NCBI GenBank assembly: GCA_041651415.1
Contig: JBAZJH010000003.1
Span: 15,309 to 79,308, forward strand
DNA length: 64,000 nucleotides
DNA from: Minisyncoccota bacterium
GTDB taxonomy: Bacteria; Patescibacteriota; Minisyncoccia; UBA6257; XYB1-36-10
Reading direction: 5' to 3'
Shown: positions 1-64,000 of the stretch, one piece after another
How the letters are laid out: every line of letters starts with the position of its first letter
Numbering within the stretch: position 1 is the first letter of the stretch
Notes under the pieces: generated by a model
The model's database searches: none
Seen by the model: only the letters and a program-made list of their open reading frames with translations
What the model was told of the DNA's origin: nothing
Translations under genes and position numbers: made by a program

Positions 1-234
1 CCGCTCGATTATTTTATCGTCAACGTCAGTGATATTTTGAAGATAAAAAACTTTTATTTTCAGAGAGCGAAGATAGCGGACGAGGAGGTCGAAAGCGAGG
101 TAGGCGCGGGCGTGGCCCAAGTGCACGTCGTCATAAACCGTGGGACCGCAGACAAAAAGCTTCAAAGGGCCGCTTTTCGGAAGAGTAAGCGCCTTTTTTT
201 TTCCGGACAAAGTATCAAAGATTTTGATAGCCAT
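1..234 (-). CDS. cysS: cysteinyl-tRNA synthetase, N-terminal portion only (gene continues beyond window start)
   Basis: Manual translation of minus strand from ATG at 234: MAIKIFDTLSGKKKALTLPKSGPLKLFVCGPTVYDDVHLGHARAYLAFDLLVRYLRSLKIKVFYLQNITDVDDKIIER, class I HIGH motif (HLGH) and CysRS-like N-terminus; the plus-strand ORF 37..267 is antisense to it. Confidence 0.75.
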   Translation of the reverse strand, partial: MAIKIFDTLSGKKKALTLPKSGPLKLFVCGPTVYDDVHLGHARAYLAFDLLVRYLRSLKIKVFYLQNITDVDDKIIER

Positions 235-345
235 AACTTATTATTTACCCGAATTATAACAAGATAAAGAAAGGGGGGCAAAGCATTGCCAAAAAGAGAG
301 AAGTGTTATATTTTTTAGTTAGAACATAGAAAGGAGGTGATAAAA

Positions 346-741
346 GTGTTCGCGATAATTGAAGTGAAAAATGGGGAATTTGATGGAAGGACTATTGAGG
401 CAAGATTTTTTCTAGCCGAAGAAGCAAGAGTAAACGGCGATAATAGAGAACTGGCTGCCGTAATTGAAACGAAAAGCGGAGAAATATCTTTTCTCTCGGA
501 AAAATTAAAAGAAAGGAAGTTTTTTTTCTTTTTTCCGTTTGAAGAAAATTACGGGAGTTGCTTGTTCTTCAAGCCAGAAAATTGGGAGAACGCGGAAGGA
601 GGGTTTCAAAGAGGATGCGACAATATATCTTCTACAAATATTGTCCCCCAAAAAACACGGCTGGGAATTTTAATGGAACAAGGGAACCTGGCAGAAATGG
701 TTCTTATCAAAGGAGGAGAAAGAAGGTCTTTATTGAACTAA
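346..741 (+). CDS. hypothetical small protein
   Basis: ORF preceded by strong AGGAGG Shine-Dalgarno (331-336) with GTG start; no recognisable family. Confidence 0.3.
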   Translation: MFAIIEVKNGEFDGRTIEARFFLAEEARVNGDNRELAAVIETKSGEISFLSEKLKERKFFFFFPFEENYGSCLFFKPENWENAEGGFQRGCDNISSTNIVPQKTRLGILMEQGNLAEMVLIKGGERRSLLN

Positions 742-761
742 GTCACTTACCGGTTTAAAAA

Positions 762-792
762 GCCCCGCGGATTTCCGCAGGGCTTTTTTGTT
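762..792. terminator. bidirectional intrinsic terminator hairpin
   Basis: GCCCCGCGGATTTCCGCAGGGC hairpin flanked by A-run upstream and T-run downstream, between convergent ORFs. Confidence 0.4.
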
Positions 793-916
793 ACTCCAAC
801 GCTAAAAATTTTTTTATTTATAATAAAAATGAATAGCTTTATAGGTCGGAGTTTCGACTCCCAAAGAAGCGCTAAAAATTTAAAAAAGAAAACCCGTGAA
901 TGAACACGGGGAGTCT

Positions 917-1216
917 TTATTTTATTTTAACTTCGGTAAAATTCTGGCGATGGCCTTTCTTTTTGCGATAACGAGTCTTGGAATGATAGCGGAAAACAAT
1001 CACTTTTTTGGCGCGGCCCTGGCCTTCGATTAAAGCAGGGACGGAAACGCCTTCAAGATAGGGGCGGCCGATTTTAACCTCATCTTTATCGATAACAGCC
1101 AAGACCTTATCAAAAACAACTTCCTTTCCGGATTCCCCTTCAAGCTTCTCAATTTTTAATTTTTCTTCGGGAGAAACAAGATACTGTTTCCCGCCGGTTT
1201 CAATAATATAAAACAT
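917..1216 (-). CDS. rplU: 50S ribosomal protein L21
   Basis: MFYIIETGGKQYLV... canonical L21 N-terminus; hairpin CCCGTGAATGAACACGGG plus T-run just 3' of stop (about 885-910) acts as terminator. Confidence 0.9.
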   Translation of the reverse strand: MFYIIETGGKQYLVSPEEKLKIEKLEGESGKEVVFDKVLAVIDKDEVKIGRPYLEGVSVPALIEGQGRAKKVIVFRYHSKTRYRKKKGHRQNFTEVKIK

Positions 1217-1220
1217 AGAT

Positions 1221-1556
1221 TCAGTTGACGCTTATAATAACACCGACCTCCACTAAAATCAAGGCAGAGACAAAAAAGGACAGAAAGCCCAAAAAAAGCG
1301 AGAGAAGACGGAGACGGTTATAAAAGGCGCGGGCAAGGAAGAGATTGAGAATAGAAATAAGGAGAGAGGAAAAACAAAGGACAAGAAGAGAGGAAAAACT
1401 GCCAAAGCTCGAAATGCCGTGGCCGGAATTAAAGCGAAGAATGAGAGAAGTTCCGGAATCAAGATTAAAGAAATTACTAAAGGAAAAAAAGACTGCAACA
1501 AAAAAAAGAGCGAAACTCGCAAGAAAGGAAAAAATTATAAATTTATCTTTCCACAT
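1221..1556 (-). CDS. hypothetical membrane protein (Phe/Leu/Ser-rich)
   Basis: 111 aa hydrophobic ORF between galT and rplU on same strand; no family recognised. Confidence 0.3.
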   Translation of the reverse strand: MWKDKFIIFSFLASFALFFVAVFFSFSNFFNLDSGTSLILRFNSGHGISSFGSFSSLLVLCFSSLLISILNLFLARAFYNRLRLLSLFLGFLSFFVSALILVEVGVIISVN

Positions 1557-1557
1557 T

Positions 1558-2565
1558 TTATTTTTTCAGAAGTTTAGCGGCATCTTCGGGACTGACAACG
1601 GTTATTTCAATGCCGGAGCCGATTTCCATTCCGGCAGAAACAGAAAATTTGGGAACGATGTCAAAATGCCAATGATAGAAACCGAATTTGCTTTGATTTT
1701 TGAAGGGAGCGGAATGAAGATAAAAATTATAATCGGGATCATTCAAAGTTTTTTCCAAACGGGAAAGAGAAAATTGAAGAGCTTCAACAATAGAGCTTAA
1801 AACATCGGCAGGAGTTTCTTCAAAAGAAGAGAAGTGATTTTTAGGAAAAACGCGGACATCAAAAGGTTCTTTGGAAGCAAAGCGAGTGAAAGCGATGGCG
1901 CCTTTATTTTCAAAAATAACCCTTTTCCCCTCTTTTTGTTCAAGCTCAATAACAGAGCAATAAGCGCAATGCCTGTTATTCTTAAAAAATTTTTCGGAAC
2001 CGGAAAAAGAATGGCGGACGATTTCCGGAATAAGAGGCAGAGCCATAAGCTGATAATGCGGATGAAAAATGGAAGCGCCGGCGGAAGACCCCCAGTTATG
2101 AAAGAGAAGACCGTAGGCAGTGTTTTTATCTTGCTTATAAAATTTAAATCTTTCGGCGGCAGCCACAAGAACATTTAAGGCTTCATCTTTTTTAAGTTTT
2201 GAAAAATTGGCAGTATGGCTTTTAGTGACAATTAAATCGTGATAGCCATAGGCAGGTTGAGAAAAATAAAGAGCGCCTTCTTCGCTTATTTCATTTTTTT
2301 TAAGAGAAGGAAGAAGAGCGGGAAATTTATTTTCAAAAATTTGGGTTTTCCAATTTTTTAGGCAAGGCCAAACATAGGAAGGCGCGGGGTTGCCGGATTT
2401 TACCGGATTTTCAAAAGGACAAACGGATTTCGGAGAAGGTTGCCTTTTTTCTTTTCTTTTTTTAATCAAGTCGCCGGGCTTTTTATTCCGATTAGAAGCG
2501 ATAATCACCCAGTCGCCCGTGACAAGGTCCTGGCGAAGTTCGGGAGCGTTAGAGAAGTTATCCAT
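1558..2565 (-). CDS. galT: galactose-1-phosphate uridylyltransferase (HIT family, GalT-like)
   Basis: CPFENP zinc-binding region and HPHYQ HIT-like motif; start taken at internal Met (MDNFSNAPEL). Confidence 0.75.
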   Translation of the reverse strand: MDNFSNAPELRQDLVTGDWVIIASNRNKKPGDLIKKRKEKRQPSPKSVCPFENPVKSGNPAPSYVWPCLKNWKTQIFENKFPALLPSLKKNEISEEGALYFSQPAYGYHDLIVTKSHTANFSKLKKDEALNVLVAAAERFKFYKQDKNTAYGLLFHNWGSSAGASIFHPHYQLMALPLIPEIVRHSFSGSEKFFKNNRHCAYCSVIELEQKEGKRVIFENKGAIAFTRFASKEPFDVRVFPKNHFSSFEETPADVLSSIVEALQFSLSRLEKTLNDPDYNFYLHSAPFKNQSKFGFYHWHFDIVPKFSVSAGMEIGSGIEITVVSPEDAAKLLKK

Positions 2566-2689
2566 AATGGAAATATAATAACACAAAAAGTTGAAAGTTC
2601 GTAAAGTTTACAAAGTTAGGAAGCAAAAAAAAGATAAATTTGGTATAATAAAAAAAGCAAGAAAAAAGATTTTATAGGAGGAAGAAAAA

Positions 2690-2974
2690 ATGAAAATAAG
2701 GATAAAGAATTGCGATTGTCAGGAAACAGCGGAAAAAGCGGTGGAAAGCGGAGAATGCGAGTTTGCTTTTATCCCTTTTATGAATGAAAAAGGAGGAATG
2801 GAAACTCAAGTTTTTGGGAAAGGAAAGACAGCGCAAAAATTAAAGGAAAAGTTAGGAGAAAGAGAAAGAACAAACGGGCAAGTTTCGGATATATCTTCAT
2901 TTCTTTTCTTGGGAGTAAGTTCAAATCAAGCAGAAAATTTTATAAAGGATACATTTAGTCATTTTAGACCTTGA
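2690..2974 (+). CDS. hypothetical protein
   Basis: ORF with extended -10 TGGTATAAT about 40 nt upstream and GGAGGAAG SD; followed by hairpin terminator. Confidence 0.45.
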   Translation: MKIRIKNCDCQETAEKAVESGECEFAFIPFMNEKGGMETQVFGKGKTAQKLKEKLGERERTNGQVSDISSFLFLGVSSNQAENFIKDTFSHFRP

Positions 2975-3003
2975 CCGCTTTAAATTTAAGAGCGGTTTTT
3001 TTA
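2975..3003. terminator. bidirectional intrinsic terminator
   Basis: ACCGCTTTAAATTTAAGAGCGGT hairpin followed by T7 on plus strand and A-run on minus, between convergent genes. Confidence 0.5.
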
Positions 3004-4878
3004 TTCAACGGTTTTTTGATTCAAGCGATTGACGTAATACCAATAGAGAATTTCTTTGCCAATAGGAACGGCGTTTAAACTGCCTTCGCGGGCGTCCTCA
3101 ACTAAAATAAGAACGGCTATTTCGGGATTCTCGGCCGGAGCGTAAGCAACAAAAAAAGCATTGGTTTTTTTCTTATTTTCCACTTGAGCGCTGCCGGTTT
3201 TGGCGGCAACCTCAAAAGGCAGGTCGTTTAAGAGATTGGCGGTGCCGTAAGATTTAGAAACAGCATCTTCCATCCCCTTTTTAACCATGGAGATTTCGTC
3301 TTTTAAATAAGAAAGGTCTAAAAGAACTTTTTTGTCTTCGCTTTTTAAAAGATGCGGGACATAAGAAACACCGTCGTTTGCGATAACGGAAATATAATTC
3401 AAAAGTTCAAGCGGAGTGACGGCTAAATCACCCTGACCGATAGTGACGTTGTAAGTGTCGCCAACGCGCCAAGGTTCGCCGGTTTTTTCTTCCCTTTTTT
3501 CCGGGTCGGGAATGACGCCGACTTTTTCTCCGGGAAGATCAATGCCGGTTTTTTCCGCCAAGCCGAAAGTTTTCCACCACTTGATAAGACGAGAAACGCC
3601 AAGACCTTCAAAATCGCCGAAACCGCCGCCGACATAATAATAATAAACATTGCTGGAACGGGCCAAGGAAGAATAAAGGTCAACCCAGCCTTGAGGCTTC
3701 CAATCCAAAAAGCGGGATGGAGATTCGGGATGATAGGGATTTGGAACATCCAGATAGCCGGGAGAATAAAAAACTTTTTCCGGAGTGACGACGTTTTCAT
3801 TCAAGGCGGCAATAGCGACAAGGGGTTTAATGGTAGAGCCGGGGTTATAAACGCCGGAAACAAATCTGTTAAAAAGAGGGCGGTTTAAGGAATTCAGGAG
3901 TTTGGTTCTTGATTCGGAATTCGTCTCAGAAACGAAAATATTGCTGTCAAAATAAGGAAAAGAAAGGGCGGCAAGAATTTCTCCGTTCCTTGGGTCGAAA
4001 GCCAAACCGACACCGGAGTCGCGGCCAAGAGAGTCAAGATGAGCAAGCATGCGTTGGAAGAAAAAATTCTGAAATTCAGAATCAATGGTAAGAGTTAAAG
4101 CTTCGCCCGGAACAGGATTATTGACTTTCTTTTTTTCAATCACATCGCCTTTCGCGTCGCGGTAATCAATGATAGTTCCTTTTTGTCCGGCGAGTTTTTC
4201 ATCATAAAAAAGTTCCAAACCGATTTTTCCGATTTCGTCGCCGAAATCAAGATAGCTGTTTTTTTGAAGCTCTTCCAAATTGGCTTCGCCGGTATAACCC
4301 AAGACATGGCCGAAAGCGGAGCCGCTTAAATAATGGCGGCGATAATCATCAACAACAGAAACCGATTCAAGTTTCAAACTTTTGACAGTCAGAGCTTCGT
4401 CAAGAGAAATGTTTTTAGCGACGATAAGTTCGGCATTTTTTTCAAGGTCAAGAGAAAAAAGCTTTTCTTTTATTTTGGAAGGCTCAAAACTGCCAATGGA
4501 TTCGGAAAGCTTGAAAAGAGTTTCTTCCTGAATTTCCTGATTTTTAAAAAAAGGAACAAGATTCAAGACAACGGAAAAGGTTGGTTCGTTTTCAACCAAG
4601 GGACTGCCAAAACAGTCAAAGATGAGGCCGCGCGGCGCGGGAGTTTTTATTTCCCGATTAACATTTGCAACAGCTTTTTTTTGATAAAAACCGCCTTGAA
4701 TAACATTCAGAAAAAAAATCCGCCCAAAAACAATCAGAATCAAAACAAGAAGAAGAGAGGAAACCAGATTAAAAACGTTTCGGCCAATCGGCTTTTCCAT
4801 GGAACCAAAACGGCGATGACCGACGGTGTCAGCCACAATTTCATCAAAAGCGAAAGATTTTTCTTTTCTTTTAAACAT
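3001..4878 (-). CDS. mrdA: penicillin-binding protein 2 (peptidoglycan D,D-transpeptidase)
   Basis: STIKP (SxxK), SSN and KTGSA (KTG) motifs, N-terminal TM; last gene of mreBCD-pbp2 operon; start chosen at internal Met to limit overlap with mreD. Confidence 0.85.
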   Translation of the reverse strand: MFKRKEKSFAFDEIVADTVGHRRFGSMEKPIGRNVFNLVSSLLLVLILIVFGRIFFLNVIQGGFYQKKAVANVNREIKTPAPRGLIFDCFGSPLVENEPTFSVVLNLVPFFKNQEIQEETLFKLSESIGSFEPSKIKEKLFSLDLEKNAELIVAKNISLDEALTVKSLKLESVSVVDDYRRHYLSGSAFGHVLGYTGEANLEELQKNSYLDFGDEIGKIGLELFYDEKLAGQKGTIIDYRDAKGDVIEKKKVNNPVPGEALTLTIDSEFQNFFFQRMLAHLDSLGRDSGVGLAFDPRNGEILAALSFPYFDSNIFVSETNSESRTKLLNSLNRPLFNRFVSGVYNPGSTIKPLVAIAALNENVVTPEKVFYSPGYLDVPNPYHPESPSRFLDWKPQGWVDLYSSLARSSNVYYYYVGGGFGDFEGLGVSRLIKWWKTFGLAEKTGIDLPGEKVGVIPDPEKREEKTGEPWRVGDTYNVTIGQGDLAVTPLELLNYISVIANDGVSYVPHLLKSEDKKVLLDLSYLKDEISMVKKGMEDAVSKSYGTANLLNDLPFEVAAKTGSAQVENKKKTNAFFVAYAPAENPEIAVLILVEDAREGSLNAVPIGKEILYWYYVNRLNQKTVE

Positions 4879-5332
4879 AATTTTCAGAAAAAAACTTTTT
4901 AAGGAAAAAGAAGAAAAACCAGCCAATAATAAAATTCAGAACCGCTTCCAGAGCCACAATAAGAGGAGCGGAGAGCAAAAAAGAAGGGTTAATAAAAGAG
5001 TAAAAAATAAAAGTGGAAATGGCAAGAAAAAAAAGAAAACCGAAGGAAGACCCGAAAGAAATAAAATATCCAGAGCAATAAACAAGAAAGAGAAAAAGAG
5101 AGAAAGAAAAAAGCTCGCGAGAAAAAGACGGGAGCCAAGCCAAAGCCAGAAGAGAAAAGAAAGAAAGAAAAAAGAATTCAAGAAAACTTCTTTTTAAAGA
5201 AAGAAAAGAAATAAGAAAAATAAGAATGAGATTAGGCTTAGCGCCAAGGAAACCAAAAAGATTAAGATTCATCAAAAAAGCGGAAAGGAGAAGAAGCAGG
5301 AGAAAAAAAAGGTCAAGAAAAAAAGTTTTCAT
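4871..5332 (-). CDS. mreD: rod shape-determining protein MreD (putative)
   Basis: 153 aa polytopic hydrophobic protein positioned between mreC and PBP2 as in canonical operon. Confidence 0.5.
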   Translation of the reverse strand: MKTFFLDLFFLLLLLLSAFLMNLNLFGFLGAKPNLILIFLISFLSLKRSFLEFFFLSFFSLLALAWLPSFSRELFSFSLFLFLVYCSGYFISFGSSFGFLFFLAISTFIFYSFINPSFLLSAPLIVALEAVLNFIIGWFFFFFLKKFFSENYV

Positions 5333-5336
5333 AAAA

Positions 5337-6022
5337 TTATTTTTTAATGACGGTTACTTGCCGCAAGTCATTGAGATTGTAAGGAATTTCAACCAAGACC
5401 TCAAAGAAAGGGCTGCTTTCATCGCTTTTAATGCGGCCGACTTGGCCGATAACAAACTCGGAAGAGATAAGTTTCGGGTCGGCCGAAACGATAAGAGCGC
5501 CAACCTCTATTTTTTCTTTTTTGCTCAAAAGGACAACCTTTGGTTCGGAACCGGCCTGAAAAAGGCCGCGAGCAAGGTTTTGGCCGACATAAACCGGGAA
5601 TTCCCAGTCCGGGTCAAAAACAGTTTTAAAAACAGAGTAATGAGCCAAAGATTCAGAGATTTTACCAAGAAGAGTTTTTTCAAAAACAACAAGGTCATCG
5701 GAAGAGATTCCGTCATCTTTTCCCAAATTCAAAGTAAGAGAACTTTTGTCACTAAAAGGATAGCCGACAAAAACAGTCGCCAACTTTCCCTGGAGAGCAG
5801 TTTTAGAAGAAATAGAATCAGCTAAATCTTTTTTTAAACCATCGAGTTCCAAACGAAGAGAAAGGTTTTCTTGTTCAAGGGAAAATATCTTCTCATTTTC
5901 TTTTTCACCGAAAAGAGCGACTTTCAGTTTAAAAAAAAATTGTTGCCGGCAACCATGCTGATAAAAACAACAAAAGCGAAGATGATAACAAAAGTTTTAA
6001 AAATTTTTCCTTTTTTTTCCAT
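5337..6022 (-). CDS. mreC: rod shape-determining protein MreC, interrupted by frameshift in homopolymer
   Basis: N-terminal segment MEKKGKIFKTFVIIFAFVVFISMVAGNNFFLN stops after a T9 run (plus-strand A9 at 5931-5939); adding one T gives continuous MreC (coiled coil then beta domain DGISSDDLVV...); ATG at 6022 is 4 nt after mreB stop. Confidence 0.6.
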
Positions 6023-6026
6023 TTTT

Positions 6027-7073
6027 TTAAAGAGTGATATCTTTGGGGCGAAGAGGATTATCCAAAATATAACTTAATTTTTCATAGTTTTCAACAACAG
6101 AACCAATGCCGCGAATGGCGCAAGTCAGAGGCTCATCAACAACATAAGTCGAGATGCTGGTTTCTTTTTCTATCAATTCTCCCATACCGCGAAGAAGAGC
6201 GCTGCCGCCGGAAAGATAAATCCCCTGCTTTAACATATCGCCGACAAGCTCAGGCGGAGCCGATTCGATTATTTCGCGAACGGATTCAACGATGATTTTA
6301 ATCGGCTTTAAGATGGCAGAACGAGCATGAGTGCCGCGGACAATCACTTCGCGCGGCAAGCCGGAAGAAATATCGCGGCCGCGAACATTCATTTCCAGTT
6401 TTTCCCCGCCGGCGATAACGCCGGCGATATTTATTTTAATGTCTTCAGCGGTAGCTTCGCCGATAATAAGCTTAAATTCGTCTTTGACAAATTTAGAAAT
6501 TTCCTGATTGAGTTCATCGCCGGCAATTTTGAGACTTCTTGATATAACAATTCCACCCATAGAAATAATGGCGATTTCAGTCAGGCCGCCACCGATATCG
6601 ACGATAAGGTTGGAAGTCGGGTCTTCAATAGGAAGATTGGCGCCAAGAGCGGCGGCAATAGGCTCTTCGATGAGATGGGCATGACCGCCGCCCGCGCCGA
6701 TAACGGCATCCTCCACGGATTTTCTCTCAACTTCAGTCAAGTTGCTTGGAATACCGATAACAACTTTTTGAAAATTAAGGAGATTGGAATTATTAACCTT
6801 GCGCAAAAGAATTTTAAGCATTTCTTGAGTCATTTCAAAATCGGAAATAACGCCGCTTTTTAAGGGATGAATCACATCAATATGGAGAGGAGTGCGGCCA
6901 AGCATTTTTTTGGCTTCTTCGCCAACCGAAAGAATCTGCCCGGATTTGGAGTTGACGGCGGCGATACAAGGTTCGTTTACAACAATTCCCCTGCCTTTCG
7001 CATAAACCAAGACATTCGAAGTGCCAAGGTCAATGCCGATATCTTTGCCAAAAAATTTAAAAGGATTAAACAA
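6027..7073 (-). CDS. mreB: rod shape-determining protein MreB (actin-like)
   Basis: IGIDLGTSNVLVY, DIGGG, actin-fold phosphate motifs; TTG start. Confidence 0.9.
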   Translation of the reverse strand: MFNPFKFFGKDIGIDLGTSNVLVYAKGRGIVVNEPCIAAVNSKSGQILSVGEEAKKMLGRTPLHIDVIHPLKSGVISDFEMTQEMLKILLRKVNNSNLLNFQKVVIGIPSNLTEVERKSVEDAVIGAGGGHAHLIEEPIAAALGANLPIEDPTSNLIVDIGGGLTEIAIISMGGIVISRSLKIAGDELNQEISKFVKDEFKLIIGEATAEDIKINIAGVIAGGEKLEMNVRGRDISSGLPREVIVRGTHARSAILKPIKIIVESVREIIESAPPELVGDMLKQGIYLSGGSALLRGMGELIEKETSISTYVVDEPLTCAIRGIGSVVENYEKLSYILDNPLRPKDITL

Positions 7074-7341
7074 GAAAGTTAAAAGTTAAAAGTTTATAAA
7101 GTTGAAAAAATGGCTAATCCCGATTAAAAATAAATTTTTAACGGGACAAGTTAAGAATTTCTAATTAATGATTTAATAAAGAACCCTGGATTCTCGCATT
7201 CGCGAGAATGACAAAAGTTATCTAAACAGAGCAGGCCCTACAGGAATAGCCGTAAGCGAATTTCATAGGGCAAGCAAATTATAGTCCACGAGGGAATAAA
7301 AGTTCAAATATAAAGGGAAAAAAGAGAAAAAAGGAAAGATG

Positions 7342-8568
7342 TCAAACGGAAGCTTCTAAAAGAGAGGTGACCTCTTTAATACTTAGAAGCTCGGTTTTAT
7401 CCTCCCCTCTTTTTTTAACTTCAATTTTGTCTCCAGTTTTGGCGCTAACAACCAAACGATAAGGAAGGCCGATAAGGTCGGCATCGGCAAATTTTTCACC
7501 GGCTGTGAGGTCGCGATTATCAAAAAGAACCTCCAAACCGGAAGATTTTAATTCTTCATAAATAGAAACAGCGTCAGTTTCACCTAAAGAAAGAAGATGG
7601 GCCGGAAAAGGAGCGACGGATGCCGGCCAGATAATTCCTTTTTCGTCATGGTGAGTTTCAACAATCGTTCCCATAAGGCGACCAAGTCCGATGCCGTAGC
7701 AACCCATCAAAATTTCTTTTTCTTCTCCGTCTTCACCTTTCACCGATAAATCAAAAGCGCCGGAGAATTTATTTTTAAGCTTAAAAATATTTCCCACTTC
7801 AACAGCTTTTTCTTCGCGAAAACGAGAGTCACCACACTCTGGACAAGCGGGAGTTTCTTCTTTTATTTCTTTATTGACGGCAATGCCGCATTTCTCGCAA
7901 ATATAGATGGTGTCTTCGCCCGCTTCAGATACGGTTTGAAATTCGTGAGAATATTTGGAAAAAGAACCGCCGGAAGCGAAAGTTAAAAAAGTTAAATCGC
8001 CAAGCCCGACTTTTTCAAAAATGTTTTTGTAAGCGGAGACGGCGCGTTCATAAAAGGAATCAAGGTCGGATTCCGAAAGGTGAAAAGAATAAAGGTCTTT
8101 CATCATGAATTCGCGAGTTCGCAGAATTCCCGATTTGGAACGAAGCTCCATGCGAAATTTATTTTGAAATTGGAAAACCGATTTCGGCAGGTCGCGATAA
8201 GAATCAAGGAGCTTTTTAGCGAGAGGCGTGACGATTTCTTCGTGAGTCGGATTAAGAGCAAATTCGCGTCCGGAAGAATCGGTTACTTTATAAAGGTCAT
8301 CCATAGAATTCCAGCGTTCTGTCTTCTCCCAATTTTCTTTCGGAGCGAGAGTCGGCATAAAGATTTCCGAAGCGCCAAGATTTTCCATTTCGCAACGGAT
8401 GATGTTTTCAATTTTTTTCAGCGTTTTCAAACCGAGAGGAAGAACGGTATAGATGCCGGACATCAATTTGTCGATAAAGCCGGCGCGAATCAGAAGCTTG
8501 GCGTTAACGCTAACTTCATCGCTCGGCGCCTCTCTTAAAGTTTTAGAGAATAATTCTGTTTGAAGCAT
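7342..8568 (-). CDS. proS: prolyl-tRNA synthetase, short form lacking INS editing domain, with Cys4 zinc-ribbon insertion
   Basis: TLREAPSDEV...GIYTVLP, REFMMKDLYSFH class II motifs, C-terminal anticodon-binding domain; CEKCG...CPECG insert replaces INS. Confidence 0.85.
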   Translation of the reverse strand: MLQTELFSKTLREAPSDEVSVNAKLLIRAGFIDKLMSGIYTVLPLGLKTLKKIENIIRCEMENLGASEIFMPTLAPKENWEKTERWNSMDDLYKVTDSSGREFALNPTHEEIVTPLAKKLLDSYRDLPKSVFQFQNKFRMELRSKSGILRTREFMMKDLYSFHLSESDLDSFYERAVSAYKNIFEKVGLGDLTFLTFASGGSFSKYSHEFQTVSEAGEDTIYICEKCGIAVNKEIKEETPACPECGDSRFREEKAVEVGNIFKLKNKFSGAFDLSVKGEDGEEKEILMGCYGIGLGRLMGTIVETHHDEKGIIWPASVAPFPAHLLSLGETDAVSIYEELKSSGLEVLFDNRDLTAGEKFADADLIGLPYRLVVSAKTGDKIEVKKRGEDKTELLSIKEVTSLLEASV

Positions 8569-8620
8569 AATAGCTATAATATACTAACTTTTTTAAAGGC
8601 AGGCAAACATCAGTTAAATA

Positions 8621-9769
8621 TTAGAACAAATTGCTGACGTCGCGAATAGAGACAAGAATCATAAGAAGAATCAAAAGAGAAAAGCCGATGGCGTTAGACA
8701 AAATTTCAAATTTAGCCGGAAGAGGAGAACCTTTTATTTTTTCTATCAGAAGAAAAAGAAGGCGGCCGCCATCAAGCGCGGGAAAAGGAAGAATATTCAA
8801 AACGGCAAGATTCAAGGAAATCATACCGACCAAGTGAACGACATAAAGAAAACCGCTTTCCGCAACCACCGAGGCAATGCTGAAAATTCCCACCGGACCG
8901 ACAACGTTAAAACCGCCACCCGTGAAAAGATTTTTAAGAAGCGAGAAGAAAGAAGAAATGATGTAGGCAATGGAGGAGGCGGTGAATTTGGCGCTTTCTT
9001 TAAAACTGCCAAAAAAAGAAGATTTGGGAATGCCGGAATCAACCAAGGAAGCGCCGATGCGGCCTTCGGAAGGAGCGGCATTCGCGCGGGAGAAAACGGA
9101 AAGATTAAGAAGCTCTTCCCCTCTTTGCACTTTCAGAGAAACGGATTTTCCTTCATTCTCTGCCAAAAAAGAAATAAATTTTTCGGAACTTTCAAAATCA
9201 ACAATTTTATCGCCTTTTTCAAGACCGGAGGTCTCCGCCGGAGAAGAAGGAGAAACAGCAGCGACAATAACGGAAGACGGAGCGCCAATCATAAAAATAA
9301 AAGAAAAAAGAAACCAAGCGGAAATAATATTGAAAAGAACGCCGGCGGAAATAACAAGGGAACGCTTCCAGATTTTTTGCTTGTTGAATTCGCGGCTTTT
9401 TTTCGGAAGAGCAGGAGTTTCCGAAACGGTTATTTTTTCTTCCATAATTTCAATTCCCTTTTCCGAAATAGATTCTTTGAAAATGTCTATTTCCATTTTA
9501 GCGCCGGCGGAATTATTTTTTTCTTCAGGAATGATTTCCGCGGAAGAATTTTCGGAAGGAAGTTCGCCCGAGATTTTGACGAAGCCGCCGAAAGGAATCC
9601 AATTGACGCTATAAATCGTTTCCCCTATTTTCTTGCCGAAAAGGCGGGGCGGAAAACCGAAACCGAATTCCTCAACTTTAATGCCAAAAAACTTGGCAGA
9701 CAAAAAATGTCCCAACTCGTGGATTAAAATAATAAAGATAAGACCGAGAAAAACGGTTAGAAAAGACAT
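8621..9769 (-). CDS. rseP: RIP site-2 zinc metalloprotease RseP-like with PDZ domain
   Basis: HELGH motif in first TM, PDZ region, LDGG motif near C-terminus. Confidence 0.8.
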   Translation of the reverse strand: MSFLTVFLGLIFIILIHELGHFLSAKFFGIKVEEFGFGFPPRLFGKKIGETIYSVNWIPFGGFVKISGELPSENSSAEIIPEEKNNSAGAKMEIDIFKESISEKGIEIMEEKITVSETPALPKKSREFNKQKIWKRSLVISAGVLFNIISAWFLFSFIFMIGAPSSVIVAAVSPSSPAETSGLEKGDKIVDFESSEKFISFLAENEGKSVSLKVQRGEELLNLSVFSRANAAPSEGRIGASLVDSGIPKSSFFGSFKESAKFTASSIAYIISSFFSLLKNLFTGGGFNVVGPVGIFSIASVVAESGFLYVVHLVGMISLNLAVLNILPFPALDGGRLLFLLIEKIKGSPLPAKFEILSNAIGFSLLILLMILVSIRDVSNLF

Positions 9770-9807
9770 ATTAATAAAAAATTAATAAAAAATAAAATTT
9801 TAGAAGA

Positions 9808-10356
9808 TTACTCTTTAATTTCGGAAACTTTTTCTTCGAGCAAACTCTCCACTTTTTTATTTCCCTCATCAACGATTTTCTGGGCTCTTTCCTTATAGCG
9901 GAATTTTTGGTCTTCAGAAAAAGAATCGGTTTCTTCTTTTTCAACGATTTTTTTATTGACGGTGTCGCGGAGAGAACGGATTTTGATTCTCGCCTCTTCC
10001 GCTAATTTACTCGTCGCCTTAATCAAATCTTTTTTGCGCTCTTCGGTAAGCGGAGGAAGATTGATTCTAAGCAAGCTGCCGTCTGAGGAAGGGCTTAGTT
10101 CAATAGCTCCTTCAATGGCTTTAGAAACGGCCGAGATAAGCGATTTATCCCAAAGAGAAATGGAAATCTCGCGCGGAGGAGCGATAGAAATGGAGCCAAG
10201 CTGTTTTAAAAACATCCTCTCCCCGTAGACTTCAACTTTAATGTCTTCCACCAACTTTACAGTCGGGCGGTTGCCGCGAAGGGAAATAAACTCGGTTTTC
10301 AGGTCGCTCGCCACTTTTTCCACATTTATCTCAAATTCTTTAAGAATTTGTTCCAT
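9808..10356 (-). CDS. frr: ribosome recycling factor
   Basis: 182 aa, typical RRF length and sequence pattern (VKLVEDIKVEVYG...SPSSDG..LRINLPPLTEERRK). Confidence 0.9.
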   Translation of the reverse strand: MEQILKEFEINVEKVASDLKTEFISLRGNRPTVKLVEDIKVEVYGERMFLKQLGSISIAPPREISISLWDKSLISAVSKAIEGAIELSPSSDGSLLRINLPPLTEERKKDLIKATSKLAEEARIKIRSLRDTVNKKIVEKEETDSFSEDQKFRYKERAQKIVDEGNKKVESLLEEKVSEIKE

Positions 10357-10399
10357 ATTTATGATTATAGACGAAAAAAGAGCTCATGTCGAACGAAAA

Positions 10400-11131
10400 T
10401 TATTTTATATTATCGAGCAGAGAGAAAAGCTGGAGGCGGCGGTTCAAATTAAATTCGGAGAGGTCGGCGTTTTTTGAGAGGATTTTTTTCAAAACAGAGC
10501 TGTTTTTTTTCAAGTCTTTAGAAAGTTCAAAAATAAGAGAATCCAAAAAATCAGAACTGCTTTCGTGATTTTCATTTTTTTTGTCTTCTTCTAAAATTTT
10601 TTTCAAAATAGACATTTTAAGAGAGGGAGGGGCGGAAATAAATTTTTCGGCATCTTCTTTTTTTTTCAGAAGAGGCGTTTCTTTTTCCGGAAAAAAAACC
10701 AATTGAAAACGGGAAGCGATGGTTTTAAGAAGCGATTCCTTATTTTTAGAGAGAAGAATGATAAGGGAAGAAGAAAAAGGGTCTTCGCTGATTTTTAAAA
10801 GAGCGTTCCCCGCTTCTTTAGTGAGGCGTTCGGCGGATTTAATAGCAACAGTTCTTTTTGAGCTTGCGAAAGGTTTTTGCGAGAGAAAATTTTTTATTTC
10901 CCGAACTTCATCAATGCCGACAGAATTGCCGTTTTCGCCCAAGAAAAGAAAATCGGAAAGAGGCGGACTGCTTTCCTTTTCTTTATTTTCCAAAATTCTT
11001 GCCAAGTGAAGAACAAAACTTTCTTTAAGCGAAGAATCGCCGCCGTAAAAAATATAGCCGTGAGAAAGCTCCCCTTTCCCGATAAGAGAGCGGAAAGCGT
11101 CAAGCATTTTTAAAGCGAAGAGTTCGTCCAT
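10400..11131 (-). CDS. holB: DNA polymerase III delta-prime subunit-like (degenerate P-loop)
   Basis: AAA+ clamp-loader-like N-terminus (GELSHGYIFYGGDSS) with degenerate Walker A, typical of delta-prime. Confidence 0.45.
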   Translation of the reverse strand: MDELFALKMLDAFRSLIGKGELSHGYIFYGGDSSLKESFVLHLARILENKEKESSPPLSDFLFLGENGNSVGIDEVREIKNFLSQKPFASSKRTVAIKSAERLTKEAGNALLKISEDPFSSSLIILLSKNKESLLKTIASRFQLVFFPEKETPLLKKKEDAEKFISAPPSLKMSILKKILEEDKKNENHESSSDFLDSLIFELSKDLKKNSSVLKKILSKNADLSEFNLNRRLQLFSLLDNIK

Positions 11132-11135
11132 TAAG

Positions 11136-12143
11136 TTATCTTTTATTCAGGAGAGTCCTCTTATAAATATCCAAGTGGCTCAAAATAATTCCAGTGCCTT
11201 TAGCCACGCAATAAAGCGGCTCTTCCGCTTGATAAGTCGGAACGCCCAAAATTCTTTCGAAAAATTCATCAAGATTACGCAGGAGAGCACCGCCGCCCGA
11301 GAGAATAATTCCTTTATCCATAATATCGGCAACGAGCTCCGGCGGAGTGTTGTTAAAAACGCTTTGAACAGCGGAAGCAATGTCGTTTAAAAAATGCCCG
11401 AGAGCTTCAGCCATTTCGTTCGAGGTGACGATAAGATCTTTCGGCAAGCCGGAAATAAGGTCAAGGCCGCGAAGATTAAATTCCAATTTGTCTTTCAAGG
11501 GAAGAGCCGAGCCGATGGAAATTTTTACGTTTTCCGCCATTTGTTCGCCGATAGACAATGAATGCTTCTTTTTAATGTAGTCAATTATGGATTGGTCAAA
11601 TTTATTGCCGGCAACGCGGAGAGATTCCCAAGCAACGATGCCGCCCAAAGAAACAACGGCGACTTCGGCGGTGCCGCCGCCGATATTAACAATCATATTA
11701 CCGCAGTGAGAATTAATAGGAATGCCGGCGCCGAGAGCCGCCAAAATCGGTTCGCGGACAATAAAGACTTCTTTGGCGCCAGCTTCTTTCGCCGCATTCA
11801 TAACTGCGCGGCGCTCAGTCGGAGTGATGCCAGCCGGAACGGAAATAACAACTTCGGGGCGGATAACGTTAAAACGGCCGACAGCTTTATTGATAAAATA
11901 AGAAAGCATCGCTTTCGTAATGTAATAGTCGGCAATGACGCCGTCTTTTAAGGGGCGGTAAGAAATAATGTCTTCGGGAGTGCGGCCAAGCATTTCTTTA
12001 GCTTCACGGCCGACAGCCAAAACTTTATTTTCCGGTTTAGTAAGCGCAACGATAGTCGGTTCATTGATAATAAATCCCCGTCCCGGAACGAAGACGATAG
12101 TATTAGCAGTGCCAAGGTCGATGCCTATTTTTTTAGTGAACAT
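11136..12143 (-). CDS. MreB/Mbl actin-like paralog
   Basis: IGIDLGTANTIVF, NIGGGTAEV motifs; second MreB homolog in window. Confidence 0.85.
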   Translation of the reverse strand: MFTKKIGIDLGTANTIVFVPGRGFIINEPTIVALTKPENKVLAVGREAKEMLGRTPEDIISYRPLKDGVIADYYITKAMLSYFINKAVGRFNVIRPEVVISVPAGITPTERRAVMNAAKEAGAKEVFIVREPILAALGAGIPINSHCGNMIVNIGGGTAEVAVVSLGGIVAWESLRVAGNKFDQSIIDYIKKKHSLSIGEQMAENVKISIGSALPLKDKLEFNLRGLDLISGLPKDLIVTSNEMAEALGHFLNDIASAVQSVFNNTPPELVADIMDKGIILSGGGALLRNLDEFFERILGVPTYQAEEPLYCVAKGTGIILSHLDIYKRTLLNKR

Positions 12144-12240
12144 GATATTAAGTTAAAAGTTCATAAAGTTTGTAAAGTTTGTAAAGTTAAAAGTTCGTAA
12201 AGTTGAAAGTTCGTAAAGTTTGCAAGGTTAAAAGTTTAAA
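12144..12240. repeat. phased AAAGTT/AACTTT decamer array immediately upstream of mreB-paralog start
   Basis: gtaaagtttgtaaagtttgtaaagttaaaagttcgtaaagttgaaagttcgtaaagttt: about 10 units at about 10-nt period ending 5 nt before ATG; related arrays at 2591-2626, 7071-7108, 25515-25600, 26615-26645, 27508-27590 and a palindromic copy inside 23S at 60815-60895. Confidence 0.6.
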
Positions 12241-12271
12241 GCAAGACAGATTAGAAAATAAAAATCATTAA

Positions 12272-13573
12272 TTAATCAACTCTTTTAATATCGGCGCCGA
12301 GAGCTTGCAAACGTTCGTCTATTTTATAATAACCGCGGTCGATTTCCTCGATGCCGTCGATTTCGGAAGTTCCTTCCGCGACGAGAGCGGCAATCACGTG
12401 AGCCATGCCGGCGCGAAGGTCTTGGACTTTTAGATAGATTCCTTTTAAAGCGGAGGGGCCGGAAATGACGGCGCTGTGGGAAAAATTTTTTCCCTTGAAA
12501 CGGCAAGGCAGTTCGCCAAGACAGCGCGTAAACACTTTAATGTCCGCGCCCATTAAATTCAAGTCGCGAGTATAAAGGAAGCGGTCTTCATAAATCGTTT
12601 CATGGACAATAGAAACTCCTTTCGCCTGAGTCAAAAGAACCACAAAAGGCTGCTGCCAATCGGTCATAAAGCCGGGATGAGTGTCCGTTTCAATTTCCAA
12701 ACCTTCCAGTTTTCCGTTCTTGCGAAAAAAAGAAATGCCTTCGTTATTTTTAATTTCATATTCTCCTCCCACCTTGCGGATAGCGTTTAAAAAAGTGAGG
12801 AGATGGTCTTGAAGAGCGCCGCGCACAAAAACATTTCCATCAGTTGCAACAGCCAAGCAAGCGAAAGAAACCGCCTCATTTCTGTCAGGAAGAAGAAAAT
12901 GAGAAGCACCATGAAGACAGGAAACGCCATCGATAAAAATTTTGCGATTAGCGCCAAGTTCAATAATAGCTCCCATTTTTTGAAGCATTTTTATAAGGTC
13001 GATAACTTCCGGTTCAATGGCGGCATTTTCAATAACAGTGCGGCCGGACGCCAAGACGGCGGCTAAAATGATATTTTCCGTAGCGCCGACAGAAGGAAAA
13101 TCAAGAACAATGCGCGCGCCTTTCAAGCCGGTTTTAGCGGAGGCCCGATAGCAGTTTTCCAAAACTTCGATTTCCGCTCCCATCATTTTTAAAGATTCAA
13201 GATGAAGATTAACAGGGCGAGGGCCGATTTTGTCTCCACCTAAAATGGGAACTTCCGCAACGCCAGACCTTGAGAGAAGCGGGCCAAGAGCCAGAATAGG
13301 AATGCGATTTTTTCTAGAGAGAGAAGAAACGCGGAAATTTTTTATTTCCGGAGTCTCTATTTTTAAAGAATCGGGGGAAAAAGCAATCTTGCTTCCGATT
13401 TCGCGGCAAAGTTCGGCGGTTATTTCAATATCGCCAATTTTAGGGAAGTTAAAAAGCTCGCAAGGTTCATTGGTTAATAAAGAAGCGACCATGGCTTTAG
13501 AAGCGGCGTTTTTCGCTCCGAGAAGCGAAACCTCGCCAGAAAGCTTGTTTTTTCCACCGATTATGAATTTCAT
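12272..13573 (-). CDS. murA: UDP-N-acetylglucosamine 1-carboxyvinyltransferase
   Basis: MKFIIGGKNKLSGEVSLLGAKNAASK... canonical MurA N-terminus and length. Confidence 0.9.
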   Translation of the reverse strand: MKFIIGGKNKLSGEVSLLGAKNAASKAMVASLLTNEPCELFNFPKIGDIEITAELCREIGSKIAFSPDSLKIETPEIKNFRVSSLSRKNRIPILALGPLLSRSGVAEVPILGGDKIGPRPVNLHLESLKMMGAEIEVLENCYRASAKTGLKGARIVLDFPSVGATENIILAAVLASGRTVIENAAIEPEVIDLIKMLQKMGAIIELGANRKIFIDGVSCLHGASHFLLPDRNEAVSFACLAVATDGNVFVRGALQDHLLTFLNAIRKVGGEYEIKNNEGISFFRKNGKLEGLEIETDTHPGFMTDWQQPFVVLLTQAKGVSIVHETIYEDRFLYTRDLNLMGADIKVFTRCLGELPCRFKGKNFSHSAVISGPSALKGIYLKVQDLRAGMAHVIAALVAEGTSEIDGIEEIDRGYYKIDERLQALGADIKRVD

Positions 13574-13613
13574 GCTTTGACTAAATGGTTTTTCTTATAC
13601 TATAGTAATCTCT

Positions 13614-14954
13614 ATGACACGTAAAGCTAGAAGATTATTGTTTTATTTTCTGTTTGCGGCTTTTTTATTAATAGGCACTTTAGTTGTTTTTTATTCCATG
13701 GGCTGGAGAGTCGATTTTGACGACTTTACTTTAAAACAGACGGGAGGGATTTTTATTAAATCAAAGCCAAGAGAGATAGGAATAGAAATAGACGGAAAAG
13801 CGGTAGAACAGAGAAAGTGGCTGCTCGTATCCGGAACTCTTATAAAAAATCTGCTGCCAAAAACTTACGAAGTAAAAATAAGCAAAGACGGGTTCAGGGA
13901 TTGGAAAAATGAAATACCGGTTACAGCCAAAACGGTTTCAGAAATAAACGACACCGTTCTCTTACCAAAAGATTTTATTTTTGAGACAGCAGCATCATCA
14001 ACAAAAAATTTCTGGGTGGAAGAAGGAAAACTCGTAACTCTAAATAAAAAACTAGGATATAAAGAAAACTCATTTTCCGGAAGCAAATTTATCGGATTTT
14101 TAGGAAACGATAAAAAAGCGATCACTTACGATGAAAAGCAAAAAGCATATATATTAAATAATTTAGAGAAGAAAACAACTTCAAACTTAAGCCTGATTTT
14201 TTCCAATTTGAGGAAAAAAGACAGTGCGATAAAAGACCGTTCGGCGATAGAAAGGGTTATAACAAGAGAAGGAAACGAAGAAGAAGTCGCGGTGATTTCC
14301 AAAGAAGCAATCTATTCCATGAATATAGTTAAACCGGAGATTATTCAGCTTGAAAAGAAAACAGGAGGACTGGCGGATATCGGAAGCGAGAGATTTCTGC
14401 TTTTAGGCGCGGGAGAAAAAATAACTTTGTTTGATTTAACTTCCAAAGAAAAGGTTTATCAAAAAAGCATCGAAGGAGAAACGGCAAAAAGAGTGGAAAT
14501 GAACGAGATACAGAATGCCGGGGTTTTAATGGAAAGCGGGAATTTGTTTTACATAAAAGGAACGGAAATAAAGCAGATAGCGGAAGGAGTTTCCGTTTTC
14601 GCCTTAAATCAAAAAGATAGAATCGCCTTTATAGACAAAGACAAAAAAATAAAAATATATAATGCCGAAAAAGACAAAACAATCGAGGCGGAAATTCTTA
14701 ATCCGGAAAATATTCTAAGCCTGAACTTTTTGGAAGACAACCATATTTTAGCCGAGTATTCAGACGCTGTTTATCTTCTTGAAACAGCCAGCGAGAATCT
14801 GGAGCTAAAAGATTATTCTTTTTACTTTGAAAGAATAGCCGGATTTTCCGAAGCAATAAACAAATTTTATTTCGACAAAAACAGCAAAGAAATTTATATC
14901 TTAGACGGAGAAGGAAACTTGAAAAGATTAGATTATTTTAAGAATTCGCTTTAA
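13614..14954 (+). CDS. membrane-anchored PEGA-domain protein, hypothetical
   Basis: N-terminal TM helix, PEGA-like segment (KSKPREIGIEIDGKAV...YEVKISKDGFRDW), long beta-rich C-terminal region; TATACTATAGT -10-like element adjacent to ATG. Confidence 0.5.
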   Translation: MTRKARRLLFYFLFAAFLLIGTLVVFYSMGWRVDFDDFTLKQTGGIFIKSKPREIGIEIDGKAVEQRKWLLVSGTLIKNLLPKTYEVKISKDGFRDWKNEIPVTAKTVSEINDTVLLPKDFIFETAASSTKNFWVEEGKLVTLNKKLGYKENSFSGSKFIGFLGNDKKAITYDEKQKAYILNNLEKKTTSNLSLIFSNLRKKDSAIKDRSAIERVITREGNEEEVAVISKEAIYSMNIVKPEIIQLEKKTGGLADIGSERFLLLGAGEKITLFDLTSKEKVYQKSIEGETAKRVEMNEIQNAGVLMESGNLFYIKGTEIKQIAEGVSVFALNQKDRIAFIDKDKKIKIYNAEKDKTIEAEILNPENILSLNFLEDNHILAEYSDAVYLLETASENLELKDYSFYFERIAGFSEAINKFYFDKNSKEIYILDGEGNLKRLDYFKNSL

Positions 14955-15354
14955 AGCCGCGCAAGGCGCTATGAATGAAGCGAGCGGAGAAACCGCCTAT
15001 CAGGTCAAAAAGGAGGTCGCCAAGCGTATCCTGCAAGCTAATTTGACTCAAAGGCATAACGCCGCGATCGGCAAAGAAATAATCAAGAAAATATTCAAAA
15101 AATTCCCAAAGAACGCCAACTAAAGCGACGAAGCCCAAGACGATTATAAAATCAACAAAAAAATTATTTTTTCCAATAAGAAAAGGGAGGTTTTTCCTTG
15201 CCCAGAGAAAGAAAACAGCAATAAAAAAACCGCCTAAAAAATGCATAGGAATATCAAGCCAGCTCAAACTCCAATACCAACTCCGCCAAGTGCCGACTAT
15301 GTGAGTAAAAACAATAACCAAAAAAAGCGTAGAGAGAAATTTTATGTTGTCCAT
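14938..15354 (-). CDS. hypothetical polytopic membrane protein
   Basis: 138 aa with about 4 TM segments, Trp/Phe-rich. Confidence 0.4.
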   Translation of the reverse strand: MDNIKFLSTLFLVIVFTHIVGTWRSWYWSLSWLDIPMHFLGGFFIAVFFLWARKNLPFLIGKNNFFVDFIIVLGFVALVGVLWEFFEYFLDYFFADRGVMPLSQISLQDTLGDLLFDLIGGFSARFIHSALRGFKANS

Positions 15355-15552
15355 AGGGTTTTAATTATAGCAGAAAATTAATTTTAACTAAAAATCGGCA
15401 AGAAGCCGATTTTTAATTTTTATAATCAAATTTAATGTTTTCTCTAAAGTAGGTTTGGATTCTCGCCTGCGCGGGAATGACCCAGAGAAAACTAGCGTTT
15501 TATCAAAAAAGATAAGGAAGCTCCGACCAAAGTCGGAGCACAGTGGAGAAAA

Positions 15553-15966
15553 CTAGCGTTTTCTCCACTGTGGAGCGCGGCGGGCTTTTTTCAAACCAAA
15601 TTTCTTTCTCTCCACCATTCTCGGGTCGCGTTTCAAAAAACCGGCAGCTTTCAAATTTTTTCGAAGTTCCGGGTCCTTTAAAATAAGAGCGCGGGAAAGA
15701 CCATGGCGAACAGCTTCCGCTTGAGAAGAAGGACCGCCTCCTTTAACCAAAACACTCATTCCCAATTTTCCGAAGAGTCCGGTTAATTTAAGCGGGTCGG
15801 AAACAATTTTTTGGAACTTCTTTAAAGGAAAATATTTTTCTAAAGAGCGGCTGTTGACAGAAATATCGGAACCGGAAAAAATTCTGACTCGAGCGACAGA
15901 GGTTTTTCGACGGCCAACGCCGGCAAAATATTTTCCGGAAACTTTGGTTTTTTTAACTTCTTTTTC
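15553..15966 (-). CDS. rpsI: 30S ribosomal protein S9
   Basis: GVGRRKTSVARV and C-terminal ARRAPQWRKR; stop codon embedded in a perfect 15-bp hairpin. Confidence 0.9.
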   Translation of the reverse strand, partial: EKEVKKTKVSGKYFAGVGRRKTSVARVRIFSGSDISVNSRSLEKYFPLKKFQKIVSDPLKLTGLFGKLGMSVLVKGGGPSSQAEAVRHGLSRALILKDPELRKNLKAAGFLKRDPRMVERKKFGLKKARRAPQWRKR

Positions 15967-15973
15967 CATAAAA

Positions 15974-16318
15974 TTATTCTTCAATAATCAACTTTTTAAT
16001 TCTGACATTTCTTAATTTATTATCAGGAAGCATGCCGATAACCGCTTTTCTGATAATTTCAGAGATTCCTTTTTTAGCAACCAAATCTTTAAAGAAAATC
16101 TTTCTAATACCGCCTAGAAATCCAGAGTGGCGGAAATAATATTTTTTATCTTCTTTCTTGCCGCTTAGTTCAATCATCTTGGCATTTTTAACAATAACTC
16201 GAACATCGCCGGCTTTATTTTTTTCATAACTGGACTGATTTTTTCCCTGCAGAGCAGTCGCCGCTTCAGAAGCAAGACGCCCTAATTTTTTATTTTTTGC
16301 ATCAATAATGTAATCCAT
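15974..16318 (-). CDS. rplM: 50S ribosomal protein L13
   Basis: MDYIIDAKNKKLGRLAS... L13 N-terminus; start at internal Met to avoid overlap with rplQ. Confidence 0.9.
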   Translation of the reverse strand: MDYIIDAKNKKLGRLASEAATALQGKNQSSYEKNKAGDVRVIVKNAKMIELSGKKEDKKYYFRHSGFLGGIRKIFFKDLVAKKGISEIIRKAVIGMLPDNKLRNVRIKKLIIEE

Positions 16319-16319
16319 A

Positions 16320-16670
16320 TTAAACAAATTCAATAATGGCAATTTTTCCGCCGTCCCTTTTTCTGAAAGAATCAGTTTTGGTTATACGCAAAAATCCTCC
16401 GGCGCGTTTTTGATATTTGGGAGCGATTTCAAAGTAAAGCTTTTCGGCAGAACTTTTATCAAGTTTAGCGAGAAGGCGACGAAAATCAGCAAGAGTCTGT
16501 TTTTTAGCGACAGAAACAAGGCGTTCAACAAACGGCCTGATGGATTTGGCGCGCGCTTCAGTGGTTTCGATTTTTCCCTTTTTAATCAAATTGCCAGCCA
16601 AGCCTTTAAGAAAGGCCTTACGCTGCCCTTTTTTTCTGCCAAATTTTCTGCCTTCTTTTCCGTGAATCAT
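16320..16670 (-). CDS. rplQ: 50S ribosomal protein L17
   Basis: MIHGKEGRKFGRKKGQRKA... L17 N-terminus. Confidence 0.9.
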   Translation of the reverse strand: MIHGKEGRKFGRKKGQRKAFLKGLAGNLIKKGKIETTEARAKSIRPFVERLVSVAKKQTLADFRRLLAKLDKSSAEKLYFEIAPKYQKRAGGFLRITKTDSFRKRDGGKIAIIEFV

Positions 16671-16679
16671 GATAAAAAA

Positions 16680-17450
16680 TTATTTTTTACTTTTTTTCTT
16701 TTTAGTTTCCTTTTTGCCGGATTCTTCCGAATCTTCTTCCGCCGCAGTTTCTTTATCTTTGAAAAAATCGGAAATGACGGCAAAATGGTCTTTTAAAATT
16801 TCAGCTGACTTGAACAGCGCCACCGAAGGAAGAATAGTGCCATCAGTGAAAATCTCAAAATTTATTTTGTTGTAGTCAGTGCGGTCGCCGACGCGGATAT
16901 TGTCGATAGTATAATTAACTTTTATAACCGGAGAGAAGAAAGCGTCGATAGCAATATTGCCGACAGAGAGTTTTTCGTCTTTTCTCGTATCCGCCGGAGA
17001 ATAACCCAATCCTTTCTCCACTGTCAATTCCATTTCCAGTTCGGCTCCTTTAGCAGAAAGAGTGGCGATATGCTCGTCGGGATTAGCAATTTCAATATCG
17101 GAATTGAGTTTAATATCTTTTCCAGTCACTTCTTTTTCTCCTTTTATCTTAAGCTCAAGAATTTGCGGCTCATCGGCATACATCTTGAATTTTAACTTTT
17201 TTAAATTAAGAGTGAGTTCAATAACATCCTCAACCACGCCATCAATCGTGGAAAATTCATGATTAACCCCTTTGATTTTTATATAGGTGATGGCAGAGCC
17301 GGGAAGAGAAGAAAGAAGAATTCTTCTCAAAGAATTTCCAATAGTTAAGCCATAACCCGGATAAAGTCCGGAAATGGAAAATTCCCCCCTTTTTTCGGAT
17401 TCGGAAATTTTTTTAATTTCGATAGATTCGCCCAAGTTTAAATAATTCAT
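16680..17450 (-). CDS. rpoA: DNA-directed RNA polymerase alpha subunit, N-terminal domain only (no alpha-CTD)
   Basis: Alpha-NTD dimerisation/assembly sequence present; protein ends at 256 aa with acidic then Lys-rich tail instead of the about 80-aa CTD. Confidence 0.85.
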   Translation of the reverse strand: MNYLNLGESIEIKKISESEKRGEFSISGLYPGYGLTIGNSLRRILLSSLPGSAITYIKIKGVNHEFSTIDGVVEDVIELTLNLKKLKFKMYADEPQILELKIKGEKEVTGKDIKLNSDIEIANPDEHIATLSAKGAELEMELTVEKGLGYSPADTRKDEKLSVGNIAIDAFFSPVIKVNYTIDNIRVGDRTDYNKINFEIFTDGTILPSVALFKSAEILKDHFAVISDFFKDKETAAEEDSEESGKKETKKKKSKK

Positions 17451-17475
17451 ATGAAAAAATAAAAAATTATAAAAA

Positions 17476-18108
17476 TTATTTTGAATAAAATTCCGTTATT
17501 AAATTGACATCGAAAGGAAGTTCGACATCAACCGGAAGAGAGCTTATTTTGCCTCCCAAAATAGAGGGATCGACCACAAGCCAAATAGGAGCATCATATT
17601 TTTCAAGCTTCTCTTTCAAATTTTTGAAAATAGTTTTGTCCTTTGAATTTTGGTTTATAGAAACCACATCTTTAACTTTAACCTGAAAATTAGGAAAAGT
17701 AACCTTGCGGCCATTGACGGAAATATGCCCGTCTAAAATTATTTTTCTCGCGATTATTCTTGTTTGAGCAAGACCCATGCGGAAAACAACATTATCAAGC
17801 CGGCGTTCCAGAACATTAATCAAACATTCTTTAGTGTTAGTTTTGGCTTTAATAGCTTTTTTGAAAATTTCCACCAGCTGGTTTTCGCTCAAACCATAAG
17901 ATATTTTCATCTTCTGTTTTTCCTTAAGCTGGAGACCAAAGTCGGAAAGCGCTTTTACTCCCCTTTTGCGGTTATTGCCATGCTGCCCCGGTTTATAAGG
18001 CTTTTTTACCATAGCTGATTTCGGACTTAAAGACCGCTCAGCTTTCAAGCCTAATCTTTCTCCCAAAGCTCTCTCTTTTTTTTCTTTTGGACCTCTTAAT
18101 AAAAGCAT
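17476..18108 (-). CDS. rpsD: 30S ribosomal protein S4
   Basis: KKPYKPGQHG motif and S4 domain. Confidence 0.9.
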   Translation of the reverse strand: MLLLRGPKEKKERALGERLGLKAERSLSPKSAMVKKPYKPGQHGNNRKRGVKALSDFGLQLKEKQKMKISYGLSENQLVEIFKKAIKAKTNTKECLINVLERRLDNVVFRMGLAQTRIIARKIILDGHISVNGRKVTFPNFQVKVKDVVSINQNSKDKTIFKNLKEKLEKYDAPIWLVVDPSILGGKISSLPVDVELPFDVNLITEFYSK

Positions 18109-18114
18109 ATTTTT

Positions 18115-18567
18115 TTAAACTCTTCTTACTTTTTTAGGACGCGGACCGTTGTGCGGAATCGGCGTAACGTCATTAATGGAAAGAATATTGAAACCCTGGT
18201 TAACAAACGACCTAATAGTGGAATCACGGCCAGTGCCAATGCCTTTTATAAAAATATCGATATTAACCGGACCAGACTTTTTCAGCTTTTCAGAAAGAGC
18301 GGCAACGATTTTAGAAGCGGCAAAAGGAGTGGCTTTTTTAGGCCCATTGAAGCCGAGAGAGCCGGCGGAAGCCCAAGCAATAACCCCGCCTTTTTCATTA
18401 GTAACGGTGATAACAGTGTTGTTGTAAGAAGCATTAACGTAAACCCGTCCGTTTTCTATTCTTTTAGAAACAGCTTTACTTTTGGCTTTTTCAACGGCAG
18501 ATTCCACAACTCCTGCTTCTTTTATAGCTTCTTCTTTTGTTTGGCTGACTATTTTTTTCTTTCCCAT
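18115..18567 (-). CDS. rpsK: 30S ribosomal protein S11
   Basis: RVYVNASYNNTVITVTNEKGGVIAWASAG...KKVRRV. Confidence 0.9.
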   Translation of the reverse strand: MGKKKIVSQTKEEAIKEAGVVESAVEKAKSKAVSKRIENGRVYVNASYNNTVITVTNEKGGVIAWASAGSLGFNGPKKATPFAASKIVAALSEKLKKSGPVNIDIFIKGIGTGRDSTIRSFVNQGFNILSINDVTPIPHNGPRPKKVRRV

Positions 18568-18592
18568 GTTAGAAAATTAAAATTTAGAAATA

Positions 18593-18976
18593 TTATCTTA
18601 ACTCGACTTTGCGTTTTCCGCTACCGGCAGTTTTTCTGACATTGCCGCGAATAGTGCGACTGTTTCTTTTAGTGCTTTGGCCGCGAACCGGAAGATTCCG
18701 GCTGTGACGATTGCCGCGATAAGAACGAATATCTTTTAAACGCTGAATGTTTTGCTTGATTATCTGGCGAAGCTCTCCTTCGGTTTTTAAATTATTTTCC
18801 AAATAATTCTGAATTTTAGCAACTTCCTCAGAAGAAAGGTCTTTGGCTCTTTTTTCCAAATCAATTTTAATTTCTGAGAGAACTTTAATAGCCAAAGTTC
18901 GGCCGACTCCGTAGATGTAAGTGAGAGCTATTTTTACCTTTTTATTATCCGGTATTTCAACTCCTGAAACGCGCAT
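18593..18976 (-). CDS. rpsM: 30S ribosomal protein S13
   Basis: MRVSGVEIPDNKKVKIALTYIYGVG. Confidence 0.9.
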   Translation of the reverse strand: MRVSGVEIPDNKKVKIALTYIYGVGRTLAIKVLSEIKIDLEKRAKDLSSEEVAKIQNYLENNLKTEGELRQIIKQNIQRLKDIRSYRGNRHSRNLPVRGQSTKRNSRTIRGNVRKTAGSGKRKVELR

Positions 18977-18993
18977 ATTTTAAAAAAAATAAA

Positions 18994-19107
18994 TTAACCT
19001 TGGCGCTGTTTGTGCCGAGGATTTTTGCAAATAACATAAACTCGCCCTTTTCTTCTTATGGTTTTGCAATTTTTGCATCTTTTTTTAACTGAAGATTGAA
19101 CTTTCAT
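18994..19107 (-). CDS. rpmJ: 50S ribosomal protein L36
   Basis: Not in ORF track (too short); manual translation gives [37 protein letters not shown]. Confidence 0.85.
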
Positions 19108-19122
19108 TATTTTAAAAACAAA

Positions 19123-19335
19123 TTACAGACGCCGAATAATCCTCCCCTTGTCTATGTCGTAAGGGGTTTGTTCAACCAGGATTTTATCTCCGGGAATGAT
19201 TCTTATCCTATTAATACGAAGCTTCCCAGCAAGATGAACCAACAAATCGCGTCCGTCCTCCGTTTTGGCTCTGAATTTTAAACCAGGCAATGCTTCCTCC
19301 ACAACCGCCTTAATAACATTTTGATCTTTTTTCAT
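19123..19335 (-). CDS. infA: translation initiation factor IF-1
   Basis: S1-like IF-1 sequence, 70 aa. Confidence 0.9.
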   Translation of the reverse strand: MKKDQNVIKAVVEEALPGLKFRAKTEDGRDLLVHLAGKLRINRIRIIPGDKILVEQTPYDIDKGRIIRRL

Positions 19336-19353
19336 TAACTCTTGAGCGAGGGA

Positions 19354-19383
19354 ATTGTATCACAAAAAAAGCTTTTGTGTCAA
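19354..19383 (-). promoter_or_regulatory. sigma-70-like promoter for infA-rpmJ-rpsM... operon
   Basis: Minus-strand TTGACA, 17-nt spacer, TGATACAAT (extended -10) about 19 nt upstream of infA ATG. Confidence 0.45.
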
Positions 19384-19402
19384 TGGCTTTAAATAAACGC
19401 TT

Positions 19403-20965
19403 TTATTTTTCAAAAGAGACGTTAATTTTTTCGGAATTTTCCGGAACTTTATCAACCCAGAAAGGCCAAAAAGAAATGCGAGCATTTTCCACACCGACAG
19501 TGGAGATTATTTCCGCTTTCAGTTCGGAAGAATTTTTTCCCTTTATGCCATTTTTAAATTCATCAATATTTAAATCCCTTTGAGCCAAGCCGGAAGCGGA
19601 CGGTAGGAAGGTCATTTTTCCCGTTTCAAAATCAATTTTTACATCTTTTGGATTGAGAGCATATTCGAGAAGATTCACCTTAAACCCAAGGTTTTCAGAG
19701 ATTTCTTTCACCAAAAATTCTTCCAGCTGTTTTTTGGAAAAAGCCAGAACTTTCTTTTCCACTTCTCCATAGACCGAAAACTCTCCTTTTTCATTTGTTT
19801 CTTCTTTTACTTCCGTTTTAACTATTTTAAAACTGTCGGAACCGTCAATGGCTGTAAAATCTTCAGGAATGTTTAAAGAAGAAGCTAAGCTGTCTTTCAG
19901 AGTTTGCTCAATTTTAGTAATAGCTTCCTTTTTATCAGCGTCTGTCGGAAAAGCGGCAACGCCAATAAAACCACCTGTGGCCGGTTCTTTTGATTCGCCG
20001 TAAAAACTTTCATATTTGGAAGAACCCTGAAATCCGGGAATGGAAAATCTGGAAATCGGACCGATATTATATTCTTCTCCCGCCTTGTCGGCAATTATTT
20101 CCGCTTCTATGGAAGAAGGAATAATTTTCCCTTGTTCGATTTTAGCGCCCGGGACTGTTATTTTATTTACCAAGCGAAAAAGTTTTCCATCCGGAGCAAG
20201 AAGACGAGTGGAAGCAACCAGAATTTGACTTTGTGAACTATAAGCGTTGTAAATAATAACTTTACCTTTAGCTTTTCTTTCTATTTTTTTACTGCCGGAA
20301 GCGGGAAAGTTAAGAGTAATGTTTTTTCTTTCGGTAAAAAGCTCTCCACCAATAACAGATTTTTCAAGGTCAATATCGGAAGAATCGGTTTCGACAGACA
20401 AAGAATTTTTGCTTTCAAACGGATATTCTTTAAGAGTGAAAGCGATAGTGGCTTTCGGAGAAACGTTTTCAACCCCAACCCAGATAAGAGCGATCAAAAC
20501 CAAAGCGCCAATAAAAAAATAAGCTTTCTTTTTGGAAAATTTGCCTGTTTTTCTATTGAAACCTTTTTCGGTAAAATCAACAGTCACATCACTATTTTCT
20601 TCCGGAATAGTTTCTTCTTCCAGACGAGCTTCTTCTTTTTTCAGGGAAGAAGGAGCGCTTCCAGCTAAAGAAATTTCAGGAGCGATGATGTCGGACATGC
20701 TTTTTCTTCTTCCGGAAAGAAACGGATTTAAAGAAGCAATGCCGGCGGCTTGAGCCAAAGCCAAAACCTCTTCATCAACGGATTCAATAACAAGATTTTT
20801 ATTGTCGGCATCCGCCTCTCTCTTAATCAAGTGAAAGTTGGAAACTGAGCCGGCAAGTTTGGAAGATTTAGGAAGAACTATTACTAAGTCCTTTTCTTTT
20901 TCCCCCAAGATATTTTCCACAACGAAGGCCGGGTCGTCGTTTTTGCCAATAAATATTTTTTTCAT
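19403..20965 (-). CDS. hypothetical bitopic membrane protein (150-aa cytoplasmic N-domain, one TM, large extracytoplasmic domain)
   Basis: TM segment YFFIGALVLIALIWVGV; last gene of a 4-gene minus-strand cluster starting with a sigma factor. Confidence 0.5.
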   Translation of the reverse strand: MKKIFIGKNDDPAFVVENILGEKEKDLVIVLPKSSKLAGSVSNFHLIKREADADNKNLVIESVDEEVLALAQAAGIASLNPFLSGRRKSMSDIIAPEISLAGSAPSSLKKEEARLEEETIPEENSDVTVDFTEKGFNRKTGKFSKKKAYFFIGALVLIALIWVGVENVSPKATIAFTLKEYPFESKNSLSVETDSSDIDLEKSVIGGELFTERKNITLNFPASGSKKIERKAKGKVIIYNAYSSQSQILVASTRLLAPDGKLFRLVNKITVPGAKIEQGKIIPSSIEAEIIADKAGEEYNIGPISRFSIPGFQGSSKYESFYGESKEPATGGFIGVAAFPTDADKKEAITKIEQTLKDSLASSLNIPEDFTAIDGSDSFKIVKTEVKEETNEKGEFSVYGEVEKKVLAFSKKQLEEFLVKEISENLGFKVNLLEYALNPKDVKIDFETGKMTFLPSASGLAQRDLNIDEFKNGIKGKNSSELKAEIISTVGVENARISFWPFWVDKVPENSEKINVSFEK

Positions 20966-21007
20966 GCTTTTTCCAATAAATAAATTATACCAGTTTTTTC
21001 AAAAAAA

Positions 21008-22270
21008 TTAAGGGATCAGCCATTTGGCGCGGCGACGGGCCATTTTATTAAGCTGGTCTTCATGGCTAGAGAAATAATATTCCAAGAATCCGGAAATAGA
21101 GGAAAAAACCGACTCAATTTCCAATCCGGAAACTTCAGAAGAAACAGAAAAACCCAGTTTTTCGATTATTTTTAAAATATCCGGCTTTTCCAGTCTAGGC
21201 TTGTTTTTTTTGTCAAAAATAAAATCAGGAATATTTTTTTCATCCAAAACAAATATCCGGCTTTCTTTCTCAAGCTTTCCTTTAGAATATATTTTTTTGA
21301 AAAAAACATCCCACTCTTCAAGAAGAGAATCCTTGACAAATTTTTCAATTTTACCGGAAGAACTTTTTCCGGAAACAAGATTAATTACTTTAAAAGAAGT
21401 TTCATTATCAAGATTGAGCTTTTTACCAAGGCAAGAAGAAAGAAAAGAAGAATCCCATTCCAAACAACTTTCTTCTTTTAAAACAGGCAAAGAAATATCT
21501 TCCCGGCTGAGATTTTTGTAAAAGCTTTTTAAAATAAGAACAGATTCAGGAAAAAATCTCAATAAGGAAAAAGAGTTTTCAAAATTGAAAGAACGAAGAA
21601 TCGTTTCGGAATCAATCAGGCCAAGTTCAGAGATAAATTCTATTTTGAATTTTCTTCCGAGAGCTTCTTCAAGAGCTCGATAATAATCGCGATTAACAAA
21701 GGTTTCTTCTATTAAAAACTCAACAGTCTTAGCTTTAAAACCGATAGGATTCAAAACTTTGTGGCCATTTACTTTAACGCTCAAATTTCTGATGCCAGAA
21801 AGAAGAATATCGGATTCGCCGATACCGAGAAGATTAACCGCCTGCGGACGAAAAAGATTAAGAAATTTCCAAACCGCTTGAGAAATAAGATTTTCGATTT
21901 CTCCTTCGTTTATTTCTTCTTTATGATTCATTCTATCCACCCGCACCCAAGCCGGAACAGTGTAAACAAAGGAAGAAGCGCCAACGATGATAATTTTGCT
22001 GCCAGAAGGAATATTTGTTTCTTTTAAAAAATTTTTAACCGATTCAATGCTTATTTTTTTTTCCAAGCCCTCACCGGATAAATCCGAGTTTTTAAGAAGA
22101 CGGCTTGAAGAAGAAATTATATTTATTTTGTTTTCGGAAACTTCGAAAAAAGAACCGCGCAAAAAAGAATTGCCTATTTCAAGACAAAAGAACCTTTCCG
22201 TATTTTCTCCGGATAATATTTTTTTAAAATTTAAAGCCATTAGTCGGAATGCCTTTAAATGATTATACAA
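21008..22270 (-). CDS. PilM/FtsA-like actin-fold protein (putative pilus assembly platform protein)
   Basis: N-terminal CLEIGNSFLRGSFFEV resembles PilM/FtsA phosphate-1 motif (GLDIGSSSIK..); family assignment tentative. Confidence 0.4.
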   Translation of the reverse strand: MYNHLKAFRLMALNFKKILSGENTERFFCLEIGNSFLRGSFFEVSENKINIISSSSRLLKNSDLSGEGLEKKISIESVKNFLKETNIPSGSKIIIVGASSFVYTVPAWVRVDRMNHKEEINEGEIENLISQAVWKFLNLFRPQAVNLLGIGESDILLSGIRNLSVKVNGHKVLNPIGFKAKTVEFLIEETFVNRDYYRALEEALGRKFKIEFISELGLIDSETILRSFNFENSFSLLRFFPESVLILKSFYKNLSREDISLPVLKEESCLEWDSSFLSSCLGKKLNLDNETSFKVINLVSGKSSSGKIEKFVKDSLLEEWDVFFKKIYSKGKLEKESRIFVLDEKNIPDFIFDKKNKPRLEKPDILKIIEKLGFSVSSEVSGLEIESVFSSISGFLEYYFSSHEDQLNKMARRRAKWLIP

Positions 22271-22291
22271 TAAGGAGAAGAGGCCGTAAAA

Positions 22292-23536
22292 TCAAGGGAG
22301 AAAAAAGCCCCGCAGAATATTTGCCGAAGCGTTTTTTTCAAGAAAAGAGAAATCAAAAAAAGAAACGAAAATTTTATTCCATAAAGCTTCATGCTCGTGG
22401 TAAGAAAAACTTTTTCCGCCGTTTTTTTCGACCAGCGACATAGAATTATCAAGAAGGTCAAAACTTAAAGGAGATTTTTCACCGGCGAAGAACTCCGCCA
22501 CCCAATCCAAATCATTCCAAAAAGAAAGAGATTTTTTAAGAGCCGGAAAAGAATCGCCGAGAGCGCCAAGTTTCAGATAAGCCTTGGAATACAGCAAGGA
22601 TTCCGTATTTAAATGAGGAAAGAAAAGACGCCAATCGCGGGGGTCATCTTTTTCAAGATAACGCTGAATGACAAGCCAAGCATTTTTCTCCTTTGGACGA
22701 TTTTTTAAGACATCGCCTCTTAAAAGAGAAGCGAGATCGGAAGAAAAACCGGATTCATTTTCCCCCAGTTTTTTGATAATGCCGGAATAAAAAGGAACTT
22801 CTTCAAGATAATGAAAAAGAAGCCCGACAGTTCTTAGAATTTCGCCCTCAAGATTAGCGGAAAGAGGAAGAAGAAAGATAACTCCAAGCTCCTTCAAATG
22901 AGTAAGATTGTGCCTTTTGTGCCCGACAAATTCAGTGGCAGAGCTTTTCCATTTTTCACTCAAGCAAATTATTTTTATTTTTCTCATTTCAAAATCCGAA
23001 GGAGAAAGAGAGAGATATTTTTTAAAAAAGACGCCATTTAACCAAGCAGAATCTTCAATAAAACGAAGAGAAGCAAAAAGCTCAAAAAGGTCTTCTTTAG
23101 AAAGAGCTTCTTCAATAGTTTTATAACCCAAAAAAGAAAGAACTTTAAGAGGAGGGTTAGAAATTAAAAGCTCTCTGGCTTTCTTTTCTTTTAGAAAAAA
23201 TCCGGAAGGCAGACCGCGAGTTTCTTTAACAAAATCAGCAACTTTGACGCGGCCAGAGGAAGAATTCAAGTTGGGGTAACCAAGAAGCAAAGAAAGAGAG
23301 TCATTCCCCTCTTCAGCTTTCTTAAGCAAAGCCATTTTTACCGAAAGGAAAGAAGAGTCGGGATTGAGATTAAGAAGATTAAGCGCTTCTTCAATCTTTT
23401 TTTTATGTTCAAGAGAGATAAGAGCAAAAACACCTTTTTTGCCGGTTTTTTCAGAAAGAAGGCTGTCAATTTCCGCAAGAAAGGACGGGGCAATGCCGAG
23501 AAGGCGGGAAATTTTTTCCAAACCAAAAGATTCCAT
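22292..23536 (-). CDS. hypothetical protein
   Basis: 414 aa, no recognisable motif; co-directional between sigma factor and PilM-like gene. Confidence 0.5.
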   Translation of the reverse strand: MESFGLEKISRLLGIAPSFLAEIDSLLSEKTGKKGVFALISLEHKKKIEEALNLLNLNPDSSFLSVKMALLKKAEEGNDSLSLLLGYPNLNSSSGRVKVADFVKETRGLPSGFFLKEKKARELLISNPPLKVLSFLGYKTIEEALSKEDLFELFASLRFIEDSAWLNGVFFKKYLSLSPSDFEMRKIKIICLSEKWKSSATEFVGHKRHNLTHLKELGVIFLLPLSANLEGEILRTVGLLFHYLEEVPFYSGIIKKLGENESGFSSDLASLLRGDVLKNRPKEKNAWLVIQRYLEKDDPRDWRLFFPHLNTESLLYSKAYLKLGALGDSFPALKKSLSFWNDLDWVAEFFAGEKSPLSFDLLDNSMSLVEKNGGKSFSYHEHEALWNKIFVSFFDFSFLEKNASANILRGFFLP

Positions 23537-23590
23537 AAGATAAATTATAACATAAAAAAGAGCGCCTGCTTTTTAAACAGACGCTTTAAA

Positions 23591-24232
23591 TCAAAAAAAA
23601 TCAAATTCATCGCCGCGAAGAAGAAAACTTTTTTGAATAGTCCGAACCGCTCTTTTAAAAGATTGACGGACAGCTTCGGGAGTTATTTTTAGAAGACGAG
23701 CCACCTCTTTAAGAGTTCTCGGTTTTCTGTCTATTTCAAGAAATCTAAGCCGGATAACTTCCTTTTGCCTTTCCGTAAGAAGAGAAAGAGCTTTTTTTAA
23801 GAAAACGGATTTTTTCTTTCTCATTTCCCGAGAAGAAAGAGAATCTCTCGGAGAAGGAATATTCGAAACAAGATCGGAAAAGAAAGAAAAATAAGAATCA
23901 TCGTTTTCAAAAACAAGTTTCTGACTTTTAGGTTCTAATTCAAACCTTAAAATTTCTTCAATCTGCCTCAAAATTTTGAAATCAAGGTAAGTCACCAATC
24001 GACAGTCTTTAGAAAAATCAAAGCCTTTAATTGCTTCCCAAACGGCGATTTGTCCGGCGCGCATCAAATCGGAAAAAGAAAGCTTTAAAAAGGGATATTT
24101 TTTCCTAAATTCCGACATCTTTTTAGTAATCCAGTTTTCTTGGCTCTTAAAAAGGATTTCGAGCGCTTCCGAGTCGCCGTCTTTAGCTTTTGCGATAAGA
24201 AGATATTCTTCTTCTTTTTTCAGCCTATTCAT
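23591..24232 (-). CDS. RNA polymerase sigma factor, sigma-70 family (region 2 and region 4)
   Basis: Region 2 (FSDLMRAGQIAVWEAIKGFDFSKDCRLVTYLDFKILRQI) and region 4 HTH (RKPRTLKEVARLLKITPEAVRQSFKRAV). Confidence 0.7.
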   Translation of the reverse strand: MNRLKKEEEYLLIAKAKDGDSEALEILFKSQENWITKKMSEFRKKYPFLKLSFSDLMRAGQIAVWEAIKGFDFSKDCRLVTYLDFKILRQIEEILRFELEPKSQKLVFENDDSYFSFFSDLVSNIPSPRDSLSSREMRKKKSVFLKKALSLLTERQKEVIRLRFLEIDRKPRTLKEVARLLKITPEAVRQSFKRAVRTIQKSFLLRGDEFDFF

Positions 24233-24323
24233 AAGAAAAATCTCCTTTTAAAAAAGTTTGGCGTAAAAGAACTGATTTAAAAATAAAAGAAAAAAAGAAA
24301 GAAATCAATCAAACTTCGCAGCC

Positions 24324-24473
24324 TCAACGGCCGTGAAGTTTGATTTTTCGAAAGCCGTTTCTTTCCGTGTTTTTAAGACGCTTATAGAGACCAAACATAG
24401 AACGAAAAGAAGAAGGGGTGCGATAAGCCACGTTTTTTTTATTGCCAAGCTTGGAATAGTTTTTGGTTTTCAT
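24324..24473 (-). CDS. small basic protein (49 aa), hypothetical
   Basis: Manual translation MKTKNYSKLGNKKNVAYRTPSSFRSMFGLYKRLKNTERNGFRKIKLHGR, 9 nt downstream of PfkB stop on same strand; competes with plus-strand ORF 24333..24569. Confidence 0.3.
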   Translation of the reverse strand: MKTKNYSKLGNKKNVAYRTPSSFRSMFGLYKRLKNTERNGFRKIKLHGR

Positions 24474-24482
24474 AAAAAAATT

Positions 24483-25514
24483 TTAAAGTTTTTTGGAATA
24501 AACTTTAAGATTTTTGAAACGAGGAGAATTAAATTCTTTCAAAGAAAGAAGACCAGCTTTCGCGCCTAAAGATTCAACAACGGAAGTGGCGTTAGTCGAA
24601 CCGAGACGAATGGCAAATTCAATATTTTCTTGGCCGCAAATTCTTTTTTGGCAGTTTTCTTTCGATTTGATAAGGCCGGCGACAAAACCGGAGCCGAAAG
24701 CATCGCCCGCGCCGGTGCGGTCTTCTATTTTTTTATTTTTAAAGATGCCAGCACGCCAGAGAGTTTTGCCATCGGAAACCATCACTCCTTTTTGCCCTTC
24801 CGTCATAACAGCCAAGCCGCCGATAAGGGCATCAAATTTTTTAAAAATCCCCTTTTCGTTTTTGTAAGGAACTCCGGTTAAGAGACTGGCTTCTTCGCGA
24901 TTTAAAATAACAACAGCCATTTTTTGAAACAGCGGCTTTAATTTTTTAGAACCGAGAGCGAGAAGATTTTTAGAAGGATTAATGGCAAGCTTGGTTCCCT
25001 TTTTTTTCAGTTCTTCGGTTAAAGAAAGAAGAAAAGGAAAAGGAAAATTGCCGGGAGAAAGATAAGCCCAGGCAGGGCGGAAGCCATTTTCAGAAAAAGA
25101 GTTTTTGGGAAAATTTGGATTATTAGAACGAGAAACCAAAATGACGCGGCTGCCATTTTTGGAAATAAGAATTAAAGAGCGGTCAGTTCCCTCTTTTTCC
25201 ATTTTTACCGGAAAAGGAATGACATTTTCTTTTTCCAAATCTTTCAAAACAAACTGACCGAAGAGGTCAGAGCCGATTTTAAAAAAAGACGAAGTTTTGA
25301 AGCCGAGGCGAGCAAAAGAAACAGCGGCGTTCGTTGCTCCCCCGCCGGAAAAAATGGCGGAAACGGCGCCGATTTTATCGCCAAGAGAAAAACAAAGCTT
25401 GCCTTCTCCTTCCGATTTATCAGGCAAAATTCCGGTCTTAAAAAAAATATCAACGGTGGCTGTGCCAACGGTTAAAATATCTTGATTGCTAAAATTTAAG
25501 AAATTCCAGGACAT
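24483..25514 (-). CDS. PfkB-family carbohydrate/nucleoside kinase (ribokinase-like)
   Basis: GGGATNAAVSFARLG and GAGDAFGSGFVAGL signature motifs. Confidence 0.8.
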   Translation of the reverse strand: MSWNFLNFSNQDILTVGTATVDIFFKTGILPDKSEGEGKLCFSLGDKIGAVSAIFSGGGATNAAVSFARLGFKTSSFFKIGSDLFGQFVLKDLEKENVIPFPVKMEKEGTDRSLILISKNGSRVILVSRSNNPNFPKNSFSENGFRPAWAYLSPGNFPFPFLLSLTEELKKKGTKLAINPSKNLLALGSKKLKPLFQKMAVVILNREEASLLTGVPYKNEKGIFKKFDALIGGLAVMTEGQKGVMVSDGKTLWRAGIFKNKKIEDRTGAGDAFGSGFVAGLIKSKENCQKRICGQENIEFAIRLGSTNATSVVESLGAKAGLLSLKEFNSPRFKNLKVYSKKL

Positions 25515-25615
25515 GAAATAAAGTTAAAAGTTAATAAAGTTTTTAAAGTTGAAAGTTTATAAAGTTCATAAAGTTAAAAGTAACAAATTTAAAAAAGTTA
25601 AAAGCAGAGAAAAAA

Positions 25616-26611
25616 TTATTTTCTTTTGATGACTTTTTTGACGGCTTTTATGATGGAGCGGCTATCTAAGCCGTATTTTTTGATAAGCTCATCAGGACGG
25701 CCGGATTCGCCGAAAGAATCATTGACGCCGACGAACTCCATCGGCACGGGATATTTTTTGGAAAGCAGTTCGGAAACGGCGGAGCCGAGGCCGCCGGAAA
25801 TTTGATGTTCTTCAACCGTAACGACGGCTTTAGATTTTTTTGCAAGTTCCAAAATAGCCGATTCATCAAACGGTTTTAAAGTGTGAAGATTCAAAACGGA
25901 AACCGGAATTTTTTCAGCTTCCAGTTCACGGGCGGCGAGAAGCGCTTCATAAAGAATAGGACCGGCGCCGATAAGCGCAACTTCAGGTTTAGCGCGAAGA
26001 CCGGACTCCCATAAAAGATAGGAAGAGCCGGGATTAAAAGGAGTTCCATTAGAAGTGATAACGGGAGTAGCGGCGCGAGAGAAGCGAAGATAAACAGGGC
26101 CGTGAATTTTAGAAGCAGCAAGAGTCGCGCGTTTAGCTTCCAGAGCGTCACAAGGGATAAAAACGCGAAGATTGGGAAGAACACGGGCAAGAGCAAGATC
26201 TTCCAGAGCTTGATGAGAAGCGCCGTCCGGACCAACAGAGAGACCGGCGTGATGTCCGGCGATTTTTACATTGGAATCATTCAAGCAAATAGTGGTTCTT
26301 ATCTGTTCCCAGTTGCGGCCGGGAGAAAAAACAGCATAAGAAGAGATAAAAGGAATTTTTCCGGAAATGCCGAAACCAGCGGCGACAGCGGCGAGGTTTT
26401 GTTCAGCAACGCCAAGCTCAAAAAAACGCTCGGGAAAAAGATTTTTGAAATCGGAAAGACGGGTGGATTCCACAAGGTCAGCAGAAAGAACGACGACATT
26501 TTTATTTTCCTCGCCGGCTAAAACAAGACCTTCGCCAAAACCGTCGCGGAGAGCGCGACGCTCCGGATTATTAAAAATGTTTTTATTGAGTTTTAATTTG
26601 TCGTTTAACAT
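25616..26611 (-). CDS. transketolase, C-terminal (pyrimidine-binding) subunit
   Basis: Split transketolase C-section homology (GxxGxTHQ-like region ASHQALEDLA, C-terminal domain). Confidence 0.85.
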   Translation of the reverse strand: MLNDKLKLNKNIFNNPERRALRDGFGEGLVLAGEENKNVVVLSADLVESTRLSDFKNLFPERFFELGVAEQNLAAVAAGFGISGKIPFISSYAVFSPGRNWEQIRTTICLNDSNVKIAGHHAGLSVGPDGASHQALEDLALARVLPNLRVFIPCDALEAKRATLAASKIHGPVYLRFSRAATPVITSNGTPFNPGSSYLLWESGLRAKPEVALIGAGPILYEALLAARELEAEKIPVSVLNLHTLKPFDESAILELAKKSKAVVTVEEHQISGGLGSAVSELLSKKYPVPMEFVGVNDSFGESGRPDELIKKYGLDSRSIIKAVKKVIKRK

Positions 26612-26652
26612 GAATCAGTTAAAAGTTTATAAAGTTAAAAGCAGAGAAAAAA

Positions 26653-27507
26653 TTATTCTTCTTCAAGGCGGCCGCCAAGCGTGCGAAGTTTCTTTAAAGC
26701 AATTCTAGCTTCTTGCTCCGTAGGCGATTTGCCGTGCCAAGTGAAATCGCTTTCCATAAAATCAACGCCCTTCCCCGGAATGGTGTGAGCGATAATCGCG
26801 GTCGGACGTTCAAAAATAGCTTTAGCTTCGTTCACAGCATCCACAATCGATTCAAGATTATGGCCGTCGATTTCAAGAACCTGCCAGTTGAAGGATTCAT
26901 ATTTGCGACGGAGAGATTCGAGAGGCATCACGTCTTCCGTAAAACCGCTGATTTGAATATTGTTCCGGTCAATAATGGCAGTGAGATTGTTCAGGCGATA
27001 TTTTCCGGCAAGCATAATGGCTTCCCAAGTATTGCCACAGTCATGTTCGCCATCGGACATCAAACAAAAAACATGGTTTTTCTTTTTATCAAGCTTTAAA
27101 GAAAGAGAAAGACCGATAGCTTCGGAAAGTCCAGAACCAAGAGGGCCGGAGGAAATTTCCACGCCAGAGAGGCGGCCGCGGCGCGGATGGCCTTCGAGGC
27201 GAGAATTGAGCTTGCGCAGAGTTCCAAGCTCTTCTAAAGGAAAATAACCAGCGCGAGCGAGCGAGGCATAAAGGATAGGACAGATGTGGCCGTTTGAAAG
27301 AAGCAGAAAGTCGCGGGCGGGCCAGGCCGGTTTTTTCGGATTGTGATTCAAAATAAAAAAATAAAGAGCGGAAAAAATATCAGCCATACCGAGAGAGCCG
27401 GCAGAGTGGCCGGAACCAGCCATAGCCAGCATTTCAATAACATCCTGTCTTAAGGTGTTAGCCATAAATTCAAGGTGCTTTATTTTTTTTTCCGAAAGTT
27501 CAGGCAT
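26653..27507 (-). CDS. transketolase, N-terminal (TPP-binding) subunit
   Basis: GSGHSAGSLGMADIF, GHPRRG..GVEISSGPLGSGLSEAIG, SDGE TPP-binding motifs. Confidence 0.85.
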   Translation of the reverse strand: MPELSEKKIKHLEFMANTLRQDVIEMLAMAGSGHSAGSLGMADIFSALYFFILNHNPKKPAWPARDFLLLSNGHICPILYASLARAGYFPLEELGTLRKLNSRLEGHPRRGRLSGVEISSGPLGSGLSEAIGLSLSLKLDKKKNHVFCLMSDGEHDCGNTWEAIMLAGKYRLNNLTAIIDRNNIQISGFTEDVMPLESLRRKYESFNWQVLEIDGHNLESIVDAVNEAKAIFERPTAIIAHTIPGKGVDFMESDFTWHGKSPTEQEARIALKKLRTLGGRLEEE

Positions 27508-27713
27508 GAAAGAAAGTTAAAAGTTAATAAAGTTTGTAAAGTTGAAAGTTTATAAAGTTCATAAAGTTAAAAGTAAAAATAACAAATTCCAAATAAATTA
27601 CAGCATTAAATTACTAATATTAAAAAGATAAACTCATTGTTTATTTTACAACAAATGGAGAAAATTTAGTATGTGAATAAAAAAATCCGACGCAAGGATA
27701 AGAAAAAAATATT

Positions 27714-29426
27714 TTATTCGCGGATGACGCGGAGAATTTCTTCTATAGTAGTCGAGCCAAGTTCAGCTTTTTTAATGCCATCTTCAAACATAGTCGACAT
27801 CCCCTCTTTTTTAGCTTGCGATTTTAAAGAATCAAGAGAAAAATTGCGGTCGGTAATAAGGTTCCGGATATTTTCGGAAACATTTAGAATTTCGAAAATG
27901 CCGATTCTGCCTTTATAGCCGGTGCCGCCGCAAACAGGGCAGCCAGCGCCTTTATAAAGAACTTTAGGAATAACAGGATTTTCAATAGAAGGGTCAATTT
28001 CTTTCAACTGACGCTTAATAGAAGATATAACATCCGCGCTCGGCTTAAAAGAAGCAATACAGGAAGAACAGATTTTTCTAACAAGACGCTGAGCAATAAT
28101 AATATTTAGAACAGCAGAAACCAAAAAGGGAGGGATTTTCATATCAAGAAGACGCGGAATAGCAGTAGTGGCATCGTTTGTATGTAAAGAAGAAAGAAGA
28201 AGATGGCCGGTCAAAGCCGCATTAACGGAAATATCAGCGGTTTCCTCATCGCGAATTTCACCAACCAAGATGATGTTCGGATCTTGACGAAGAATAGAAC
28301 GAAGACCGTTCGCAAAAGTGATACCAGCCTTTGCATTAATTTGAGTTTGATTGACATATTTTATTTCGTATTCAATAGGGTCTTCAACAGTAACAATGTT
28401 AACTTCGGGAGTATTCAACATATTCAAAATAGAATAAAGCGTAGTGGTTTTACCGGAGCCAGTCGGACCGCAAACAATAATCATACCAAAAGATTTTTTG
28501 ATATTTTCTTTAACAATTGGCACCAGACTTCCGGCAATACCAAGTTCTTCCAAAGACATCGGTTTTTGAGTGGAAGGCAAAAGACGTAAAACGGCTTTTT
28601 CGCCGTGAAAAGTCGGCATAATGGAAACTCTGATATCAATAACTTCTTTGCCAATCTTATAACGGAAACGACCATCTTGAGGTTTGGAATGCTCATCTAG
28701 TTTGAGACTCGCAAGAAGTTTGATTCTCGCCACCATCGGGAGAAGAACATCAACAGGAATTTGAACGATTTCCCGCAAGATACCATCAACGCGAAAACGA
28801 ATAAGGATGGAAGTTTCGAGAGGTTCAAAATGAATATCGGAAGAGCCGAGAGAAAAAGCGTAAGAAACAACATTATTAACAAGGGCGACAATCGGAACAT
28901 CGGCAGCAGCTTCTTCCAATCCTTTGGATTTACTACCTAAAGAGGCGCGAATGTTTTCTTCAATAAGCTCTTTAAAATCTTTAGTGAATTTTTGGCTGTA
29001 AACGGAGAAAATCTGATTTAAATCTTCAGAGGTGGCGAGAAACGGATTTAAAGAAGTTTTCAACAAACTGGAAAGAAATTCAATCGTCTCAAGATCGCTC
29101 GGATTTTCCATAGCCACATCAAAAGAGCCGTCTTCATTTTTTTTGAAAATTACCGCGCGACGAGATCTAGCCACATCTTCCGGTAAAAGACGGACTAGAG
29201 ACTCATCGAGAGAAGCAATATTAATGTCAGCATGATCAACGCCAAAATATCTGGAGAGAAGAGAAACAAAATATTTAGAAGAAATGATATTTCTCGAAAC
29301 AAGAATATCAACCACATCTTGGCTAAGACGAACAGCTTCCAAAAGAAGCGCGTCAAATTCTTCAGGAGTAATGAGCTTATCCTGAATTAAAAATTCTTTC
29401 AGTTTTTCGGCAGGGATTTGAGACAT
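27714..29426 (-). CDS. pilB: type IV pilus assembly ATPase PilB (GspE family)
   Basis: Walker A VCGPTGSGKTTTLYS, Asp/His boxes, C-terminal CPVCGGTGYKGR zinc tetracysteine. Confidence 0.9.
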   Translation of the reverse strand: MSQIPAEKLKEFLIQDKLITPEEFDALLLEAVRLSQDVVDILVSRNIISSKYFVSLLSRYFGVDHADINIASLDESLVRLLPEDVARSRRAVIFKKNEDGSFDVAMENPSDLETIEFLSSLLKTSLNPFLATSEDLNQIFSVYSQKFTKDFKELIEENIRASLGSKSKGLEEAAADVPIVALVNNVVSYAFSLGSSDIHFEPLETSILIRFRVDGILREIVQIPVDVLLPMVARIKLLASLKLDEHSKPQDGRFRYKIGKEVIDIRVSIMPTFHGEKAVLRLLPSTQKPMSLEELGIAGSLVPIVKENIKKSFGMIIVCGPTGSGKTTTLYSILNMLNTPEVNIVTVEDPIEYEIKYVNQTQINAKAGITFANGLRSILRQDPNIILVGEIRDEETADISVNAALTGHLLLSSLHTNDATTAIPRLLDMKIPPFLVSAVLNIIIAQRLVRKICSSCIASFKPSADVISSIKRQLKEIDPSIENPVIPKVLYKGAGCPVCGGTGYKGRIGIFEILNVSENIRNLITDRNFSLDSLKSQAKKEGMSTMFEDGIKKAELGSTTIEEILRVIRE

Positions 29427-29432
29427 AAGATT

Positions 29433-30047
29433 TTAGAAATTAAAAGAAGTAAATTGAAGCAATCTCCAAATTTCCATTCCTTCAAGCCAATTACTAATTA
29501 TTATAACAAATAAAGCGGATGGCACCCATAAAAAAAGAAAAGGAATTCTGGGAGGTTCTTTCAGCTCAGAGGAGGGACGCAACTTAAAAATCAAAAAGAA
29601 AAAAAGAGAAACAAAAAGCTGAGAAAAGAGCAGAAAAATTATAAAAAAGATAAGCCCGGGATAGCCGGAAAGAAGAAGAGAAGAGGCGGCAAGATAGGGT
29701 TCTTCATGATAAAACAGCCTCTCTCCTAATTTTTTATTTATTTTTTTCAAAAGAAAAATAATAAGAAAAGAGGAAAGAAGAGAAACAAGAAAAGGAGCAA
29801 AAAAACGAGCAAGAGAGAACTCGAAGAGATAGCTCCAATCGTTAAAAGGGGGAAGGAATTTTTCAGTGAGAGGATTATTTTTCCAAGTTTTATACTGGGC
29901 AAAGACAAGATAAACTCTCGAAAGAAAAAGAAAAAAAATCGAAAAGAAGAAAAAGAAACGAGACGCTTTGAAAGAAGCGTCTCGTTTAAAGATTTGGACC
30001 AAAAATAAAATCAGAAGAACAGAAAGAGAAAAGTAGAAAGAAACCAT
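29433..30047 (-). CDS. hypothetical polytopic membrane protein
   Basis: 204 aa Phe/Leu-rich with several TM segments; between pilB and pilin array; lacks prepilin peptidase motifs. Confidence 0.35.
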   Translation of the reverse strand: MVSFYFSLSVLLILFLVQIFKRDASFKASRFFFFFSIFFLFLSRVYLVFAQYKTWKNNPLTEKFLPPFNDWSYLFEFSLARFFAPFLVSLLSSFLIIFLLKKINKKLGERLFYHEEPYLAASSLLLSGYPGLIFFIIFLLFSQLFVSLFFFLIFKLRPSSELKEPPRIPFLFLWVPSALFVIIISNWLEGMEIWRLLQFTSFNF

Positions 30048-30051
30048 TTAG

Positions 30052-30639
30052 TTAAAGATCTAAGCCGGGGTCAGTGCCAAGCTCATAGATAGTGGCCGAA
30101 CTTCCACCGTCCTTATTATCATAATCTTCGGTTGTGAGATACTTAGTGCTTTCAAAAACAGTATCAAGCTCAAAAGTAGTATTAGTATTATCACAAGCGT
30201 AAGAGTAGAAATAAGTGGCGTCATTCGTCGGGTCAATAGGAAGAACAGACAAGGGGGAACCGCCGGGGATATTAGAAAAAACCACCGGGATCCAACCAGT
30301 ACCATCAATAGTCCTATCCGCATCAGTCGTTGAGAGTCGAGCGGCGGCATGACGACCGCCACAGTTAGCGGTAATATCCGAAGCATTAGTAAAGCATTTA
30401 TTAGAACAACTTGATATAGCGGCGTCCAAGTCAGGAGAAGAAACATTCGTGACGTAAAGGCTTAAAGCCTCGTTTAAGGTGGAGAGGTCAGAAATTCTAG
30501 TAGAATCTCTAGCTTGTTTTAAAAGTTCAGCAGGATTCAAAACCAGAGTAGCAGCGGTGGTTAATACCGCCAGGACACCAATAACAATAAGAAGTTCCAT
30601 CAAAGTGAAACCTTTGCTGTTTTTAAGAATTGAAGCCAT
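30052..30639 (-). CDS. type IV pilin-like protein (paralog A)
   Basis: Class III signal KG/FTLMELLIVIGVLAVL with Glu+5; conserved N-terminal helix and C-terminal TYFYSYACDNT...TTEDYD...GTDPGLD block; variable centre. Confidence 0.8.
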   Translation of the reverse strand: MASILKNSKGFTLMELLIVIGVLAVLTTAATLVLNPAELLKQARDSTRISDLSTLNEALSLYVTNVSSPDLDAAISSCSNKCFTNASDITANCGGRHAAARLSTTDADRTIDGTGWIPVVFSNIPGGSPLSVLPIDPTNDATYFYSYACDNTNTTFELDTVFESTKYLTTEDYDNKDGGSSATIYELGTDPGLDL

Positions 30640-30656
30640 AATAATTTTTTAAAAAA

Positions 30657-31253
30657 TTATATATCCAAACCTGGGTCAGTGCCAAGCTCATAAGTAGTGG
30701 CTGAACTTCCTCCGTCTTCCGCATCATAATCCTCGGTTGTGAGATACTTAGTACTTTCAAAGACAGTGTCGAGTTCGAAAGTTTTGTTAGTGTTATCACA
30801 GGCGTAAGAGTAAAAATAGGTGGATGTGTTAGTCGGGTCAATAGGAAGAACGGCAAGAGGAGCGCCGCCGGGAATATCGGCAAAATCGACTGGAACCCAA
30901 CCATTAGCATCAACTTCGCGAGTGGCGTCGATGGTAGTGGTTTTTCCGGTATGCCGGCTATCACAATTAGCAGCCACACCTGTTGTAGCCGTATAACAAA
31001 GAGTGGAACAAGAATCTGTGCCACCATCAAGGTCGGGAGCACTGACATTCGTGACGTAAAGGCTTAAAGCCTCGTTTAAGGTGGAGAGGTCAGAAATTCT
31101 AGTAGAATCTCTAGCTTGTTTTAAAAGTTCAGCAGGATTCAAAACCAGAGTAGCAGCGGTGGTTAATACCGCCAGGACACCAATAACAATAAGAAGTTCC
31201 ATCAAAGTGAAACCTTTGCTTTCTTTTATCTTGCTAAATAAATTCTTAAACAT
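30657..31253 (-). CDS. type IV pilin-like protein (paralog B)
   Basis: Same leader/helix (nt-identical for about 210 nt with paralog C); distinct central region. Confidence 0.8.
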   Translation of the reverse strand: MFKNLFSKIKESKGFTLMELLIVIGVLAVLTTAATLVLNPAELLKQARDSTRISDLSTLNEALSLYVTNVSAPDLDGGTDSCSTLCYTATTGVAANCDSRHTGKTTTIDATREVDANGWVPVDFADIPGGAPLAVLPIDPTNTSTYFYSYACDNTNKTFELDTVFESTKYLTTEDYDAEDGGSSATTYELGTDPGLDI

Positions 31254-31298
31254 AGTAAATGAATAATTTTATGATTTTTGTAAATTGAATTTTAGAAG

Positions 31299-31889
31299 TT
31301 AGATATCTAACCCCGGCTCGGAACCCACTTCATAAGTAGTAGCTGAACTTCCTCCGTCTTCCGCATCATAATCCTCGGTCGTGAGATATTTAGTGCTTTC
31401 AAAAACAGTGTCAAGTTCGTAAGTTTTGTTAGTGTTATCACAGGCGTAAGAATAAAAATATGAAGTCGTATTGGAAGGATCGATAGGAAGAACAGCAAGA
31501 GGAGCGCCGCCGGGAATGTCAGTGAAATCGACCGGAATCCAGCCATTACCATCCACTTCGCGAGTAGTGTCAACTAAAGAAGCTCCAACATGCCTTCCGC
31601 CACAGTTAGCGGCAATGCCAGCAATATGGACAAAACAACTAACAGAACAATCTTGCGCGCCATCCATATCAGGAGAAGAAACATTCGTGACGTAAAGGCT
31701 TAAAGCCTCGTTTAAGGTGGAGAGGTCAGAAATTCTAGTAGAATCTCTAGCTTGTTTTAAAAGTTCAGCAGGATTCAAAACCAGAGTAGCAGCGGTGGTT
31801 AATACCGCCAGGACACCAATAACAATAAGAAGTTCCATCAAAGTGAAACCTTTGCTTTCTTTTATCTTGCTAAATAAATTCTTAAACAT
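31299..31889 (-). CDS. type IV pilin-like protein (paralog C)
   Basis: Same leader/helix; distinct central region; C-terminal block shared with B. Confidence 0.8.
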   Translation of the reverse strand: MFKNLFSKIKESKGFTLMELLIVIGVLAVLTTAATLVLNPAELLKQARDSTRISDLSTLNEALSLYVTNVSSPDMDGAQDCSVSCFVHIAGIAANCGGRHVGASLVDTTREVDGNGWIPVDFTDIPGGAPLAVLPIDPSNTTSYFYSYACDNTNKTYELDTVFESTKYLTTEDYDAEDGGSSATTYEVGSEPGLDI

Positions 31890-32029
31890 GAGATATTTTA
31901 TACTTACGACTTTTTTATAAACTAACGTTTTTATTTTCTACTCTTTCTATTTTTCTAAACTTTTTCAAATTATGGATATATTTTTATTTTAAAGCATGGT
32001 AAACATAATGTTTATTGTTTTTTTATAAA

Positions 32030-32629
32030 TCAGATATCCAAATCAGGGTCAGTGCCGATTTCGTAAGTGGTGGCGGAATTGCCGCCGTCAGTGCCGTCAT
32101 AATCCTCGGTTGTGAGATACTTAGTACTTTCAAAGACAGTGTCGAGTTCGAAAGTTTTGTTGGTGTTGTCGCAAGCGTAAGAGTAAAAATAAGTGGCATC
32201 ATTCGTCGGGTCAATAGGAAGAACAGATAAGGGGGAACCGCCGGGGATATCGGCAAAATCAATCGGAATCCAGCCGGTGCTATCAACTTCGCGAGTGGAA
32301 TCTTCGGTAGTGGTTTTAGTGGAATGGCGGCCGCCGCAGTTAGCGGTAACACTTGAGGCATTAACATAACAAAGAGTGGAGCAAGAGGTTGTGCCGCCGT
32401 CCAAATCCGGGGAATCAACACCGGTAACATAAACGCCGATAGCGTTTTTTAAGCTAGCCAAATCAGAAACGCGGGTAGCGTCTCTTGATTGCCTTAAGAT
32501 TTCAATCGGATTTAAAACAAGAACAGTAGCAGTGGCAAGAACCGCCAGGACACCAATAACAATAAGAAGTTCAAGCAGAGTAAATCCTTTTTGATTGCTT
32601 TTATTCATTTTTTCTTTATTTAATTTCAT
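32030..32629 (-). CDS. type IV pilin-like protein (paralog D, more divergent)
   Basis: QKGFTLLELLIVIGVLAVLA leader; C-terminal block GGSPLSVLPIDPTNDATYFYSYACDNT identical to paralog A. Confidence 0.8.
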   Translation of the reverse strand: MKLNKEKMNKSNQKGFTLLELLIVIGVLAVLATATVLVLNPIEILRQSRDATRVSDLASLKNAIGVYVTGVDSPDLDGGTTSCSTLCYVNASSVTANCGGRHSTKTTTEDSTREVDSTGWIPIDFADIPGGSPLSVLPIDPTNDATYFYSYACDNTNKTFELDTVFESTKYLTTEDYDGTDGGNSATTYEIGTDPDLDI

Positions 32630-32652
32630 TGTAGCACAAAGGAAAAAATATC

Positions 32653-33336
32653 CTATGTTGATAAAAATTTTTCAAAAATTTCCGGCGGGTCGGCCTCCAG
32701 TCTTATCTTAGTTCCATCCAAAAGAGGAAACTCCAGAGAAAGAGCGTGAAGATAAAGCGGAATTTCTTTATCAGTTTTTTTACCATAAAGCTTATCGCCT
32801 AAAATCGGGTGATTAAGAGAAGCAAGATGAACTCTGATTTGGTGAGTGCGGCCGGTTTTCGGCATAACTTTTAAGACAGAGAAATCCCCGCCATTTTCTA
32901 CTCTTTTAATGACCTGAAAAAAAGTCAAAGCTGGTTTAGCCAGTTTTTCCGAAAAAACGGAATGTTTAATCGTGCCGGATTTCAAGCCGATCGGCTTATT
33001 AATCTCCCCCTTATCCTCTTTTATAAAACCATGGACGACGGCAAGATAAGTTTTTTCTATTTTTCTTTCCTGAAAAAGATTTTTTAAATAAAGAAAAGCG
33101 GCCTGATTTTTAGCAAGGAGAAGAATTCCGGAAGTGTCGCGGTCTAAGCGATGGACTATGCCGGGGCGTTCTTTGGGATTATCGCCGACAGAAGAAGCCG
33201 AGGGAAATTTTTTAACGAAAAAATCGGCTACAGTTTCTTGAGATGACTTTTTTCCAGAAAGGCCGTGAGTCAAAACGCCGGCCGGCTTATTAACCGCCAG
33301 AATGTTTTCGTCTTCAAAAACAGTTTCTATTTCCAT
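32653..33336 (-). CDS. RluA-family pseudouridine synthase
   Basis: HRLDRDTSGILLLAKN catalytic Asp motif. Confidence 0.8.
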   Translation of the reverse strand: MEIETVFEDENILAVNKPAGVLTHGLSGKKSSQETVADFFVKKFPSASSVGDNPKERPGIVHRLDRDTSGILLLAKNQAAFLYLKNLFQERKIEKTYLAVVHGFIKEDKGEINKPIGLKSGTIKHSVFSEKLAKPALTFFQVIKRVENGGDFSVLKVMPKTGRTHQIRVHLASLNHPILGDKLYGKKTDKEIPLYLHALSLEFPLLDGTKIRLEADPPEIFEKFLST

Positions 33337-33338
33337 AA

Positions 33339-34472
33339 TTACCGAAGAAGAGCGGATTCAAAGCGAGTAAGATTCTTTTTCTTTTCGATAAAAGAATCTT
33401 CCGCCAGAGAAATTATTCTTCTTAAAAGATTGGGGAGTTCCAAACCGCTTGCCTTCCATAAATGCTGTTGAAGAGAGCCAGGAATAGTATTGATTTCATT
33501 AATAAAGACTCCACCCGAAGAGTCAAGAAGAAAATCCACGCGGGAAACGCCGGAACATTCAAGAAGACCGAAGATTTTTTTGGAAAGGTTTTCTATTTTT
33601 TCTCTTGTCGCTTCGCCGACAACGGCGGGGATTTTTACTTTAGTTTTAGCGCCAGCCATAGTGCCTCCTCCTTTTTTTCCTTCGCCGATATATTTTTCTT
33701 CAAAGGTGAGAAATTTAGAGTAATGAACCGGCTCTTCAAGAAGAGAGGTTTCTTTTTCTTTGAAACCGATAACGGCGCAATTTATTTCTCTTACTTCTTT
33801 TATCCCCTCTTCGGCAATTATTTTTCTGGCATAACGGACAGCCACCTCAATGGCGTCCTCAAGAGTTCTTTCGTCGTCAGCTTTAGTGATGCCGATAGAA
33901 GAACCCAGATTAGCCGGTTTGATAAAAATAGGAAAATGAAGCTTTTCCATTATTTTATCTTTTATTTTTTTCTGGTCTTTTTCCCATTCTTCGCGATAAA
34001 ACCAGAGGTAATCAACAATAGGAAGATTATTGGCGCGACAAATATCTTTAGTGATTACTTTATCCATACCGACAGCGGAACCCAAAACCGAAGGGCCGAC
34101 AAGAGGGACATTGGCAGTTTCAAAAAACCCCTGAAGCGTGCCGTCTTCGCAGTTATTGCCATGAACCATGGGAAAAGCGATATCAATGATTATTTTTTTG
34201 CCGAAAAACCAATTTTTTTTAAGAACAAGTTTTTCCGAAGAAGGATTAAAGAGAACATGGACATTGCTTTTACTTCCTCTTTTTTCTTTAAGTTCGCGGA
34301 AAGAAGGAAAGTTTTTGAAAATAATCCATTCACCGCGGGGAGTGATATAAATCGGAACAACTTTATATTCGGATATCAGGTTTTCAAATCCCCTGTTAAT
34401 AATTTTTGCGGAAACGACAGAAACATCATGTTCCACGCTTTTGCCGCCGAAGAAAAGTCCTATGGTTTTCAT
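33339..34472 (-). CDS. ddl: D-alanine--D-alanine ligase
   Basis: MKTIGLFFGGKSVEHDVSVVSAK N-terminus, ATP-grasp core; large antisense ORF 33462..34475 judged spurious. Confidence 0.85.
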   Translation of the reverse strand: MKTIGLFFGGKSVEHDVSVVSAKIINRGFENLISEYKVVPIYITPRGEWIIFKNFPSFRELKEKRGSKSNVHVLFNPSSEKLVLKKNWFFGKKIIIDIAFPMVHGNNCEDGTLQGFFETANVPLVGPSVLGSAVGMDKVITKDICRANNLPIVDYLWFYREEWEKDQKKIKDKIMEKLHFPIFIKPANLGSSIGITKADDERTLEDAIEVAVRYARKIIAEEGIKEVREINCAVIGFKEKETSLLEEPVHYSKFLTFEEKYIGEGKKGGGTMAGAKTKVKIPAVVGEATREKIENLSKKIFGLLECSGVSRVDFLLDSSGGVFINEINTIPGSLQQHLWKASGLELPNLLRRIISLAEDSFIEKKKNLTRFESALLR

Positions 34473-34782
34473 TGATAAAATTTTAGCTTTTTATATAAAA
34501 ACAAGCAAATAAGGGCGTTCCTGTTTGAAATTTGAAAAAAGAAGAGTTTTGCTGTTAAAATAACAGGAGAACAAACAAGAAAGGAGACGAGTTTATGAGA
34601 AAAGCGATTGTCGGAAATTTAGTGGGAATAAAAAGTGTTATGGTTTGACTGTTTTATTTAAAGAGCCCTGAAAAGGGTTCTTATTTTTGACAAAAACAAA
34701 TATTAGAGTAGAGTGTGAGAAGCTTTTTAAAATCAAAAAAAAACGGAATCAAATTTGTCTACTGACAAAAAGGAGAAAAAAA

Positions 34783-35052
34783 ATGAAAAAAACCGGGTGT
34801 CTACACACAAATGGAGTAATTTGCGTTATCACAGCTTTGATTTTTCTTGGAAACATTATTTTTAAAATTCTTTCGCCGTCAACGCAAACTGAAATAGGAG
34901 AAGAAACATATGACCTGGTAAACAATATAGCAATTATGCTTCTTCTTGGATTTTTCGCGGGCTTGTTTTTTCTTTGGAACATCTCGGCAAAAATTGATTC
35001 TTTTTTAACAGCGGTTTTAATGGTTGAAAAAGAAAAGAAAAACGGAGATTAA
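34783..35052 (+). CDS. small membrane protein, hypothetical
   Basis: AAGGAG SD before ATG; TTGACA-17-TAGAGT promoter-like at about 34684-34712; hairpin AGGAACGCTTTTGCGTTCCT plus T-run terminator at about 35070-35100. Confidence 0.4.
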   Translation: MKKTGCLHTNGVICVITALIFLGNIIFKILSPSTQTEIGEETYDLVNNIAIMLLLGFFAGLFFLWNISAKIDSFLTAVLMVEKEKKNGD

Positions 35053-35104
35053 TGATTTCCAGCAATATTCAGGAACGCTTTTGCGTTCCTTTTTTTTATT
35101 AAAT

Positions 35105-35175
35105 CTTCGCAAAAACCCCGCTCTAGGCGAGATAAAACTTTAAGATTCCGCGGCCGTAAGGCCGCGGAGTTTCAT
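35105..35175 (-). repeat. conserved two-hairpin 3' element, copy B (after murF)
   Basis: Reverse complement CTCCGCGGCCTTACGGCCGCGGAATCTTAAAGTTTTATCTCGCCTAGAGCGGGGTTTTT matches copy at 42741-42806 with compensatory stem changes. Confidence 0.45.
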
Positions 35176-35182
35176 TTAAAAA

Positions 35183-36640
35183 TCAGAGATAATTGTCCGG
35201 CCAGTCGTTTTGAAAAAGAATCACGTCTCCTTCTTTTAAAATACCGAAAAGAGAATTTTGGAGTTCAGGCATAGAATTAAATTCTTTAATATTTTCTGCC
35301 GAAAAACCGGATTCAAGAAGCCCTTTTTTAATAAAGCCGGAAGCGGAGGTTTTAATAAGAAGAACAAGGTCGGCGACGCGGCTTAAATCACGCCCGATTC
35401 CAAAATGAACGCGTTCCATATCTTTTCCCATTTCCACCAAACCCGGGGTGGCAAAAATTTTTCTTCTGCTTGAAAATCTTTCAAGGGTTGAAACAGCTTC
35501 TTTAACACCTTCGGGATTGCCGTTATAGCTGTCGTCAATCACCAAAATATTATTGCCGCGGCGAGAAAGATTCAGGCGATGCGGAGCGGGACGCGCTTCA
35601 AAAACTCCCCGCAAAATTTCTTGTTCGGAAAGACCGAAAAATTGACCGATTAAAGCGGAGGCAGAAACAACGCCGATAATATAAGAAGGAAGAAAACCGG
35701 TTTTAAAAGGTCCGAGATCTTGGCCGGAACTCGAAAGAATAAATTCCAAACCGGAACCGTCTTCTAAAAATTTCAGGCCGCGGGGATTAAATTTGGAGAG
35801 ATGATTAGGTTTCGAGGAAAAGAAAAAAACTTTTCTATTGCCAAGATATTTTTCAAAATTAGCCACGATCTTGCTATCGTCGGCATTAAAGAAAACGGAA
35901 GCGTTATTTTTAGAAAAACGGACGATTTCAAATTTAGCGGAAATTGTGTTTGCCAAATTGCCAAAACGTTCCAGATGGCTTTCATTAATGCCGGTTAAAA
36001 CAGCGACATCGGGAGGAGCGAGAAGACAAAGCTCTTTGATGTCCCCTTTTTTGTAGGCGCCCATCTCCACAATAAAGATTTCCGTTTCAGGAGGAAGTTC
36101 TTTCAGAATAAATCTCGCAATACCAAGAGGCGTGTTGATATTTTCAGGAGTTTTGGCAACTTTAAATTTTTCAGAAAGAACGGAAAAAATCATTTCTTTC
36201 ATGGTGGTTTTGCCATAGCTTCCGGTGATGCCGATTATTTTTATTTTAGAGAGGCGAGAAAGTTTCTTTTTGGCGCGAGAGACGATGAATTTTTTTGCCA
36301 GAAAATCAAAAGGAGAAAGAAGCCAAGAAGAAATAAGGAGAGGGAGAAAGAAAAAATAAGATAAAAAAACAAAAGAAAGGAATAGAATAAAAATTTTTAA
36401 AAATAGAGAAGCGGTTTTAAAAAAAGGAAACCAGAAAATCAAAAGCGGGAGAAAAAAAAGGAGGAGAACAGAAAGAGAAAACAAAAGGACAGCTTTTAAG
36501 GTAAAGACTAGTTCCTGTCTTCTTAAATTTTTTGAGGAAAAAAGGCGGGAAAAAGAAAGCTTCAGAAAGCGAAAACGGCTGTAGTTCTCAAGCTGGAAGA
36601 GGTAGAGAAAAAAAGTGAAATGATTAAAAAACGATGACAT
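35183..36640 (-). CDS. murF: UDP-MurNAc-tripeptide--D-Ala-D-Ala ligase with atypical hydrophobic N-terminal extension
   Basis: GITGSYGKTTMKEMI P-loop, Mur ligase middle and C-terminal domains; first about 130 codons Phe/Leu-rich TM-like instead of usual N-domain. Confidence 0.8.
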   Translation of the reverse strand: MSSFFNHFTFFLYLFQLENYSRFRFLKLSFSRLFSSKNLRRQELVFTLKAVLLFSLSVLLLFFLPLLIFWFPFFKTASLFLKIFILFLSFVFLSYFFFLPLLISSWLLSPFDFLAKKFIVSRAKKKLSRLSKIKIIGITGSYGKTTMKEMIFSVLSEKFKVAKTPENINTPLGIARFILKELPPETEIFIVEMGAYKKGDIKELCLLAPPDVAVLTGINESHLERFGNLANTISAKFEIVRFSKNNASVFFNADDSKIVANFEKYLGNRKVFFFSSKPNHLSKFNPRGLKFLEDGSGLEFILSSSGQDLGPFKTGFLPSYIIGVVSASALIGQFFGLSEQEILRGVFEARPAPHRLNLSRRGNNILVIDDSYNGNPEGVKEAVSTLERFSSRRKIFATPGLVEMGKDMERVHFGIGRDLSRVADLVLLIKTSASGFIKKGLLESGFSAENIKEFNSMPELQNSLFGILKEGDVILFQNDWPDNYL

Positions 36641-36644
36641 ATTC

Positions 36645-37478
36645 TTATTTTACAAAATTAAAGAGGATTTTCGAAAATTCTTCAGGCTGGTCGAGAAAGT
36701 TGAAATGGCCGGCGTCTTTAATGATTTCCAAACGGGAATTTTTAATTTTTCGACGGAAAGTTTCAGCCATATAAAGCGGGGTAGTTTTGTCTTCTTCTCC
36801 CCAAACAAGGAGCGTTTCAGCTTTTATTTTCGGAAGAAGCGGTTCTAAATTTTCTTTAATGACATTCAAGAAAACATTCTTTAAGGCGGGAGTGGCAAGA
36901 TAATCGTCGGAACCGAGAAGTTTATAGATTTTCGGACGGAAGGATTTTAAAAACGGAAGTTTAAAAAAAGGCTTGAAAATTTTAGCCATAATTTTGAGAA
37001 AAGTTTTTTTATTTTTCGGCGGAAGGCCGGCGCTGCCGACTAAAACAAGTTTATCAATAAATTCCGGAAAAAGAGAGGAGAATTTTAAAGTAATGCGTCC
37101 GCCGAAAGAATGGCCAATCAGGCAAACTTTTTTCAAGTTTTCCTTTTTAATAAAATCTTTAATGAGAACAGCGTATTTTTCCAAATCAAAATTTTCCGGA
37201 GGATTTTCAGAGGAGCCGAAGCCAGGAAGGTCCAGAGCAAAAGGCCTAAATCCCCTTTTTTCCGCTTGTTCCATAATTTTAAACCAAGCGGCGCCTTGTG
37301 AGCGCCAGCCGTGCAAAAAGACAAGCGGATAGCCGGAATTTTTGGAAAAAAGAAAATTTATAACAATATCTTCCAAAACAAGCTTTTTCTGTTCGATCAT
37401 TATTTTAATAATAAAGGAAAAAGGGGCAGAAAAAAAGAAGGAGAAAAGTAAATTGATGTTCCGATAAAATCGGAGCAT
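36645..37478 (-). CDS. alpha/beta-fold hydrolase
   Basis: VFLHGWRSQGAAW oxyanion region and GHSFGG nucleophile elbow. Confidence 0.75.
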   Translation of the reverse strand: MLRFYRNINLLFSFFFSAPFSFIIKIMIEQKKLVLEDIVINFLFSKNSGYPLVFLHGWRSQGAAWFKIMEQAEKRGFRPFALDLPGFGSSENPPENFDLEKYAVLIKDFIKKENLKKVCLIGHSFGGRITLKFSSLFPEFIDKLVLVGSAGLPPKNKKTFLKIMAKIFKPFFKLPFLKSFRPKIYKLLGSDDYLATPALKNVFLNVIKENLEPLLPKIKAETLLVWGEEDKTTPLYMAETFRRKIKNSRLEIIKDAGHFNFLDQPEEFSKILFNFVK

Positions 37479-37501
37479 TTTTTAGCTCTGGCTAAAAAAT
37501 G

Positions 37502-37574
37502 TGGACCGTACCGGATTTGAACCGGTGACCTCCACATTGCAAATGTGGCGCTCTACCAACTAAGCTAACGGCCC
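37502..37574 (-). tRNA. tRNA-Ala(TGC)
   Basis: GGGCCGTTAGCTTAGTTGGTAGAGCGCCACATTTGCAATGTGGAGGTCACCGGTTCAAATCCGGTACGGTCCA; G3:U70 identity pair, anticodon TGC; CCA not encoded. Confidence 0.85.
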
Positions 37575-37669
37575 GAAGTTATTACAGAAAGATAATAACA
37601 GATTTAGGATTTTAGACAAGAAAAAGGAAAGCGGTTTTCGCTTAGAGCGAAAACCGCTTGATTAAAAAT

Positions 37670-38077
37670 TCAGGTTATTTTGGATCTCGGAATTGAAAAA
37701 TCCGGGAGAAAACTCCCAGAAAAACTTAAGGATGAGGGAGTTTCGTCATATCCTTCAGGAACTCCCCCAGCCTTTTTACTGGAGATAGAAGAAATAACAG
37801 GATTCCATTTTTCCAAAAGTTCAGGAATATTAAGGATCGCCGAAAGAAGTTTTTGCAGAAAAGTGAGATTAGAAAAACCGTTTTCTCCATAAATTATATT
37901 TTGAAGTAAGGAAAAATCGGTTTTATTAAGAAGAATTCTTAGATCAGAAGTAACAACAACATCACATTTAGATGCTGCAGCCTTATCTCTGACAGAATTC
38001 TCACTTATCCCAAGAAGCAGGTGAAATTTCCCGCTTTTTTTACAAACAGCCAGAAATAATTCTTTTGATTCCGTCAT
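37670..38077 (-). CDS. hypothetical protein
   Basis: 135 aa ORF between tRNA-Val and tRNA-Ala; weak GGAAAGGAA SD; no family recognised. Confidence 0.3.
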   Translation of the reverse strand: MTESKELFLAVCKKSGKFHLLLGISENSVRDKAAASKCDVVVTSDLRILLNKTDFSLLQNIIYGENGFSNLTFLQKLLSAILNIPELLEKWNPVISSISSKKAGGVPEGYDETPSSLSFSGSFLPDFSIPRSKIT

Positions 38078-38110
38078 TTTTTTAATTCCTTTCCGTTATT
38101 CAGACATTTA

Positions 38111-38140
38111 AAAAACTGTGTAATTTATAACACAGTTTTA
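38111..38140 (-). terminator. intrinsic terminator after tRNA-Val
   Basis: AACTGTGT-AATTTATA-ACACAGTT perfect 8-bp inverted repeat followed by T6 on minus strand (could alternatively be an operator). Confidence 0.4.
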
Positions 38141-38160
38141 GCGATAAAACAATAAAAAGG

Positions 38161-38234
38161 TGCGTCCTGGGGGACTCGAACCTCCGACCTCTTGCGTGTC
38201 ATGCAAGCGCTCTAACCAGCTGAGCTAAGGACGC
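38161..38234 (-). tRNA. tRNA-Val(GAC)
   Basis: GCGTCCTTAGCTCAGCTGGTTAGAGCGCTTGCATGACACGCAAGAGGTCGGAGGTTCGAGTCCCCCAGGACGCA; anticodon GAC. Confidence 0.85.
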
Positions 38235-38342
38235 ATTTTATTATCCTCTTAATCCGCCAGTTGGCGGAGGAGCACAATTTTTTAGCTTTAGTAATAAATC
38301 TTTTGAAGCTCCGATATAATCGGAGCCCCGATAAAATCGGGG

Positions 38343-38414
38343 TGGGTGTGGGAGGGATCGGACCTCCGGCCTCTGTCTTATCAGGACAGCGTTCTACCAC
38401 TGAACTACACACCC
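38343..38414 (-). tRNA. tRNA-Ile(GAT)
   Basis: GGGTGTGTAGTTCAGTGGTAGAACGCTGTCCTGATAAGACAGAGGCCGGAGGTCCGATCCCTCCCACACCCA; anticodon GAT. Confidence 0.85.
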
Positions 38415-38686
38415 CTTTTGAATAGCCAAGGAAAATTATTATCAGTTATAACCTTATTGATAATATCTTTCCTTTTGTATTTTTTCAATTTATATTCAAA
38501 ACCTCTCGCTTGTCTTAACGATTCACACTCAAGAAAAGATTCTAAAACAAGAGGCCTGATATTCTTTGTTGACAGCACTCTTCCGGAAATATGGTCTTTA
38601 AATCTTCTTTCAATATTGTCAGTGCTTCCTATATAAAATCTTTTATTTTTTAAACTTCTTAATATATAAACACCGCTTTTCTTCAT
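38405..38686 (-). CDS. GIY-YIG domain nuclease (small, 93 aa)
   Basis: GVYILRSLKNKRFYIGSTDNIERRFKDH = GIY-YIG motif with catalytic Arg/Glu context; stop codon TAG lies inside tRNA-Ile acceptor/D-arm (GGGTGTGTAG). Confidence 0.7.
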   Translation of the reverse strand: MKKSGVYILRSLKNKRFYIGSTDNIERRFKDHISGRVLSTKNIRPLVLESFLECESLRQARGFEYKLKKYKRKDIINKVITDNNFPWLFKRGV

Positions 38687-38695
38687 AAATTGAAA

Positions 38696-38773
38696 GCGTT
38701 CTACTCCGATCTCTTCCGATAAATCGGAATCATCGGAGTCCGACTTAGGGTCGGACCACTGAACTACACACCC
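38696..38773 (-). repeat. direct repeat of tRNA-Ile 5' half (acceptor + D-arm) with 50-nt palindromic insert
   Basis: GGGTGTGTAGTTCAGTGG[50 nt]TAGAACGC matches intact tRNA-Ile 5' 26 nt; together with downstream tRNA-Ile flanks the GIY-YIG ORF. Confidence 0.55.
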
Positions 38774-38813
38774 TTAAAAACAACTAAAATATCATAAACC
38801 AACAACCCGGGAA

Positions 38814-39041
38814 TTATTTCAAAACTTCTTCCGCGCCGTTCAAATTGAATTGAGAAGAAGTGGAAGCGGACTTGATGTTTAAATTGAAAGCCGAGTTAAA
38901 ACTGTCCACCAGAAAACTGATACTACTAACCAAATACCAAAGAACAATGATTAACATTAAAACGCCAAGAAGGAGGAAAGTCAATTCTCGTTTGTCTTTA
39001 AAAATAGCGAGGAGATTATTTTTTAATTCTTCTTTATTCAT
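38814..39041 (-). CDS. small single-TM protein, hypothetical
   Basis: 75 aa with TM FLLLGVLMLIIVLWYLV. Confidence 0.3.
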   Translation of the reverse strand: MNKEELKNNLLAIFKDKRELTFLLLGVLMLIIVLWYLVSSISFLVDSFNSAFNLNIKSASTSSQFNLNGAEEVLK

Positions 39042-39043
39042 AA

Positions 39044-39595
39044 TTATTCAAGACGATAAATGATTTTGCCGCGAGCAAAAAGGCGAAGCTTGTCTTTTTC
39101 TCCCAAGATTGTATTGACGTCAAAATTATCAAACTGAACGAGAAAACGGCTCTTCTCCACCTTTTTCAGAAATCTGATAATGTTTGTGAAAGAGCCGTCA
39201 ACGGAAACAGAAACGCCAGCTTTGCCAAGAAGCCCATTTTTTTCTTCAGTTTCTCCGGTAAAAGAAGAAGAAACTTCAACATTGGTGTCTTTGGCAATGG
39301 AAGCAAAATCTTCTTGAAGCTTCAGGAGGTCGTCTTTAGAAGCAAGTTTTTCTTTAAGCTTAATTTCAAGAGGAGCGGCTTTTTCGGATTCTTTTTTCAG
39401 AAGAAAATGATTCTCTAGAATGTTGGCTTTACCTTGAATTTCTTGATTAACTCTTTTTATTTTTTCAATGGTTGCGGTAATGCTTTCCTTAATGTAGCTA
39501 TTTAAAAAAAGCATAATAAAAATACCGAGAAGAGAAAGAGCGGCTCCCAAGCCGAAAAGAAGCTTAAAGTTTTTTAAGATTTTTTTGAAATCCAT
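39044..39595 (-). CDS. bitopic membrane protein with coiled coil (PilN/PilO-like topology), hypothetical
   Basis: N-terminal TM then coiled-coil then beta region; topology resembles pilus alignment proteins but no motif evidence. Confidence 0.35.
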   Translation of the reverse strand: MDFKKILKNFKLLFGLGAALSLLGIFIMLFLNSYIKESITATIEKIKRVNQEIQGKANILENHFLLKKESEKAAPLEIKLKEKLASKDDLLKLQEDFASIAKDTNVEVSSSFTGETEEKNGLLGKAGVSVSVDGSFTNIIRFLKKVEKSRFLVQFDNFDVNTILGEKDKLRLFARGKIIYRLE

Positions 39596-39659
39596 AGTCT
39601 CCCGTTTATTTTAACATTTTGAGAAAAAAGAAAAAACAGCTTGTGGTACAATTTCAAGA

Positions 39660-40691
39660 ATGGAGGAAGCGGCATTTTACAACGCAATCAATATCGTCTT
39701 AGACGGACAATACAAAAAAATCGCCAGACTGAAAGAAAAATACGGAAGCTTTGAAAAAGCGTATTTTTCAGGAGAAGGAGAAATAGAAAAAGCGGAAGTG
39801 GAAAAAGAGTGGGAGAAATTAAAGGCAGCGGGAATAAAATTGATTTTAGCGGAGGCGGAAGAATATCCGAAAGCCTTGAAAGAAATTCCCTGGCCGCCGA
39901 TGGGAATTTATTTTAAAGGAAAGCTGCCGGAAAAAAATGAAAGGATAATAGCGATGGTCGGGACAAGAAAAGCGACTTTCGAGGGAAAAAGATTCGCCAA
40001 GGAAACGGCGGAGAAGCTGGCAAAAATCGGAATCGGAATAATCAGCGGGCTGGCTTTCGGCATAGACACGGAAAGCCACGAAGGAACCTTGAGAAGCGGA
40101 GGAAAAACTTACGCGGTTTTAGCCAACGGACTTTCTTCAATATATCCGAAGCAAAATGAAAATTTGGCAAAGAAAATTTTGGAAGCGGGGGGCGGATTAA
40201 TTTCAGAGTATCCGATGGACGCCACGCCCTATAAAGACAGATTCATTGAAAGAAACCGAATCGTGAGCGGAATAGCAGAAGGAGTTTTGATTATAGAAGC
40301 GCCGGAGAGGTCAGGGTCGCTTGCAACGGCAAGATTCGCCATTGAACAGAATAAAGACGTTTATGTGGCGCCGGGGCCGTTTTATCATGCCAATTACAAA
40401 GGTTCGGCAAAACTTCTTCGGGAAGGAGCAAGAATAGTGACGACAGCCGAAGATTTGTTGGAAGACCTCGGAATAACAGAAGAGGAGGAAAAAGAAGAAG
40501 CGGCGGAAAAAAATATATTTTCAGAAAAACAAAGAACGATTTTTGAAGCTTTAAAAATGGAAGCCCGGCCGTGTTCAATTGACAAAATAATTCAAATAAG
40601 TAAGATTAACCCCCAAGAGTTAAACCAGGAATTAGCGGAAATGACGCTTATCGGTATAATAAAGGAAGAAGGCGGACTTTACCGCTTATAA
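39660..40691 (+). CDS. dprA: DNA processing protein DprA (Smf)
   Basis: Rossmann-like DprA core (GTRKATFEGKRFA...ISGLAFGIDTESH), C-terminal WH domain; TGGTACAAT extended -10 ends 11 nt before ATG (near-leaderless). Confidence 0.85.
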   Translation: MEEAAFYNAINIVLDGQYKKIARLKEKYGSFEKAYFSGEGEIEKAEVEKEWEKLKAAGIKLILAEAEEYPKALKEIPWPPMGIYFKGKLPEKNERIIAMVGTRKATFEGKRFAKETAEKLAKIGIGIISGLAFGIDTESHEGTLRSGGKTYAVLANGLSSIYPKQNENLAKKILEAGGGLISEYPMDATPYKDRFIERNRIVSGIAEGVLIIEAPERSGSLATARFAIEQNKDVYVAPGPFYHANYKGSAKLLREGARIVTTAEDLLEDLGITEEEEKEEAAEKNIFSEKQRTIFEALKMEARPCSIDKIIQISKINPQELNQELAEMTLIGIIKEEGGLYRL

Positions 40692-40703
40692 AAAACAAAC
40701 CAG

Positions 40704-42740
40704 ATGGCCAAATTAGTAATTGTGGAATCGCCGACCAAGGCAAACACTATCGGAAAATTTTTAGGAAAAGATTATATTGTGGATTCTTCTTTCGGGCATG
40801 TTCGGGATTTGCCGAAAAGCAAACTCGGCATAGACACAGAAAAAAATTTCGAGCCACAATACGTGATTCCAACCAAGGCGCGCAAGCAAGTAAATAAACT
40901 AAAGAAAGAGGCGGCAAAAGCGGAAGAAGTGATTCTCGCGACTGACGAGGACCGCGAGGGAGAAGCAATCGCCTATCATTTGGTGGAAGTTTTAGATTTA
41001 CAAAAAAAAGAAAGCGAAGGAAAAGTGAAAAGAATCGCATTTCACGAGATAACGGAAGAAGCGATAGCGGAAGCTTTGGAAAATCCGAGAGAAATAAATT
41101 ATCACTTGGTAAACGCGCAACAGGCGAGAAGGATTTTAGACCGACTGGTCGGATATAAGCTCTCCCCTTTCTTATGGAAAAAAGTGATGAGAGGGCTTTC
41201 CGCCGGCAGAGTGCAATCGGTGGCGGTGAGACTAATCGCCGAGAGAGAAAAAGAAATAAGAGGATTCAAACCGGAAGAATATTATACCATCTCCGGGCTT
41301 TTCACTTTTTCCGGACGAGAACCGGTTCTTTTCAATCTTTATAAAATAGAAGGAGAAGCGATTGAAAAGCCGGGCATAAAAGGAAAAGAAAAAGCGGAGG
41401 AAATCATAGCGGATTTAAAAGAAGCCAAACATAAAGTTCTTAAGATAACAAAGAAGGAGGTGAAGAGAAATCCCCTGCCGCCGTTTATCACAAGCACGCT
41501 GCAGCAGGAAGGCGCGAGACGATTGGGATTTTCTTCCAAAAAAACCATGATGCTGGCGCAAAGACTTTACGAAAACGGACTCATCACTTATATGAGAACC
41601 GATTCGGTGAATATTTCCAAAGAAGCGCTCGCGGCAGCGGAAAAATTAATAAAAGAAAAATACGGAGAAAAATACAGCTTGTCAAAACCGAGAAGATTCA
41701 CGGGGAAATCAAAATTGGCGCAAGAAGCGCACGAAGTGATAAGGCCGGCAAAGCCGAAGATATTGCCGGAAGATTTAAGCGCGGAAAAAGACGAAAAAAG
41801 ACTTTATGATTTAATCTGGAAGAGATTTATTTCCAGCCAAATGCCGCAAGCCGTGATGTCGGCGACCGCAATAGAAATGGCATCAGAAAATGGGAAGAAA
41901 AAATACGCTTTCAGAGCGAACGGAAACATAATGATTTTTGACGGATTTTTGAAAGTCTGGCCGGCCAGCGTGAAAGAAGAAATTTTGCCGGAAATAAAAG
42001 AAAAAGAATCGCCGGAAAAAGCGGAAATAAAAGAAGAACAGCACTTTACCGAACCGCCGGCGAGATTCAACGAAGCAAGCTTAATAAAAACCATGGAAGA
42101 AAACGGCATTGGCCGGCCATCCACTTACGCTTCCATAATCTCCGTGATTCAAACAAGAAATTACGTGAAAAAGAACGAGCAGAAAAGGTTTGAGCCGACG
42201 GAAATCGGAGAGAAAGTGAATGACCTTTTAATGGAGCATTTCCCAAAAATAGTCGATATCGGATTTACAGCCGACATCGAAGAAGAGTTAGACGAAGTGG
42301 CTTTAGGAGTTTCCAAATGGCAGGAAATTATCAGAGAATTTTATGAGCCGTTTAATAAAAGATTGGAAGAAAAATACAAGGAAGTAGAAAAGAAAGACAT
42401 TATGCCGGAAGAAAAAACGGATGAGAAATGCGAAAAATGCGGGAAAGCGATGGTAATAAAAATGGGAAGATTCGGAAAGTTTATGGCTTGTTCCGGATTT
42501 CCGGAATGCAAGAACACCAAAAAAGTGGAAGGAGGCGGAGCGATTGTTGGAAGATTCGAGCCGCAAAAAACAGGACTTCCCTGCCCCGACTGCAAAGTGG
42601 GAGAAATAGTTTCAAGGAGAGTTTCTAAAGGAAGAGCGCGCGGGAAGATTTTCTGGGGATGTTCAAGGTATCCGGAGTGTAAATACGCCAGTTGGGAAAA
42701 TCCGGCGAAAAAAGATAAAGAAAATTCCGACGCTCAATAA
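40704..42740 (+). CDS. topA: DNA topoisomerase I
   Basis: TOPRIM N-terminus (VIVESPTKANTIGKFLG), catalytic Tyr region, two C-terminal C4 zinc ribbons. Confidence 0.9.
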   Translation: MAKLVIVESPTKANTIGKFLGKDYIVDSSFGHVRDLPKSKLGIDTEKNFEPQYVIPTKARKQVNKLKKEAAKAEEVILATDEDREGEAIAYHLVEVLDLQKKESEGKVKRIAFHEITEEAIAEALENPREINYHLVNAQQARRILDRLVGYKLSPFLWKKVMRGLSAGRVQSVAVRLIAEREKEIRGFKPEEYYTISGLFTFSGREPVLFNLYKIEGEAIEKPGIKGKEKAEEIIADLKEAKHKVLKITKKEVKRNPLPPFITSTLQQEGARRLGFSSKKTMMLAQRLYENGLITYMRTDSVNISKEALAAAEKLIKEKYGEKYSLSKPRRFTGKSKLAQEAHEVIRPAKPKILPEDLSAEKDEKRLYDLIWKRFISSQMPQAVMSATAIEMASENGKKKYAFRANGNIMIFDGFLKVWPASVKEEILPEIKEKESPEKAEIKEEQHFTEPPARFNEASLIKTMEENGIGRPSTYASIISVIQTRNYVKKNEQKRFEPTEIGEKVNDLLMEHFPKIVDIGFTADIEEELDEVALGVSKWQEIIREFYEPFNKRLEEKYKEVEKKDIMPEEKTDEKCEKCGKAMVIKMGRFGKFMACSGFPECKNTKKVEGGGAIVGRFEPQKTGLPCPDCKVGEIVSRRVSKGRARGKIFWGCSRYPECKYASWENPAKKDKENSDAQ

Positions 42741-42806
42741 AACTCCATGGCCTTACGGCCGTAGAATCTTAAAGTTTCACCCTGTCTGTGGCGGGGTTTT
42801 ATTAAA
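42741..42806 (+). repeat. conserved two-hairpin 3' element, copy A (after topA)
   Basis: CTCCATGGCCTTACGGCCGTAGAATCTTAAAGTTTCACCCTGTCTGTGGCGGGGTTTTATT; second hairpin plus U-tract resembles intrinsic terminator. Confidence 0.45.
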
Positions 42807-42850
42807 CCTTCATTTTTGCCATTTTATGAAAAACTGATAGATTAAAGGAA

Positions 42851-44296
42851 ATGATAAAGGAGCTTATAAAAGAAAAACCGGATGGAATAATAGCGAAAGC
42901 TTACGCTTTTGCCGAGAAAAAACATAACGGACAAAAAAGAAAAACAGGAGAGCCGTATTTTAACCATCCTATAGCAACCGCCACGCAATTATTTAAATGG
43001 GGACTAGACGAGGAAACAATAGCGGCAGGATTATTGCACGATGTTTTGGAAGACACAAAAACAACAATAGAAGAAATGGAGAAAGAATTCGGCGAAAAGA
43101 TAACAGCGATAGTGGCGGGAGTTTCCAAAATCGGAAAAGTAAAATACCGAGGCAAGGAAGCGCAGGCGGAACTTCTCCGCAAAATGATGCTGTCTTTATC
43201 AGACGATGTCCGGACGGTTTTTGTGAAATTAGCCGACCGATTGCATAATATGAAAACTTTAGGAGCGCTGCCTCTCCAAAAACAAAAAAGAATCGCTTTA
43301 GAAACCGCAGAAATTTACGCGCCACTCGCCTATCGCCTCGGCATGAGAGAGCTTTCAGGAGAACTGGAAGATTTGGCTTTTCCTTTTATCGACCCGAGAA
43401 ATCACGAAATGATTCTGAGGCTGGTAGAAAAGCATTACGGAAGAAGAGAAAGGTATCTTTTAAAAGTTAAACCGATAATAGAGGAAGCGCTTTTGAAAGG
43501 AGGAATAAACGAACATGAGATAAGTTTTCGGGCGAAAAAATATTACAGCCTTTTCAAAAAGCTGAAGAAATACGATATGGAGATAGAAAATATTTACGAC
43601 TTGGTGGCTTTTCGAATAATCGCGCCGACTCTCGAAAAATGCTACACAACTCTTGGGATAATTCATTCTCTGTGGCCGCCAGTGCCAGGAAGAATAAAAG
43701 ATTATATCGCCAATCCAAAACCGAACGGATATAGGAGTTTGCACACTACGGTTTTTTGCTTGGACGGAAAAATAACAGAGTTTCAGATAAGGACAAAAGA
43801 AATGCACGAGGAAGCGGAAAACGGAATAGCCGCCCACTGGATTTATAAAAGAGCCGGAGAATTCAACAAAATAAAATATAAGAATTTAAGCCAGCTTTCC
43901 AAAGAAACGGAATGGTTAAAAAAAACAAAAAAGCAAAAAACGGATTTTAAAAGCGCGGAAGTATTCATCAACGCGCTGAAAGTTGATTTCTTTAAAGACA
44001 GAATCTACGCCATCACACCGAAGGGAGAAGTGATTGACCTGCCAGCCAAAGCGACGCCGGTTGATTTCGCTTATAAAGTGCACAGTTTACTCGGGCACGA
44101 AACTGTCGGAGCAAGAATAAACGGCAAGATAGCGCCTTTAAGTTTTAAGCTTAATTCCGGAGACATAGTGGAAATTTTAAGACAAAGAGGAAAAAAGCCA
44201 TCAAAAGATTGGCTGGGATTTGTGGCGACAGAAAGCGCCAAAGACCATATAAAAAATTACTTGAATAAGAAAGAAAAAAGATTAAAAGAAAATTAG
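42851..44296 (+). CDS. rel: bifunctional (p)ppGpp synthetase/hydrolase, short RelA/SpoT homolog (HD + synthetase + TGS, no ACT)
   Basis: HD motif HDVLED, synthetase domain, TGS region (ITPKGEVIDLP...). Confidence 0.85.
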   Translation: MIKELIKEKPDGIIAKAYAFAEKKHNGQKRKTGEPYFNHPIATATQLFKWGLDEETIAAGLLHDVLEDTKTTIEEMEKEFGEKITAIVAGVSKIGKVKYRGKEAQAELLRKMMLSLSDDVRTVFVKLADRLHNMKTLGALPLQKQKRIALETAEIYAPLAYRLGMRELSGELEDLAFPFIDPRNHEMILRLVEKHYGRRERYLLKVKPIIEEALLKGGINEHEISFRAKKYYSLFKKLKKYDMEIENIYDLVAFRIIAPTLEKCYTTLGIIHSLWPPVPGRIKDYIANPKPNGYRSLHTTVFCLDGKITEFQIRTKEMHEEAENGIAAHWIYKRAGEFNKIKYKNLSQLSKETEWLKKTKKQKTDFKSAEVFINALKVDFFKDRIYAITPKGEVIDLPAKATPVDFAYKVHSLLGHETVGARINGKIAPLSFKLNSGDIVEILRQRGKKPSKDWLGFVATESAKDHIKNYLNKKEKRLKEN

Positions 44297-45378
44297 AGAC
44301 TTTCCCCGTCTTTAGAAACACGATTAATGATGCTTTTCAGTTCTTCGGCAGAACTGAAGGAGATGGTGATTTTTCCGGTTTCGCCGTTTTTATCAACTTT
44401 TACTTTAGTGCCGAGAAGCTCGGAAAGAGTTTCTTCCAGATATTTTATTTCCGGGTCGATACTAGCGAAGCGGTTAATGGCGTTTAGGCGAGTGTTGGTG
44501 GAAACAATGCGATTTTTTAGTTCACGGACGCTAAGATTGTTTTTAAGCAAATCTTCAAAAATCTTCTGTTGGTTATCAAGGTTGGAAACAGAAAGAAGAA
44601 GGCGGGCCTGACTCTCCCCTATTTTTCCTTCTTCGACAGCCTGCTGAATATAAGAAGGAAGGGAAAGAAGACGCATAGAGTTAGCGACCACTTCGCGGCT
44701 TTTGCCGAGGCGAGAAGCGATTTCACGCTGAGTCATGCCGTATTCGTCTTGAAGCTTGGCGAAGGCGCGGGCCGATTCAATCGGATTCAAATCTTCGCGC
44801 TGGAGGTTTTCAATAATAGCCAGTTCCAGTTTTTCTTTTTTAGGAGTGGAGTTTTTAACGATAACCGGCACGCGTTCCAGACCGGCCAGTTTAGAAGCCA
44901 TCAAGCGGCGTTCGCCGGCGATAAGCTCGTATTCCACTTCGGCGCCAGTCGGCGTGTCTTTGATATTTTTTGTGACGACTAAAGGCTGAAGAACGCCGAA
45001 TTCACGAATGGAAGAAGCAAGTTCTTTTAAGGCCTCTTCGTCAAAAAAGCGGCGGGGCTGATAAGGATTAGGTTTGATTTTTTCAACTTCGATATGAAAA
45101 ATATGACCGACAGCTTCCGGTTCTTTTCCTTCCCGAGAAAAATCAGCGGCGGGAGCGGAAGAGAGAATTTCTTTAGGTTCCGCAACAGACAGATTTCCGA
45201 GCGGCGCGGGAGAGGCCGGCAAAGAAACCGGTTCAGCTGGAAGAAAGGTCGGCGTTTCTTTTTTCGGTTCTTCAAAATTGGCGTTCGGATTATCGCCTAA
45301 AGAAAAATTCACGGGAGAATTATTTTCTTCTTTTTTGCTGTTGTCGGGTATCAAAGACCCAAGTCCAAGTCCTTGCAT
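44293..45378 (-). CDS. parB: chromosome partitioning protein ParB/Spo0J with about 110-aa low-complexity N-terminal extension
   Basis: ParB box GERRLMASKLAG, HTH; Pro/Ala/Glu-rich N-terminus. Confidence 0.85.
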   Translation of the reverse strand: MQGLGLGSLIPDNSKKEENNSPVNFSLGDNPNANFEEPKKETPTFLPAEPVSLPASPAPLGNLSVAEPKEILSSAPAADFSREGKEPEAVGHIFHIEVEKIKPNPYQPRRFFDEEALKELASSIREFGVLQPLVVTKNIKDTPTGAEVEYELIAGERRLMASKLAGLERVPVIVKNSTPKKEKLELAIIENLQREDLNPIESARAFAKLQDEYGMTQREIASRLGKSREVVANSMRLLSLPSYIQQAVEEGKIGESQARLLLSVSNLDNQQKIFEDLLKNNLSVRELKNRIVSTNTRLNAINRFASIDPEIKYLEETLSELLGTKVKVDKNGETGKITISFSSAEELKSIINRVSKDGESL

Positions 45379-45380
45379 AA

Positions 45381-46193
45381 TTAAAATTTGATATTAAAAT
45401 TTCCAAAATCTTTTTGAATGTCGGGGAGAGCGCGTTCCTGGTCGATGACTTCTTTCGCAAGGCGCTTATAAGCAAGAGCGCCGGGAGAGTCGGGGTGATA
45501 GAGAATAACGGGTTTGCCAAAACTCGGAGCTTCCGCAAGAGAGACGGAACGGGGAATTTCCGTTTCAAAAACATGATGGCGGAAATGACGGCGAATTTCT
45601 TTAGCGACCTCGCGTGCCAAGCGTTCTCTTTTATCAAACATAGTAATGAGAGCGCCGGAAATTTTTATGGGGTGACTCATATTATTTTGGATAAGGTAAA
45701 TAGTTTCAAGAAGCTGGCTCAAACCTTCCAAACTGTAATATTCGGCTTGAACGGGTATAAGAACTTCGTCGGAAGCCACCATGCCGTTTACCGTTAATAA
45801 ACTCAAGCTCGGAGGAAGGTCAACTAAAATATAATCGTAGCGATGGCGGAAATTGTTAAGAAATTTTCTTAAATAGTATTCCCTTTCCGGAACATTAACG
45901 AGTTCAACCAAAGCTCCGGCCAAATGATTGTTGGCGGGAATGTAGTGAAGATTGATAACGGGAGAGCCGCGAAGAATTTTTTCCGGAGAAACGAGGCCGG
46001 CAATACCGTGATAAATGCTTTCTTCGCTTAAGTTGTGGCGATGGCCCAAACCGGAAGAAGCATTGCCTTGCGGGTCAAAATCAACAAGCAAAACTCTCCG
46101 GCCAAGCGCGGCAAGATACGCTCCTAAATTGACGGAAGTGGTAGTTTTTCCCGTTCCCCCTTTTTGATTTATAACAGAGATGACGCGAGCCAT
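45381..46193 (-). CDS. parA: chromosome partitioning ATPase ParA/Soj
   Basis: Deviant Walker A KGGTGKTT. Confidence 0.9.
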   Translation of the reverse strand: MARVISVINQKGGTGKTTTSVNLGAYLAALGRRVLLVDFDPQGNASSGLGHRHNLSEESIYHGIAGLVSPEKILRGSPVINLHYIPANNHLAGALVELVNVPEREYYLRKFLNNFRHRYDYILVDLPPSLSLLTVNGMVASDEVLIPVQAEYYSLEGLSQLLETIYLIQNNMSHPIKISGALITMFDKRERLAREVAKEIRRHFRHHVFETEIPRSVSLAEAPSFGKPVILYHPDSPGALAYKRLAKEVIDQERALPDIQKDFGNFNIKF

Positions 46194-46307
46194 AGATGTA
46201 AAAATATCAAATCACAAAAAACAAATTACAAATAAAGACGGATTTTGATTTTTTCGGATTTATTATCTATTATATCAAGAGCTAAGCTTTAAATAAAGAA
46301 GGAAGCC

Positions 46308-46375
46308 CGAGTGGCGGAACCCCGACCTTAAAAAGTCGGGGCGAGATTGCTAAAGTCATAGCAATAGACATAAAG
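46308..46375 (+). other. degenerate tRNA-Leu-like fragment (acceptor/D 5' part plus TAA anticodon stem-loop, no T-arm)
   Basis: GCCCGAGTGGCGGAAC identical to 5' 16 nt of adjacent tRNA-Leu; CCCCGACCTTAAAAAGTCGGGG anticodon-like hairpin; no GTTCGA T-loop. Confidence 0.3.
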
Positions 46376-46403
46376 CAAAGCAATTTAAAAATTTCAAAAA
46401 TAT

Positions 46404-46485
46404 GCCCGAGTGGCGGAACTGGTATACGCGCACGACTCAAAATCGTGTCTCGTAAGAGGTGTGGGTTCGACTCCCACCTCGGGCA
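46404..46485 (+). tRNA. tRNA-Leu(CAA)
   Basis: GCCCGAGTGGCGGAACTGGTATACGCGCACGACTCAAAATCGTGTCTCGTAAGAGGTGTGGGTTCGACTCCCACCTCGGGCA; long variable arm, anticodon CAA. Confidence 0.85.
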
Positions 46486-46522
46486 CCGAAATTAGTTTAT
46501 TAGTTTAAAAGTTAAATATTCA

Positions 46523-47071
46523 ATGGAAAAAGAAATTTTTAAACAAATAAAGAAGAAATATGGAAATTATGCAAGTTTTGCAATTTGGGGAAAAGATTTA
46601 AATAATGTAAATATTATTGAGAAAAATGTAGAGATTCTTCACGGAAAGATTGTTTTTGTTGGTCTTAACATTTCAAAGTCAATAAATAAATTCCAAAATT
46701 TTCATTTTAAACATAAAGGTGGAAGGGATAACTGGTTAAAGGAATTATTAAATGATTCCTTTATTTTTAAAGGAGCTTATATGACAGATATAATAAAAAA
46801 CAATATTTCTTCTAGACAAAATAAATTAAAGATGAGTGATAAAGAGAAAGAGAAAAATCTTGAATTATTTGAAAAAGAATTAATAGCTTTAAATACAAAA
46901 CCGGAATTGATTGCTTTCGGAAATAAAACTTATAAATTATTAGATAAAATTCCTGAAAAATTATACAAGGATAGATATAAAGTTTCTCACTATGCCAGTT
47001 GGATAAAGAAAAATGATTTTTTTAGAGAAGTAAAAAAGGTGGAAAATAAAATTTTAAGTAAAAATAAATAG
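46523..47071 (+). CDS. hypothetical protein, possible uracil-DNA glycosylase-superfamily fold (tentative)
   Basis: Markedly AT-rich versus neighbours; motif order VFVGLNIS / AYMTDIIKN / LIAFGNKTYKLL / SHYASWIK parallels UDG motifs (GEAPG / Y.TN.VKC / .ALG..A / HPSP). Confidence 0.4.
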   Translation: MEKEIFKQIKKKYGNYASFAIWGKDLNNVNIIEKNVEILHGKIVFVGLNISKSINKFQNFHFKHKGGRDNWLKELLNDSFIFKGAYMTDIIKNNISSRQNKLKMSDKEKEKNLELFEKELIALNTKPELIAFGNKTYKLLDKIPEKLYKDRYKVSHYASWIKKNDFFREVKKVENKILSKNK

Positions 47072-47399
47072 TTGACAAAAATTGAGAAAAGAATAGAATT
47101 AAAAAATTAACCTTTTGGTTAAAAGAAAGAACTTTTAAAAGCGTTAGGAGAGTATTATGGGAAGTTTGTTTTCTTCAAATGGGAATGGTTTTGCTCCGGG
47201 AAAAGCAGGTGTTTGTTCAGGTTGTGTAAGAAAAGATGAACGAAAAAGGTGCAAAGCCGGAGTAACAAGTTTACCGATTATCGGAGGAAAGTGTTTCTGC
47301 GGACGGAAACAAATAGCGGCTAATAGGATTTTACCGCCTCAAAAAGAGGGAAAATTTCTTCAACAAAAAAATATTTAGCACAAAATAAAATACCCTCGC

Positions 47400-47933
47400 T
47401 TAGTTTAAGCGGGGGTTTTCTTTTTCTTTAAAAAAGAGGGGCTTAAGCAAAAATGGAATAAAGGAAGCGATAATAGCGCCGAAGATGACATCAGTCGGCC
47501 AATGAGCGCCAACAATGATTCTGGAGATTCCAACAAGAAAAGAGAGGGCTATAAAAATCGAACCCCATTTTTTATTAAAAATCCAAACGCAAAAAGCGAG
47601 GGTAAAAAGAAAGGTGGCGTGGCCGGAAGGAAAAGAAAATCCGGAGCCGCGGATAACCGGTTCAAAATCAAGATAGTCGGCCGGACGCTCGCGGCGAAAA
47701 GCATAATTAAGAATTTCAAAAATAACGCCGCGCGAGACAAAAAGAGAAGCGAGAGACAGAGCAAAAAAATAAAATTTATGGCGCCAATCTTTCATTCTCC
47801 AGCCCAAGAAAATGGCGGCAAAAACCAAAATAAAAATAACGTATTTCGCGAAAAAAACAGAAAGAGCGTCGATAACCCAATTTTTTTCAGCCAAACTTCG
47901 AAAAATTTGGAAAAAATAAAGGTCAAAAGCCAT
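47400..47933 (-). CDS. PAP2-family membrane phosphatase (undecaprenyl-PP/PG-P phosphatase-like)
   Basis: KxxxxxxRP, PSGH and SRxxxxxHxxxD motifs (RRERP, FPSGHA, SRIIVGAHWPTD). Confidence 0.7.
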   Translation of the reverse strand: MAFDLYFFQIFRSLAEKNWVIDALSVFFAKYVIFILVFAAIFLGWRMKDWRHKFYFFALSLASLFVSRGVIFEILNYAFRRERPADYLDFEPVIRGSGFSFPSGHATFLFTLAFCVWIFNKKWGSIFIALSFLVGISRIIVGAHWPTDVIFGAIIASFIPFLLKPLFFKEKENPRLN

Positions 47934-47941
47934 AATGAATT

Positions 47942-48163
47942 TTAAGAATGCTTGGTACCGGTTCTTTTAGTGGTGTAAGGAAGGAGAGCCATAAAACGAG
48001 CTCTTTTGACAGCTTCCGAGAGAGCTCGCTCATGTTTGGCGCAAGTGCCGGTGTGTCCCGGATTTATTATTTTACACTGCGAAGAAACAAACCTTTTGAT
48101 AAGGTCGATATCTTTAAAATCGATTTGTTTAAGATTTTGCGAACAAAAGAAACACTGTTTCAT
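47942..48163 (-). CDS. rpsR: 30S ribosomal protein S18
   Basis: CFFC...IDFKDIDLIKRFVS...KRARFMALLPY. Confidence 0.9.
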   Translation of the reverse strand: MKQCFFCSQNLKQIDFKDIDLIKRFVSSQCKIINPGHTGTCAKHERALSEAVKRARFMALLPYTTKRTGTKHS

Positions 48164-48180
48164 AATATTTAAAATAATTT

Positions 48181-48648
48181 TTAAAAAGGAAGGTCCTCGT
48201 CTTTTATCCCATCGGCTTCTATTTCAATAGTGGGAATTTCTTCTTTCGGCTTTATTTCGTCGTTATTATTCTGGAAAGAAGGTTTTTTGCTTTGAGAAAA
48301 TGAACCGCCGGATACGCCCGCGGGACGCGGACCAAGCTGAAGCCTTTCCGAAATAATTTCGGTGGTTTTTCTGTTTTGCCCTTCTTTATCCTGCCAAGTT
48401 CTTGTTTGAAGACGGCCTTCAATCATCACCATGCTGCCTTTAGTCAGAAACTGACCGGCAACTTCGGCTTGCCTGCCCCAAACAACCACATTATGAAATT
48501 CAGTTTCTTCTTTTTTTTGGCCGGCTTTATCGGTCCAAACGCGATTAGTAGCCACGGAAAAAGAACTGACGGATTGGCCGGAAGGAGTGGTTCTAATAAC
48601 AGGGTCAGCAGTCAAACGGCCAATGATAAAGACTTTATTGAGGTTCAT
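48181..48648 (-). CDS. ssb: single-stranded DNA-binding protein
   Basis: OB-fold (FIIGRLTADPVIRTTPSG...VVWGRQAE) and acidic DDLPF tail. Confidence 0.9.
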   Translation of the reverse strand: MNLNKVFIIGRLTADPVIRTTPSGQSVSSFSVATNRVWTDKAGQKKEETEFHNVVVWGRQAEVAGQFLTKGSMVMIEGRLQTRTWQDKEGQNRKTTEIISERLQLGPRPAGVSGGSFSQSKKPSFQNNNDEIKPKEEIPTIEIEADGIKDEDLPF

Positions 48649-48692
48649 AAGATTAAGTTAATAGATAAAGATAGTTTTGTAAAGTTTTTAAA

Positions 48693-49139
48693 TTAGCCTA
48701 AGATTTCTTCCAGCTTTTTTTCCAAAGCTTCATTACTCAATGAAGAAACTTTTTCCGAAATTATCTCCGGTTCTTTTTCTTCTTTTTCCGGAGAAATTTC
48801 CGGTTTGATTCTTTTTTCTTCCGGAGCTTTTTCGCTTCTCTCTTTGTTCTCAATTTTGGCAAACGGCAAAACTATGAGAAAACGGAGAATTTCGCTCTTA
48901 AGATTAAGTTCTTTTGAAATGTTTAAAACATCGGCCGGAGCCACGGAAAAAATAAAGAAACCGAAGAAGGCTTCGCTATATTTTTTCACTTTGTAAGCCA
49001 AAGGTATTTTTTTAAGGATATTATCTTTTTTTTCTATCTCCGAACCATAGCGTTCCAAAACGGCAAAAATATCGGCAAGAGATTCTTCGCTTTTCAAGAG
49101 AAAAGATATTTCGTATTTTTTCTTAGTTATTTCTTCCAT
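48693..49139 (-). CDS. rpsF: 30S ribosomal protein S6 with acidic/Lys-rich C-terminal tail
   Basis: YEISFLLKSEE... S6 fold; rpsF-ssb-rpsR synteny. Confidence 0.85.
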   Translation of the reverse strand: MEEITKKKYEISFLLKSEESLADIFAVLERYGSEIEKKDNILKKIPLAYKVKKYSEAFFGFFIFSVAPADVLNISKELNLKSEILRFLIVLPFAKIENKERSEKAPEEKRIKPEISPEKEEKEPEIISEKVSSLSNEALEKKLEEILG

Positions 49140-49183
49140 AGTAAAAACGGTAAAAGAATATCAGATAAACAAGGGAAAGTCAA

Positions 49184-52100
49184 TTATGATTTTTCCTCTT
49201 CGCCTTTTCCCCTATCCTCATCGTCAAAACTTTCCACAAAACCTTCTTTGGTGTGATGTTTAAAGCCGGTGCCGACAGGAATCAAGCGGCCGATAATGAC
49301 ATTTTCCTTAAGTCCGCGGAGATGGTCAACTTTACCGCAAGTGGAAGCGGAAACGAGAACCCGCGCGGTTTCCTGGAAAGAAGCGGCGGAAAGGAAGCTT
49401 TCCGAAGAAAGAGAAACTTTAGTGATGCCTAAGATAAGCTGCTGGGATTTAGCCGGTTCTTTGCCTTCTTTTTTCATCTCGCGATTAACTTCAAGAAAAC
49501 GAGAGCGGTCGGCAATATCGCCGAAAAGGAATTCCGTGTCGCCCGGTTCGGTTATTTTTACGCGAGAGAGCATCTGCCTGATAATTATTTCAATATGCTT
49601 GTTATTTATCGGCGCACCTTCAGAAGCATAAATCTTTTGAATTTCTTTAATGATGTATTTTTGGACTTCTTCTTCGCCGCGATATTTCATCAGTTCTTTC
49701 AAATCCAAGTGGCCGCTCGAAAGCTGAGTTCCTTTTTCCACCACATCGCCGACTTTAAAGAAAATATCGGAAGTTTTATGAATGGAATATTCCACCACTT
49801 TCGGCTTTTTACCGGAGATTTTGAAATAAATAGTTTTGAGCGAGCCGCTTTCTTTTATTTCCTCGATAACACCATCGGCTTCGGCGAGAATGCCTTTAGT
49901 CTTCGGAATCCTGGCTTCAAAAAGTTCTTCCACCCGAGGCAAACCATGCGTGATGTCAGCGCCAGCGGTTCCTCCAATGTGGAAGGTTCGAAGAGTAAGC
50001 TGAGTGCCAGGTTCGCCGATTGATTGAGCGGCAACAACACCGACCGCTTCGCCAATTTCGATTTCTTTATTAAGAGCAAGGTCAAGCCCGTAGCATTTAG
50101 AACAGACGCCAAAAAGAGATTTGCAAGTTAAAGGAGAGCGGACAATAACAGACTTTACGGATTCATCTTGCTGAATTTCTTCCGCAATTTCACGCGTGAT
50201 AATTTCTCCGGCTTTAACCAAAGTTTTATGTCCGGATTTAACATCAAGAAGAGCGGCGCGGGAGAAAATTCTGGAAGAAAACGACTGACCAAAACTATCG
50301 CCGCCATCTTCTCTTAAAATAGTAACGCCTTCTTTTCCCTTGCAATCTTTTTCCCGAACTATTATTTCTTGAGCAACATCAACCAAGCGACGAGTCAGGT
50401 ATCCGGCTTGAGCGGTTTTCAAAGCGGTGTCAGTTAAACCTTTTCTCGAACCGTGAGTGGAAATAAAATATTCAAGCACGCCAAAGCCTTCTTTAAAGGA
50501 AGATTTAATCGGAAGCTCAATAACTTCGTTTTTTGGATTCTGCACGAGACCCTTCATACCAATCATCTGCACCGGCTGAGTCCAAGAACCGCGGGAACCG
50601 GAATCGATAATGCTGTAGATAGGATTATTTTCCTTAAAAGATTTCGGAACAACTTCGGCAATTTCAACGCGAACTTTATTCCAAACGGAAATAACCCGGT
50701 TTCTTTTTTCAGAACGAGTAAGAATTCCTTCCAAATACTGGCTTTCAATTTTTTGAATTTCTTTTTCGGCTCTTGCCATAATTTCTTTCTTTTCCAGAGG
50801 AATAATGAGGTCCGCCATAGCCCAAGTGATTCCGGAAACAGTGGCGTATTTAAAACCAAGAGTTTTAACCTTATCAAGAGTGTCGGAAGCTATTTCAAAT
50901 CCGTATTGGTCGATGATTTTATCAATAATTTTAGTAAGGTCTTTCTTTTTCATCACTTTATTAACATAAGGAAAGTCCGGCGGAAGAATGCTGTTGAAAA
51001 TAACGCGGCCGCAAGAAGTTTCTTCGGCCTTAGAAGAGCCGATTTTAACCAAAGAATTTATATCGACAAGGTCATTTTCAAGAGCGATTAAAGCTTCATC
51101 ATTGGAAGAAAAGATTTTTCCGGCGCCTTTTCCATTCGCTACGGTTTTTGTTAGATAGTAGCATCCCAAAATAATATCCTGAGTAGGAGTAGCAACCGGG
51201 TCGCCGTTAGCCGGTTTTAAGAGATTGCCGGAGGAAAGAAGCTTGGTTCTCGCTTCTTCTTGAGCTTCGTCGGAAAGAGGCAAATGGACTGCCATTTGGT
51301 CGCCGTCAAAGTCAGCGTTAAAAGCGGAACAAACCATCGGAGGAATTTGAATAGCAAAGTCTTCCGTCAAAAGCGGACGAAAAGCCTGAACGCTCAAGCG
51401 GTGCAAAGTCGGAGCGCGGTTCAAAAGAACTTTTCTATCAGCGATAACTTCTTCCAAAATAGCCCAAACTTCCGGAGGAGCCTGTTCAATCAAGCGATTG
51501 GCGTTTCTGATATTGTGAGCCAAACCGCGGCCTATAATTTGAGAAATAACAAAAGGCTTGAAAAGTTCAAGAGCCATTTTTTTCGGAAGACCGCATTCGT
51601 TTAAGCGAAGTTTCGGACCAACGACAATAACGGAACGTCCGGAATAATCGACGCGTTTGCCGAGAAGATTCTGGCGGAATCTTCCTTGTTTTCCTTTCAA
51701 CATATCGGAGAGGGAACGCAAGGGACGGCGACTGGAAGACATTTGCTGATTGCTGCCGACGCGAGCGGAATTGTCAATTAAAGCATCAATGGCTTCTTGA
51801 AGCATTCTTTTTTCATTAACAACAATAACGTCCGGAGCTTTCAGGTCGATGAGTTTTTTCAAGCGATTATTGCGATTGATAACGCGGCGATAAAGGTCAT
51901 TCAAGTCGCTTGTAGCATAACGTCCGCCGTCCAACGGAACCATCGGGCGAAGGTCCGGAGGAAGAACCGGAAGAACGGAAATAATCATCCATTCCGGACG
52001 AATTTTATTTCTTTCCATAGACAAAAGAAGTTTCTGCCTCTTTAAGAGACGAACTTTTTTAGTGGCGTCTTTAACATAAGCAAGCTCTTCTTCCGTTTTT

Positions 52101-52777
52101 TTGATCTCTTTTTTGAGATCCATATTTTTCAGAATTTTTTTCAAAGCTTCAGCGCCATGACCGGCTTCAAAAACATCGCCGAATTTTCGAGAAAGATTGA
52201 AATAATCCAACTCGGAAAGAATGTGACCGATAGACAAAGATTCAAGAGAATCTTTGGTTTTTTCAGCGGCATCTTCCAAAGCTTTCAAATCTTCTTTGGA
52301 AGATTCATCCTTTTTTCTAGAAACAAGTTCCTTGCTTAATTCGCCGAGAGCGCGTTTTTTATTTTCTTCATTAACGTTAGTGACTATAAAAGAAGCGTAA
52401 TAAACAACTCTCTCAAGCTTTTGAGAAGAAACATTCAAAACCAAGCCGAGTTTGGAGGGAACATTCTTGAAAAACCAAATATGGCAAACCGGACAAGCGA
52501 GTTCGATATGGCCCATGCGTTCGCGGCGGACAATAGAGCGGGTAACTTCCACGCCGCATTTGTCGCAAACTATGCCTTTGTAGCGGATACGCTTATATTT
52601 TCCGCAGTAGCATTCGTAATCTTTGGCCGGACCGAAAATTCTTTCAGAAAAAAGCCCGTCCTTTTCAGGCCTTTGAGTGCGATAATTGATAGTTTCCGGC
52701 TTGATAACTTCTCCGTAAGACCATTTCAAAATATCTTCGGGGGAAGCGACGGTTATTTTTAAAGCATCAAATTGCAT
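49184..52777 (-). CDS. rpoC: DNA-directed RNA polymerase subunit beta-prime
   Basis: Zinc-binding CxxC...CxxC N-terminus, NADFDGD catalytic motif, 1197 aa. Confidence 0.95.
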
Positions 52778-52797
52778 AATTTTTGGCTTTTTAATGA

Positions 52798-55700
52798 TTA
52801 ATTATTTTCTACGGTTTTATTTTTTTGAATCAGCTCGATATTAAAACCGAGAGATTTTAACTCGCTTAAAAGCACATTAAAGGAAGCGGGAATATTGGGG
52901 CTTTTTATTTTTTCACCCCGAATAATCGATTCAAAAGTGGCGGAGCGTCCCATAATGTCGTCTGATTTTATCGTAATCATTTCCTGGAGAGTGTGCGCGG
53001 CGCCATAACCTTCAAGAGCCCAGACTTCCATTTCTCCAAAACGCTGACCGCCGAATTGCGCTTTTCCGCCGAGAGGCTGCTGGGTAATCAGAGAATAAGG
53101 GCCGATGGAACGGGAGTGAATCTTATCTTCAACCAAGTGGTTGAGTTTCAGCATATAGATGTAGCCGACAGTGACCCGGTTTTTTATTTTATCGCCGGTG
53201 CGACCGTCAAAAATTTCTATTTTTCCGTCTTCCGGAAGGCCGGCTAATTTCAATTCATTTTTTATTTCCTCTTCGGAAGCGCCGGAAAGAGGAGGCGTGA
53301 TGGCGCGATAGCCGAGAGCGTGGGCGGCCCAGCCAAGATGGGTTTCAAGAACCTGTCCAAGATTCATACGAGAAACAACGCCAAGAGGATTTAAGACAAT
53401 ATCAACCGGAGTGCCATCTGCAAGATAAGGCATATCTTCCACCGCGCGGATTTGAGAAATAACTCCTTTATTGCCATGGCGGCCGGCCAATTTATCTCCC
53501 ACTTTTACTTTTCTGACTTGAGCGACATCAACTTGAATTTTTTTAATCACACCCGGTTCAAGATTGTCGCCATGTTCGCGGGAAAATATTTTGATACCGA
53601 CAACGCGCCCGCGTTTGCCGTGCGGAAGAGACAAAGAGCTGTCTTTAACGTCTTTGGCTTTCTCGCCGAAAATAGCGCGAAGCAAACGTTCTTCAGAAGT
53701 AAGGTCGGCTTCCCCTTTCGGAGAAATTTTTCCAACCAGAATATCGCCGGAGTTAACCTCAGAACCGACTCTGATTATTCCCTCTTCGTCAAGATTTCTT
53801 AATTTATCTTCGGAAACATTAGGAATGTCAGGAGAGGTTTCTTCAGGGCCAAGTTTGGTGTCGCGAACATCGCAATAAAAATTTTCAATATGAACGGAAG
53901 AAAAAACATCGCGTTCGGCGGCGCGTTCCGAAAGAACGATAGCGTCTTCAAAATTAGCGCCTTCAAAAGAAAGAAAAGCGACAAGGAGATTTTGGCCCAA
54001 AGCCAAAATGCCGTTTTCAGTGGAAGGACCATCGGCCAAAACTTCGCCTTTTTTCACTTTCTGCCCTTTTTTAACAAGAGGATGCTGAGAAATGGAACCG
54101 AACTGATTGGAACGTTTGAACTTAATAAGCTCATATTCTTTCACTTCATCTTTGTATTTAACCTTGATGCTGTTTCCGTCAACGGCGGCGATTTCTCCCG
54201 CTCCTTCCGCAATAATCAAATAACCGGAATCTCTGGCCGCTTTTTCTTCCATACCGGTTGAAACAAACGGAGCTTCCGGACGAAGAGGGATGACGGCCTG
54301 GCGCTGCATATTGGAACCCATGAGAGCGCGGTTGGCATCGTCATGCTTTAAAAATGGAATAAGAGAAGTGGCAACGCTTAAAAATTGATGGGGAGAAACA
54401 TCGATAAAATCTATTTCTTCAGCCGAACAGGTGCCCGGGTCTCCTTTAATTCTCGCTTCCACGATTTCATCGATAATTTTTCCGGCCGGAGTAAGATTGA
54501 TGTCCGAGGGAGCAATTTTATATTTTTCTTCTTCAAAAGCGTCAAGCCAAACTATTTCTTCCGTCACTTTTCCGTTTTTAACGCGAAAATAAGGAGTTTC
54601 AAGAAAACCCAAATTATTAAGGCGAGAAAAGTTTGCCAAATGATTGACAAGACCAATGTTGGAACCTTCCGGAGTTTGAATCGGACAGATTCGGCCATAA
54701 TAAGAACTATGAACATCTCTGACTTCAAAACCGGCGCGCTCTCTGACAAGTCCGCCCGGACCCATGGAAGAAAGACGGCGTTTATGCTCAATTTCAGAAA
54801 GCGGGTTAATCTGGTCCATAAATTGAGAGAGCTGGGAAGAGGAGAAAAATTCTTTAACGATGGCCATTAAAATGCGCGGGTTGATAAGCTGAGCGGAGGT
54901 GATGTCGGTTTCAATAAAAGTGGACATGCGGTCTTGAATAACGCGGCGAAGCCTGGCAAAACCGATGCGAAGGCGAGCTTCCAGAAGTTCGCCGACAGGA
55001 CGAATGCGGCGATTGCCAAGATGGTCAATGTCGTCAGCTTCTTGTTCTTGAAAATTATTAAGGCGAATGACTTCTTTAAGAATGGCAACGAGGTCATCAA
55101 GGTCGAGCAAGCGATTATCTTTTTTAACATCCAAGTCAAGACGCTGATTGATTTTAAACCGACCCACCTCGGAGAGGTCATAGCGGTCATTTCTCCTGAA
55201 CATGGAGTCAATGAGATTCTTGGCGTTTTCGGCAGTAGCCAAATCGCCCGGCCGGACTCTTTTATAAATTTCGAGATAAGAAGAAGAAACATTTTTAGCA
55301 ATGTCTTTCGCTAAAGTGTTTTCAATGTATTTTACGGAATTTTGGTCAATGTCCTTGAAAGCTTTCAAAATATCCTCATTTGTTTCAAGACCAAAAATGC
55401 GAAGAAGACAGGAAACGGGAGTTTTGCGATTGCGGTCGATTTTAACGCCCAAAGAACCATTCGCTTCCGTTTCAAATTCCAACCAAGCCCCGCGATTGGG
55501 AATTATTTTCGCTCCGAAAAGTTTTCGGCCGCGCCAAGAACTGGCAGTAAAGTAAACGCCGCTTGAGCGGACAAGCTGAGAGACGACGATTCTTTCCACG
55601 CCATTAATAATGAAAGTGCCGCGATTAGTCATCACCGGCAAATCGCCAAGATAAATTTCCTGCGTTTCTTCTTTTTTTGTCCTTTTATTTATAAGGCGAA

Positions 55701-55968
55701 GAGTGGCGCGAAGAGCGGCTTCATATGTGGCGTCGCGGTAGCGGGCTTCCGCTTCCGTGTATTTCGGCTCGTCAAAATAATAATCTTCAAAAATAAGGTC
55801 AAACTCTTTTCCGGTATAATCGCTGACAGGAGAAATTTCGGAGAATAATTCTTTTAAACCTTTTTTTAAAAACCAATCGTAAGAATTCTTTTGAATCTCA
55901 TCAAGCTTGGGTTGCTCGATGACATACTGATTATTGGAAGAAAAAACCTTAGTTGATAAATTCGCCAT
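52798..55968 (-). CDS. rpoB: DNA-directed RNA polymerase subunit beta
   Basis: 1056 aa with conserved beta subunit regions (GEMEVWALEGYGAA etc.). Confidence 0.95.
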   Translation of the reverse strand: MANLSTKVFSSNNQYVIEQPKLDEIQKNSYDWFLKKGLKELFSEISPVSDYTGKEFDLIFEDYYFDEPKYTEAEARYRDATYEAALRATLRLINKRTKKEETQEIYLGDLPVMTNRGTFIINGVERIVVSQLVRSSGVYFTASSWRGRKLFGAKIIPNRGAWLEFETEANGSLGVKIDRNRKTPVSCLLRIFGLETNEDILKAFKDIDQNSVKYIENTLAKDIAKNVSSSYLEIYKRVRPGDLATAENAKNLIDSMFRRNDRYDLSEVGRFKINQRLDLDVKKDNRLLDLDDLVAILKEVIRLNNFQEQEADDIDHLGNRRIRPVGELLEARLRIGFARLRRVIQDRMSTFIETDITSAQLINPRILMAIVKEFFSSSQLSQFMDQINPLSEIEHKRRLSSMGPGGLVRERAGFEVRDVHSSYYGRICPIQTPEGSNIGLVNHLANFSRLNNLGFLETPYFRVKNGKVTEEIVWLDAFEEEKYKIAPSDINLTPAGKIIDEIVEARIKGDPGTCSAEEIDFIDVSPHQFLSVATSLIPFLKHDDANRALMGSNMQRQAVIPLRPEAPFVSTGMEEKAARDSGYLIIAEGAGEIAAVDGNSIKVKYKDEVKEYELIKFKRSNQFGSISQHPLVKKGQKVKKGEVLADGPSTENGILALGQNLLVAFLSFEGANFEDAIVLSERAAERDVFSSVHIENFYCDVRDTKLGPEETSPDIPNVSEDKLRNLDEEGIIRVGSEVNSGDILVGKISPKGEADLTSEERLLRAIFGEKAKDVKDSSLSLPHGKRGRVVGIKIFSREHGDNLEPGVIKKIQVDVAQVRKVKVGDKLAGRHGNKGVISQIRAVEDMPYLADGTPVDIVLNPLGVVSRMNLGQVLETHLGWAAHALGYRAITPPLSGASEEEIKNELKLAGLPEDGKIEIFDGRTGDKIKNRVTVGYIYMLKLNHLVEDKIHSRSIGPYSLITQQPLGGKAQFGGQRFGEMEVWALEGYGAAHTLQEMITIKSDDIMGRSATFESIIRGEKIKSPNIPASFNVLLSELKSLGFNIELIQKNKTVENN

Positions 55969-56096
55969 GTTTTTTAAAAAGTTAAGCCGACAAAGAGAAA
56001 GGCGCCTTAGACTCGCGCTTTAATTTTAAAAATAAAAAAATTTTAAAAAATAAACACAAAAAATAAAATAATGTTTTTGCTTTGTGTTTGCTAATT

Positions 56097-56891
56097 TTAC
56101 AAATATCTCCTTATGTTAGCGATATGTTCTTCCAAAGTTTTGCTGAAAATGGTTTTTTTTGTCTTTGGATCACTTAGATAATACCAGTAAGGCGAGCTTT
56201 TCGCCTCCAAAACCGACATTATCGCCTCTTCCCCAGGATTTGAGATGGGAGCAGGCGGCAAGCCCTTGTATTTATAAGTGTTATAAGGAGAGTCGACTTC
56301 CTTGTCTTGTTTTGTTAAAGGATAACAGCTTTTCAAACCAGAGTCAACTTCGGCTTCAGTTTTCGCCAAGTTGTTAATCGAGTAAGCGTGGCTTTTAACA
56401 TAGCATAAGGAAGCATCGATTTGCAAGGGCATGCCGGTTTCCAGTCTTTTTAAAAGAATTCCGGCCACTATTTTTCTTTCTTCAAAGCGAGGCACTTCTC
56501 TTTCAATCAAGGAAGCCAGAATAAGATTGCGGTCATAATTGGCGGAATCTTTTGAAAGAAGCGGGTCGGCTTTTTTATAAAAATTTTCCAAAATCTTTTC
56601 AACAACAACGACAGCGCTGGAATCTTTAAAAAAACGGTAAGTGTCCGGAAAAAGACGCCCTTCAAGAGGACGTCCTAAAGCAAGAAGACTTTCGCCATTT
56701 TTAAAAATTCCCAAATCTTTCAAGTTGTCGTCTATTTCACGAACAGTCTGACCTTCATAAATAACCACTGTTATTTCTCTCGGTTCTTTTTTATTTCTAA
56801 GTAAAAAAAATTCAAAAATAAAAAAAACGCCGAGAACGATTAGAGCGGCTGTAAAAACCGGTTTTCCAAGCTGTTTAAGAACGTAAAGCAA
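56097..56891 (-). CDS. mltG: YceG/MltG-like endolytic murein transglycosylase
   Basis: N-terminal TM, C-terminal YNTYKYKGLPPAPISNPG YceG signature. Confidence 0.75.
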   Translation of the reverse strand: MLYVLKQLGKPVFTAALIVLGVFFIFEFFLLRNKKEPREITVVIYEGQTVREIDDNLKDLGIFKNGESLLALGRPLEGRLFPDTYRFFKDSSAVVVVEKILENFYKKADPLLSKDSANYDRNLILASLIEREVPRFEERKIVAGILLKRLETGMPLQIDASLCYVKSHAYSINNLAKTEAEVDSGLKSCYPLTKQDKEVDSPYNTYKYKGLPPAPISNPGEEAIMSVLEAKSSPYWYYLSDPKTKKTIFSKTLEEHIANIRRYL

Positions 56892-57933
56892 TTGAATTTA
56901 TTATAGCCACCATAATAAAACTCGTCAATAAGTTGGAACCTCCGTAGCTTACAAAAGGAAAAGGCAGACCAATAACAGGAGTGAGGCCGAGAGCGGAACC
57001 GGCATTTAAGATAAAATGAATGCTGAAAATTATAACCGCACCAAGACAGACAAACCGGTCAAAATTGTCGGAAGCAAAATAAACGCTGATGCCGATTATT
57101 TCATAAATAAGAAAAGCGAAAGATAAAATAAGAAGAAGACCGCCAAGAAGTCCCCACTCTTCAATAGCGCCCGCAAGAATAAAATCCGTTTGGGCTTCCG
57201 GCAAAAATCCGAGCTGAATTTGAGTCCCCTGTCCAAAACCTTTGCCAAAAAAACCGCCAGAGCCGATGGCAATTTTTGATTGAATAACATTATAGTTTAT
57301 GCCAAGCGGGTCCCGCTCCGGATAAAAAACTCCGGCGATTCTTTCTTTTTGATAAGGAGCTAAAAAATAAGACCAAGCCAGGATAAAGCCAGCAATCAAA
57401 ATAAAAGAACCGACGAGAAGATGCTTAAAACGAAGCCCGCTAATTAAGAGAAAACCAAGCCACATACCGAAAAGAACAATAGTGGAGCCAAGGTCCGGCT
57501 GTTTTAAAATAAGAAGCGCGGGAAGAAAAAAAATAAAAAAAGGAATCAGAATATTTTTCAAATGAGCGAGACCGGTATAGCGTTTAGCAAAAAAATAAGC
57601 GAAAAGAAGAAGAAGAGAAATTTTTACAAGTTCCGCCGGTTGAAAATTAAATAAGCCGAAATGAATCCAGCCCTTAATGCCTCTTATCGGAGAAGAAAAA
57701 AGGGCGGCGACAAGAAGCGCGAGAGAAAAAAAATAAAAAAAGACCAAAAGTTCCCGATTTTTTATAATTCCCCGCAAATCAAAAAACCAGAAGAAAACAA
57801 CAATCAAAGTTCCGAGAATCACCCAAAATAACTGAGACCAAAATAAGGAAAAATTGATGCTTGAAATCACAAGCAAACCTAAGAAAGAAAGAAAATAAAC
57901 AGGAAAAAGAAGCTTAAAAGAAGAAGAAAACAT
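56875..57933 (-). CDS. SEDS-family peptidoglycan glycosyltransferase (FtsW/RodA)
   Basis: 10-TM SEDS architecture, conserved PELVK.. and C-terminal SYGGSNLL-like motif. Confidence 0.8.
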   Translation of the reverse strand: MFSSSFKLLFPVYFLSFLGLLVISSINFSLFWSQLFWVILGTLIVVFFWFFDLRGIIKNRELLVFFYFFSLALLVAALFSSPIRGIKGWIHFGLFNFQPAELVKISLLLLFAYFFAKRYTGLAHLKNILIPFFIFFLPALLILKQPDLGSTIVLFGMWLGFLLISGLRFKHLLVGSFILIAGFILAWSYFLAPYQKERIAGVFYPERDPLGINYNVIQSKIAIGSGGFFGKGFGQGTQIQLGFLPEAQTDFILAGAIEEWGLLGGLLLILSFAFLIYEIIGISVYFASDNFDRFVCLGAVIIFSIHFILNAGSALGLTPVIGLPFPFVSYGGSNLLTSFIMVAIINSIALRS

Positions 57934-57935
57934 AG

Positions 57936-58718
57936 TTAAAAAGAATCAAAAGGAAAGCCGAAAACTCCAGGACGTTTGGCATAAATAAGGACTTTGGTTT
58001 TAGAAAGGTCGGCGTTGATAACGGGATGGCTGACAAAAAAAGTTTTTTCTCCGAAGCTTTGAATATCTTCGATAATGGTTTTAGAAGCGCCAAGAATGTT
58101 CCCAACGCCATCGTAAAAAAGAACATTAACCAGAACTTCCGGAAAAGGAACAGTTTCGCTATTTAAAACAGAACCGGAAACATTGATGAATTTCCCTTCG
58201 ACGGCAATTTTTAAGTCGCGATATTGTATTTTAGGAATTTTAAAAGAATCGCGGGAAGCCCATTCTTCGTTTTTTAAATCAATATTTATTTCAGAAACGG
58301 AATCGGGAGAAAGTTCTATCCCCGGTTCAATAATATATTTCGATTCGCCGGCATAAATAAAAGACGCGCCGGTTTTGTCAAAGATATTCTGACCGGAAGA
58401 ATTTTTGGCGGAGAGATGATAAGAAAGAGAAGAAGCGCCAAAATTATTAAGCGGGTTGGAAATTTCAATTAAAAAAGTGGAAAGGCTGTTTCCGGCCGAG
58501 AGGATTTTTTTGCTTGTTATTTTTAATCCGGAGGATTTTTTTATTTCACAGGGAACGCAAGAGCCGCCGCAATCAACTTCGGTTTCATCGGAATTTTTTT
58601 TCAAGTCAGAACAAGAGGGAGAGGGTTTAAAATAAAGAAAAATAAGAAAGCCAAATAAAGAAAAAACCGAGAGATAAAAAAGACCGTATAAAAATTGTTT
58701 TAAAAACCGATTTTTCAT
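57936..58718 (-). CDS. hypothetical membrane-anchored protein
   Basis: ORF-track start at 58784 would overlap 5S rRNA; internal Met (MKNRFLKQFLYGLFYLSVF, TM) preferred. Confidence 0.4.
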   Translation of the reverse strand: MKNRFLKQFLYGLFYLSVFSLFGFLIFLYFKPSPSCSDLKKNSDETEVDCGGSCVPCEIKKSSGLKITSKKILSAGNSLSTFLIEISNPLNNFGASSLSYHLSAKNSSGQNIFDKTGASFIYAGESKYIIEPGIELSPDSVSEINIDLKNEEWASRDSFKIPKIQYRDLKIAVEGKFINVSGSVLNSETVPFPEVLVNVLFYDGVGNILGASKTIIEDIQSFGEKTFFVSHPVINADLSKTKVLIYAKRPGVFGFPFDSF

Positions 58719-58774
58719 TTCTAATTCATTATATAATCCACCAACTTTTGAAGCAAACAAAAAAGAGCTTTGGT

Positions 58775-58889
58775 ATGCCGGCAAAACCTACTTTCGCCCC
58801 GAAGGACTATCATCGGTTCCGCGCCGTTTCACTTCCGAGTTCGGAATGGATCGGGTGTTTCCAGCGCGAGTTAATCACCGGCAAACCAA
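58775..58889 (-). rRNA. rrf: 5S ribosomal RNA
   Basis: GGTTTGCCGGTGATTAACTCGCGCTGGAAACACCCGATCCATTCCGAACTCGGAAGTGAAACGGCGCGGAACCGATGATAG...GCCGGCAT; helix I pairing of ends, loop C/E consensus (CCGAAC, AGTGAAAC). Confidence 0.8.
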
Positions 58890-59160
58890 AACTCTTTTTT
58901 GGTTTACTTTGAAAAGCCAAATAAAACGAAGTTTCACGCGGCTTTATTAAAACCGCAGTTGAACTTCACCCCGACCAAAGCCGGGGTTTATCAAATCTTA
59001 AAGATTTAATAAAAAAACAAAACATATCTCTTTAATCATCCCACCATTGAGATGATCGGATAGGCCATTAGTACTCCTTGGCTAAACGCGTTGCCGCGCT
59101 TACACCTAGAGCCTATCAACGTGATAGTCTTTCACGAGGCCATATATCTAATCTTGGGAG

Positions 59161-59194
<34 letters not shown>

Positions 59195-59335
59195 CGTCCG
59201 AACATAGCTACCCAGCACTTCAGTTGGTACCAAAGCTGGTAGACCAGAGGTTCGTCCAACCCGGTCCTCTCGTACTAGGGTCAGCTTCCCTCAAATATTA
59301 ACGCCTGCAGCAGATAGAGACCAACCTGTCTCACG

Positions 59336-60078
59336 CATAAATTTTTTTCATTTATTACTAAATGGATCGGACTATACCATCACCCCGACCAAACTGTCGG
59401 GGGACTGACGTATTAGCATTCACTTGAACGCTCTGTTTTTAAAAACAAGTCTCTACGGGGTCAATGCACGTTCTTTTCTTCTTTTGGAATAATTAAGTTC
59501 GCGATAGCGATTAATAATTTTAAGAAGATTTTTGAAATCGTTAGCATTTTTAATTGTCTTTTTTCGCCGGATAATTTCAAGCATAAGATTTATTTGTTTC
59601 TTTTTTAAAACCGAATAAGGTTTTATCGCCTTTAGAAATTCTTGAATATCTTCGATTTTTCCTATAACACATTCGAGAATTCCATCAGAACGAATACGGA
59701 GTTTTCCGCATCCGACAAGAGAACAAATTTCTTCAAAGCTTTTTTGACATTTTTTTGATTGGAAAAAAACAACATAAAGCGCTATCTGAAAACCGTATCG
59801 ATAAGTTCGATTCGGCTTCGCTTGCGCATAAATGCTGCCATCACCATCAAGAAAACCAGCGATATAGGACTTTTTTATTTTGGATAACGATTTTAACATA
59901 CACGACTTCCCTCGGTATTATCCTAACATATGACAGGTTGAAAATCATATGAGGACTTCACCGATATGAGTCAGTTTATTCAGTCCACATTACTGTGGCT
60001 CCGATATTTTAATCGGAGTTCTGACTTTTAAAGTCAGAAAAAGCCGCCGTTTTTTTTATTACCTCGTGTTCAATTTTG
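59336..60078 (-). mobile_element. group I intron in 23S domain V at/near the I-CreI-type site (E. coli about 2593), carrying a LAGLIDADG ORF
   Basis: About 743-nt insertion between ...GGTTCAAACCGT and CGTGAGACAGGTTGG exon sequences; ends with G; contains HE ORF. Confidence 0.8.
59453..59899 (-). CDS. LAGLIDADG homing endonuclease (intron-encoded)
   Basis: IAGFLDGDGSIYAQ LAGLIDADG motif; single-motif about 148 aa (I-CreI-like homodimer type). Confidence 0.85.
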   Translation of the reverse strand: MLKSLSKIKKSYIAGFLDGDGSIYAQAKPNRTYRYGFQIALYVVFFQSKKCQKSFEEICSLVGCGKLRIRSDGILECVIGKIEDIQEFLKAIKPYSVLKKKQINLMLEIIRRKKTIKNANDFKNLLKIINRYRELNYSKRRKERALTP

Positions 60079-60210
60079 ACGGTTTGAACCCAGCTCGCGT
60101 ACCTTTTTAATTGGCGAACAGCCAAACGCTTGGGACCTTCTCCAGCCCCGCGCTAAGATGAGCCGACATCGAGGTGCCGAACCGCGCCGTCGCTATGGAC
60201 GCTCGGGCGC

Positions 60211-60241
<31 letters not shown>

Positions 60242-61582
60242 GCCGTTGTCTCCGACCTTCCTGTAAAGGTTCGTCGGGTCACTAAGTTCTGCTTTCGCAT
60301 CTGCTCGACTTGTAAGTCTTGCAGTTAAGCCGGCTTATGCCTTTACACATTAGGCTCGATTTCCATCCGAGCCAAGCCGACCTTTAAACTCCTCCGTTAC
60401 TTTTTAGGAGGATTCCGCCCCAGAAAAACTGCCCGCCAGACACTGTTCCAATAAAGTTTACCTTTCGGACTCTTTATCGGTTAGAACTTAAATCATTAAA
60501 GGGTGGTATCTCATTTGCGGCTCCACTCTGACCGAAATCAAAGTTTCAAAGCCTGCCACCTATGCTGCGCAGCAACAATTTAAGGCCAATATCAAGCTAC
60601 AGTAAAGCTCCCGGGGTCTTTTCGTCCCGCTGCAGGTATCCCGCGTCTTCACGGGAATCGCATTTTCACCGAGCTTCTCGCTGAGACAGTTCTCCAGTCG
60701 TTACACCTTTCGTGCGCTCCGGAACTTACCCGGAAAGGAATTGCGCTACCTTAGAACGATTATAGTTATCGCTGACATTGACGAGGGCTTCGGGCAGTCA
60801 GCACGCGCTGCGCGCAAGTTATAAAGTTTATAAAGTTGAAAGTTAAAAGTATTTGTTTTTACTTTTTGAACTTTATGAACTTTTTTCTTTATAAACTGCG
60901 TGCAACGCATACCGCCACCGTTAACCTTCTCGCATCGGTCAGGTGTCACCCCCTATACATCCACTTGCGTGTTAGCAGGGAGCTGTGTTTTTGGTAAACA
61001 GTCGCCAGAGAAACTTTAGCTGCGGGTCCGATAAAATCGGACCAGGCCTTATTGCGAACTTACGGCCGCTTTTTTGCCGAGTTCCTTAGCGAGAAATCAC
61101 TCGTTCTCCTTGGGCTCCTCGCCCTATCCACCTGTGTCGGTTTCCGGTACGGATACCTATAAATTAACCCTAGAGGCTTTTCTTGGAAGGCTCTTCAGCC
61201 AAATCGCCTTAGCCAAAGCTAAAGCTTTCGCCTTATTTTGAAGTTTCCATTAAAGGAAGACGCGCGCATTTGTCGCGAGCCGCTTCTTAAATATAGCAAC
61301 GCCAAACCATTAAGGCGTTTGACCTTATTTCCTCCGTCCCCCCGTTAGAATTTATAGGCAGGGCTGGAATATTAACCAGCTACCCATCGGCTGCGGCTTT
61401 CGCCATCGCCTTAGGACCGCCTAACCCGTGGATGATTGCCAGTGCCACGGAAACCTTGAATTTTCGGAGAGCCGATTTCCCATCGGCTTTGTGGTTACTC
61501 ATGCCAGCATTCTCTCTTCCATCCGCTCCACGAGCCCTCGCGGGTCTCGCTTCGGCGCAAATGGAATGCTCTCCTACCACCA

Positions 61583-61680
61583 GCCCCACTTTTGTTCGTG
61601 ATATCAATATAACTTATCAGCGTTTTAAAAAATATCGCTGTTAATTTTTGAATCAACGTCATAAACAAAAGTGGAGCTGG
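61583..61680 (-). other. extended AU-rich hairpin in 23S helix-45 region (candidate intervening sequence)
   Basis: CCACTTTTGTT...AACAAAAGTGG long stem replacing the about 22-nt helix-45 tip, a classical IVS site. Confidence 0.45.
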
Positions 61681-63337
61681 TCCGCAACGTCGGTAGCTTA
61701 CTTAGCCCCGCACATTTTCGGCGCGCCTTGCCATTCGTCATAAAGGCGAATCGAATAGTGAGTTGTTACACACTCTTTAAAGGATGGCTACCTCTGAGCC
61801 CACCTCCTATCTGTCTATGGCACGACACTACCTCCTTTGCACTTAGTAAGCATTTAGGGACCTTAGTTGGCGGTCTGGGCTGTTTCCCTTTCGAACATGG
61901 AGCTTAGCCCCCACATTCTAACTCCCGAGCTATATTGTATGGTATTCGGAGTTTGATTAGTCTGGCGGAGTTTCCCCCTACTCAGACTATCCAGTGCTCT
62001 ACCCCCACACATAAACGCTCAAGGCTAGCCCTAAAGCTATTTCGGAGAGAACCAGCTATTACCGAGTTCGATTAGCTTTTCACTCCTTACCCCAGTTCAT
62101 CCGAAGATTTTGAACGGTCTACCGGTTCGGGCTTCCCTCCGATTTTCATCGGAGTTCACCCTGACCAGGGCAAGCTCACCCGGCTTCGGGTCTTATCCGG
62201 CTCCTCATACGCGCTATTAACGCTCGCTTTCACTACGCCTTCCTCCCGTAGGAGTTAGACAAAGGAGACAGATAAACTCGCTGGCTCATTCTTCAATAGG
62301 CACACGGTTACCCTTACGGGCTTCCGTTCCTTGTAAGCATAAGGTTTCAGATTCTATTTCATCGGCCTCACCGGCCTGCTTTTCACCTTTCCCTCACGGT
62401 ACTAGTTCGCTATCGGTCGCCAAGGATATTTAGCCTTACGAGACAGTTCTCGCAGATTCCCTCGAAGTGTTCATTTCTCGAGGTACTTAAGGATAAATAC
62501 GAAAAGTTTGTTTGTTTTCGCCTACGGGGCTTTCACCCTCTTTGGCGCGGCTTTCCAGCACGCTTCCGCTAACAAACAAATTTTTGACTTTTCTCCCAGC
62601 CAATAACTCTTCCATAAAAATTTTTAAAGAAGAGTTATTAGCTGAAAATGTACTTACCTTACAACCCTTAATTTTCAGCAAGCTGAAAATTCAGTTTAGG
62701 CTCTTCCCCGTTCGCTCGCCGCTACTAAGGGAATCATAGTTATTTTATCTTCCTCCGGGTACTGAGATGTTTCACTTCCCCGGGTGCGCTCTCCGACCGA
62801 AGTCAGAGTTGCAAGAGTTTATCTTGCAGGGTTTCCCCATTTGGAAATTCTCGGATCATAGGTTGCTACACACCTTCCCGAGACGTTTCGCCGCTACGCC
62901 GCGTCCTTCATCGCTCCTTGGTGCCAAGGCATCCACCTTACGCTCTTAATTCCGACCATCTCAATAATGAGATAGTTTTTGAACCCATTCCTATAAAATA
63001 GGCGAGGGTTCTTGATTAGAGAATGCTTTGCTTTTTATTTTACCTTCGCGCTCTTTTGGCGCGAAAGAATACCTGTTATTTTACTTAGCTTTTCAGTTGT
63101 AAACGTTCCGTCGAGGCATTCGTTAAACTTCCTTTTCTTTCAGCCTGGAATCTTTTTTAAAAAGAGCCCAGGCCGAGAGAAAAAGCGGATTCAATTTTAC
63201 TAAACTTTTTGCCTAAAAGCAAGGAGGGAAAAATAGAGATAAAAAAACCGCGTTTTACGCGGCTACAACAACCAAACACAGGACTTTTTTAGCCGCTTGT
63301 TTTTTGTTCTTTTTCCTTGATACTCATAAGCTTTTTT

Positions 63338-63367
63338 ATTGTAATATAGGCGAGCAATAAAAGTCAA
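63338..63367 (-). promoter_or_regulatory. candidate promoter of 23S-5S operon
   Basis: Minus-strand TTGACT-18 nt-TACAAT (TATATTACAAT) about 370 nt upstream of mature 23S 5' end. Confidence 0.4.
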
Positions 63368-63391
63368 TGGCGAAAAGGTGGAAAAATAAAA

Positions 63392-63426
63392 AACCGGTCT
63401 AGTTTGATTGGACCGGTTTTTTATTT
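63392..63426 (-). terminator. intrinsic terminator of upstream membrane-protein gene
   Basis: AACCGGTCCAATCAAACTAGACCGGTT hairpin followed by T-run on minus strand immediately after stop at 63438. Confidence 0.5.
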
Positions 63427-63437
63427 AAAAACGAGTG

Positions 63438-63977
63438 TTAGTCCTCAATCTTATCGCGGAATTTAGCAATCAAGTGAGAAGCGTAATCTTTTCCGCCAAT
63501 ACCAAAAGCGATACCGCCGGCTAAAGCAATCATGGCAATAAGTCCGGTGATAACCGTATTGATAATGGTTGTGGCAACATTAAGCTGAACTAGAGCCGCT
63601 AAAAATCCGAAAATAGCGATTGAATACCAAGTTAAAGCTCCGAGGAATTTTGCCGCATGCAGACGAGCAGACAAGACAGAGCCACGAACGATTTTTTCCG
63701 AAAGATTAGCAAGAACAATCGCAGCCAAGAGAATCAAAACGGCAATAATGATGTTTGGAATATAAGACAAAACATCAGTTAGGAAAGCGGAAAGAGCGTA
63801 GAACTTTAAGATGTCGGTGGCAGCCAAAAGAAAAGCGATAACCAAGAACCAAAAGACAATGCGGTCAAAAAATTTGGCCGAGTCCAGGTTAATGCCGGCG
63901 CGGTCAAAATATTTTTCCACACCGAGCTTTCTTAATCCCTCATCAATCTTCAGAACGGAAATTATTTTCCCAACCAA
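63438..63977 (-). CDS. conserved hypothetical polytopic membrane protein
   Basis: 179 aa with 3-4 TM helices; N-terminus may extend beyond window. Confidence 0.5.
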   Translation of the reverse strand: MVGKIISVLKIDEGLRKLGVEKYFDRAGINLDSAKFFDRIVFWFLVIAFLLAATDILKFYALSAFLTDVLSYIPNIIIAVLILLAAIVLANLSEKIVRGSVLSARLHAAKFLGALTWYSIAIFGFLAALVQLNVATTIINTVITGLIAMIALAGGIAFGIGGKDYASHLIAKFRDKIED

Positions 63978-64000
63978 AGTGCCTAAAGCGGAGGCAACAA

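Follow-up and report, generated by a model that had tools for sequence, protein, structure and literature searches.

A GIY-YIG nuclease gene between a hairpin-split tRNA fragment and an intact tRNA-Ile gene: a candidate selfish cassette at tRNA genes of CPR bacteria

The window, i.e. the whole stretch of 64,000 nucleotides that was analyzed, contains a unit of approximately 360 bp in which an open reading frame (ORF) for a small GIY-YIG nuclease lies between a hairpin-split copy of the 5' part of tRNA-Ile and an intact tRNA-Ile(GAT) gene. The reading towards which we lean is that this unit is one copy of a widespread selfish homing-type cassette that sits in CPR (Patescibacteria) chromosomes, 5' of tRNA genes. 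The mobility of the cassette is deduced from its distribution: the same layout is found beside many different tRNAs in CPR bacteria and thus looks like a selfish element that colonizes tRNA genes and does not destroy them. The cassette has apparently not been described so far; a literature search, with most subscription journals outside its coverage, returned no prior account in which small GIY-YIG genes are linked to tRNAs and to tRNA fragments split by hairpins.

The unit reads on the minus strand in the order tRNA-Ile nt 1-19, 52-nt hairpin block, tRNA nt 20-27, 8-nt linker, GIY-YIG ORF, and tRNA-Ile(GAT). Its features, and those of an ORF-less second module in the window, are as follows.

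38755-38773, minus strand: first 19 nt of tRNA-Ile as a dead upstream copy, covering the 5' acceptor strand, the D stem and the beginning of the D loop; these 19 nt repeat 38396-38414 exactly
38738-38756, minus strand: hairpin 1, GTCCGAC-CCTAA-GTCGGAC, inserted between tRNA positions 18 and 19 of the dead copy
38704-38738, minus strand: hairpin 2, CTCCGAT-GAT-[TCCGATTTATCGGA]-AGAG-ATCGGAG, compound, with a nested hairpin
38695-38703, minus strand: rest of the dead D arm, TAGAACGCT, tRNA nt 19-27 (tRNA nt 20-27 of the dead copy are AGAACGCT, at 38702-38695)
38687-38694, minus strand: 8-nt linker TTCAATTT preceding the ATG
38405-38686, minus strand: GIY-YIG nuclease ORF, 93 aa plus TAG, with a match to Pfam PF01541
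38341-38414 (ARAGORN) or 38343-38414 (Rfam, 70.9 bits), minus strand: intact tRNA-Ile(GAT)
38308-38342, minus strand: hairpin pair directly 3' of tRNA-Ile, CCCCGATTTTATCGGGG and GCTCCGATTATATCGGAGC
46305-46341, plus strand: ORF-less second module, exact tRNA-Leu(CAA) nt 1-16 followed by hairpin CCCCGACCTTAAAAAGTCGGGG

ARAGORN, Rfam, Pfam and a repeat search located all elements on the minus strand where the preliminary description of this locus had placed them. The ORF ends inside the tRNA, as claimed there: it closes with AAA AGG GGT GTG TAG, its final 10 nt are tRNA nt 1-10, and its stop codon TAG is tRNA nt 8-10 (U8-A9-G10). The second copy of the tRNA 5' part was likewise recovered upstream, exact over nt 1-19 and continuing with nt 20-27 beyond the insert; a search with tRNA-Ile nt 1-19, allowing up to three mismatches, gave two matches in the window and none in 100 shuffles. 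The palindromic insert is present and its hairpins were confirmed, with a length of 52 nt in place of the 50 nt first given, and the D stem closes around both hairpins in an RNA fold. A 3' tRNA half, a second tRNA and an intron-type RNA were looked for in 38250-38900 and none is present, nor does any Rfam family other than tRNA match this interval at E <= 1. Together with the complete downstream tRNA, this agrees with the earlier statement that the arrangement is not a canonical tRNA intron. The upstream piece might have been the 5' part of another functional tRNA, and the 3' half needed for this was not found in the same interval. The hairpin pair at 38308-38342 is possibly the right end of the cassette, or a remnant of it. 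The ORF-less module ends 62 nt upstream of an intact tRNA-Leu (46404-46487).

The 93-aa protein matches the Pfam GIY-YIG family (PF01541) over residues 4-73 with 52.8 bits against a cut-off of 22.6 (E = 4.9e-14). Among 21 sequences, the catalytic-type residues Y7, Y18, G20, H32 and E64 do not vary, and conservation of R28 is 90% or more. The top Foldseek matches of an AlphaFold2 model (pLDDT 89.8) are all GIY-YIG domains with the beta-beta-alpha-beta-alpha fold; 1zg2 and two Slx1 chains rank first (TMq 0.59-0.67 for Slx1), I-TevI (1mk0) fourth and 1ywl fifth. A profile search gave 3.3e-13 for 1zg2, 5.3e-9 for 1ywl, 4.5e-6 for Slx1 and 1.7e-3 for I-TevI, and so favors the UPF0213/SLX1 side of the two families between which the preliminary description had proposed to decide. 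Judged by these profiles and by the modeled fold, the nuclease is assigned to a UPF0213/SLX1-like clade and not to I-TevI. TIGR01453 matches residues 3-41 only, below its cut-off (37.2 vs 56.05). Since the C-terminal DNA-binding region of classical homing enzymes (I-TevI, Seg) is absent from the 93-aa protein, it is not a classical homing enzyme of this type, and sequence-specific homing is not obviously possible, which was counted against the homing reading. The gene had been called homing-type; it is indeed GIY-YIG, but in a UPF0213/SLX1-like, single-domain form. The features of SLX1 proper (C-terminal zinc finger, SLX4 partner) are also missing from this protein.

The family comprises 3,260 cluster representatives (50% identity) at E <= 1e-10. 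The closest relatives of the window protein, with 62-64% identity, belong to copies at Gly, Val and Phe tRNAs; its identity to the copy at tRNA-Ile in L077 is only 42%. For phage carriage, tblastn of the window protein against 50,697 INPHARED phage records gave no match at E <= 1e-3, and IMG/VR holds one full-length relative only, in a different arrangement. Assignment to a known defense system or phage family was rejected; PADLOC and PHROGs match the N-terminal GIY-YIG motif only (approximately 36 residues for the PHROG).

The same arrangement recurs widely. In approximately 65 of the 75-80 homologue loci, a tRNA on the same strand lies at the end of the ORF, and these tRNAs represent at least 12 amino-acid types. 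The single-domain ORF, of approximately 90 aa, adjoins the tRNA or extends into it; the overlap is exactly 10 nt in 30 loci, and these share one frame relative to the tRNA. An exact upstream copy (at least 12 nt) of the downstream tRNA was found in 29/67 loci, as compared with 1/61 and 0/67 in controls; an upstream fragment and/or hairpins accompany 78/82 GIY-linked tRNAs vs 34/188 tRNAs without GIY, and hairpins follow the intact tRNA in 16/67 loci. Within one clade the junctions are fixed at tRNA nt 1 and approximately 26/27 across tRNA types (Ile in the window, Gly in L005, Val in L009). At several loci the repeat runs 5-14 nt upstream of tRNA nt 1 and into the ORF end, which is equally compatible with homing, a long target-site duplication and a tandem duplication in cis. 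Tandem or second ORF copies occur in L016, L002 and L060. Near-identical ORF cassettes at different loci were not found in these one-genome-per-species data, and the ORF has no consistent partner gene. P0004 and P0010 each keep one fixed context on all contigs carrying them, across many samples, so that many of the copies are old and inherited vertically; the position is likewise fixed in some lineages (e.g. LepA-DivIC-GIY-tRNA-Gly). The ORF was also seen to be associated with dead gene fragments and assembly breaks.

The hairpins are a conserved component of the unit and not a secondary accident. They follow the consensus YCCGAY...RTCGGR, with a conserved stem base CCGAY/RTCGG and loops of 3 to 43 nt, and one or two of them split each dead copy of the first approximately 27 tRNA nt. 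The 130 nt before the ORF contain 14.2 of them per kb, vs 0.27 per kb elsewhere (53-fold). Across the family they are inserted cleanly in the D arm, between positions 10 and 11, 15 and 16 or 18 and 19, with no tRNA nucleotide lost, or they replace nt 28-42. Compensatory changes keep the stem paired in 113/130 and 104/130 cases at two variable positions. This enrichment, the clean insertion and the compensatory changes speak against the earlier view of the insert as a secondary interruption of the tRNA copy. Stem type co-varies with protein clade and insertion position is clade-specific; the stem type of hairpin 1 is common to the nearest protein clade (L002-L009). Hairpins are also nested inside hairpin loops, and 51/108 other hairpins in the examined loci lie more than approximately 200 nt away from any tRNA. 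In the window, hairpins of this type are located at 38704-38756, 38308-38342, 46320-41, 15520-39 and 37460-74. Two hairpins in 23S rRNA, at 61025 and 61470, were considered as element insertions and rejected, as both align to native rRNA helices. No terminator-like site was found at the hairpins when intrinsic terminators were searched for, and a role as promoters was discarded, promoter-like sites being no commoner than in shuffles. No dedicated transposase (RAYT, IS enzyme) is linked to the hairpins, and the GIY-YIG ORF is their only recurrent neighbor.

A metagenome pattern scan with a 40-nt tRNA core provided 80 tRNA-Ile(GAT) loci, of which one is filled and 79 have no ORF. At least five empty loci share the same dprA / pilO-like / tRNA-Ile synteny (L082, L087, L097, L105, L110), and in L004 the ORF is placed before tRNA-Val instead. 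Both filled and uninterrupted tRNA-Ile loci, for which the preliminary description had suggested a search of related genomes, therefore exist, and the ORF is not ubiquitous at this position; the presence/absence polymorphism at a conserved target that is expected of classical homing enzymes is found here. With the layout present in approximately 65 loci and the ORF missing from 79/80 tRNA-Ile(GAT) loci, the original suggestion of a compact tRNA-targeting selfish element, or its remnant, is supported. ORF-less remnants occur in L106, L133 and L137. Modules without the ORF are seen in L114, L118, L133 and L137 and, in the window, at tRNA-Leu. L141 and L144 retain a diverged nt 1-27 copy plus 17-28 nt, with the ORF missing. 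The intact window tRNA is identical over nt 6-45 to the empty-site tRNAs, so that there is no immunity change in this part. If the D arm is the target, the escape of this tRNA from cutting would need an explanation, which was counted against the cassette reading.

A relative of approximately 94% identity (L201) allows the parts of the unit to be compared. The ORF differs by 15 synonymous and 3 non-synonymous changes, the dead fragment by 4 substitutions in 19 nt and the tRNA by 0 in 72. By this pattern of substitutions, the ORF evolves under purifying selection and the upstream fragment like dead DNA. The L201 ORF has a premature stop. In hairpin 1 the stem is identical and 4/5 loop bases differ, the hairpin 2 block shows a tandem expansion by 50 nt, and the hairpin pair at 38308-38342 is missing at the same position in L201, with other hairpins further on. 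The tRNA-Ala of L201 is split between positions 35 and 36 by a hairpin-bounded, ORF-less insert carrying a different complete tRNA-Ala, whereas the tRNA-Ala of the window is intact. At three further loci (L069, L027, L038), the upstream acceptor strand pairs with a 3' remnant beyond the intact tRNA and not with the intact tRNA itself. By this pairing, it is the intact tRNA that is foreign at these loci, and the resident gene is represented by its two halves on either side. The preliminary description had spoken of a target-site-like duplication; a tRNA segment is duplicated, but in view of these three loci a simple target-site duplication is not established.

A homing-type mechanism is proposed as the most likely one for the cassette. 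The nuclease would introduce a break into the DNA of a tRNA gene, its probable site being the hairpin-marked point of the D arm, and the hairpins would probably be recognized in folded, single-stranded form. Recombinational repair from a filled copy, with the tRNA sequence as homology, would then bring in the ORF, in many cases together with a complete replacement tRNA, a step that resembles homing or SegB-type segmental duplication. The host would retain a working tRNA and could thus tolerate the insertion. The displaced resident 5' part would persist as a relic, the hairpins having destroyed its target site. Transcription of the ORF may start at the tRNA promoter, with RNase P then cutting the transcript between ORF and tRNA; where the two overlap, the ORF would lose its stop codon in this step, which would keep nuclease expression low. 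That the upstream fragment still matches the local tRNA is a difficulty for a cassette that would reach new tRNA types, and was counted against the cassette reading. A more far-reaching proposal, which we hold only tentatively and regard as rather doubtful, is that of a new class of structure-targeted mobile element. An SLX1-like nuclease and its hairpins would insert into folded tRNA-gene loops (D, anticodon, other hairpin loops), carrying or regenerating a replacement tRNA; thousands of copies would drive horizontal tRNA-gene replacement in CPR bacteria, and ORF-less derivatives of hairpin plus tRNA would be mobilized in trans.

The hairpins could also be the primary, MITE/REP-like mobile agent that enters loops of folded stable-RNA gene DNA (D loop, anticodon loop, other hairpin loops), with the GIY-YIG protein as their trans-acting nuclease or simply a frequent neighbor. 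The duplicated tRNA pieces would then be survivors, because only insertions into redundant copies would be viable. Hairpin pairs are gained and lost between the approximately 94%-identical genomes independently of the ORF, hairpins nest within hairpin loops, ORF-less modules exist (tRNA-Leu in the window, L114, L118, L133, L137), the tRNA-Ala cassette of L201 is ORF-less and bounded by hairpin stems, and nearly half of the other hairpins (51/108) are remote from any tRNA. We nevertheless regard this as unlikely: stem type follows protein clade, the hairpins are concentrated 53-fold just upstream of the ORF and their insertion position is clade-specific, all of which fit co-inheritance as one unit, and no other candidate transposase is linked to them. 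Less probable again is a cut-and-paste or copy-in transposon with a long target-site duplication. Staggered cuts at approximately nt 1 (to -14) and nt 26/27 (or approximately 58) would admit the linker and ORF, fill-in would duplicate tRNA nt 1-27 and so regenerate the intact tRNA automatically, and the hairpins would enter the left copy afterwards. Such a transposon would account for the deterministic junctions at tRNA nt 1 and approximately 26/27 (window Ile, L005 Gly, L009 Val), the frame fixed relative to the tRNA in 30 loci, an upstream fragment that is of the local tRNA even where the D arm is unusual (L037), and the appearance of L141 and L144 as a footprint or internal deletion. It requires, however, a second and almost universal step of hairpin insertion, leaves the 3' remnants and the resident-vs-foreign acceptor pairing of L069, L027 and L038 unaccounted for, and is at odds with the 2-nt overhangs, not staggers of approximately 26 nt, left by characterized GIY-YIG enzymes (SegB, PMC2330249).

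The ORF may instead be a domesticated host nuclease acting in tRNA-gene maintenance or conversion, in replacement or amplification against tRNA-targeting toxins or phages, or in RNA processing, with the fragments as by-products. This is improbable in our estimation, to a slightly greater degree than the transposon. Purifying selection on the ORF, the very large and old family with fixed positions in some lineages, and the precedent of a beneficial SegB effect (phage T6 tRNA-gene amplification) would suit a host function, but presence at orthologous tRNA loci is patchy, the ORF goes with dead fragments and assembly breaks, the L201 copy has a premature stop, tandem or second copies occur (L016, L002, L060) and no partner gene is consistent. 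Islands classically integrate at tRNA genes and are flanked by partial copies of them, so that an integrase-type island scar, or a chance duplication beside an unrelated small ORF, comes to mind. The approximately 65 recurrences of the layout with one protein family effectively refute this, leaving it a negligible probability; in addition, the unit is only approximately 360 bp and carries no tyrosine or serine integrase, the 5' and not the 3' part of the tRNA is duplicated, and the repeat is not expected by chance (0 in 100 shuffles).

For the homing-type cassette, phage SegB is the closest known analogue. SegB of T4/T6 is a free-standing GIY-YIG homing endonuclease in a tRNA gene cluster; it cuts inside tRNA genes at a conserved tRNA motif, homes with neighboring tRNA genes, and drives nuclease- and recombination-dependent segmental duplication that results in full and truncated tRNA copies (PMC2330249; PMC13096335). 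Both systems place a GIY-YIG gene among tRNA genes of many isotypes, with full and truncated tRNA copies. However, SegB is phage-borne and has a C-terminal part, whereas the 93-aa protein has none and is chromosomal in CPR bacteria; the ORF studied here is also fused to the tRNA 5' end, and conserved hairpins split the redundant tRNA copies. The tblastn search detected no SegB homology of the window protein (50,697 phage records, E <= 1e-3). UPF0213/YhbQ proteins (1zg2, 1ywl) are the best profile and fold matches and have the same single-domain size (approximately 90-107 aa); in the literature search, no report linked them to tRNA genes or to a hairpin partner. SLX1 cuts branched and stem-loop DNA, which fits a hairpin-linked nuclease, but it has a C-terminal zinc-finger domain and the SLX4 partner, both of which the protein studied here is without. 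In fungal mitochondria (e.g. Allomyces atp6), free-standing GIY-YIG/LAGLIDADG genes reportedly enter a host gene together with a new copy of its end. There too, an endonuclease gene travels with a partial target duplicate, the function of the host gene is preserved and what was displaced persists as a pseudogene; the differences are protein-coding targets, duplication of 3' ends, an organellar location and no hairpin module.

Within CPR bacteria, rRNA genes contain GIY-YIG-encoding insertion sequences other than group I and group II introns (PMC11270868). These share the organisms, the nuclease superfamily, a stable-RNA gene target and the absence of an intron ribozyme with the present cassette, but their place is within rRNA genes, and they were assessed as sparse, with no obvious homing; the paper describes neither the hairpins nor the tRNA-linked family (PMC11270868). 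REP/BIME or MITE elements resemble the hairpin module in being short and multicopy, in nested insertion, and in presence/absence between close relatives. The present hairpins differ from them in having no RAYT or IS transposase, in being tied to tRNA fragments and a GIY-YIG gene, and in their conserved stem base CCGAY/RTCGG.

The genomes of CPR bacteria are tiny, and most of their tRNA genes are presumably present once. An element that colonizes tRNA genes while supplying a working copy would explain horizontal tRNA-gene replacement in this group, and would also explain the dead tRNA fragments that litter CPR genomes and the assembly breaks found there. The large UPF0213-type GIY-YIG family would gain a concrete setting, that of a nuclease on hairpin or junction DNA at tRNA genes, and SegB-type nuclease-driven duplication of tRNA genes would be extended from phages to bacterial chromosomes. 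For annotation, hairpin-split or anticodon-arm-replaced tRNA copies and ORFs ending inside tRNAs are easily mis-called.

The cassette at the tRNA-Ile gene of the window is best read as a tRNA-gene cassette of the homing-nuclease type. Its parts all lie on the minus strand:

38341-38414 (ARAGORN) or 38343-38414 (Rfam), minus strand: intact tRNA-Ile(GAT), found by both tools
38686 to 38405, minus strand: GIY-YIG ORF of 93 aa (Pfam GIY-YIG, 52.8 bits, cut-off 22.6)
38773-38755, minus strand: dead copy of tRNA-Ile nt 1-19, an exact repeat
between dead-copy nt 1-19 and nt 20-27, minus strand: 52-nt block of two hairpins
3' of the hairpin block, minus strand: dead-copy nt 20-27 (AGAACGCT), then an 8-nt linker and the ATG

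The end codons of the ORF (AAA AGG GGT GTG TAG) contain tRNA-Ile nt 1-10, and the stop is U8-A9-G10 of the tRNA. ARAGORN, Rfam, Pfam and these codons bear out the preliminary description of an intact tRNA-Ile(GAT) with a GIY-YIG ORF ending inside it; the palindrome-interrupted second 5' copy that it placed upstream was likewise recovered, with nt 1-19 exact and nt 20-27 beyond the 52-nt block. A repeat search allowing up to three mismatches gave two matches in the window and none in shuffles. The predicted D stem of the window locus closes round both hairpins, forming a three-way junction. The possibility that the fragment belongs to another functional tRNA found no support, as a sensitive Rfam scan and a 3' acceptor-strand search detected no second tRNA, 3' tRNA half or ribozyme at the locus. 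The DNA is from CPR/Patescibacteria, and its nearest homologues come under the names Nomurabacteria and Paceibacterota.

This layout is a recurrent family architecture. Among 80 loci fetched from one-genome-per-species contigs encoding homologues of the window ORF, a same-strand tRNA begins at the ORF end in about 65; 30 of these show the overlap of exactly 10 nt seen at the window locus, and the ORF stops 1-18 nt ahead of the tRNA in about 25. The tRNAs concerned are Gly, Val, Phe, Ala, Asp, His, Asn, Thr, Pro, Arg, Ile and others. An exact copy of at least 12 nt of the downstream tRNA, mostly from nt 1, is found 50-130 nt before the ATG in 29/67 loci (controls, 1/61 and 0/67). Fragment and/or hairpins stand upstream of 78/82 ORF-bearing tRNAs versus 34/188 tRNAs without an ORF. 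The family comprises 3,260 representatives of 50%-identity clusters at E <= 1e-10.

Two minor observations concern these loci. About 11 of the 80 contigs end within ~350 nt past the cassette (L003, L005, L010, L014, L021, L024, L038, L043, L056, L071 and L079), which suggests that short-read assembly fails at the repeated tRNA pieces and hairpins. The homologous protein P0008 has a C-terminal extension, ...GPIVKRYHASMAWMKLGFDSP, resembling tRNA read-through translation (GFDS = GGTTCGATTCC); judged from the peptide alone, its gene call appears to have run into the adjacent tRNA because tRNA position 9 is not A.

The "palindromic insert" of the preliminary description is a conserved component of the cassette unit. 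The usual order before the ORF is tRNA nt 1 to ~10-19, one or two hairpins, the remaining D arm, 3-10 nt and the ATG, and most ORFs are preceded by stems of the type YCCGAC...GTCGGR. Hairpins reach 14.2 per kb over the 130 nt leading up to the ORF versus 0.27 per kb in the rest of the loci. The hairpins are inserted cleanly at 10|11, 15|16 or 18|19 with zero tRNA bases lost; in a second variant, one hairpin takes the place of the anticodon stem-loop (nt 28-42) in a longer upstream copy. Stem type and insertion point track protein clade, that of the window having an 'FPW' C-terminus and GTCCGAC plus CTCCGAC/T stems at 18|19. Because the two stem pairs outside the core change compensatorily (113/130 and 104/130 paired) and loop length varies from 3 to 43 nt, the hairpin is taken to be under selection in folded, single-stranded form.

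Filled and empty loci were both found among related genomes, a difference that the preliminary description had proposed to look for. In 80 metagenome loci with the 40-nt core of the window tRNA-Ile, the ORF stands in front of tRNA-Ile only in L115 (1/80). The window neighbourhood (topA, divergent dprA and a pilO-like gene) recurs in many tRNA-Ile loci; five (L082, L087, L097, L105, L110) have the same synteny and are empty, in L004 the ORF lies instead between tRNA-Ile and tRNA-Val, and L106, L133 and L137 retain only an ORF-less fragment and hairpin remnant. The intact window tRNA equals the empty-site tRNAs over nt 6-45. The window protein shares 62-64% identity with copies at Gly, Val and Phe tRNAs versus 42% with the tRNA-Ile copy in locus L077. 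In 28/67 cases the closest protein stands beside a tRNA of the same anticodon, so cognate inheritance or homing predominates, with switches.

Comparison with L201, a ~94%-identical relative of the window, separates the parts of the cassette. The ORFs differ by 15 synonymous and 3 non-synonymous changes, which indicates purifying selection on the GIY-YIG domain, and by TGG-to-TAG at codon 87. In the upstream fragment 4 of 19 nt differ, about the synonymous rate, and in tRNA-Ile 0/72. Hairpin 1 keeps its stem and differs at 4/5 loop bases, and a 50-nt tandem copy lengthens the hairpin block. L201 lacks the hairpin pair that immediately follows the window tRNA-Ile (38308-38342) and has other hairpins nearby. 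The tRNA-Ala gene, intact in the window (37501-37574), is interrupted in L201:

L201 1820-2055: split tRNA-Ala(TGC), with a 163-nt insert between anticodon bases 35|36

The insert contains a complete tRNA-Ala of different sequence, with TCCCGAT...ATCGGGA inverted ends and a 17-bp imperfect inverted repeat on either side of it, and represents a recent, ORF-less tRNA-gene replacement.

The intact tRNA need not be the resident one. Further hairpin-split tRNA pieces lie 3' of it in 16/67 loci. The 5' relics of L069, L027 and L038 have an acceptor strand that is perfectly complementary to the 3' end of the downstream remnant and does not pair with the intervening intact tRNA, so the resident gene was split in its D arm, with the ORF and a complete foreign tRNA inside and hairpins at both junctions. 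L026 and L035, whose tRNA copies do not differ, look like cases of cis duplication. The repeat of several loci extends beyond tRNA nt 1 by 5-14 nt into the ORF end, and a second ORF stands in tandem in L016. Both patterns are those expected of nuclease-stimulated recombination between tRNA copies. Separately, five metagenome tRNA-Ile loci (L103, L104, L128, L124, L130) consist of tRNA-Ile nt 1-~37, a complete tRNA-Ile set off by ~60 nt before it and ~45 nt after it, and a tRNA 3' half, so that a complete tRNA is nested in the anticodon-loop insertion of another copy; the two ends of the insert make up an inverted repeat, ATAAACGG...CCGTTTAT in L103, of a hairpin type that differs from that of the cassette.

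Catalytic-set residues of GIY-YIG enzymes are conserved in the family alignment, and the window protein is without a DNA-binding domain. Of the affinities first considered, UPF0213/SLX1 stood and homing endonucleases did not: a PDB profile search ranked UPF0213 first (1zg2, E = 3.3e-13; 1ywl), then SLX1, with I-TevI at only 1.7e-3. With the AlphaFold2 model (pLDDT 89.8), Foldseek placed 1zg2 and two Slx1 chains on top and I-TevI 1mk0 narrowly above 1ywl. No relatives occurred among 50,697 phage records, and IMG/VR held only one full-length relative.

The closest known system is phage SegB, a GIY-YIG nuclease of phage tRNA clusters that recognises a tRNA motif, homes along with neighbouring tRNA genes, drives recombination-dependent segmental duplication (tRNA plus truncated segB) and is statistically linked to tRNAs across phages (PMC2330249, PMC13096335). 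The CPR family works along similar lines but falls outside SegB proper: it has no sequence relationship, is without the C-terminal region, is chromosomal, joins its ORF to the 5' end of the tRNA and has a hairpin module. GIY-YIG ORFs are known in non-intron insertions of CPR rRNA genes (PMC11270868). A recent survey of Patescibacteria tRNA introns makes no mention of this arrangement, and no published description of a tRNA-linked GIY-YIG/hairpin cassette was found in full text, a coverage outside which most subscription journals fall.

The proposed mechanism starts from the established anatomy, recurrence, polymorphism, ORF selection, fragment decay, selection on hairpin pairing and, in some loci, foreign tRNA alleles. 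The nuclease, alone or with host recombination, would cut tRNA-gene DNA, either in the D arm or at folded hairpins, and repair off a filled copy via tRNA homology would bring in the ORF, often together with a replacement tRNA. The hairpins would sit in the redundant tRNA copy, wrecking the target. The ORF may be transcribed from the tRNA promoter and freed by RNase P, a cut that in the 10-nt-overlap class would take off the stop codon and limit expression. That hairpins and minimal nuclease form a new class of structure-targeted mobile element is a tentative proposal. A hairpin-first, MITE-like element is unlikely; a transposon making a ~26-nt target duplication is distinctly improbable, and a domesticated host nuclease slightly more so. 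The results support, and considerably extend, the compact tRNA-targeting selfish element, or its remnant, first suspected.

Further hairpin sites occur in the window:

46305-46487, plus strand: ORF-less tRNA-Leu(CAA) module, with an exact copy of tRNA nt 1-16 upstream
~59340-60090, minus strand: intervening sequence with a LAGLIDADG ORF (IAGFLDGDGS) inside the 23S rRNA gene

The tRNA-Leu site, which the preliminary description did not list, is a second module like the tRNA-Ile cassette, with a CCCCGAC...GTCGGGG hairpin and a 62-nt spacer between the nt 1-16 copy and the tRNA. The Rfam 23S match stops at 60008, and 23S-like sequence starts again at ~59340. Hairpins of cassette stem types (CTCCGAT...ATCGGAG, 59999-60018; CCCCGAC...GTCGGGG, 59383-59402) flank the LAGLIDADG ORF and may be either intron helices or the same element as the cassette. 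At 15480-15580 (plus strand) an intergenic hairpin, GCTCCGACCAAAGTCGGAGC, abuts a terminator-like hairpin with a 14-bp stem, a partial copy of whose centre (GAGAAAACTAGCGTTTT) lies ~40 nt upstream; this repeats the pattern of partial 5' copy, CCGAC hairpin and intact structure at a non-tRNA stem-loop. A palindrome unlike the cassette hairpins, ATCCGCCA-N-TGGCGGAT, is present at 38236-38262 (minus strand), 22 nt before tRNA-Val, and is found again in locus L032, just upstream of a dead tRNA-Asn fragment.

Follow-up and report, generated by a model that had tools for sequence, protein, structure and literature searches.

The 64-kb window (the whole stretch of contig analysed here, 64,000 nucleotides) contains, immediately downstream of an intact tRNA-Leu(CAA) gene, an AT-rich open reading frame whose 182-aa product is predicted to adopt the UDG fold. 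We read this gene as a horizontally acquired, stand-alone glycosylase-type enzyme that is a probable single-gene conflict module acting against foreign modified DNA, and give this reading a probability of about one half. The event at this locus would thus be the acquisition of one gene, a UDG-superfamily variant that is probably a conflict-system glycosylase. The features referred to below, in order along the window, are as follows:

45381..46193, minus strand: parA (270 aa), from the ORF list, with a Pfam CbiA/ParA match on the identical protein; left anchor of the syntenic block.
46305..46320, plus strand: 16-nt exact copy of the 5' end of tRNA-Leu(CAA), GCCCGAGTGGCGGAAC, 99 nt upstream of the tRNA start.
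46320..46341, plus strand: hairpin 1, 7 bp, CCCCGAC / CUUAAAAA / GUCGGGG, occurring once in the window.
46346..46365, plus strand: hairpin 2, 7 bp, AUUGCUA / AAGUCA / UAGCAAU.
46365..46392, plus strand: promoter-like TAGACA-16-AAAAAT, 11 nt upstream of tRNA-Leu(CAA), assigned by consensus match only.
46404..46487, plus strand: intact tRNA-Leu(CAA), called by ARAGORN and by Rfam RF00005 (59 bits against a gathering score of 29; E 6.6e-12).
46488..47071, plus strand: inserted segment of 584 nt (35-nt leader and ORF), bounded by the 3' end of the tRNA and the -35 box of the next gene.
46523..47071, plus strand: predicted UDG-fold protein, 182 aa, with putative active-site residues N49 (GLNIS), F60-H61 (NFH), D89 (YMTD) and H156 (HYAS).
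47072..47099, plus strand: promoter-like TTGACA-16-TAGAAT (11/12) for the 73-aa ORF.
47157..47378, plus strand: 73-aa Cys-rich small ORF, from the ORF list.
47392..47416, plus strand: hairpin with a T run after it, resembling an intrinsic terminator, at the end of the stretch of tRNA, ORF and small ORF.
47400..47933, minus strand: PAP2-family phosphatase gene (Pfam PF01569, E 1e-19); right anchor of the conserved block.

The surroundings of the gene are conserved. The window ParA is 62-82% identical to the ParA proteins that adjoin tRNA-Leu(CAA) in loci L001-L005, and the PAP2 gene is followed by rpsR, ssb, rpsF and rpoC, a synteny also seen in L002 and L005, which have the order SSB-S18-PAP2-tRNA-parA in common with the window. 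The host block, in a Candidatus Paceibacterota genome, reads parB-parA, tRNA-Leu, small ORF, PAP2, S18 and SSB. The 73-aa ORF is part of this native context and lies outside the insertion; it has a positional counterpart in L002 (weak similarity, E 0.006) and no match in searches of Pfam and NCBIfam. The UDG-like gene is absent from the same block in L002 and L005, and likewise from L001, L003, L004, L103, L109 and L138. In L002, a promoter-like TTGACT-17-TATTAT begins 2 nt past the tRNA, while its equivalent in the window begins directly after the stop codon of the 182-aa ORF. The UDG-like gene is the sole ORF of at least 50 aa between these points, where no integrase or recombinase was found, and a scan of the 584-nt segment for signals of its own returned no terminator and no strong promoter. 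We therefore describe the AT-rich segment as a putative horizontally acquired single-gene insertion between tRNA-Leu(CAA) and the next native promoter, whose gene may be expressed by read-through from the tRNA.

Composition sets the ORF apart from its surroundings. Its GC content is 22.8%, as compared with 40.0 +/- 4.3% for the mean of 549-nt windows (z = -4.0), and a GC profile shows it to be the lowest-GC 549-nt stretch, and the sole region at or below 30% GC, in the 64 kb. An assembly artefact is unlikely, because the region is 100% identical in L093 and L094, contigs of the same strain from other samples and the only other contigs with an identical ParA; the ORF is accordingly intact and identical in three assemblies. 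A metagenome scan with a 36-nt tRNA pattern gave no match, and one with a 22-mer returned mostly unrelated phyla, with parA beside the tRNA in L103, L109 and L138 only.

Presence in one genome and absence from others at a conserved site, together with foreign composition, are features of tRNA-gene-targeted genomic islands, as is the position of a foreign gene immediately 3' of a tRNA gene. In other respects the locus differs from such islands: it consists of one gene in 584 nt, lacks an integrase, and is not bounded by an att repeat of the tRNA 3' end. The last 18 nt of the tRNA have no second copy in the whole window at up to three mismatches, and no repeat match of at least 10 nt within 1.5 kb. 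The preliminary description had proposed a small integration islet, and these structural features of one are missing here, although in L003 a serine recombinase element abuts the equivalent tRNA.

The predicted structure of the 182-aa protein has the four-stranded parallel beta-sheet alpha/beta fold of UDG families 1-6, and the nearest structures in a PDB fold search are repair enzymes, namely SMUG2 and UDGs of families 4 and 5. The likeness is at the level of fold only, as sequence identity to UDGs does not exceed 17%. By sequence, the protein has no match in Pfam, NCBIfam, PADLOC or PHROG, nor in the PDB by phmmer and profile hmmsearch. Neither PF03167 nor the NCBIfam UDG models match it, and of 59 family members only three touch PF03167, weakly and under the cut-off (best E 0.0021). 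A match to VirDNA-topo-I_N (E 0.061) was dismissed as noise. Two PDB fold searches returned no entry named Brig, the BFVD viral fold library gave distant UDG-like matches only and no family member, and no member occurs among 50,697 phage genomes. Homologues are otherwise numerous, with 1,522 representatives at E<=1e-3 and 985 at E<=1e-10, or about 1,500 clusters at 50% identity. Judged by its modelled fold, the protein is a member of a large UDG-superfamily family that none of the searched libraries annotates.

Among 269 family members, the motifs GLN-x-S, YMTD, AFG and HY(S/A) are near-invariant, and they occupy the same strand ends as the motifs of UDGs: GLN closes strand 40-49, YMTD lies on strand 85-91 and AFG on strand 128-132, and HY comes after strand 150-154. 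The equivalence of individual residues to those of UDGs is based on motif order and secondary structure. For motif 1, which in UDGs bears a catalytic or water-positioning D, N or E ahead of a stacking aromatic, G47-L48-N49-I50-S51 closes strand 40-49 and F60 follows, a putative equivalence drawn from position; for motif 2, in UDGs a His (Asn in family 2) beyond strand 4 that contacts O2, H156-Y157-(S/A) stands where UDGs have HPS. N49 is conserved in 266 of the 269 members, F60 in 264, H61 in all 269, and H156 in 257 of 262 ungapped sequences. The position of the motif 3 Asn of UDGs is Asp (D89) in 267/269, and Asn in one. The best local matches in profile alignment with hhalign are short and non-significant, though they fall on the motifs expected: VGLNIS pairs with GINPG of E. 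coli MUG (E 0.38) and AYMTDIIK with VYITNIVKC of the family 4 UDG of T. thermophilus (E 0.16). The preliminary description had pointed to a low-GC gene directly downstream of the tRNA and to a UDG-like order of the motifs GLNIS, YMTD, AFG and HY. Both observations hold, and the similarity to UDGs that it suggested is borne out by the predicted fold and by the structures retrieved, but not by the profile matches.

About ten genomic contexts were sampled. In 10/10 loci compared for composition, the family gene has a lower GC content than its flanks. Several settings are typical of defence or mobile DNA. In L217 the gene lies near type I restriction-modification genes, Mrr, an AAA_15 ATPase and SocA_Panacea; in L085, near a type I R subunit and an IS30-like gene; in L215, near Bro-N; and in L089, near SNase, Hypoth_Ymh and a ParB-methyltransferase. 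In one member, which retains every motif, the protein is fused to TIR_2 and DUF4268; the commonest association of DUF4268 is with GmrSD type IV restriction enzymes (PMC4619093). The contexts of L081, L091 and L218 are uninformative, and the window copy itself sits among housekeeping genes and not in a defence island. Copies also occur on plasmids; that of the Butyrivibrio plasmid pCY186 belongs to a series of small unknown genes, all in one direction, and lies ~6 kb downstream of ssb. This ssb-linked copy could mean counter-defence, and is the one weak hint of the anti-restriction role that had been proposed earlier. L084 and L087 are giant-virus-like contigs with genes of viral or eukaryotic appearance (TFIIB, RING, protein kinase), and in L087 the member is near a pyrimidine-dimer glycosylase, a repair gene; such contigs fit a virus-side or repair role as well as host defence.

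With respect to family 3 (SMUG1/SMUG2) and family 2 (MUG/TDG), identity reaches 17% at most, and neither sequence nor profile comparison gives a significant match. The family reads GLN-I-S at motif 1, where those enzymes have G-(I/M)-N-P-G, and has an invariant Asp in place of the base-reading Asn; its proteins are also shorter (182-200 aa), and the gene is patchily distributed and foreign in composition. In contrast to the Fe-S-cluster UDGs, the family lacks the cluster cysteines, has a motif 1 that is not GE(A/G/Q)PG, again has Asp for Asn, and shows no evident covalent-crosslinking His loop; this Asn makes bidentate hydrogen bonds to the Watson-Crick face of uracil, and its role in UdgX and family 4 enzymes is described in PMC10776899. 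The anti-phage glycosylases Brig1, Brig2 and Brig3 are stand-alone UDG-fold proteins from defence or mobile contexts, with Brig2 homologues in AT-rich regions. Two of them also have an acidic pocket residue at the position of the UDG Asn, E147 in Brig1 (PMC11078745) and D127 in Brig3. In Brig3 (cosmid GenBank PX942695), D127 and N50 are both needed, N50 for defence, and S52 contacts the 5-substituent of the substrate (10.64898/2026.02.25.707755). The N-P-S motif described for Brig3 resembles N-I-S here. Brig3 is larger, however, with 77 residues between N50 and D127 as compared with 40 in the corresponding interval here, and its intercalating N225 loop would lie beyond the length of the window protein. 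Brig2 differs in targeting modified thymidines, and PADLOC does not detect the present family.

A further parallel to the Asp is an engineered one. Human UNG carrying N204D excises cytosine (PMC11162499) and has the same single Asn-to-Asp change at the base-reading position in strand 2, but UNG is a family 1 enzyme with GQDPYH and HPSPLS, whereas here the Asp is natural and is combined with an Asn-type motif 1. By analogy with the UDGs, the window protein would act as a monofunctional DNA glycosylase, flipping its target pyrimidine out of the helix. F60 of NFH would stack on the flipped base, N49 in the GLN-x-S loop would sit at the catalytic Asn position of the MUG/TDG/SMUG enzymes, and H156 of HY-S/A would correspond in position to the motif-2 His, which touches O2 of the leaving base. 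In canonical UDGs an Asn reads O4 and N3-H of uracil; here D89 would take its place. Uracil is therefore an improbable preferred substrate, and a base bearing an exocyclic amino group (a cytosine derivative, for instance) a probable one; the likeliest role would be to make abasic sites in foreign, modified DNA. Replacement of the Asn is not enough to set specificity: E. coli MUG carries Lys at the base-reading position, and TDG excises cytosine derivatives yet keeps the Asn.

We consider it unlikely that the gene encodes an ordinary base-excision-repair glycosylase for uracil, hypoxanthine, xanthine or another deaminated base, acquired by a repair-poor CPR genome and having no role in conflict. 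The very residue that would read uracil is replaced in nearly every member, and the same change in UNG switches excision from uracil to cytosine. The patchy distribution, the AT shift at every locus sampled and the absence from syntenic relatives are also at odds with a core repair gene, which normally matches its host in composition and is vertically inherited, and the associations with restriction genes, Mrr and TIR fit such a gene poorly. A repair enzyme would nonetheless agree with the fold and its closest structures, with a motif-1 Asn and motif-2 His that are present as in SMUG1, with the housekeeping neighbours of the window copy and of some homologues (L081, L218), and with the repair gene near the member in L087.

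The members on viral or eukaryotic-looking contigs and on plasmids, including the ssb array of pCY186, raise a further alternative, in which the gene serves mobile elements or viruses, either as a counter-defence or genome-maintenance glycosylase or as a non-catalytic UDG-fold DNA binder, and the window copy is a stranded remnant. The solitary, promoter-poor insertion beside a tRNA that in the relative L003 is occupied by a recombinase element would suit this explanation. It is quite improbable in our estimation, as the phage records contain no member and PHROG no match, the near-invariance of catalytic-type residues opposes a purely structural role, the TIR fusion and restriction neighbours are typical of host defence, and the ORF is intact and identical in three assemblies. 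A conflict-system glycosylase continues to be our preferred reading of the gene.

The tRNA-like fragment upstream of tRNA-Leu(CAA) (46305-46370) is a feature separate from, and older than, the insertion of the UDG-like gene. The preliminary description of this fragment was accurate with regard to its form: the first 16 nt of the tRNA are copied exactly, and are followed by a 7-bp hairpin enclosing CUUAAAAA. The D stem, T arm and 3' acceptor strand are missing. The 64-kb window has exactly two occurrences of GCCCGAGTGGCGGAAC (46305-46320 and 46404-46419), which only 83 nt separate; at up to two mismatches, shuffled sequences gave a mean of 0.04 matches, and no shuffle gave two. The fragment folds more stably than its shuffles (z -2.5 to -3.1), and a search of the 64 kb for further copies of hairpins 1 and 2 found none. 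It is not recognised as a tRNA by either model used: ARAGORN calls the intact gene only, and RF00005 has no match other than the intact tRNA at E<=10 in 46150-47450.

Similar copies occur in distant relatives that all lack the UDG-like gene. In L004 and L005 (both at -99) and in L103 (at about -104), the 5' end of the genome's own tRNA recurs upstream of that tRNA, and these copies co-vary with the tRNA of the genome concerned and sit inside a conserved Y-shaped structure with compensatory pairs. Hairpin 1 of the window resembles a diverged anticodon arm and also hairpin P2 of L005 (CCGAC...GUCGG). A covariance model of the Y element (R1; 78 sources) recovers only its three training sequences and misses the window fragment, which lacks the closing strand of the Y, so the link between the two depends on the -99 position, the 5' copy and the likeness of hairpin 1 to the L005 hairpin. 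From these sequence features, we read the window fragment as a degenerate tRNA-Leu-derived Y-shaped element that other Paceibacteria-type genomes have kept upstream of the tRNA promoter. An Rfam search with the element from the window and from L005 identified no family. The hairpins were also considered as a terminator, and this was rejected: there is no plus-strand gene upstream of them in the window, and in L004, L005 and L103 the T run does not adjoin the stem and shares sequence with a TTGAC-type -35 box. With a stem that elsewhere co-varies with the acceptor stem of its own tRNA, the Y-shaped element could be a functional tRNA-like leader or small RNA.

That the fragment and the AT-rich gene are instead the two ends of one integration, with the fragment an att scar or pseudo-tRNA, is suggested by the exact tRNA repeat 99 nt upstream, by the recombinase at the equivalent tRNA of L003 (tRNA genes are classic integration sites) and by L002, which has the most similar ParA and is without both fragment and gene, but we reject it as very improbable, because the repeat is of the 5' end and is placed upstream, whereas the gene is downstream of the 3' end, no 3'-end repeat follows the gene, the repeats are so closely spaced, the hairpins are not repeated elsewhere in the window, and L004, L005 and L103 carry the co-varying copy without the gene.

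Glycosylases acting on modified bases of phage DNA, namely Brig1-3 and the Dag enzymes, have, to our knowledge, been described only since 2024, and each new anti-phage glycosylase has revealed a new base specificity. The combination of a natural Asp, at the position whose mutation converts UNG to a cytosine glycosylase, with a confidently predicted UDG fold, a large family size and the absence of any annotation makes the present family a candidate for a new substrate specificity, and such an enzyme could be of interest for glycosylase-based base editors or for tools that detect modified bases. A broader view, to which we give somewhat less than even odds, is that GLN-x-S, NFH, YMTD and HY-S mark a new and widespread family of the UDG superfamily whose Asn-to-Asp switch would direct it to cytosine-type or other amino-bearing modified bases, and which would act as a one-gene immune or counter-immune module moving among CPR bacteria, other bacteria, archaeal and bacterial plasmids and giant viruses; the same view includes the tRNA-Leu-derived Y element as a possible functional tRNA-like leader or small RNA. 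The co-varying upstream copy of the tRNA 5' end is in itself a small unexplained regularity. For the organism, a lone gene of apparently recent acquisition in a streamlined CPR genome suggests that these episymbionts take up single conflict-type genes at tRNA-linked sites.

The locus lies in a Candidatus Paceibacterota (CPR) metagenome-assembled genome, and two more contigs of this strain, obtained from different samples, are 100% identical over the region. Its features are as follows.

44293-45378, minus strand: parB
45381-46193, minus strand: parA
46194-46403: intergenic region, 210 nt
46320-46341: hairpin 1 of the tRNA-like fragment, CCCCGAC/CUUAAAAA/GUCGGGG
46346-46365: hairpin 2 of the tRNA-like fragment, AUUGCUA/AAGUCA/UAGCAAU
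46404-46487, plus strand: tRNA-Leu(CAA) (ARAGORN; Rfam, 59 bits)
46488-46522: spacer, 35 nt
46523-47071, plus strand: 182-aa ORF
47072-47099, plus strand: promoter-like TTGACA-16-TAGAAT
47157-47378, plus strand: 73-aa Cys-rich ORF
47392-47416, plus strand: terminator-like hairpin
47400-47933, minus strand: PAP2
beyond 47933, minus strand: rpsR, ssb, rpsF, rpoC

The 73-aa ORF, for which a family search gave no match, has an AGGAG ribosome-binding site, a near-consensus promoter-like site and a terminator-like hairpin.

All features named in the preliminary description were found. The low GC content that it ascribed to the gene directly downstream of the intact tRNA is borne out (22.8%, versus 40.0 ± 4.3% for stretches of the same size; z = -4.0), and in the GC profile the 182-aa ORF stands out as the sole stretch at or below 30% in the 64-kb window. 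Relatives were sampled with ParA as the anchor, one genome per GTDB species. The most similar ParA (82%) is that of a Liptonbacteria MAG (L002), with the order parA, 68 nt, tRNA-Leu(CAA), small Cys-rich ORF, PAP2, S18 and SSB, while a Wolfebacteria MAG (L005) has SSB, S18, PAP2, tRNA-Leu and parA. The small ORF of L002 occupies the position of the 73-aa ORF, with weak similarity (E 0.006). The suggested presence/absence comparison was clear-cut: no relative of the 182-aa protein is encoded at any of the eight related loci compared (L001, L002, L003, L004, L005, L103, L109 and L138), the syntenic L002 and L005 included. In L002 a promoter-like TTGACT-17-TATTAT starts 2 nt past the tRNA, and its equivalent in the window starts directly after the stop codon of the 182-aa ORF; because these sites mark its right edge, the extra DNA, as read from the sequence, is 46488-47071 (584 nt, one gene). 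Within this insert there is neither a strong promoter nor a terminator.

The tRNA-Leu(CAA) site is variable among relatives, with a recombinase gene in L003 and unrelated cargo in L004. In L003, a Liptonbacteria MAG, inverted repeats of 147 nt, perfect in sequence (248-394 and 1982-2128), flank the ORF of a 523-aa serine recombinase (584-2155), and the right arm extends to the 3' end of that genome's orthologue of tRNA-Leu(CAA) (2124-2207, minus strand); this segment (248-2128) could be invertible or mobile at the same tRNA site. The window has neither a recombinase gene nor a repeat of the tRNA 3' end. The proposed integration islet therefore stands as to a foreign gene and a hot spot variable in relatives, and lacks the two marks of integration just named; "islet" is apt only if taken to mean one foreign gene located at a hot spot.

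The tRNA-like fragment upstream of the tRNA is a separate feature. As first noted, it carries an exact copy of the first 16 nt of tRNA-Leu(CAA): GCCCGAGTGGCGGAAC has just two occurrences in the 64-kb window, one starting at 46305 and one at 46404, and none of the shuffled controls gives two matches. Nor is the fragment an intact tRNA, since neither ARAGORN nor the covariance models of Rfam accept it as one. Hairpin 1 also has the look of an anticodon arm that has diverged (tRNA, CACGA/UCGUG; fragment, CCCGA/UCGGG), consistent with an origin of the fragment from a copy of tRNA-Leu.

In three relatives the tRNA-Leu(CAA) promoter is directly preceded by a conserved Y-shaped element, to which the fragment is probably related.

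L005, 6804-6876, minus strand: Y element
L004, 6789-6861, minus strand: Y element
L103, 972-1050, plus strand: Y element

The ParA proteins of L004 and L005 are only 62-64% identical to that of the window. In each of them the initial 10 nt of the genome's own tRNA-Leu(CAA) recur at exactly -99, the offset seen in the window (GCCGCGGTGG in L004, GCCTAGGTGG in L005, GCCCGAGTGG in the window), and L103 has a 9/11 copy at about -104. In L004, L005 and L103 the copy forms the 5' strand of a closing stem, which with a complementary 3' strand encloses two hairpins, and the element is directly followed by a T run and the TTGAC-type -35 box of the tRNA promoter. The element folds well in each of these genomes (z values of -4.5, -4.7 and -3.9). 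With three sequences only, both-sided, compensatory changes occur in 10 of the 22 consensus pairs (3.6 ± 1.5 in shuffles, 0/500 of which reach 10; at most 3 when partners are slid by 1-3 columns), and 90.9% of cells form standard pairs, versus a shuffle mean of 75.1%. The upstream copy co-varies with the acceptor stem of each genome's own tRNA. There is no Rfam family for the element, and it is missing in L001, L002 and L003; its distribution is therefore patchy, and it occurs independently of the UDG-like gene.

L004, L005 and L103 also have copies of the tRNA 3' end (13-19 nt) 150-190 nt downstream of tRNA-Leu, of a kind for which the window has no counterpart. In L005 a direct repeat of ~70 nt spans the tRNA 3' end and the terminator hairpin, and the motif GGGTGAGC(G/A)GTGA lies ahead of the 3'-end copy in L004 and L005. 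At two other tRNA-Leu loci, 5' copies (24 nt at -79, about 80 nt upstream, in L115; 14-15 nt at -78 in L138) precede a CCTGCC...GGCAGG-type palindrome, past which the copy in L115 picks up again and runs through the anticodon loop. Further occurrences of the palindrome on both contigs mark it as a dispersed repeat, which seems to associate with tRNA-Leu 5' duplications. No further upstream copies were found among ~70 tRNA-Leu loci of other phyla with the same anticodon arm.

Of these parts the window fragment retains the 16-nt 5' copy, a hairpin 1 like that of L005 (CCGAC...GUCGG) and, after it, another hairpin; its closing strand is missing, and a covariance model of the Y element does not recover the fragment. 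We read it as a probable degenerate relic of a tRNA-Leu-derived upstream element, which could act as an RNA leader, a small RNA or a DNA site. The earlier suggestion of an att-site remnant fails, and a scar left by insertion of the 182-aa gene is ruled out, because 5' copies also occur in L004, L005 and L103, which do not have the gene.

The product of the 182-aa ORF has the very sequence (100% identity) of NCBI WC435_03170 (Candidatus Paceibacterota bacterium); it has no match in Pfam, NCBIfam, PADLOC, PHROGs or PDB, either as a single sequence or as a family profile. Its 208 homologues at E<=0.01 are each labelled 'hypothetical', and the profile finds 1,522 members at E<=1e-3 (985 at E<=1e-10) among 1.84 billion cluster representatives. 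The AlphaFold2 model, with 59 homologues as input, is confident (pLDDT 89.8, pTM 0.89), and its structure matches score as follows.

P. heparinus SMUG2 (158 residues aligned): 12.2
T. maritima UDG: 11.4
T. thermophilus UDG (2d3y): 11.1
UdgX: 10.7
SMUG1: 10.2
TDG: 10.0
BdiUNG: 9.8
MUG: 9.7 and 8.8

On the evidence of this model the protein is a member of the UDG structural superfamily, and the UDG-like fold first proposed from motif order is upheld by the model and its fold matches. Its sequence fits the definition of no annotated UDG family. In the predicted model, the conserved motifs sit at the same strand ends as the UDG motifs.

VGLN-I-S, end of strand 1 (model): UDG motif 1
NFH, about 10 residues after VGLN-I-S: UDG stacking aromatic residue
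G-x-YMTDIIK, strand 2: UDG motif 3
AFG, strand 3
HY(S/A), after strand 4: UDG motif 2

Among 269 aligned family members, 266 have N49, 264 F60, all 269 H61 and 267 D89, and H156 is present in 257 of the 262 ungapped sequences; conservation this strong suggests that the protein is an enzyme and not a scaffold. In UdgX and family 4 (PMC10776899) three residues handle the base: an Asn in motif 3 reads the face of uracil, a Phe in motif 1 stacks on it, and a His in motif 2 touches O2. The 182-aa family resembles SMUG1 in its Asn-type motif 1 and His-type motif 2, but differs from canonical UDGs in having Asp in place of the base-reading Asn, and so lacks one defining chemical feature of the superfamily. 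Human UNG N204D excises cytosine (PMC11162499), and the two UDG-superfamily enzymes characterised as acting on phage-DNA cytosine derivatives likewise rely on acidic residues in the pocket: in Brig1 the residue is E147, at a position described as 'often asparagine rather than glutamate' (PMC11078745), and Brig3 uses D127 (D127N is inactive), also requires N50 and contacts the 5-substituent through the S52 backbone (10.64898/2026.02.25.707755). Given the Asn-to-Asp change and the precedents of UNG N204D, Brig1 and Brig3, we infer that the protein would be a monofunctional glycosylase for a base other than uracil, probably one with an exocyclic amino group. Counter-examples are MUG, which has Lys at the base-reading position, and TDG, which keeps Asn yet handles 5fC and 5caC. 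SMUG- and MUG-type enzymes are closest in architecture, and the Brig glycosylases would, by analogy, be closest in likely biology. The N-to-D spacing of 40 residues, against 77 in Brig3, argues for at least a different subfamily.

Family genes lie below the GC of their flanks in 10 of the 10 loci examined, by 1.7 to 19.5 points, the same AT-rich tendency as in Brig2 and Dag glycosylases (Getz et al.). Neighbours are type I restriction-modification S and M subunits, an AAA_15 ATPase, Mrr and SocA_Panacea at L217; a type I R subunit, Replic_Relax, a CoiA-like nuclease, an IS30-like gene and two tRNAs at L085; Bro-N at L215; and SNase, Hypoth_Ymh and a ParB-methyltransferase, with tRNA-Ser ~400 nt off, at L089. 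Those at L081, L091 and L218 are uninformative. In one 550-aa member (P0181), TIR_2 (E 1.8e-13) and DUF4268 (E 1.7e-28) are joined to a UDG-like domain that is intact; DUF4268 has its commonest link with GmrSD type IV restriction enzymes (PMC4619093). A 371-aa member (P0144) is fused to DUF4268 alone, with all glycosylase motifs intact as in P0181, and several others (330-440 aa) have extensions that lack a Pfam match. Two clades occur on giant-virus-like contigs with genes for TFIIB, RING finger, protein kinase and a pyrimidine-dimer glycosylase (T4-endoV-like Pyr_excise). Their members (L084, 6001-6576; L087, 6001-6597; contigs of about 110 kb) also neighbour glycosyltransferase families 7 and 8, and the gene content would suggest giant viruses of eukaryotes. 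A few members are plasmid-borne (Butyrivibrio pCY186, Halococcus, Arthrobacter, L. paracasei), and none was found in 50,697 phage genomes.

Taken together, these restriction, TIR, plasmid and virus-like contexts make it more likely that the enzyme acts in host-mobile DNA conflict. It may act for the host or for the mobile DNA; the copy on Butyrivibrio proteoclasticus pCY186 (L219, 58845-59432; 42% identity to the family member P0098) lies ~6 kb downstream of ssb among small hypothetical genes, all in the same direction, a layout that recalls plasmid leading regions and would hint at counter-defence rather than defence. An anti-restriction role for the 182-aa protein, as earlier proposed, is unsupported. 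The family may also be plain repair enzymes. At the window locus itself, the function favoured here, in host-mobile DNA conflict, rests on analogy. The finding is of a large, unannotated family with a predicted UDG fold, which combines a putative specificity-switching residue with defence-type associations and is directly testable.
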